Assembly (NCBI GenBank): GCA_037834085.1
Contig: JBBMKC010232725.1
Span: 1-32,783, forward strand
Reading direction: 5' to 3'
From: Bipalium vagum
Lineage: Eukaryota
Length of the DNA stretch: 32,783 bases
Each line of letters starts with the position of its first letter. Within the stretch, counting starts at the first letter, position 1. Made by a program: the position numbers and the translations under genes. The notes below the pieces were generated by a model that worked only from the letters and a program-made list of their open reading frames with translations, was not told where the DNA came from and searched no databases. Shown one piece after another: positions 1 to 32,783 of the stretch.

Positions 1-62
<62 letters not shown>

Positions 63-75
63 GAATAATAATAAT
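1..75. repeat. (AAT)n microsatellite at window start
   Basis: About 25 near-perfect AAT units with one AAG interruption. Confidence 0.97.
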
Positions 76-1489
76 TTAAATTATTCATCGATACTAACTC
101 GACTACTTTATTTAGACTTTCAACCTTACATTAAACATTTAATAAATATCTAAAATATAAAATATTTTTTAAAATATGTTCATGCAATTTGAAAGTTAAA
201 TATTAATAAATATATAATAATAATAAACTATGAATGCATTAAAAGGCTGACAGGAGAGCATTAAACGATTGAATCAATTTAGAGACAAACAGAACATAAA
301 GCAAAACTGGAGATCTGAAATCGTTAAAATGTGTTAGTCTCATATCTATGTAATTTAATATTAACATTCCAATCGTCATTATCTCTTTAGAAAAATAAAA
401 GAAAAATGTAAAGTAAAAATCGAAAGAAATAGAATATTTATTTAGTCGTTTACATATCACACTCTAGCAAGATCAAACTTTGAGTTTGGGCAATAAATCA
501 TGTATGAAAAGTATAATGGTATACAATTTTAAGTGAACTGAAAGTGGTTTAGCTTAGGTGCTGGTTTCTTTTTTATAATTATGGAAATTAAATAATTATT
601 GATTAGTGTTTTCTTTAACAGTCTTGTGGTCGAAATAATACCATTGAAATCTGGCAGAAAGCATGTTTATAGTAAAAGAACATTAGATAAAATACATAAT
701 ACCAAATTTGTATCCGAAAGAAAATAAAAATATGTTTCATCTTTATTATGTTTATAAACTTAGGCTCGAAACTTTAAACACCATTAACTTATCATTAATA
801 AAGTGTTCTTAAATGAATGAATCAAAATAATCATAAAAAATCTTTATAAAACAAGAATTCACAATTTCTCTCAATAGCTAAATCAAGAAGTAATAATCTA
901 GTCAAAAAAATCAATAATATAAAATTAAATAAAAAATCAATCGAATCAATTAAATATTTAAATCAATCTGTAATAAGATAATTAATGATTACAAAATTAT
1001 AATGAAAAAAATCGATTAAGGAAAATAATTTTTAAAAAATAATATATTTTTAACCAGAGTAAAAGAAAAAATAAACTCTCACTATCCGCGGACAATGAAT
1101 CGTCCACCAGTCACCTGTTATTCCTGAGCCGGTTTGCCTATAAACGTCTGAGCAGGACAGGACCCATTATATAATTCTGTCGCATAATAAAAATGAAGTC
1201 CTTACCCATTAAATGCCAAAGTCATTCAAGACACGGGCAAAATTTTTAATACCACACATCATTTTATTTATAGGTAAATGAATAAAATATTTCAAAGATT
1301 ACTGGTAATAATAATTTTTAGTATCAATCTTCAACGATAATTGATAATAAATCCATAACAATGTTCAACGTGATGTCAAATAGTCAAATCCGATATGTCG
1401 AGTATAAAATAAATATCTGATCATTTCTCCTAATGATTAATTATTAAGTAGTAGTATTATTCTTACAGTATCAAATATTATTTTAGCAG

Positions 1490-2175
1490 TCGATCCTAGA
1501 TCAAGCAGGTCATTTTATCTCGAGACTGACCTTTTACAGACATCTAAAATAATTCATGTCAAACCCTAAGTGGAATGAGTTCACAATTAGGAATCAACAG
1601 GAAACAGATTCGTCAACATTTAAAGAAGATGAGCAAAAGAGCAATATATGACTATGGATGTCTCAAGAAATAACAGATGACCAAAAGAGAAGCGAGCTTG
1701 AATATGCAAAATAATCATTTTCAAACAAGTAAAGGAATACTTCATGAATCTTAAGATAACTGGCGACGAAAGATCTACGGTTAAGAGTTTGTTGGTCTGT
1801 AAGTTAAATTATCTATTGTGTTCAGTTAGAGAGATTGAAAGATAAAATTGAAAAAGTGTCAGTTTTGAAAACAAGAATGGAGTTATAATACTATCAGGAT
1901 AATAGACGATCGCAAACCACAAACACAGTTCAGAACATTACCAGCTGTGACTGAGAATTTTTATTTCACCAGCCTTACCGTCCGGATTTTGAAACTTGCC
2001 TGCTATCTGTTCCGGGAATGGCAAAAGTTTATTTTTTATAAAGGTACGAATATTGCCTTCCAAGCTTTTTTCGATTCCAAACCAGTAAAGTTTCATAAAA
2101 TACGTATCATGTAAAAGCCTTATAAATATTGTGACACTAGAGAAACCAATGATTCCTGTATATTTAATTATCATA
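1490..2175 (+). mobile_element. Highly decayed mariner transposase relic
   Basis: Across frameshifts and stops it reads PRSSRS..LETDLL, QTLSGMSSQLGINRKQIRQHLKKMSK, WMSQEITDDQK (WVPHEL-like), ITGDER, QDNRRSQ (HDNARPH-like), HQPYRPDF..YLFR (HPPYSPDL..YHLFR-like), FDSKP. The motifs are in mariner order. Confidence 0.8.
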
Positions 2176-2304
2176 TTGGTTCAATGTAGTTTTTTCAATA
2201 TTCTCTACAATACAGTTAATTTTTATTACTTATTATTATTAATTAAAATTATCATAATAAACATTTATTAAGCGAAGGATCCTCAGAATCAGATATCAAA
2301 TCAA

Positions 2305-2410
2305 AAAAGAATCAATAAAGCAAATATGACATTGGGATCTTTCTTTAGAAAATTTTTCCTCTAAGCCCATTCGACTAGGTAAGACTTGATATTTTGAATA
2401 TGGAACAAAA
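2305..2410 (+). mobile_element. Possible CR1/L2-type LINE ORF2 C-terminal fragment
   Basis: INKANMTLGSFFRKFS followed by an (L)VR..EYG-like remnant resembles the CR1/L2 motif KKANRxLGFIxRNF...LVRPxLEY. It is short and decayed. Confidence 0.35.
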
Positions 2411-3989
2411 AGATTTCCTCCTAATTGAATAGTAGGGTGTGCAATAACGACACTTAACATTGATACAAGGTATTTTTAAACCTTTATATTTGATCAAGTA
2501 CTTTATCTAATCCAATTGGGTTGAAACATGATCCAAAATTTCCAACAAGTCTCATACCTGTAATAAAAAAAAATTTGAGATGTTTTTCTTTGAATTATTT
2601 TCATTTATAAAATTATATTTATTGCATTAAAACAAGGATAATTAAAATTAAATTAAAATATTATGTTATGCCCTCCTATCTGAAAACTGGCGAGTTCTAT
2701 TACCTTCAAAAACAGATTACTGTAAATATGGGAAGAAAAGTATTTACAACAGATTTTTTTTCAACAGGTTTTTCTCCGATAATAAACTTTCACAGATTTC
2801 TAAAAATTATTCTCTGTTAACGTGAACGAGATTATTTTTCAACAGGAATATTTAATCTCACCATTTATGAAAATTTTTCAAGTTTGTCAATGCTTATTTT
2901 TTATTGTAATTAAAAAATTTCCTCTTTATTTTAGAAAATTAAAACAAAATAAAGATTTTTAAAAAATTAAAAAAATTAAGAAACATATTAATTATAAAAT
3001 TTTCCACATCAATTTCAAACGATCACTGATCGCAAATTAATGAGCTTAGCATAAATTGAATTTAATACGAAAAATGGAAATTCTGATGAGATTTCTAGAT
3101 CAAAATTTCGCCGTGCATTTTTACAGCAAAAAGTATAATGGAACATGGTTGACAGAGATTGACTTCAAACCCGTTCGATTTTACAATAAGTTATAGGAGA
3201 GTATGAACTAATTTCTTCAAAGTGATCCATAAGAATATTATGTCAAGTATCAAAAGGAACAGTGAGGTGTTTGATGTTTTATACATGATAATTATGAAAT
3301 AACGTTCATTTTATTTTATTTTAACATTGTCAAAATTGTTAATAAAGAAAAAAGAGCTTAATAAATTCATTGTATTCAGTAAAACAATTATGAAGTTTTA
3401 AATTTAAATTAATATTATTAATAATATGAAAGATGGGATAAAAAATCATAAGAAAAACTGAAAAAAAATGAAAACTTAACATTTTAAGTCAGTTGAAACA
3501 AATAATTAGATTAAATATATTTAGCTAACCATTTTGACTGATACTCACAGCAACCATGTAATATATCGATTTCTTTAACTCAACCCACAAAATAAGCACG
3601 AAATGCCTTTATATTTTACATCTATGGAAAGAAAAAAAATTTCATCTTCATTTTATTATTTTTGGTTTTCCTTTTTTTAATTATGCTAAGTTATTTTATT
3701 TCATTATCTTTATATTTCATTTAATTATCTGACGTCATTTCAACTATCTGATTGCGGAGCAAAGTCTGCATTTTCAGTATCAGTTTCTGCCATAAACTTT
3801 ATTGTCAAATATTGAACTCGGATGCAAATTTTATTCAAATAATTATTAATTCCAAATCGATTACATAATACCCTGATTTGTTCTGCGATTATGTAAATGT
3901 TTAACAAAACTTTATAATATTTGTATTTTCAGAATGAATGAAGCAAATCGAACTAAGGTCTAAAGCAATATTTTATTACTAATAATTTC

Positions 3990-4830
3990 CATTGTTCAAT
4001 ATGATATTTTTCTCAAGCTTTTGGCAATTTGTGAATTTAGTCATAGAGAGATTGATGATTTTCCTCTAATCATTTTTTAACATCTTCATAATTCGTAAAG
4101 TTATGATCAGAGAGACTGTGCCCGATAAACCGGAAAAAATATTAATCCGACTGTGCAATTTCCAACGAGTAAGTCGGATGAAGTCATACTTTCCAAGTCG
4201 GATCTTTTAATTTCTTTCACAATTTAGCTACATGAGGTCATGTGTTGTCATATAAGAATTTCATTTTGCTTTGCAGCTCAATCTGATCGTTTTGCTATAT
4301 GTTCTTGATTTAAATGAATTAATATATCTAAACGGATTTCGCTAACTGATTTTCTGGTTTTAAAACTCATAGAATACCTACCTGATCCAACCAATAACAC
4401 TTTTTTCCCTTAAAATTATGTTTTCCGGTGGCCTGAATCAAGCCATGGTCTGTCACACTTAGGACTGTTAAAATAAATCTACTTGTCATTTTCAATTAGG
4501 ATACGATGAAGGAAAGAATTTCTTTTATTTCTCTCAATCAAAATTTCGGAAATTGTTTTTTTCGCTTTACTCCTAAGCCACTTACTTTCCTTCTGAATCT
4601 TTTCAATTTTATGTGACCGGTTTGAGATTGCTAGTTGCCTACTCTCATTTATGTAGCATATTGCTCATTCACTTGAGGATTATCTTTGTCAGTGTCTTCA
4701 AAATTTGTGGTGGTATTCCATTGGCCTTTATCATTCAAATCAAAATCAACAGTTTTGAATAATTAATACCACTCTCTATAGTTTCATTCTGATATTAAGT
4801 GATTGCCATTATCCTTTAACATGTTTTTTC
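3990..4830 (-). mobile_element. Decayed mariner transposase, mauritiana (Mos1-like) subfamily
   Basis: Minus strand reads YREWY*LFKTVDFDLNDK, AISNR..KIEKIQKESKW, ISEILIERNKRNSFLHRI, IYFNSPK, YDNT*PHVAK, LHPTYSLEIAQSD*YFFR, GHSLSDHNFTNYEDVKK*. This is collinear with Mos1-type transposase. Confidence 0.85.
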
Positions 4831-7659
4831 ATAAAATAAAAGTTATAATTCATATTTTTGAATTTATATAAGTGCTTTAGTAAATGTTTTAATGTCTAAT
4901 TCATTTAATTACTTACAGTTACCATCACATAATATTTTAATAAATTGACTTTAAAATAATTTTATAAAATTGGAAAACTTAAATAAACAAAAATATTTTT
5001 GTATAATTTCAGAGAACTATGATATAAGTATGCATTTTAAGTCTGGGTATTGAGAGAATTCGTGAATTCGGTAATATCAGATTTTCTTAACTGAATAATC
5101 ATAAAATTCGATAAAATGATTTACTATAAATCATTTGAATAAATCTAGCTTAATGATTTTGTTTAAAATCGGTAAACATTTGAAATAGGAGTTATAAATA
5201 AAACCTGATTTTCACGGGAAAATCATTATTTGATTACTTATTATGATTAATTTTAATTAATCAATATTTTACGTATTAATTTTTTTTAATTCTAATATTT
5301 TTATTTATATATATTTTCAATTTCAGTAAAAATTAAAAGATTAAATTAAATAAATTGAATTTAATATTTAGATAAAATTAAAGTTTATAGATTTCCTTGG
5401 ACATTTTATAATATAAAGAAATGATAAAAATTAGTTCCAAATGTTTTGTGTGAATTCAAGTGACATTGATTATCTAATCTCATTCGACAAGACTGATTAA
5501 AGTTTTGTGGTTGTCATATTGAATTTTATTATTAAAAAATGTACGAAAATGAAATAAAAAATGTATTCATGAGTTTTTCCAGAATTTTAGGTGTATTATT
5601 TAGATATCCTGTAATCAATTTTCTTTTTTATATGATGTAATTAAAAATAAATAAATCAATTGAAAAAACGTTAATTAAATCAATTTCACATTACATTGAA
5701 AAAATAATTATCTTTATTTTTGGCAAAATATTTCAAAACATTAATGATTTATTATGAATTTAGTGGAAAGATTATTATTATTATTATTATTACTATTATC
5801 ATTATTATGATAACTGATTCTCCTTGCGGTTCTCCTTACTTCATATTATCTTCGGAGGGGCCTTTGGACGAACCCAACATATTTGATTAATATTTTCTTT
5901 AATATTGCAAACTGCAATGTTTAATAAATATATAAATAAGAATGGAAAGAAATAAAAGATTTTACATTCAAGTTTTATTTATTTATACATTCTCTATTTT
6001 CATTTCCTATTTTCATGAATACCCAGTTCTATATAAATTTTATTTTAATGATTTATAATGAGGACTTATACATTGTCTTTTAGTTTCAAATATTTTTTGT
6101 AATATAACAAGAGAATTTGATATGTAAAATTGAAATGATAAACATCCTTCTTGTAAATATCCTCTCCAGCAGATTTTTCTCACTGAGAAGGCTTATTAAT
6201 TTTAAATAATTTGATTGGTCAAAAATTATAATTATAAAAAATTCGAAATATTTTCACCAATTTTATCACTTATTCCCAAGTTTTCAGTCGTAATTGCAAT
6301 TGAAGAAATAAAGAAAAAGTCTCAAATGTCTTCTATGCAATTTAAAATCATATTTACGTAATTTAATTTACATTCACTCATCATATCTAAACCATAATTA
6401 TGTTTACAATTGAATGGTGAATTGTTTAATTCTGCGTATTATTAGTGATTCTATCACTTGTTTCAAGAAAATTAAGTCTGACTGACAATGACTTTATCTT
6501 CTTTGCCCATGTCTTGTTTCTTGAAAGCTACAACCTTCGGTTATATTTTACTTCAGATGATGGATGTAGTCTATCAATGATGTAGTCTTCTCGTGATTCG
6601 TGCAGGACATCGGAAAGTGGTAACACGTTGTTGATTCTACTCATTTTGTCTATCAGATTCTCTGTTTTCATGTAGCATCGAGAATACTTAAAGAGATTAG
6701 CTTAAGTGAAGTTTGATGAATCGATTTTATGTTACGATATAACTAAATCCATATATCCACTTCGTTATGCGCAGATAAGAATGGAAAAAATATGTATTTA
6801 GAATTATATTTTCAATAATAATAATTATTATTTTTGTAAGGATTAAATTTTAATTAATATTAAATAATGAATAATAAATCATAAATATTTTTAAAATAAA
6901 TTTTAAAGTAATATATTAAAATTTAATCCTTAATGTAAAATAAGCTTTTTAATAATTTTAATAAATTTAAATAGTTTTTAAAAAATTAAAAAATTAAATT
7001 AATTTTAATAAAAGTTTTAGATAATTAATTTGTTTAAATAAAGGATAAAAAGAGATCACGTATTAAAAACATACAATTATTTTCTTCAAATAAAAATGGT
7101 ACAAAATCTTGAGTTTTTGAATTCTGAAACTGTCGATAACGTGGCAGTAACTAACACAAATATTACTGAAATCTAAAGAAACAATTAGAAGATTTCTCAA
7201 TAACAGTGGTCAATCGAAACAATATTTGCCAGCACATTAAAGAGTCAACATTCAATAATATGAAAATCTGAAAAATTAGACACTTCGCAAAATTTTTAAA
7301 AATAACAGTAATTTATTATTTTGCTATTTATTAATATATCAAAAAGCATCGCAAAAAAGTTGTTAGACTGATTGCTTATTAATTAAATTATAAAGTAAAA
7401 TTCACTAGTGTTCCCTTCATAAAAACATAATTATTAGAAGGAATGTCAAATTGTTCATAATTAAATACTTGGGATGCAGCTTCTTTCACTCATTTAGAGC
7501 CAAATAATACCCCTTGGTTCACAATTCAGATCGTAACACAATTAGTTGACAATCTGAAACTTTTCTGATGAGTTATCCAGGCTAATCTTTAGTCGATAAT
7601 AATCTGAACATTAAATATTAATTAAATAAACTTTAGTAAAATCAGGAAGCATCCCAGTT

Positions 7660-8030
7660 AATTTAACGATTGTAACAACGCCGTTCTCTTAGTTAATTGT
7701 TTTAGAGTTTTGTGTTGAGTTAAAAGGGAGGTAGAAAACTACCCTAATATTATTTGATAATTGAAAAGTAGTTTTAATGCACAGTTGGAAAGAATTAGGT
7801 CAGTGCACAGGGTCGATGTTTCTATTGCGGATATGATAGAAATATTGGCATTGCTATATCTTTCTTTAGAAATTTTTTTGAAGATTAAGTGGAAGATTTT
7901 GGCGAAAATTGAACGAATGCATGTAATATGGAATCAAATTTTGTTTCGGAATTATCTATTTTACGTCTGGAAAAAAGCAGATCGTTTAAAGTAATTCTTT
8001 ATCGTTTTATCATGTGGAAACAGCAAAATT
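7660..8030 (-). mobile_element. Possible Penelope-like retroelement relic (thumb/linker region)
   Basis: Minus-strand remnants NSETKFDSIL../IRSIFAK../LPL and VFYLPF resemble the Penelope-like pattern 'S.E.F..EL..I..IF.KNGYP' and 'LPY'. There are many frameshifts. Confidence 0.3.
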
Positions 8031-8123
8031 TTTTAATGCCCAGGAGCTCGGCAAAAAGGAGCAAAAGGTTTTTATGTAGTTTTTATACAATTATATAAAA
8101 GTTTATATATAATTATACAGTTA

Positions 8124-8389
8124 CTGTAAAATCCCCAGTATAAGCTGCAGATAATACGTACACAAAGGCAACATTTTTGAATTGCAGCTAATATGATGTG
8201 CAGCTTATACAACTAAAAAACAATTCAAATCGAAGATAAAATTATTTATTTCAATTTTCAACATCACACTCCTCAAAACCATCACACTTTTCATCAATAC
8301 GTGCTGCAGTTTATACGACTAAAAATACATTTTTATAAAATGTCATCTGCAGCTAATACGCGCTGCAGCTTATACTCGGGATTTTACAG
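8124..8389. mobile_element. 266-bp MITE with 27-bp TIRs and TA flanks (Tc1/mariner superfamily, Tc2/pogo-like ends)
   Basis: Left end CTGTAAAATCCCCAGTATAAGCTGCAG versus the reverse complement of the right end CTGTAAAATCCCGAGTATAAGCTGCAG (26/27 identical). TA at 8122-8123 and 8390-8391. Internal GCAGCTWATA subterminal repeats. Confidence 0.9.
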
Positions 8390-8751
8390 TATATTTTAAT
8401 TATTAATCAAATTTCGGTGTAAATTTTTATTGTCATTTTATTTTTAATTATTTCACTTTCCATTTATTCGTTATAATAATAATAATATTAGAGAACATTT
8501 TCAAAATTTGAAAATTTATTTATCTTAACTTAAACAATTATTCTATTATAATTTTATTTTTCTTGTCAATCTGATAGAGTAAATGGATAATGGTATATAC
8601 ATCCTCCTTTGTCCTTTATTTATAAATAAAAATTATATATGATTAACAGTAACACAAGCGCTATAATAATAATACAAATAATAATAAACGAAATAATTAA
8701 TAACTAACGAAATTTTAATATAAAAATGACATTTTAGTCAACTTTTAACAG

Positions 8752-8881
8752 CAGGTGATATTTAGTCTTTAGCTTAAGTAAGCATTACAAATGATACTTA
8801 GCCATATGGTATACTTGATAATAAAAATATACTTAGCCATTTGTTATAATAAATTTAGAAATAAGATTAGGACTATATAAA
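8752..8881 (+). promoter_or_regulatory. Proximal promoter of the small secreted-protein gene
   Basis: TATATAAA at 8874-8881, about 50 nt before the ATG. Four CANNTG E-boxes at 8752, 8788, 8803 and 8838. A duplicated 20-mer at 8794-8813 and 8829-8848. Confidence 0.6.
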
Positions 8882-8931
8882 GCTTTTGGTAAAGTAATGT
8901 GAAGTTAAATAAGTCTTAGGTTTGTGAAAAT

Positions 8932-8954
8932 ATGACTAAAATTGTTTTCTCGGT
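8932..8954 (+). CDS. Small secreted Cys-rich protein, exon 1 (MTKIVFS + phase-2 split Val)
   Basis: ATG at 8932 downstream of the TATA box. Perfect GTAAGT donor at 8955. The 53-nt intron ends in TTCAG at 9007, and the phase joins in frame with exon 2. Confidence 0.8.
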
Positions 8955-9007
8955 GTAAGTCACAATTAAAAAACATTTTCCCTGATTACGTATGATTATA
9001 TATTCAG

Positions 9008-9278
9008 ATTTATAACAGCAATCGTCATCCTTTTGTTTTCCGTACTAAGTATTCGATCAAATATTTGCACTACTTACACTATTACCCAAGAAATTATTGA
9101 TCGATGCATGTTTCTTTACGGCTTATTTCAACCAGATCGGGCATACCCGGGTAACCGAGCATGCTTCGAAGCTGCCAGAAATACACAGTATTGCGGTGAC
9201 TGCCTGTGTTATTATAACTCAACTTCAACTTGCGAGTTTTTTGATCTTTTGGAACATTATATAGTTACATTATGTTAA
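9008..9278 (+). CDS. Small secreted Cys-rich protein, exon 2 (97 aa total, 8 Cys, family unknown)
   Basis: Spliced product MTKIVFSVFITAIVILLFSVLSIRSNICTTYTITQEIIDRCMFLYGLFQPDRAYPGNRACFEAARNTQYCGDCLCYYNSTSTCEFFDLLEHYIVTLC*. Hydrophobic signal-peptide-like N-terminus, raised GC, intact frame, and AATAAA 21 nt after the stop. Confidence 0.82.
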
Positions 9279-9299
9279 CTGTCACGTATGTTAAGTCAA

Positions 9300-9305
9300 A
9301 ATAAA
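9300..9305 (+). terminator. Polyadenylation signal of the Cys-rich gene
   Basis: AATAAA just after the stop codon, followed by a T-rich tract. Confidence 0.55.
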
Positions 9306-9333
9306 TATTTTTTAATTGTTATATTTTTATTAA

Positions 9334-9703
9334 CCCATCTCATTCCAGAATACAAGATAGCAAAGAAATTTGATTTACTTAGTGGATAATAATTGATATA
9401 GGACCTGTTAAGACTATGTATATGTTTTATAAAAATTAATAAACATTTACTAGGATTTTAGGACTAGTCCCATTTGGGGATCATGGAAACCTTATCATAA
9501 CAATATCATTACAATTAGAAATTACCGCACCAAATCACATATTTTGGTTAGAATGATATACCTCAAAATACTATATAATGCATAATTAAAATATAATGCC
9601 TCTGCAGTGATTTAAATTAATTTATATTTCGTAAAATCTTCAAATAAAGTGTAAATTTCACTCTACAGGGACATCCCAAATGGGGCTTATGAAATGAAAT
9701 GGG
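9334..9703. mobile_element. Degenerate piggyBac-like MITE
   Basis: TTAA|CCCATCTCATTCC at the left and GAAATGAAATGGG at the right (reverse complement CCCATTTCATTTC). Internal inverted motifs TCCCATTTGGGGA and TCCCAAATGGGG. The right target site is degenerate (TTTG). Confidence 0.45.
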
Positions 9704-11769
9704 TTTGTCTGAAATATTACTTTAGTTCAATATCTTAACGATAAGAATTCATAAAGTACTGCGAGAGTTAAATTCCTAAATTTACTAATCATTACATAAG
9801 ACATAGAAGGTTATATCTCAATTTCATTTACGCCAATAAAACAGTATTGAATAATAAAGTGAATTTCAAGTTGAACTCAAGTGTGATATGAAAAACATAT
9901 TTTAATTTAATGTGCTTTTTTCTATTTTAGGACATGAAAGATATTAAAAAAATGCTGAAAAGACCTAATTAATATAAGCATTCTTTAAATTATCAAAAGT
10001 AATTATAATATAAAATATTAATATAAAAAGAAAATATAATAGGGAAAATCAAATTAAACTAATGGTTAAATAATGAAGTGTAAATAATTAAATAATATTT
10101 TGTTATTTTCAATTTATAATTTAATTCATCTTTAAATTTCCAATCGTATTTCATTTATTTATCTCAATCAAGTTGAACTTCGATATCACTGAAGGTCTTC
10201 GGTCAAGATTAATTTAATATTTCTTATGTTTTACAATTTTTTAAAAATCTAGACTTATAGAGTGACTTTATTAATTAGTGGCTCATTTTATGGGAGCGCA
10301 GCGATATTAATAGCGACTACTAATTAAATTTAAATAATATACTATATAATTACAAAGGTAAAGTTAAAATTAATATTACTTTGAGATTAAATTAACCATT
10401 TTAAACAAAATCAAGATGCTGCAACTATTTCGAAAAAGATCCGAAAGATTACATTTATTTCCAATTTCAAATTAAAAGTCATGTAGGAACTTCAAATAGT
10501 AATATTTTATTAACATACTGTAATGATTTGAACAGTTTAATTTAAATACATTTTCAAAAATACAACCTGTAATAAATTTGAGTGAAATTCTGATAAAATA
10601 CCAAAGGTATTTTGTTTTTTAATTATTATTTATATTAGTTACATAATTAAAAAATTACATTTTAAAATTAATTTTCTAGGAAAGATTTTTCCTTAAATTG
10701 ATTAAATTAATTCAATTCTCTTATTTCGATTTAACACTGTGTTGCTATTATACTCAAAATGTACCTTTATGCTCGTTATTCCTCTGATTACTGACTTAGT
10801 TATTTCTCTGTGTGGTAATGAAAATGACCCCAATACACTTCAATTCCAATAATATCTAATGTATCAAAATAATCTTTATGTTACTAGAAATCAAAAAAAT
10901 TGTAACAACCAAGAATTCGATAATAATAGTATATCAAAAACACAAAGTCAAATAATATTATGAATAAAAAATTAAGTGCTGAAATTAATAAAAATAAGGA
11001 CTATATTAGACTATGGGTTGACACTATTAATTAATTTTTAATTATCTTTGATAACAAGTTATAAAAAAGGTTCAGAGATAAATGAGAAAATATAAGGGGA
11101 ACGATTATCCTACTATATCAAGCTGAATTTATGGTGACAGTATCCCATATTTTTCAAAACCGCCTGTTCTTTTTAGTGAACTATATTGACATTCCTTTCA
11201 TAGGAGGCAAAGTATTTAGTTTAGATTATGGATACATTACTTAGTAGTTTAATTTATCTTTTCCAAAAGACAAATTAGAAAATTTCTTAATTATTTCATG
11301 ATATAAATCTTTTTGTTTTCAAAGGAATATTTTCCAAATACGTTAGAGAAAATTATAAATGTAAATTTAATAAAATTATTAAAATTAATTGGTGGATGAT
11401 TCCAGTGCGTTTTTTATCTTGACAGATATTTTTGAGTAGAAAATCTACATATATATTGAACAACTGTCATGGCAGATACGGGAATCTTCAGAAGATAACT
11501 TTACACAGTGTTAATGAGCACTTATAAGTATTCTTTCTAAGTATTCTTTCGCTTTATACTTTCTTTTATAATCCTTTAATTTAGCAAACTACCTAACCAA
11601 AGTATTTTCGAACATATTTTGTTTTTTTTATTGATTTTCTGTACTATTGTTTTTTGCTGTGTTTGTTTTCTATTACTGAGTATTGTGATTTTGAACAAAA
11701 AACTTTTATTATTTTATTTCATATTTTTGGAAATAAGGCTATTTATATTTTTTATCATAAACAATTATA

Positions 11770-12214
11770 ATAAATATGAATACTGTCAACAATTCGACGA
11801 GATGCAGTTGAACCTCCAGAAAACAACCTGTGTTAGTCAATAGAAAGAGAGTGATTCTTTTACACGACAACACTCGACCGCATGTTGCACGTTCGTCCTT
11901 ACAAAAATTAAACCAGTTGGGATTCGAAACCCTGCATCATCCAGCTTACTCACCAGACCTTTCGCCCAAGGATTATCACTTTTTTAAACATCTGCAGAAT
12001 TTTCTGAAGGATAAAACAAACAAGCCTTCTATAATTTCATCGCCACCAGAGGTACGGACTTTTATGCAAATGGCATAAATAAACTTGTGACTTGTTGGCC
12101 AAAGTATATTGATTCAAATGGATCTTATTTTGATTAGCTATGTGCTTTCTTTGTTAAAATATATGTTTTCAAAGTTCTATATTAAAAAACGACATTATTT
12201 TTTTATCAACCTAA
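11770..12214 (+). mobile_element. mariner 3' fragment, cecropia (Hsmar1-like) subfamily, with right TIR
   Basis: EYCQQFDEM..., NRKRVILLHDNTRPHVA...HPAYSPDLSPKDYHFFKHLQNFL (D34D spacing), DFYANGINKLVTCWPKYIDSNGSYFD*. TIR-like AAAAAACGACATTATTTTTTTATCAACCTAA followed by TA at 12215. Confidence 0.92.
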
Positions 12215-12444
12215 TATGAATTTTTTAGTTTATTTTCAATGAAAACCACTAACACAAATTAAACAGCGGTTTAGAGAAGTCTTCTTAAAATAATATAATT
12301 TCAAAGTTATTTGGTAAACTGCATTTTGTGTTACGATATATTTTTTATAACAATTTTGATTTCAGTGTTAATAAAAAATAGCATTTAAATATTACAGAAT
12401 ATTAAAATGTTATTTCTATATAAACAGTAACTTTGCGTAGATGC

Positions 12445-12790
12445 ACACAGTGAAATACTGGTTGCATTAGATGACAAGGCAACAACGGTTATATATTGGT
12501 CTGTTACTGGATCCCAATAACCGAAAGGCTGCTGGTATTCAATATCCAAACCTGATGAAAGAGGTGACTTTTCTTAATTAAATTTTTGTTGTTAAATACT
12601 AATATTCATTAGAAGATACTTATTTTTGATTACATATTTAATTTTAACTCGACTTAAATAGTGTAAGAACCGGTTGTATTACATGAATAGACAACTAACG
12701 GTCATGATGCTCTGTTGCGGGATTCCAGTAACCGAAAGGCAGCTGGTATCTGATTAAAAAACCTGTTGAAGATTACTAAAGAAGAAACAC
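12445..12790 (+). repeat. Two diverged copies (about 115 nt conserved, 211-212 nt period) of a structured element of unknown class
   Basis: Collinear shared blocks: ACYGGTTGYATTA, CAAC..AACGGT, TCTGTT, TAACCGAAAGGCWGCTGGTAT, AAACCTGWTGAA at about 12457-12560 and 12669-12770. Confidence 0.75.
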
Positions 12791-14319
12791 GAAGAAGATG
12801 GTTCTCGTTGCACAGTTTCGGAAGATTTATTTGTATTTTTAATTTCATTTTGTTTACCAATCAAATCAGAAAGATATTCATATTATATGGAGGATCATTC
12901 TCACAAACACAATCTTTGTATTCTTCAAAATCAAAATTGATTTCTTTAAATTTTTGATCTTAAACTAAAAATATTGTACTGTGATCATTATCATTTCAAA
13001 ATTACTCAAAATTAATAAAAAATTATTGATTTTTCGAAAAATTCATAGAAAATATTAAAAATATCACGATTAAACAATATGAAAAGAATACAAATCAATT
13101 ATCCAAAAATAAAAACTTAAAACAATATCGTATTTTAATTAAAATTTGTTTTTTTACCCTTGAGGTCAATTCGGATTTAAAGCCACATAAACAATCCGAA
13201 ATTTTTAATATATCATTTTCGAAATAAATAAATGACGTTTGTAAATGTGTTGATTTAGGCTATTTTTTCAGGCTAATTTTGTACAAGCTAACTGAAGTCT
13301 TGTGAATATCAATGTAGTCTTGATAATATAATAATTTTAGAATGATAATAATTTTAATTTATAATATATATTTAATGTTTAAAATTAATATTTATCGATA
13401 CATTAACTTTGACAGCATATATAGGTTAAAGAAGTATTAAAAAATAATTATTTTTTAAATTTTTCTATTGGACAATTATTTTTAAATTTAATTAAAAAAA
13501 ATTATCAGTGACACAGGTTAAAATTTCGACTATATACGGTCTGTTTTAGTAAGACCTTTCCTTTAGCTTTCAGAAAGTATTTGAAATCAATATTAATGAT
13601 AAAAATTTTTCAGGTACTGAAAATAAATGTTAATGAAAAGTCTGAGTTGTTCTTGGTGGAAAAGTTTACTAAAATAGTTGAGGTTTCAGAGAATAATATA
13701 GGAACTATTAGTGACCATATTATTTTTCATAATTTTATTATTTTATTTTTAAATTATAATTATCACGACAAGGACTTCTTAAAAATTTGGAATAATTCTA
13801 TATATTTCCCTATAATTATATTTTTCATACTACTGCAAATTAATCAGCATAACATAGCATAGAAAAAGTAGTGTAGAAGAAACGATACAGACATAATAGT
13901 CTACACTTCTGTTATGGTCTAATTTTTAATATATTTGGATTAGTTTTTCTTATCAAAGTTTTACAAAATATCAGAAAGAAAATATTTTTTAAACAAAAAA
14001 AACTGTATATATTATGGGTTGGAATTAAATTATATCGTGTTAATATTTAGAAATAATTCACTTATCAATACAGCTTTTCGGTTTGATAAGGAGAGAGCTG
14101 ATCAAAAGGAGTACTTTCTTTAAATAGAACTTGTAAGAATTTTCTGGTAAAAAGGACCGGGGGCAAAAATTTCCAGTCTATTTTTCTATTATTACAATTT
14201 CTATTTTAAAATTGAAAAAATCATTATGCACCAGATTTTGACTGTAGACGGAAAGTGAATACATTAGATAGCACATCATAAAAATATAAAATGTAATAAA
14301 ATTATTGATAAAATCAATT

Positions 14320-14690
14320 TTAATCAATTATATATTTTCCATTTCGATTAATGATCTCCTTTCACATTTCTATCAATTTCATTTTTTCCCGTTCTTAGAT
14401 ATTTTTACAAAAGACCAATCAAGATACGCCTTAAGTGGCTCATAATCACCGAAAGATTTCCAATTCAATGAATTTTGCAGTAATCTAAATAAATGGTACA
14501 CTATAGGAATCAAGTGCGGTGAGTATGGTGAATGAGCAAAAAACATCCAATCCAGAGCTCAGAAATTTGTTCTAGATGACCAAAGATCTATGGAATTTGG
14601 TATTATGAAGTCGGAAAAAAACGCACTGGTGATTTGACATTTTTAGACGTTTTTTAATTATGTGGTTCAATTTTGTTATTTACAAGCATT
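14320..14690 (-). mobile_element. mariner 3' fragment, mellifera (Famar1-like) subfamily
   Basis: Minus strand reads KRLKMSNHQCVFFRLHNTKFHRSLV, AHSPYSPHLIPIVYHLFRLLQNSLNWKSFGD, KEIINRNGKYIID*. Confidence 0.85.
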
Positions 14691-14936
14691 ACACACTCGA
14701 ATGATCAGGTGGCTGCATCTCATAAGAGAAAGCATTAGTTTTTGAGTTACAATACTACAATCAGGTAGGTAAAAGTTGGATGAAGCGAGAAAGGGACTTT
14801 TGGAAGAAGGAATCTAAAAAGCTAAGCTGCACACTACTCAATTATGCAGCCTGTGAAAGTATAAAATTACAAAGCCTGCAAATTATTCAATATACTCATA
14901 TTTTTTCAATTATTTTCTTTTCATGCAAAGAAAGTA

Positions 14937-15970
14937 CGTAGGTCAGTCGAAAAGTTTCGGTAATGGAAGATATGGAAAGGTTTAGTAAAAATACAAAATT
15001 TAATCATTAAAAAAATTATTTTAACACTATATTACTTTTATCTAATAATAAAAATTGCATTTTTATTAATAAATATTTACATTTAAATATGAAATACAAA
15101 GCGGAAAATATGAATTTATCAATTGAAAACTTTTGAGCAATGATTTCATTTGATTTCCGGTTCAGATTGTCACAGAAACAGTGTCTCGATAGCTTAAATT
15201 CGGTATTTCCTGATGATGGTCCATCGAAAACTATAGTGTATTGATGGTTTCATGAATTTAAGTATGGGCGCGTCTCTTTGGGTGTTGATTTAAGGAAGGT
15301 TGTCCAAAAACAAGTGTATCCAATGAAAATATTGAGGTTGTTCGAAAATTAATTGAAGAAGATCGTCGGACAACATATGATGAAATCCAGACATCATTGA
15401 ACATACTTCGGACTTCAATCCATTCTATTTTACATGAACGCTTGGGTGTCAGAAAGTTATCTTTAAAATTGATGAAAAACGAGATCGCGTTAATTGGTCC
15501 AAAGCTATGGTCGATAAATTTAAGCAGTGAACTCTAAAACATATTAATGACATTGTCAGTGGCAATAAATCATGGATATAAAGCAATAGTCAACCTTTTG
15601 GGTGTCTCAGGACGAAAAATTACCAACGAAAGTTGTTCGATCCAGGAACTCCTCTAAGCAAATGGTTGCTTGTTTCGTGTTCAAATCAGGTCATGTCGCT
15701 ACCATTCCTTTGATGATCGTTGCACAGTTTCTTCGAATTGGTATACCACAGTTTGCTTGCCTAGAACTTTCAAAGAATTGGGAAAAAGCAACTCGAAACA
15801 CTGTATTATATTTCATCATGATAATGCCATATTCCATACAGCTCATATAAGAATTGATTTTTTGAGGACTCAAAACGTTTAATTATTAAGCCATACTTCT
15901 CATAGTTCTGACTTGATATCAAATGACTTCTTCACATTTTGTTCAATCAAATGAATTGTGTGGGCAGCAG
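14937..15970 (+). mobile_element. Decayed mariner element (5' TIR plus most of the transposase; tentatively irritans-related)
   Basis: TA then CGTAGGTCAGTCGAAAAGTTTC (TIR-like). ATG at 15110 reads MNLSIENF*AMISFDFR..PSKTIVY*WFHEFKYGR. Later DIVSGNKSWIY, QDEKLPTKVVRSRNSSKQMVACF..SGHVATIP, WYTTVCLP, IIFHHDNA, SSDLISNDFF. The 3' end is missing. Confidence 0.92.
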
Positions 15971-15974
15971 TAAA

Positions 15975-16478
15975 CGATATGTCTAATGGTTAAAAGCAGA
16001 TTAAAGTCTCAAACATTGTTCAAAGTCAAAAATTCATCAAAAGAATCTGATGGTTATTGTTTGAAAAGTGGTGCTTTCATAGATTACAGCTTCATGAAGA
16101 AAAGTCAAATAATCACGTCTACTGCATAGATCAGGAGAAACTTTGAAGAATCTTGTAAAAACACAACTGAGATTGGTCAATAAAATTAATTCCATATTCA
16201 TTTATAACAATGCTCATCTATGCGTTGCAAATCGATTAAAATTAAAACTTCTGGTGATGGACTTCTTATTTTTCAGACCTTTCATCTACTGACTACCATT
16301 TTAGCGGAATTTGGAAAACATTTTTACAAGGAACGTAATTCCAATTCAAATAAGATAATCAAAGTACAGCTATGCAATTTACTGATTCTCTCAAATATGA
16401 TTTTTTTATAAAGGAATATCCAAATTGCTCTTGAGATGACAGAAGTGTAATCTTACTGAAGGTACTTACTCTGATTAA
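15975..16478 (+). mobile_element. Second decayed mariner 3' half (cecropia-like) abutting the previous element
   Basis: Remnants HQKNLMVIV, IDYSFMKKSQIIT, QLRLVNK..IFIYNNAH, SDLSSTDYHF, FLQG, KGISKLLLR*QKC..EGTYSD*. Confidence 0.75.
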
Positions 16479-17929
16479 TTTAATTGTTCCAGGTTAAACA
16501 GTTTACTAATAAAAGTTTGACATTAGGTCTATACATTTCATACCTTGTAATAAAATATATACACTTATATGTTCATATTTATACCACTAATCAAATTAAT
16601 TCACCTGAGTTGAAATAATATTATTTTACAAGTCAATAAGATACAAATATCTGGGTAATATATAAAAATAATGGAGATAGTAATACTTTATGAAATACCT
16701 ATTAGTTCGTAAGATATTAAAAATAAAAATAAAAAACCATGGTAACTATGATGAATTAGGACCCAGTTAATATTTTATTAGCAATCGTTAAAGTGTCATT
16801 TATTTATAGAATCGGAATTGAACAAGGGAATTAATATTACTATTGTGATCTGATCTATTGATAGAAGACCACCAGTGATGTTACTGATCATCATATCATT
16901 AGATTGGGAACATAATAAAACACTTATCAATATTAATTTGTTTTAATTTTAAGAAAATAATCAATTTAAATTAATGTGACTACACTGCATTTTCAATGCG
17001 CTACCAACCTGATCATTTTACCATAAAAAGGAAAAATATTATTTTCGGAAATAATATATTAATATTTGAAAATTAATTTTAATCAAAATTCATCGGGGAA
17101 AATAATTTCTTTTAATCAACTTGTTCCCATATCACATCAGACATGTTTCGACTGTCATGGGATGATATTTTTTGTTTTAATTCACTCGCAAAACCAGCAA
17201 TGGACACAATCCAACAACAGCTCTTAATACGAGATTAAATTTCTCATTTATATAAATTGTTATTAATAATTTATTATTAGATTTAAATTCGTGACTTTTT
17301 GGTGGACTTTTATCGTTGTTTATCATTATAATTAAATAAATGTAATAAATGTAATCAAATTATTCCTGAAATTAGTCACGAATTCCCACAAATTTTTCAT
17401 TTTTGTAATGCAAATTTTAGACTTTTTTGCGTTTCGAAAATGAATAATTGAAATTATTTTGGATTCTTTTTATTTTTTTAGAATTTTATTTTTAGAACTT
17501 TTTATCAGTTTGTTGTAAACTATTATAATTTGGAACTCCCTCATTCGATTTATTTTGGAAATTTTATGGAAATATCAATTTTTGAGAATTGTAAAACTTT
17601 ATATCAATATTATGTTTTAAATATTTTATAATGTTGAAAAATATTATTATTATTTATTTTATTTTTCAAAACGATAACAATATTTAAAAATAATTATTTA
17701 ATTAAGTTTGAGACACGAAAATCTTCATTTTATTGAATTTAATAATTTCGATTTTTCCAGAAAAATATTCTCAAAATTAAATAAGTAAAAAAGATTCGGG
17801 TTTTTCGTGTTACTTTTAGTAATAATTTGAAGTATTAATGATTTCGTATCATGTTTTTTTGACGGAAATGACTAAAAAGTATCTTTTTACTTATCTCAAT
17901 ACTTTGTCACCTTATTTTGATAAATGTGC

Positions 17930-18100
17930 TTGGGGCAATGTTTTCAAAGAATGGGCATCATAGCACTGGAACACGAACTATCTAAAGATCCTCACACCCA
18001 AAGAATTGAAATCTATATGGGGGAAACTGAAGACTAAGATCGTGTAAATGAAGGTCGTCTTAGGAATCGTATCTAAATGAAGTGATGTGGCGACAAAATA
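17930..18100 (+). mobile_element. Merlin (IS1016/ISXO2-like) transposase C-terminal relic
   Basis: KDPHTQRIE / SIWGKLKTKI / ESYLNEVMWRQ across frameshifts matches the Merlin pattern 'HTQxIExxWxxxK...YLxExxWR'. Confidence 0.7.
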
Positions 18101-18397
18101 TTCAATTTTTAATTTAATCAATTTTTAAATCGAAAATTGTTTTTGTTCATTTTTAATATTTTTGTTTGTTTTCAAGTATCCTTTTTGACCGATCAATCTT
18201 ATTAAATATCTTTTTTGACAATAAAATAACATGATCAAAGATTTCTTAAAATTACAGGATCATTTCCCAAATTGAAATTTGACTAACTACAATTATAAAA
18301 ATTAAAAATTGTTTAAATATATCAAATATTACTTTGGAGAACATATTTGAAATGGATAATTAGAAGTTTCATTGTTGACATGTTTTATATTTTATTA

Positions 18398-18536
18398 TTG
18401 GGTTGTTCCGCAAAGTAATTTCGGTTCTACCACAGAAAGATAGCAGAAAGTGTTGGGGAAAAAAATTACCAGTATGTAATTTAATGGCATACGTGTTTAT
18501 TATAAAATAAATGGACTGTTTTTCCGAACAATCCAA
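18398..18536. mobile_element. Approximately 140-bp mariner-derived MITE
   Basis: TA|TTGGGTTGTTCCGCAAAGTAATTTCG at the left and TTTCCGAACAATCCAA at the right (reverse complement TTGGATTGTTCGGAAA), typical mariner-like TIRs. Confidence 0.7.
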
Positions 18537-18599
18537 CGTAACACACAAAAATTTGAAGCTCATGGCAAAAGAAAAATTATTTTGGCTTAATGCCAAAAG

Positions 18600-19265
18600 G
18601 TTTCGTTAGGGAATTTCAACATTGAAAAAATTCAATAATTTAACAAGTCTGGAATTGATGAGATATTAAATCTTTGCAATTCAATGCTGCGTTCATCATG
18701 AAGATAATATACCTTAATCATTCTCTTATTTGCCGGTGAAACTTTCCATTTTCAAAGAGGTTCTGAAACTGAATGTAATATATTACCTTGTTCAATGTTA
18801 TGAAGCCGGGTTCTAAATATTCAGATTTTGTTTTTCCAATCCAATTTCAGGAGAAACAATAAAAATCAATTTCTTTAATAATAAAGTTATTCTAACAATG
18901 TTCTCTAATCTTCGAATAACTTTGATATAATTTCTGTTATATCATGTTATGCAGATGATGAATGATGGTTCTTTGAGAATTTTTGAACTCCTCTGAAAAC
19001 GTCGGGTGCTTGTACTGCACTGCTGCTCTACTAGGGTACAAAACTCTTCCTTGTCACCGCCGATGGTCAAACTGAACGTTCCTGATCTTCAAGTCCGGTA
19101 TCTCCTTGATTAAAGAGACGAAATCACCACTGAGCCGTAAATTGCTTGCGTATATCATTGTCTTCCACGTCAAAAATTTCTGGAGTCACAGCTGCAGCTG
19201 GTAGATCTTTTTTCCAATAATGACATATTAGGATCCGAATTACTGCTTTTTCTTCAATCACTCTA
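18600..19265 (-). mobile_element. Decayed mariner transposase
   Basis: Minus strand reads AVIRILICHYWKKDLPAAAV..., TAQW*FRLFNQGDTGLEDQERSV*PS, LVEQQCSTSTRR..SQRTIIHHLH. A much more decayed PDL..Y..F remnant lies near 18630-18660. Confidence 0.8.
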
Positions 19266-20730
19266 ACTGTAAGAATAAGTGAATGGTATTTTATAAATTT
19301 AACTTTTAAAATGTAATTACATTCTCCTTTTCAAGGTTCTTTTCAAGGATAGAACTTGTAATTAACTTTTTTTTTTGAAAAATTCAGACAATATTTAAAC
19401 AATAATAAAGAAAAAGAATTCGAGTTTTATATTTGTTGGAACATTTATATATTATACAGAGAGCCTATTCCCTCGAATCTTGATTTAATTCACTAAAAAT
19501 ATAATAATAGATAGTAATATATTTAAGTGTCTGATAAAAAGTGTTATATTTTTATTATATATTTATCAAATGGAAAATGTTTCAATAAAATATTACGAAT
19601 ATCACAAATATTTGCGTTAATTAAATGAGCTTTAATACTTGAGTGTTTTCCGTAGAATTAATTAATATTTTACCAGATCGCTTCGATATTCAATGGAATT
19701 TGTTTTTAAAGAATGTTAACCTTTTATTAAGATTTATGATAAGGTGAAATGGATACAGATGGTAAATTATTTGACAAAAAGGGTACTTTCCAAAAATGAC
19801 ATTTAAAATTAAAAGGAATTCAATATCTATCCCATCCGTAAGGGAAAAAATATGTTATATATCTTGGAAAAAATGCAAATATTCACAATTTCCTTAGGAA
19901 TTTCATTATTAGTAATAAATGAGGAAATTCCTAACATATTTTATTTGCGGCTTACATAATTAAAAGCTTTTCAACTCCCACGTAAACATACCCCATAAAT
20001 CATTAATAAGTATTAATGTTCATTGAAGAATTTAATTAATTGAAAAATAATTTTGATCATAATGTCTTAGTTGAAATAAAATAGTTTTAATCCTTTTTAA
20101 AAATAAATGCGCAATTTAAAATATTCCACAACGAACAAACAAAATATTTCCTTATTTTATTAATATAAATATTTTCCCCCCATATTCTGTCTAGATTGAA
20201 CGGATGATTTCTGCGGATTTTAATATTTGAATAAAATATATTTTGTTTTAATGAATTGGAAATTAAATTTAATTAATTAATTAAATTACTAAATTGAAAA
20301 TAAAACATATTAGGGGAAAATATAAGTACAATTAAATATTTTAAGTATTAAGATGAACTTTAATAATAGTTAGAAAAAATATAAATATTATACATCTTTA
20401 TAAAAGTATATACAATAATTTTATAATAAAACTTATCATTATATTATTTTATTATATAATAAATATTCTGAAATTTTTTGAAAATATAACGAGTTATGTA
20501 TCTATTATTACACATTTTTTCTTAATATTAAAATCATTAAAAAATGAAATCAATTTTCTATTATTAAAACAAAATCGATTTTTTTGGAATTTTATCTAAA
20601 ATAAAAAACATTGAAATAATTATTAATGAAAATAATAATTTACCATTAACAGTACCGTTAAATTTATAAATAAAAAATAAAATAAAAATATTTTTCAAAA
20701 AATGACAATAAAATTTCAAATTGAACTTTG

Positions 20731-20778
20731 ATTGGCTGTTTGCTGAGCTAGTGTCATTGGGCTTCAGTGCATATAAAT
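20731..20778 (+). promoter_or_regulatory. Core promoter of the TGF-beta family gene
   Basis: Two reverse CCAAT boxes (ATTGG at 20731 and 20756) and TATAAAT at 20772-20778, about 135 nt upstream of the ATG, at the edge of an extremely AT-rich tract. Confidence 0.6.
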
Positions 20779-20910
20779 ATATGGATTGTCAACTGGTTCA
20801 AGTTGCTTTTGATTTTATTTTTATTTCAATCAGATTTTATTCTGTGAGACATCCTCTTTTTGGATATATTTTCCATATTTTACACCAATCAAGCGAAATT
20901 GCCAATAGAA

Positions 20911-21274
20911 ATGTATTTTATAGGATCGTTTAGCCATACCAATACCGTATCACAAAATTTTGAGAATCTGTTCCTGATCACAATACTCTGCTATGTGATA
21001 GCAAGTCCCATCAATAGAGGGGAAGAATTTCAAGTTGATGATCCACAAAATCCTGCCAATTTTATATCAGAAAGACAGCGAATAATTGCTGAATTCAAGG
21101 CAAAGCTCTTGTCACGGTTGAATCTATCTCAGTTACCGAAAATCAACAAATCCTTCGATTGGACTACCATACCGGAGGAAATGAAAAATCTACTGAACCA
21201 AGAAATTGTTACCGAAGACGATACAAGAGACTCAAAATCGAAAATTGAAACGATGATAATACCTCTCGTCAAAA
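20911..21274 (+). CDS. Activin/inhibin-beta-like TGF-beta ligand, exon 1 (signal peptide and prodomain)
   Basis: MYFIG...LFLITILCYVIASP signal peptide. RIIAEFKAKLLSRLNLSQLPKI is the conserved prodomain helix/latency-lasso motif. GTATGC donor at 21275, phase 1. Confidence 0.88.
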
Positions 21275-21355
21275 GTATGCATCAATGTCAGCTACTTAAT
21301 AATTATCGATTATAATAATAATAGTGACGTAATATTTTTATTTATTTGATTTCAG

Positions 21356-21723
21356 TGAATTCGTGTGGTGAAAGTTCTGTGATCAATCAACAATGTCTTA
21401 ACCTTAGTCTGTCGGATCTGGGCAATAAGGAAATTATCAGTGCCAATCTTATCATCCCCATCACGAAAAAGGCTATCGGAAATAAATTTCCAACTTCAAT
21501 TAGTTATAACATCACTGTAAATAATCAATCCGAATTGACTTATGATTTGTCATTAAACAGAGACACTAGTAACAGTGTAACCATTGACTGGACAGTCATT
21601 TTAAATACCTTGTTGAATGATGATGACGACTTCGATATGATTCGAAGCGTTCTGTCGTGGACAGTGTCGATCATTGGATCAAATCAAGCGTATCCAGTGG
21701 AACGGATGATGGATTTGAAAAAT
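21356..21723 (+). CDS. Activin-like ligand, exon 2 (prodomain arm)
   Basis: TTTCAG acceptor at 21355 after an 81-nt intron. The phase-1 join is in frame and the frame is open. GTTAGT donor at 21724, phase 0. Confidence 0.85.
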
Positions 21724-22541
21724 GTTAGTTACCAAATTTCATTTTTATATTTAGAACTACCATCACTCATTGTATTAAAAATATTGATCTAAGAATTTCA
21801 TAAATAAATAACGTTGAAAGCTTTCTTGCTTAACTGGGAAGTACTTCAAAGAACTGAAGCCTGTTTTCAAGATATTATTTTTTTAATTGTTAATTATAAT
21901 TTAATATTTCAATTTAAAATAAAAAAAATACTGAAATTTTTGAAAAAGTATCTTATTTTATTTATTTATTAATAATAAATTATTTTTTTAAATTAACTGG
22001 AATTTATTAAATTCTTCAAAAATTCTGAATATTGATAATAAAAATAATAATAAATAATATATTGATAAAATAATCTTACAACTTTATTTTAAAAAATTAA
22101 AATGCTATTTAATTTTTAAAGAATTTTTTTTTCTTAAAAAAATAAAATTCTTAATAAATCTAAAGTTAGTAAAAATGATAATAATAATATTTTATTACTA
22201 AATAATAATAATTTAAACAAAAAAAAATCATTGAATTTTCATATTTATTTTTGAACTTTATAAAATGTTCTTTTCTGGGAATTTTTGTTTGATTAATTTA
22301 AACAAGATTTCTGTCATTTAGTTAACATCTTTAACCATATGTGAATTTTATTTCAAATCTATATTTATAAAGAAATTTGTACTTTATTAAAGATAAATTT
22401 TTCATAAATATTTGTTAAAAAGGAAATTTTAATTTTAAAAATAAGTTTAATGAAATAAATCAACAAATAAAAATTAATCAAGAAATTTTAAAAAAAGATT
22501 ATAAACTTTTTTATTTTAATTATTTTTAAATTTTTAAAATT

Positions 22542-22600
22542 AAAATTATTAAAATTGTACAAATTATTAAAATTATTAAAATTATTAAAATTATTATTAT
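22542..22600. repeat. Short (AAAATTATT)n 9-bp tandem repeat in intron 2
   Basis: About 5-6 imperfect 9-mer units. Confidence 0.6.
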
Positions 22601-24185
22601 TGAATCTTTCAAAGAAAGCTGTGAGAAAGATGTGAGCTTTTTCTTTATATTTTATATATTAAATAATTCATAATAATTTTATGTTAAACAAAGTTATATA
22701 ATCAATTTTTACTTTTATAATAATAATTTTAATCTTTCAAATATAAAATATAAAAATATCTAACCAATTGTTCTCGTACCCTTTTCCTCGCATAATTAAG
22801 CATAACGATTTTACGAAAAGTTCATTTGATTTCGTTGTTTTATTATATCTTTCCCAAATATTAATATTTCTGAATAAAGATAATATTCGATTCGTCAATA
22901 ATTATTGAATTGGAATCAGAATAAAATAATGTCAATATTATAATTAATATTTTTTAAAAAAATAAGATAAATAAATCAATTAGAAAAATTTTTTTGTATT
23001 CAATACAGAAAACTTAAAAAATTTTTTTAGCCTTTTATACCGATCTTTTTAAGAATCATTTACTTTAAAAACTATATAAAATCTGGAACTTGTAATTATT
23101 GTTGTTTAGAGAGTGCAGTATTTTACCAAATAAAGATTGCATATGGTAAATCATGTACATTTGGTTATAAACTAGACAATGAAGAGTTAATTATAAATGT
23201 GATGGTTAACCTTATTGAAGTTTGATCGCAGTCTAATAAAAAGCCTTCAAGCTCAGTACAATTTCCTTTAAGACGAGAGGTCGTCTAGGGAGTAGCAAAA
23301 TAGCTGATGTTCACCAAATAACAATGGATCAATATTATGACGCTATATTTTTCACTTTCTCGGAAAATTGACAAAGATTACGTGAGCCTTTTAAGCCGGT
23401 TTTTAAGTATTTATGATTTTACAATACAAATATATAATCTCAGCCAGCTCTAATCGATTTACTCAAGTGAATGTACTTATATAACTTATAAGTAGGTAAG
23501 TTTAATCAATGAGCTAACGATGTATATATAGCGTCACTGGGTCTAGTTATTCCAGGGTCTCATTATATATAAATATTGATTCAATATAAATAACTTTTAT
23601 TATTCCTTATATAATGGAACCTTGAGAGTAAAAACGTAATAAAATGTGACATTAATATTTCAGTCTAAAATTTTGATTTTTAACATAAAATATAATAAAT
23701 AAAATAATTAAAAAATAAAAATAATTATTATTATTATTATTTATATAATTAAAATCATTTCTTTCCCTCTGGTAAGATAAATTATAAATAATTCTCAATT
23801 TTGCCGTTGCTTTCCATAAACATTTTAAGATAATCATTAAACCGCAGACAAATACATAATAATAAATAAAATAATAATATTCTTTAAAAAATTATAATTA
23901 ATTTGATTTATAAGAGTTTTGTTAATTAATGTAACTGTAATTAAATAATAAAAAATAATAGACATTTATTAATACTTTAAAACGAAAGAAATAAATAAGG
24001 CAATTAAAAAGAACCCATCATTTAAATAATATAAAAGTATTGAAAGTTATTCTTATTAAAATATGTTTTAATAAATGAATGGTTTTCAATATGTAACACT
24101 GATATGATCTCAAAGTTCAGCCTTATCCTTCACAATTCATTGATTTCATTTTAGAAATTATTGATCATATTTCTCATTTCCGTAG

Positions 24186-24381
24186 ATCATTCTGGAAGTT
24201 CAGTACAAATCCCCTCCGAAACTTTTGAGAAAAAAACGTCGTTCAAACAATTGTCAGTCGAATCAATTTTTTTGCTGTACTGAAAAGCTGGTTGCCAGCT
24301 TAGAAGATCTCGGATATTCAGAGTTCATCTTGGCCCCGAGGCATTTTACAATCAACTATTGTCGTGGAGATTGCAATAATT
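24186..24381 (+). CDS. Activin-like ligand, exon 3 (furin site and N-half of the cystine-knot domain); absent from the ORF track
   Basis: Pyrimidine tract and CGTAG acceptor. Reads IILEVQYKSPPKLLRKKRRSNNCQSNQFFCCTEKLVASLEDLGYSEFILAPRHFTINYCRGDCNN. GTAAGA donor at 24382, phase 1. Confidence 0.93.
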
Positions 24382-24714
24382 GTAAGACCACTTTATAATT
24401 TTATTTATTTATTATTTTATTATGTCTACTAATGGAATTTATAAACTGACCACATCGAGGTTATTAAGTAACTTTATGCGTTTAAAATATTTCTCAGTTT
24501 TTAAAAAAACTACTATTTTCGGCTCTTCTAACTGCTTTAACATCTTTTGTATTATTGATTTAATTATTATAACTCAATTTTATATCTTACATTAAAATGG
24601 GTAACCACAAAATTGAGAAAAACTCTTCTTTATATTGAATTTTTAAGAAATTAAATTAATGGAGCGCAATCAGGTTTATCTATTTTACAAACAATTTTTT
24701 CAATCACGTGATAT

Positions 24715-25010
24715 CATTCCAGCTTCGAACGTGATGCATTGTATAACAATGAAATCTAACTTTATATAACAATATTCAATCCCTTTATGCAATTGTTTAA
24801 CATTTGTGGATTACCATTTATCTTAGTACAGCAATCCTTTTAAAACACCCCATTATTTTTCAATCGGATGACATTTCGGAAAGTTTGGATGGTTATCACA
24901 CTTCTCAACCAAATTGATTTTTTGTCTCTCAAATAGGCAATGACAGACTTAGGATAATGTGCGTTTGTCTAATCTGACCAAAAGAGATGTTGGCCATCAG
25001 AATGATATTT
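24715..25010 (-). mobile_element. Tc1-like ITmD37E-type transposase 3' relic in intron 3
   Basis: YHSDGQHLFWSD*TNAHYPKSVIAYLRDK/INLVEKCDNHPNFPKCHPIE...LLY*DKW*STNVKQL. The D-to-E spacing is 37 after correcting one frameshift. Confidence 0.78.
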
Positions 25011-25634
25011 TCTGTTACTTATATTTTCCATTATACTTATATTATTTTAATATACTTTTAATATGAAAAGAAATCAGCATAAAATAATTTCGACATTATA
25101 ATTAATTAAAATTAATTAATGAAAATAAATAAATATATTAAAAAAATCAATAGTTTCTAAATTTCTTAGTACAATTAAAAATGTTATTTATTCTTTATAT
25201 TATAAGAAATAGGGTTTTAATATTCAAATATTATATATACAATTTAAATGTTGTATTCGTTATACATATATATATAGTATTAATTTCTAAAAAATAATAA
25301 TAAAATAAAAACATAATATTATTAAAGTAAAATAATATAAAATATAATAATATTAATAAAAAAAATTAAAATATAAAAATAAATAAATAAAATAATAAAA
25401 AATCATTACATTCAATTAATTTTCAATATTGAAATGTCAATGATCATTGACTGTACTACGGTAGTCTGGAAAGAAACTTTGTGACTATAATAATGATTTC
25501 ATATGTTAACTCTATATCAAATTTTATTATTTTTATTATTTTATGATTAAACGACTTTGGTCGCGAGATTGGAAATATTTAAAAAATCTTACAATGTAAA
25601 TGTCAGAGACTTTTGAAAACCCTTAACATTTCAG

Positions 25635-25831
25635 ATATCACCTATTCTTCCAACCATGCCATCGCAGTCCATTTTGCTCGGAAAAAAGACATTCAACCTC
25701 GCAAAGAAATCAGATCATGCTGCGTTCCTTACAGTTATCAGAATTTCACATTTATGTATTTAAAGCCAGACAATTCCATAGCCATAGAAACATTTAACGA
25801 TTTGATTGCTTCCACTTGTGGATGTCTTTGA
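25635..25831 (+). CDS. Activin-like ligand, exon 4 (C-half of the cystine knot and stop); the full CDS is 374 aa
   Basis: CTTAAC branch-like site and TTTCAG acceptor at 25634 give a phase-1 in-frame join: YITYSSNHAIAVHFARKKDIQPRKEIRSCCVPYSYQNFTFMYLKPDNSIAIETFNDLIASTCGCL*. The mature domain has 9 Cys (C, CC, CxGxC, CC, CxC). The four exons sum to 1125 nt. Confidence 0.93.
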
Positions 25832-25904
25832 AATTGTTTTTTCGATATTTATTTGGTGAAACAGAACTAGCTTCCATTTTTTCTGCATTGTTCCCAGAGC
25901 AAAA

Positions 25905-25910
25905 AATAAA
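25905..25910 (+). terminator. Proximal polyadenylation signal of the activin-like gene
   Basis: First AATAAA, 73 nt after the stop. Further AATAAA at 26461 and about 26522. Confidence 0.45.
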
Positions 25911-27278
25911 TCTTTATCCAAACATTAGCATTGTTTGAAGATTTGCTACACTCTGCCATCAATGATCATCATCATCATCAACATCATCATCCTGCAGATG
26001 CCGTTCAATTGTTACAACCACCGATAGACGACAAACATTTCTTTTTATTTTTAGATTGACAACACTGAACAGCGGCAACTTGGGCTCACTTGAACATTGC
26101 TCTTCGTTTCTCATGACAAAATCTTTATCTTTGACAAATCATTGCTGTTTTTTCCTTTCGTGTTCCGGACTATTTTCAACAATTCATTCACATAATTGTT
26201 CATGGAAGATGATTTTTCTTTTTCTTGTATTTGTTTCGTTCATGACCCCCTCCTCCGCCCCCCGTGCCAACCTCTGATCCCGCATTGAATTCAATGGGGG
26301 AAAATGTCAAAATCGAATTTCGCAATTTTACACGTGACTTTTCATCAGAAATTTTTCTATAAAATTTATTTTCTGTTTTGTTTTAAACATTATCTGACAT
26401 TTTGTTTGGCACAAAAAATGAAGTCAATTTGTTCTTTCAAAATTAGCCGGTGTTTACATAAATAAAATATTGGCTCTCTCTCTTGACATTTTTATTTTTA
26501 TATAAAATGGAATTTCAATTAAATAAAAAAACAATACTGATATATCTGATAATCGAACGTTTTATATAATAATAATAATATCGATAATGGCAATTATTTT
26601 TGCCATTTTTATGATAATTGGATTTTGTTTAAATTGATGTTGTTTTAATGAATTTCATTTATGTGATATAAATTGTTTAGACTTTGAATTTAGTAGTGGA
26701 TTTTTATGCAGATTTTTCATTAATTTTGGGACATGATATAAAATTGGCGGAGTGTAAAATATGTAGAACAAAATTTTAATTAAATTAAATATAAATAAAA
26801 AATAATTTAACCGGAAGATCTATTAAAATATATTTAAGGTAAAATGTCTAAATAAGTATATTATTTATAAATATATTCATATGGCTCTAAATTGTTTCAA
26901 AATTAGACCAAGGGAAAATGCTAGACAGAATAGTTTAGTCTTAAATATAATATAATATAATATATATAATTTAGTTTTAAAACAAAAAATTATTGATTTA
27001 TTTATAAAATTTTTAAAAGCCAAATAAATGAGATGTGAAAACCGCTTACATTTTTATAATCATGAAATGTTTGTTGACGAATTGTTAACATTTATTAATT
27101 AGTTCAATTAGGAAAATTTAGATAAAAACAATAATCAAATATTAAATAATATTTTTATTTACAGGTACAAGGAAATGTTTTAAAATAACATTAAACAGTG
27201 AAATGAAAAGGGTATAACGAAATTAACATACATTTTTCTTTGTAGAAATTTAACAAATAAAAATTAATACGATATATA

Positions 27279-28506
27279 CTGGGTGTGTAAAAAGTAAGTA
27301 TCCGATTTTAAAATGTAATACCTTAACTATAATTGCTAAACTGTCTAACAATTAACACCAAAAGCTTTAAACACCACAAAGTTTATTTTGTCTGCCACCA
27401 CAGACCTAATTCATATATTTTTCATTTGGAATGAGATGTGTCAAAATGTAAGCTGAAATAATATTGAAGTCATAGATTCTAATAAAGACGAAATTTTGAA
27501 TTTTTGATTAAATCTTTAAATATTGGGCACTTTGTCCCTGACAATAGTAAGGTTGTGACCAATAATGTTAAAATCAATTTATCCATACTTGGAGTTGTCA
27601 CAATGAAGAATAATTTGGCTATTTCTATTGTTCTCTCTATTTTTAGCAATCACTTGTGATAATCAAACAGTTGAATACCAGTCTTTCGCATCTCTTAAGT
27701 TATCGTTGCAATATACGTGGTGTGGATAAAACGTCCTTAAACTCGTAAAGAAATATAATTAAGAATTTCATTAAATTATAAAAATAAATTAATTATTATA
27801 TATATGTAAGGATTATTTTATTTGTTTTAAGTGGTAAGCTTTTGTTGAGAGCATTGGATTCAGAAAATTATGTAATAATAACAGATTTGTCCCACGATTT
27901 TTGACAGCTGAAATACGACAAAAGCGAACGAAAGCATGTCAAAACATCTGTACCTATTTCATTCTCTTGAAAATTGAGTCCTTACGTTCCTTATGATCAA
28001 GGACGTACGAATAAACCCACGTTTCATCACCAGTGATAATGTAAATTAAATTTGAATGATCGTTAAATTTTCGGACCAAACATTCTTTTTTTTAGAATAT
28101 GTCAAATTATGTGGGATCCACTACTGCAAAGCTTTCTTTAGATGGTCTTTCAAAGGGGTTTAAATTGTTTTCATGTCAATACCAACCTATAACCTAATTC
28201 ATGGTATGAGATATGTTGACCTATTCCAATCATTTTATAAACATCATTTACAGAGTGCGTAAGGTATTTCACAAAATCATCTGTTTTTGAAACTGTTCCA
28301 TTATCGGATTGAAGATCTTGGAGTATTTTATGTACAGATTATCGTGTGACTAGGACAACATAACGCTTCATATTTCTTTAGTGATATGGTTATGTGCCAT
28401 TATTATTTATTTTAATAATTTAGTAAAACAAATTGCAGTGGATATATTTAAAAAGTCATAAAAAATTAACATTAAAATTATATCCTCAAATTCTTTAGAC
28501 ACCCTG
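27279..28506 (-). mobile_element. Approximately 1.2-kb decayed mariner element with CAGGGTG-type TIR-like ends
   Basis: TA|CTGGGTGTGTAAAAAG at the left and CTTTAGACACCCTG|TA at the right. Minus-strand remnants VNDVYKMI..HISYHEL, WIPHNLT, IITGDETWVYSY, DWYSTV*LSQVIAKNRENNRNSQIILHCDNS. It is uncertain whether these ends belong to this transposase. Confidence 0.7.
27840..27946 (+). mobile_element. Short opposite-strand mariner fragment embedded in the previous element
   Basis: RKLCNNNRFVPRFLTAEIRQKRTKACQN resembles the mariner linker RKLCARWVPRLLT..QK..R...C. Confidence 0.6.
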
Positions 28507-28769
28507 TATATTAGTGGGTGAAGCATACTTTGACGGATCATCCTCACAAACATTAACTTCTAGACTCGAATTCAGCGAACTATTTGAAAACTCAGCTAAT
28601 TCTGAAATGCTAGAGGAAATAAATCTAGACACTTTTTTAGTTAAAAGCTACATTCAAAATAAATCGATCAGTTTCATTTGTTTTAAAATTTCTACTTTAG
28701 TTGATTGCCAATAACAATATTTATCTTTTGTGATACATAAAGTCATTTTTTCAATAACCATGGACAAGG

Positions 28770-29170
28770 ATTTATAATTTCTAAATCGTGCCTCAAGTAC
28801 TGTTGCAATTTTTAATACTCAAATACTGGTAAGATTATAAACTCGGTCCATGTCTGCCCTCATTTGAAACCTTGGTTTTTTCGAAGACTATCAAACTGCA
28901 ACTAGATGTTACGTATTTATCATCACTAAACAATTAGTTGCCTGATAGAAAAACATCGAAATATTTATAAAAATTTTCCCGTTGCTTTCTGACTTTGTTA
29001 AAATTGTTTAATGTTTCGTATCTTGTAAAAGATAAATCATTATTGCTTCTTTAGCATGCATCAAACTATAAAGCATTATATAAGTAAATTTTTTTAAAGT
29101 TAATTTTCCGGAGATGGCCTTATATTTGGAGAGCTGTTTGATTGGATCAGCTGTACCGCCTTCATTAGAC
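28770..29170 (-). mobile_element. hAT (Ac/ZBED1-like) transposase relic
   Basis: Collinear remnants TYIMLYSLMHAKEAIMIYL (STYxMLxRL..K.AI), YQATN/FSDDKYVTSS (EAT..LS.EKY.T.S) and KIATVLEARFR (ATxLDPRFK). Confidence 0.7.
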
Positions 29171-30273
29171 ATCTCGCTTCTTTTAAGTTTGTTAAAAATA
29201 ACTAGAAAATATTTAATTTAGAGTTTAAATTTTTTTTTACTTAAAATATATGAATTAAAGTGGGACATAAACAAATTACAATTAATCGAATTTTTAATCT
29301 TTAATTTTAAAACAAACCAGTAATAAAACTTTTATTTCAAATTTCCGCCTATTTAAAACAAATTAATTGATTTAAATTTCTTCAAATGATTTATAGTGAT
29401 TCAATATTGAATTTTAGATATCAGTTATAAAATATTGATATAACTTAAATTATCAAATTTCAAAAATTCTCTCAGGACTTTGTATATAGTTTTTTCATTC
29501 TTAATTAGAAATTAATAGATGAAAAACAAAGTAATAATGTGGGAAACTCACCATCTTGCAGAGAAACTTAAATAAAAGTCTCTGTAATAGAAAGAGATTT
29601 AAAATCAAAGGACAACTAAAAAATACCAGTACCCCCAGTTGTGGATTTAACAGTGAATTAAAAACCATGACCTATTTAGAAATAAAATTTCATTTTTAAC
29701 GAGTTTGTAATAAGAAATGTGATGTTATTTTATATATTCTAAAGTATTTTCAAACTTTGTTTGTAAAATAAATAAATAAGTAAAAAATAAATAGATAAAC
29801 AGTACTTCCAAAATATTAAAAATGTTCTTGGATTTTTTAGTTGGATTAAGTTAAGGTGGTAAATTTTGTCTAAAGGTTTTATCTACTTGCTTTTGTAACA
29901 TGATTTACAATATATTACGTGGTCGTTCCACAACGATTAAATTTGTTCTATTAAAAATTGTACAGTAACTAATTTTATATTGAATGACACAGGATCTCAT
30001 TCTACAGATATTAATAGGGTTAATTGTTATCACACTCTGATACATGTTTTACAGATTATTTCACGACACCATTTCACATACTGTATATTGATTACAGATA
30101 GTTAAATGATGGCCAATGGTAGTCGGAGTTTCGATAGATATCCAACAGAAGTCTCATAAAAATTTCGATTCGTTTTGAATACGAGTCTAATAATAAGTTA
30201 GAAAATAAATAATAGAATTCATTGATAATATATATAAAGTATATAAAGTAGTATAAATAATTATCATTATTCG

Positions 30274-30331
<58 letters not shown>

Positions 30332-30392
30332 GTTATTTCACTTTAATTATTATTATTTTATTATGATTATTATTATTATTATTATTATTATT
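30274..30392. repeat. (ATT)n microsatellite, two blocks
   Basis: Long ATT runs at 30274-30331 and 30347-30392. Confidence 0.95.
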
Positions 30393-30920
30393 AGTATTGT
30401 ATTATATATTTATAATTTTAACATAAAATGTTCCTCAAGTGAAATTTTCAATCCCTTTGAGCTAAACAATTACTTTGCAGTAAAAATAGAAATATTTCGT
30501 TTACGAAAATATGATTCAGTTTACCCTAATATATTTCAGTGGTCTAAAATTGAGTTCTCATTTAATTATTTCGAAATTCGAAAAATTAATAAGAAATTTT
30601 TAAACTTAGATAAATAATTGATGCAACGTTTATCGTATTCTAACAATATAACTAAAAAATAAGAACAAATGTTACATATAATTTATTATGTTCTCAAAAT
30701 ATTAAATAAAATTAAAAAATATATAAATAAAATATAAAATCTTAAATGTTCAAAATCATTTTGAGAAAATTCTGTTTTCATTTTCATTGAAATAGTTGGA
30801 GTGTGGAATTTGTTTATCTGCTTTAATTTAATCATTTCGTACTGACCTTTCATAAAGAATTAAATCAATTGTAACGCTTAATTTTTGAGATTTGATTCTT
30901 TAGGTTTCGTATTATTACGA

Positions 30921-31294
30921 ATGAATACGGAAAATCAAGATTCCTTCAGCCAGGTTTCCATTCATTCTACCCACAGTTTACCGCAAATCGACATAAAATG
31001 TCACAAAAATAAAAAGTTTTCTTTGATGAAATCACCTGTGGAAAATAAATCACCCAAATCTGAGAGAATAGAAATCAAATCTTATCGTCATAGTGCAAAT
31101 AATGAAGATATGTCGGACTGCAATATATATCATAGTAATAAGGATATATCTCAACCGTTTGTTGAAAAGGGACGTGAATCCTCATATAAGAAGTTCAACA
31201 GGAAATTGAAATCTCCCAAATCTTTTAAGAATCAAATATATAATTTCCTCGACCGACCAAGTGGATGGAAATGTTTCATTTATCATTTTACAGT
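30921..31294 (+). CDS. KCNQ1: KCNQ1-like voltage-gated K+ channel, first coding exon (partial gene)
   Basis: C-terminal KNQIYNFLDRPSGWKCFIYHFTV closely matches KCNQ1 pre-S1/S1 (YNFLERPTGWKCFVYHFAV). It ends at a phase-2 GT|GTAAGT donor at 31295. ATG at 30921, with an acceptor-like TTCTTTAG at 30903 upstream. No downstream exons were found in the window. Confidence 0.9.
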
Positions 31295-31437
31295 GTAAGT
31301 TAATTAAATATTAATTATATTATTAAAAATAAATGTACTGAGGTCTGAATAATTACAAAAATAAGCAGAAAAATCATTTATACCCTTTTGTGATGCAAAC
31401 TTTATAATTTTTTATAATGTAAATAATTAACTTTGAA

Positions 31438-31546
31438 TTAAAAATAATTAATAATAAATTTAAAATAATTAATAATAAATTTAAAATAATTAATAATAAA
31501 TTTAAAATAATTAATAATAAATTTAAAATAATAATAAATTTAAAAT
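31438..31546. repeat. 21-bp AT-only minisatellite in the KCNQ intron
   Basis: TTAAAATAATTAATAATAAAT x4 plus a shortened fifth copy. Confidence 0.9.
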
Positions 31547-31763
31547 GGTATTAATAGCAAATCATATTTCGTTCTTTATAATTTTATTAATTATAATCTT
31601 AGCGCGCCAATTAAATTTTATATAACAATTGATTTTTGTGAAGAAAACATTATATATTATTGTTTTAAGCCTATTTTGTAAACATAAATTAATAAATGAT
31701 CATTTCCCATATTGAGATAAGTACTTTTTTCTTATAGGTACGATATTGCTTATTATTTGCCTA

Positions 31764-32482
31764 ACACAGGATGCATTAAAGAAGATACCATATTTAAAAT
31801 TTTATATTGTCAAATATGTTTGAAAAATAATACTGGAAATTTTAACACAATAAAATTCATTTGTTAAAATTTAATAATTTTCTACAGAACATCGATTTGC
31901 ATTGATACAAGTCTGAAAATGTTTATTATTAAAAGAAGTCATAGCATTTCCACAAATTTCGAGTGGTACGTTAGTTGTTTCTTCCTCAATTAAATCTGTT
32001 AAATCTTCGAGAATCTTTGGCTTTCGTGAATAAGCCTTTGCCTATATGTATCAATAATGAAAGATCTGATGATCTTACAGTCAGATTGAATGGTTAACAT
32101 CTTTAAATTTGAATTCAGTGAAGTGTGCTGTTTAAGACATATCTAACCTGGAGTGAGTAATGAGCAGGCGCTCAATTCTCTTGAAAAAGTCTTTGTAATT
32201 TTCTGAGACAAAGTTGTAGCATGAGGTATAATTTAGCATCTCTAAATAATTAGAACCATTCACATTTTCATTAAAAGAAGAAACCATAAAGACATAACTT
32301 CTAAGTACCCATTCAAACATTAACCTTTTGACTGGAATTGTATCTTGGGATTAAACAATTTAACATTTTCCTTAAACTTTTGAAATCATATTTTTATATA
32401 TATAAAAATTTGTTTAAAAAAATTATAAAATAAAAGATTTAAGGGATTTTTAAATTAGTTAGTTACTTTTTACACATCCTAC
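31764..32482 (-). mobile_element. Internally deleted Tc1/mariner DD41D (rosa/visitor-like) relic in the KCNQ intron
   Basis: Minus strand reads SQKVNV, FNENVNGSNYLEML, FQEN*APAHYSLQVR, VRSSDLS, AYSRKPKILEDL..IEEETTNVPLEIC, FQTCINAN. TIR-like CAGGATG at about 31767 and TTACTTTTTACACATCCT at about 32463-32480. Confidence 0.78.
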
Positions 32483-32714
32483 ATATATATAATGGTGTTA
32501 TTCTATGAGGTTATTTTTATTTATTTTTTCTTAATAAAAGTATATTTATTTCGTACCTTAAACACCCCATCATTCTATTATTTATTTTCAATAAATCTTA
32601 TGAAACATTGTAATTTGTGAATATCAGTAAAGGGTAAAGAAAACAAAAAACAAGTTTAAAAAAAATATATATTTTATTTAATATTTACTCATTTACATTA
32701 ACAGTAATTATTAT

Positions 32715-32718
<4 letters not shown>

Positions 32719-32783
<65 letters not shown>
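32719..32783. repeat. (ATT)n microsatellite at window end
   Basis: Perfect ATT run to the last base. Confidence 0.97.

Follow-up and report, generated by a model that had tools for sequence, protein, structure and literature searches.

Gene structure in the window

Whether the short reading frame found at positions 8932–9278 of a 32.8-kb stretch of DNA (hereafter the window) is a gene at all, and what kind of protein it would encode, is the question raised by this locus. An earlier note had described it as a complete, compact two-exon gene for an apparently orphan secreted protein with eight Cys residues. The window is AT-rich (14–33% GC per kb), and we refer to its copy of the gene as W.

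All of the elements claimed for the gene were present on the plus strand. A TATA box (TATATAAA) was read at 8874–8881, 58 nt upstream of the ATG (8932–8934). Exon 1 is a micro-exon of 23 nt (8932–8954) encoding MTKIVFS and two bases of a Val codon, and is followed by a 53-nt phase-2 intron (8955–9007, GTAAGT...TTCAG) that lies within the signal-peptide coding region. Exon 2 (9008–9278) has a frame from 9009 that supplies 89 of the 97 residues; its first part (9008–9059) encodes the rest of the signal peptide, with the hydrophobic core FITAIVILLFSVLS and the c-region IRS, and according to the translation and the paralog alignment 9060–9275 encodes the mature protein of 72 aa (8 Cys, pI 4.5, one NST sequon). 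The TAA stop codon (9276–9278) is followed after 22 nt by the poly(A) signal AATAAA (9300–9305). Reading across the splice gave the 97-aa precursor, with Cys at positions 28, 41, 60, 70, 73, 75, 83, and 97 and a single NST sequon, in agreement with the product and the Cys framework that had been proposed.

We counted 17 open reading frames of at least 70 aa in the window, and at 25% GC a window of this size should contain ca. 0.5 stop-free frames of 102 codons by chance. Therefore, the length of the frame is unremarkable, and the case for a gene rests on comparative evidence. A search for RNA runs yielded a single public run containing the locus (X1). Since the contigs of X1 contain the intron, this run is DNA, not RNA; W and its 95% identical duplicate L002 are both represented among these contigs. 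Conservation suggests that the gene is expressed and spliced.

Other features were observed in the surrounding sequence. A cystine-knot domain of the TGF-beta family is represented by its C-terminal half at 25613–25831 (+), which ends in CGCL (Pfam TGF_beta, E 6.7e-10), and two frames of 150 aa each at 20860–21315 and 21346–21792 (+), which gave no Pfam match, may be exons of a TGF-beta prodomain. Remnants of mariner/Tc1-type DDE transposases with an HDN..PH motif were found at 11830–12078 (+) and 15602–15882 (+); their match to Pfam DDE_3 was below threshold (E 1.9e-4). With these remnants nearby, the gene sits in a stretch rich in transposable elements. A very high-copy repeat lies at ca. 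9321–9482, directly past the poly(A) signal of the gene, with its peak at 9348–9428. The depth of X1 contigs, ca. 20–110 across the 5′ flank and the gene, rose to 5,500–9,000 at the repeat, with numerous loose ends and two skip joints. A ca. 320-nt element at 6837–7156 was 89% identical to positions 6263–6574 of L034 and stands on opposite sides of the gene in W and in the paralog L004; it is probably a dispersed repeat. A scan of the whole window against Rfam found no family at the gathering score, and thus no hammerhead.

A multigene family in the same genome

We searched the genome to which the window belongs (440 Mb, 272,664 contigs) in six frames with exon 2. The single-sequence search found 14 loci, and profile searches found 21–23 matching stretches, which collapse to ca. 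16 full-length loci. Twelve to thirteen of these are intact (12, and in addition L029, which is cut by a contig end), and three carry in-frame stops: L003, L009 (the same locus as L025), and L010. Besides the full-length loci there are ca. three degenerate fragments of the family. Two members stand 5 kb apart on the contig C684.

The gene structure recurs in the paralogs. Exon 1 carries the ATG and measures 20 or 23 nt, lengths that both leave the intron in phase 2, and is followed by a GTAAG donor. The position and phase of the intron and its length of 45–61 nt are kept in 13 of the 14 loci examined. The intron ends in YAG, and exon 2 starts within the hydrophobic core of the signal peptide. 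Of 15 paralogous loci, 14 have TATA[AT]A 44–58 nt before the ATG, and AATAAA-type signals lie 3′ of the stop codon. In L003, one of the loci with an in-frame stop, the donor is GC in place of GT.

The intact proteins form four or five subfamilies, whose identity to the window protein is only 23–30%. Across the family, the eight Cys and two Tyr residues never vary, and there is almost no variation in an LCFEAA-like motif and in C-x2-C-x-C-Y. The framework C-x12-C-x18-C-x9-C-x2-C-x-C-x7-C-x13-C was the same in the 12–13 paralogs. By eye, the flanks of L005, L007, L008, L011, L012, and L014 look more GC-rich than those of the window copy; with paralogs of other subfamilies in such flanks, base composition appears to be heterogeneous across the genome.

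Because the same anatomy recurs at ca. 15 other loci, the gene model is far beyond chance, and from these sequence comparisons there is hardly any doubt that the small two-exon gene exists. The proposal of a complete two-exon gene for a secreted eight-Cys protein is thus supported by both anatomy and paralogs. The opposite reading, a chance frame with fortuitous splice- and promoter-like motifs, could appeal to the expected frequency of 102-codon frames given above; it is refuted by the paralogous loci, with their common gene structure, invariant Cys, and significant purifying selection (see below), and we regard it as extremely improbable. As for the word orphan, it holds in that no relative outside this genome was detected (see below), but the gene is not a singleton.

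A conserved E-box in the promoter

An E-box, CCANNTGGT, was found 93–104 nt upstream of the ATG in nine of the ten other intact paralogs for which enough upstream sequence was available. Its core is CATATG, CACATG, CACCTG, or CATCTG. It lies upstream of the TATA box, and in nearly all intact members among loci L004–L014 and L024 it stands at about −95. The lineage of W, L002, and L003 has an E-box that is duplicated and displaced by ca. 35 nt: in W, an E-box-like palindrome (CCATATGGT, 8802–8810, +) lies at −130, and a degenerate second copy (CCATTTGTT, 8837–8845, +), the product of a local duplication of ca. 35 nt, occupies the ancestral −95 position. In the whole window, CCANNTGGT occurs three times on both strands together.

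In two pseudogenes, L009 and L010, and in L013, a copy in decay, the E-box was absent or degenerate. Its retention in intact genes and loss in two pseudogenes argue for a shared, cell-type-specific regulation. Since its position is kept across subfamilies whose proteins have diverged by more than 70%, common regulation by a bHLH-type factor is suggested, which would fit expression in one specialised cell type. Through such a positionally conserved E-box/TATA cassette, the transcription factor that specifies the producing cells could be approached.

Selection and recent duplicates

We estimated dN/dS on exon 2 by the Nei-Gojobori method and compared synonymous and non-synonymous changes by Fisher tests. 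For most pairs dN/dS was 0.09–0.5 and significantly below 1. It was 0.31 for W and L004 (dS ca. 1.2, p = 4e-5), 0.09 for L011 and L014 (p = 2.5e-9), 0.26 for L006 and L014 (p = 8e-6), and 0.41–0.51 for pairs among L005, L008, L012, and L024 (p < 0.01 in the two pairs tested). These results show that the family is under purifying selection. The values for L007 and L013 (0.82) and for W and L003 (about 1) were not significantly below 1. They fit decay of the pseudogene L003 and of L013, in which the FEAA motif and the E-box are gone.

The closest duplicate of W, L002, lies on the contig C211761, which is 91% identical to the window (blastn, alignment) over a segmentally duplicated unit at 8819–9995. 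Another contig, C207020, shares parts of this unit and also sequence beyond it. We considered whether L002 could be the other haplotype of W and rejected this: the similarity covers only 8819–9995, and because the remaining 10 kb of C211761 has no match to the window, L002 is a paralog. W and L002 have 13 coding differences. Their dN/dS (0.63) was not distinguishable from 1, so that this pair gives no significant sign of constraint on the window copy since the duplication.

It could be, then, that the family is real and that the window copy is a recent duplicate that is non-functional or silent, or a future pseudogene. The dN/dS against L002 is in line with this, as are the three loci of ca. 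16 that already carry stops, the loci reduced to fragments, the location in a gene-poor stretch rich in transposable elements with a very high-copy repeat just past the poly(A) signal, the displacement of the promoter E-box, and the genomic nature of the one public run with the locus. However, the frame, the eight Cys, the ATG, the consensus donor and acceptor, the TATA box, one E-box, and the AATAAA signal of W are all intact, and the identity to L002 is higher in the coding sequence (95.2%) than in the 3′ flank (91.9%). We judge a silent or failing duplicate to be unlikely. It is rather probable that the window gene belongs, as an intact copy, to a lineage-restricted multigene family (ca. 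13 intact genes plus pseudogenes) and acts by the mechanism proposed below.

A different pattern was seen between W and L003. Their 5′ flank, micro-exon, and intron are 95–96% identical (8 differences in 189 nt), whereas exon 2 is 82% identical (49 differences in 268 nt; Fisher p = 3e-6 for the contrast). The synonymous divergence of exon 2 (0.19–0.25) is well above the divergence of the intron and flank, and therefore selection on the protein does not by itself explain the contrast. In this one pair, of which L003 is a pseudogene, the mosaic has two explanations: gene conversion of the 5′ cassette or faster change of exon 2. A like contrast is known from toxin and pheromone gene families, in which a conserved signal region is combined with a fast-changing mature region. 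The contigs C211761 and C207020 both end exactly at the equivalent of window position 8819, and the 5′ cassette is 95–98% identical among W and its L002 and L003/L033 copies. This common contig end together with the near-identical cassette suggests either gene conversion or a break of the assembly at near-identical sequence.

Precursor and mature protein

As read from the sequence, the precursor begins with MTK, a hydrophobic core of 14 residues, and IRS, as expected of a signal peptide, and those of the paralogs have an N-terminal Met-Lys/Asn start and a hydrophobic core. Several paralogs have canonical small-x-small cleavage sites two residues before the first Cys (VSA|ETC, AKA|NYC, and VKA|DYC). 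By comparison with these, cleavage of the window protein is expected after S25, with S22 as a possible alternative. All 12 paralogs whose sequence extends over the position of C28 have Cys there. Because of this invariance and because the cleavage sites of the paralogs precede C28, the mature chain keeps eight Cys, enough for four disulfides. The earlier suggestion that cleavage after C28 might leave an odd Cys and allow dimerisation is thus unlikely. That Cys is the last residue is true of the subfamily of W, but other subfamilies have one or two residues after it.

The mature chains of 13 members are 72–75 aa long, with pI 4.0–5.05, a net charge of −4 to −9, and 12–17% aromatic residues; 12 of the 13 contain N-x-S/T sequons. 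KR, RR, KK, and RK are absent from 12 of the 13, and the sole exception is four residues from the C-terminus. The window protein has no dibasic prohormone sites, as had been noted, and a prohormone yielding small peptides was rejected for want of processing sites. A classical cationic antimicrobial peptide, which had been among the options raised, was rejected on charge, since all 13 members are acidic.

AlphaFold2 models were built on an alignment of no more than 13 paralogs. The window protein gave a pLDDT of 91.1 and a pTM of 0.79, with helices at residues 2–5, 10–23, 33–40, 45–54, and 64–71. L014, which is 27% identical to the window protein, gave the same overall helical layout (pLDDT 86.6, pTM 0.75). 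The mature protein is confidently predicted to be all-helical with five helices.

Searches for relatives beyond the genome

The window protein matched no Pfam family at E ≤ 10, and single paralogs gave isolated sub-threshold chance matches alone (CATSPERG and CamS). No match was found in a word-indexed search of 5.8 billion clusters with exon 2 or with the alignment of 13 mature sequences. The full HMM search of 1.84 billion representatives returned one match, P0001, which we judged to be spurious: it is a bacterial repeat protein of 1975 aa in which 34 profile positions were matched through a CxxCxxC-PPVTYDS repeat. A sequence search of PDB gave no relative, only a geranylgeranyl transferase at E 0.4. 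The ESM Atlas, searched with two paralogs, gave nothing usable, and neither PDB nor BFVD gave a Foldseek match at E ≤ 0.001. A full-text search of the literature found no description of such a family.

The members from the genome itself were not returned by these searches either; therefore, the genes of this species are apparently absent from the sequence collections searched, and relatives may exist in unsampled flatworms. The homology and fold checks that the earlier note had called for thus led to paralogs with conserved Cys in the same genome and to no characterised family, and its failure to match the protein to known families was borne out, as neither the sequence searches nor those with the predicted fold gave a convincing relative. 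The family is uncharacterised, and is a new addition to a familiar class, that of secreted, disulfide-rich mini-proteins specific to a lineage. Because such Cys-rich families are common in invertebrate genomes, we regard the finding as useful rather than surprising. The whole family of ca. 13 genes is without counterpart in the 1.84 billion representative proteins, and gene finders systematically miss small secreted proteins with tiny first exons.

Proposed mechanism and function

We propose that the TATA-box promoter, with its conserved upstream E-box, would drive transcription, and that the 53-nt phase-2 intron would be spliced out of the signal-peptide coding region. The 97-aa precursor would enter the secretory pathway, where the signal peptide would be cut 2–5 residues before the first conserved Cys. 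The acidic chain of 72 aa would then fold compactly as a bundle of short helices, four or five in number, and the eight invariant Cys would pair in four disulfides that lock it. Probably carrying one N-glycan, the mature chain would be released whole, with no peptides cut out of it. That the gene is transcribed and spliced, and that its product is cleaved at this site, forms disulfides, and is secreted, we infer from the sequence features described above.

The combination of such a promoter, a signal peptide, a folded acidic domain, and ca. 13 divergent copies that arise and decay by birth and death is typical of abundant extracellular products of dedicated secretory cells. A cationic, membrane-lytic peptide is made less plausible by the acidity of the chains, a prohormone by the lack of processing sites, and a classical hormone by the copy number and the pseudogenes. 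A tentative guess at function, drawn only from charge, composition, family dynamics, and promoter type, is that the protein is a stable extracellular binding protein, the bulk product of one dedicated secretory cell type. It would be released to the outside in mucus, in an adhesive or defensive secretion, or as a water-borne signal, and would bind a partner or a small hydrophobic ligand and not lyse membranes. We hold this guess to be possible rather than probable.

The broader reading, that the family represents an undescribed disulfide-rich all-alpha fold confined to this flatworm lineage, produced in one secretory cell type under a shared E-box/TATA cassette and evolving in the manner of venoms or pheromones, is conceivable and somewhat doubtful. 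If it is true, the family would provide a new scaffold for extracellular recognition, as a pheromone, a defensive or prey-directed effector, or a ligand carrier. The confident helical model, with four predicted disulfides and no convincing neighbour in PDB, points to a possibly new and very stable mini-protein scaffold. If the genome is from the planarian lineage, the genes would be candidates for poorly known mucus, adhesive, or defensive proteins, or for chemical communication.

Comparison with known systems

CHH/ITP hormones have a mature chain of ca. 72 aa that is helical and disulfide-rich, and some bHLH factors of neuroendocrine cells act on E-box-driven promoters. The size of the all-helical, disulfide-rich chain and the E-box of its promoter would thus be compatible with a neuro-endocrine or paracrine hormone, that is, a helical disulfide ligand like CHH/ITP, eclosion hormone, or insulin-like peptides that acts on an internal receptor. 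However, CHH/ITP has six Cys with other spacing, whereas the family has eight. No Pfam match to hormone families (including Crust_neurohorm, at E ≤ 10) and no structural match to solved members of the CHH family were found. The birth-and-death pattern, with ca. 13 divergent copies and several pseudogenes, is atypical of CHH/ITP and unusual for hormones with a dedicated receptor. A hormone is, in our view, highly unlikely.

The proteins with the eight-cysteine motif of plant nsLTPs and 2S albumins, and fungal CFEM proteins, are small, all-helical carriers of hydrophobic ligands with four disulfides and a CxC. The nsLTP pattern is C...C...CC...CxC...C...C, and nsLTPs are basic and restricted to plants, as CFEM is to fungi. 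In contrast to the CC pair and single CxC of nsLTP, the family has C-x2-C-x-C and no CC, and neither a Pfam nor a fold match to nsLTP or CFEM was found for it.

Attractin of Aplysia and the Er pheromones of Euplotes are acidic, small, helical, and disulfide-stapled, are secreted intact, and are encoded by fast-evolving, lineage-restricted genes. These water-borne pheromones are shorter (ca. 40–58 aa) and have six Cys in frameworks other than that of the family, and they gave no sequence or fold match to it.

The SAPLIP proteins (saposins, NK-lysin, amoebapores, and caenopores) share several features with the family: they are ca. 75–80 aa long, secreted, and often acidic, and consist of four or five short, disulfide-locked helices with Cys near each end of the chain. 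They were the sole class of small secreted disulfide proteins that recurred in the lists of the structure searches, in which assorted DNA-binding helical domains scored level with the saposin-like entries. A very divergent SAPLIP branch, i.e., a helical protein that binds lipids or membranes and has been re-stapled with a different set of Cys, would account for these likenesses. The saposin fold proper is a five-helix bundle in which the two termini are tied together. However, SAPLIP proteins have six conserved Cys (C-x2-C...C-x~10-C...C-x5-C), a pattern from which the framework of the family departs, and none of 13 members matched the SapB_1 or SapB_2 profiles at E ≤ 10. A descent from SAPLIP is distinctly unlikely; as judged from the predicted models, SAPLIP would be the nearest shape to this family of eight-Cys proteins and not a class to which it belongs.
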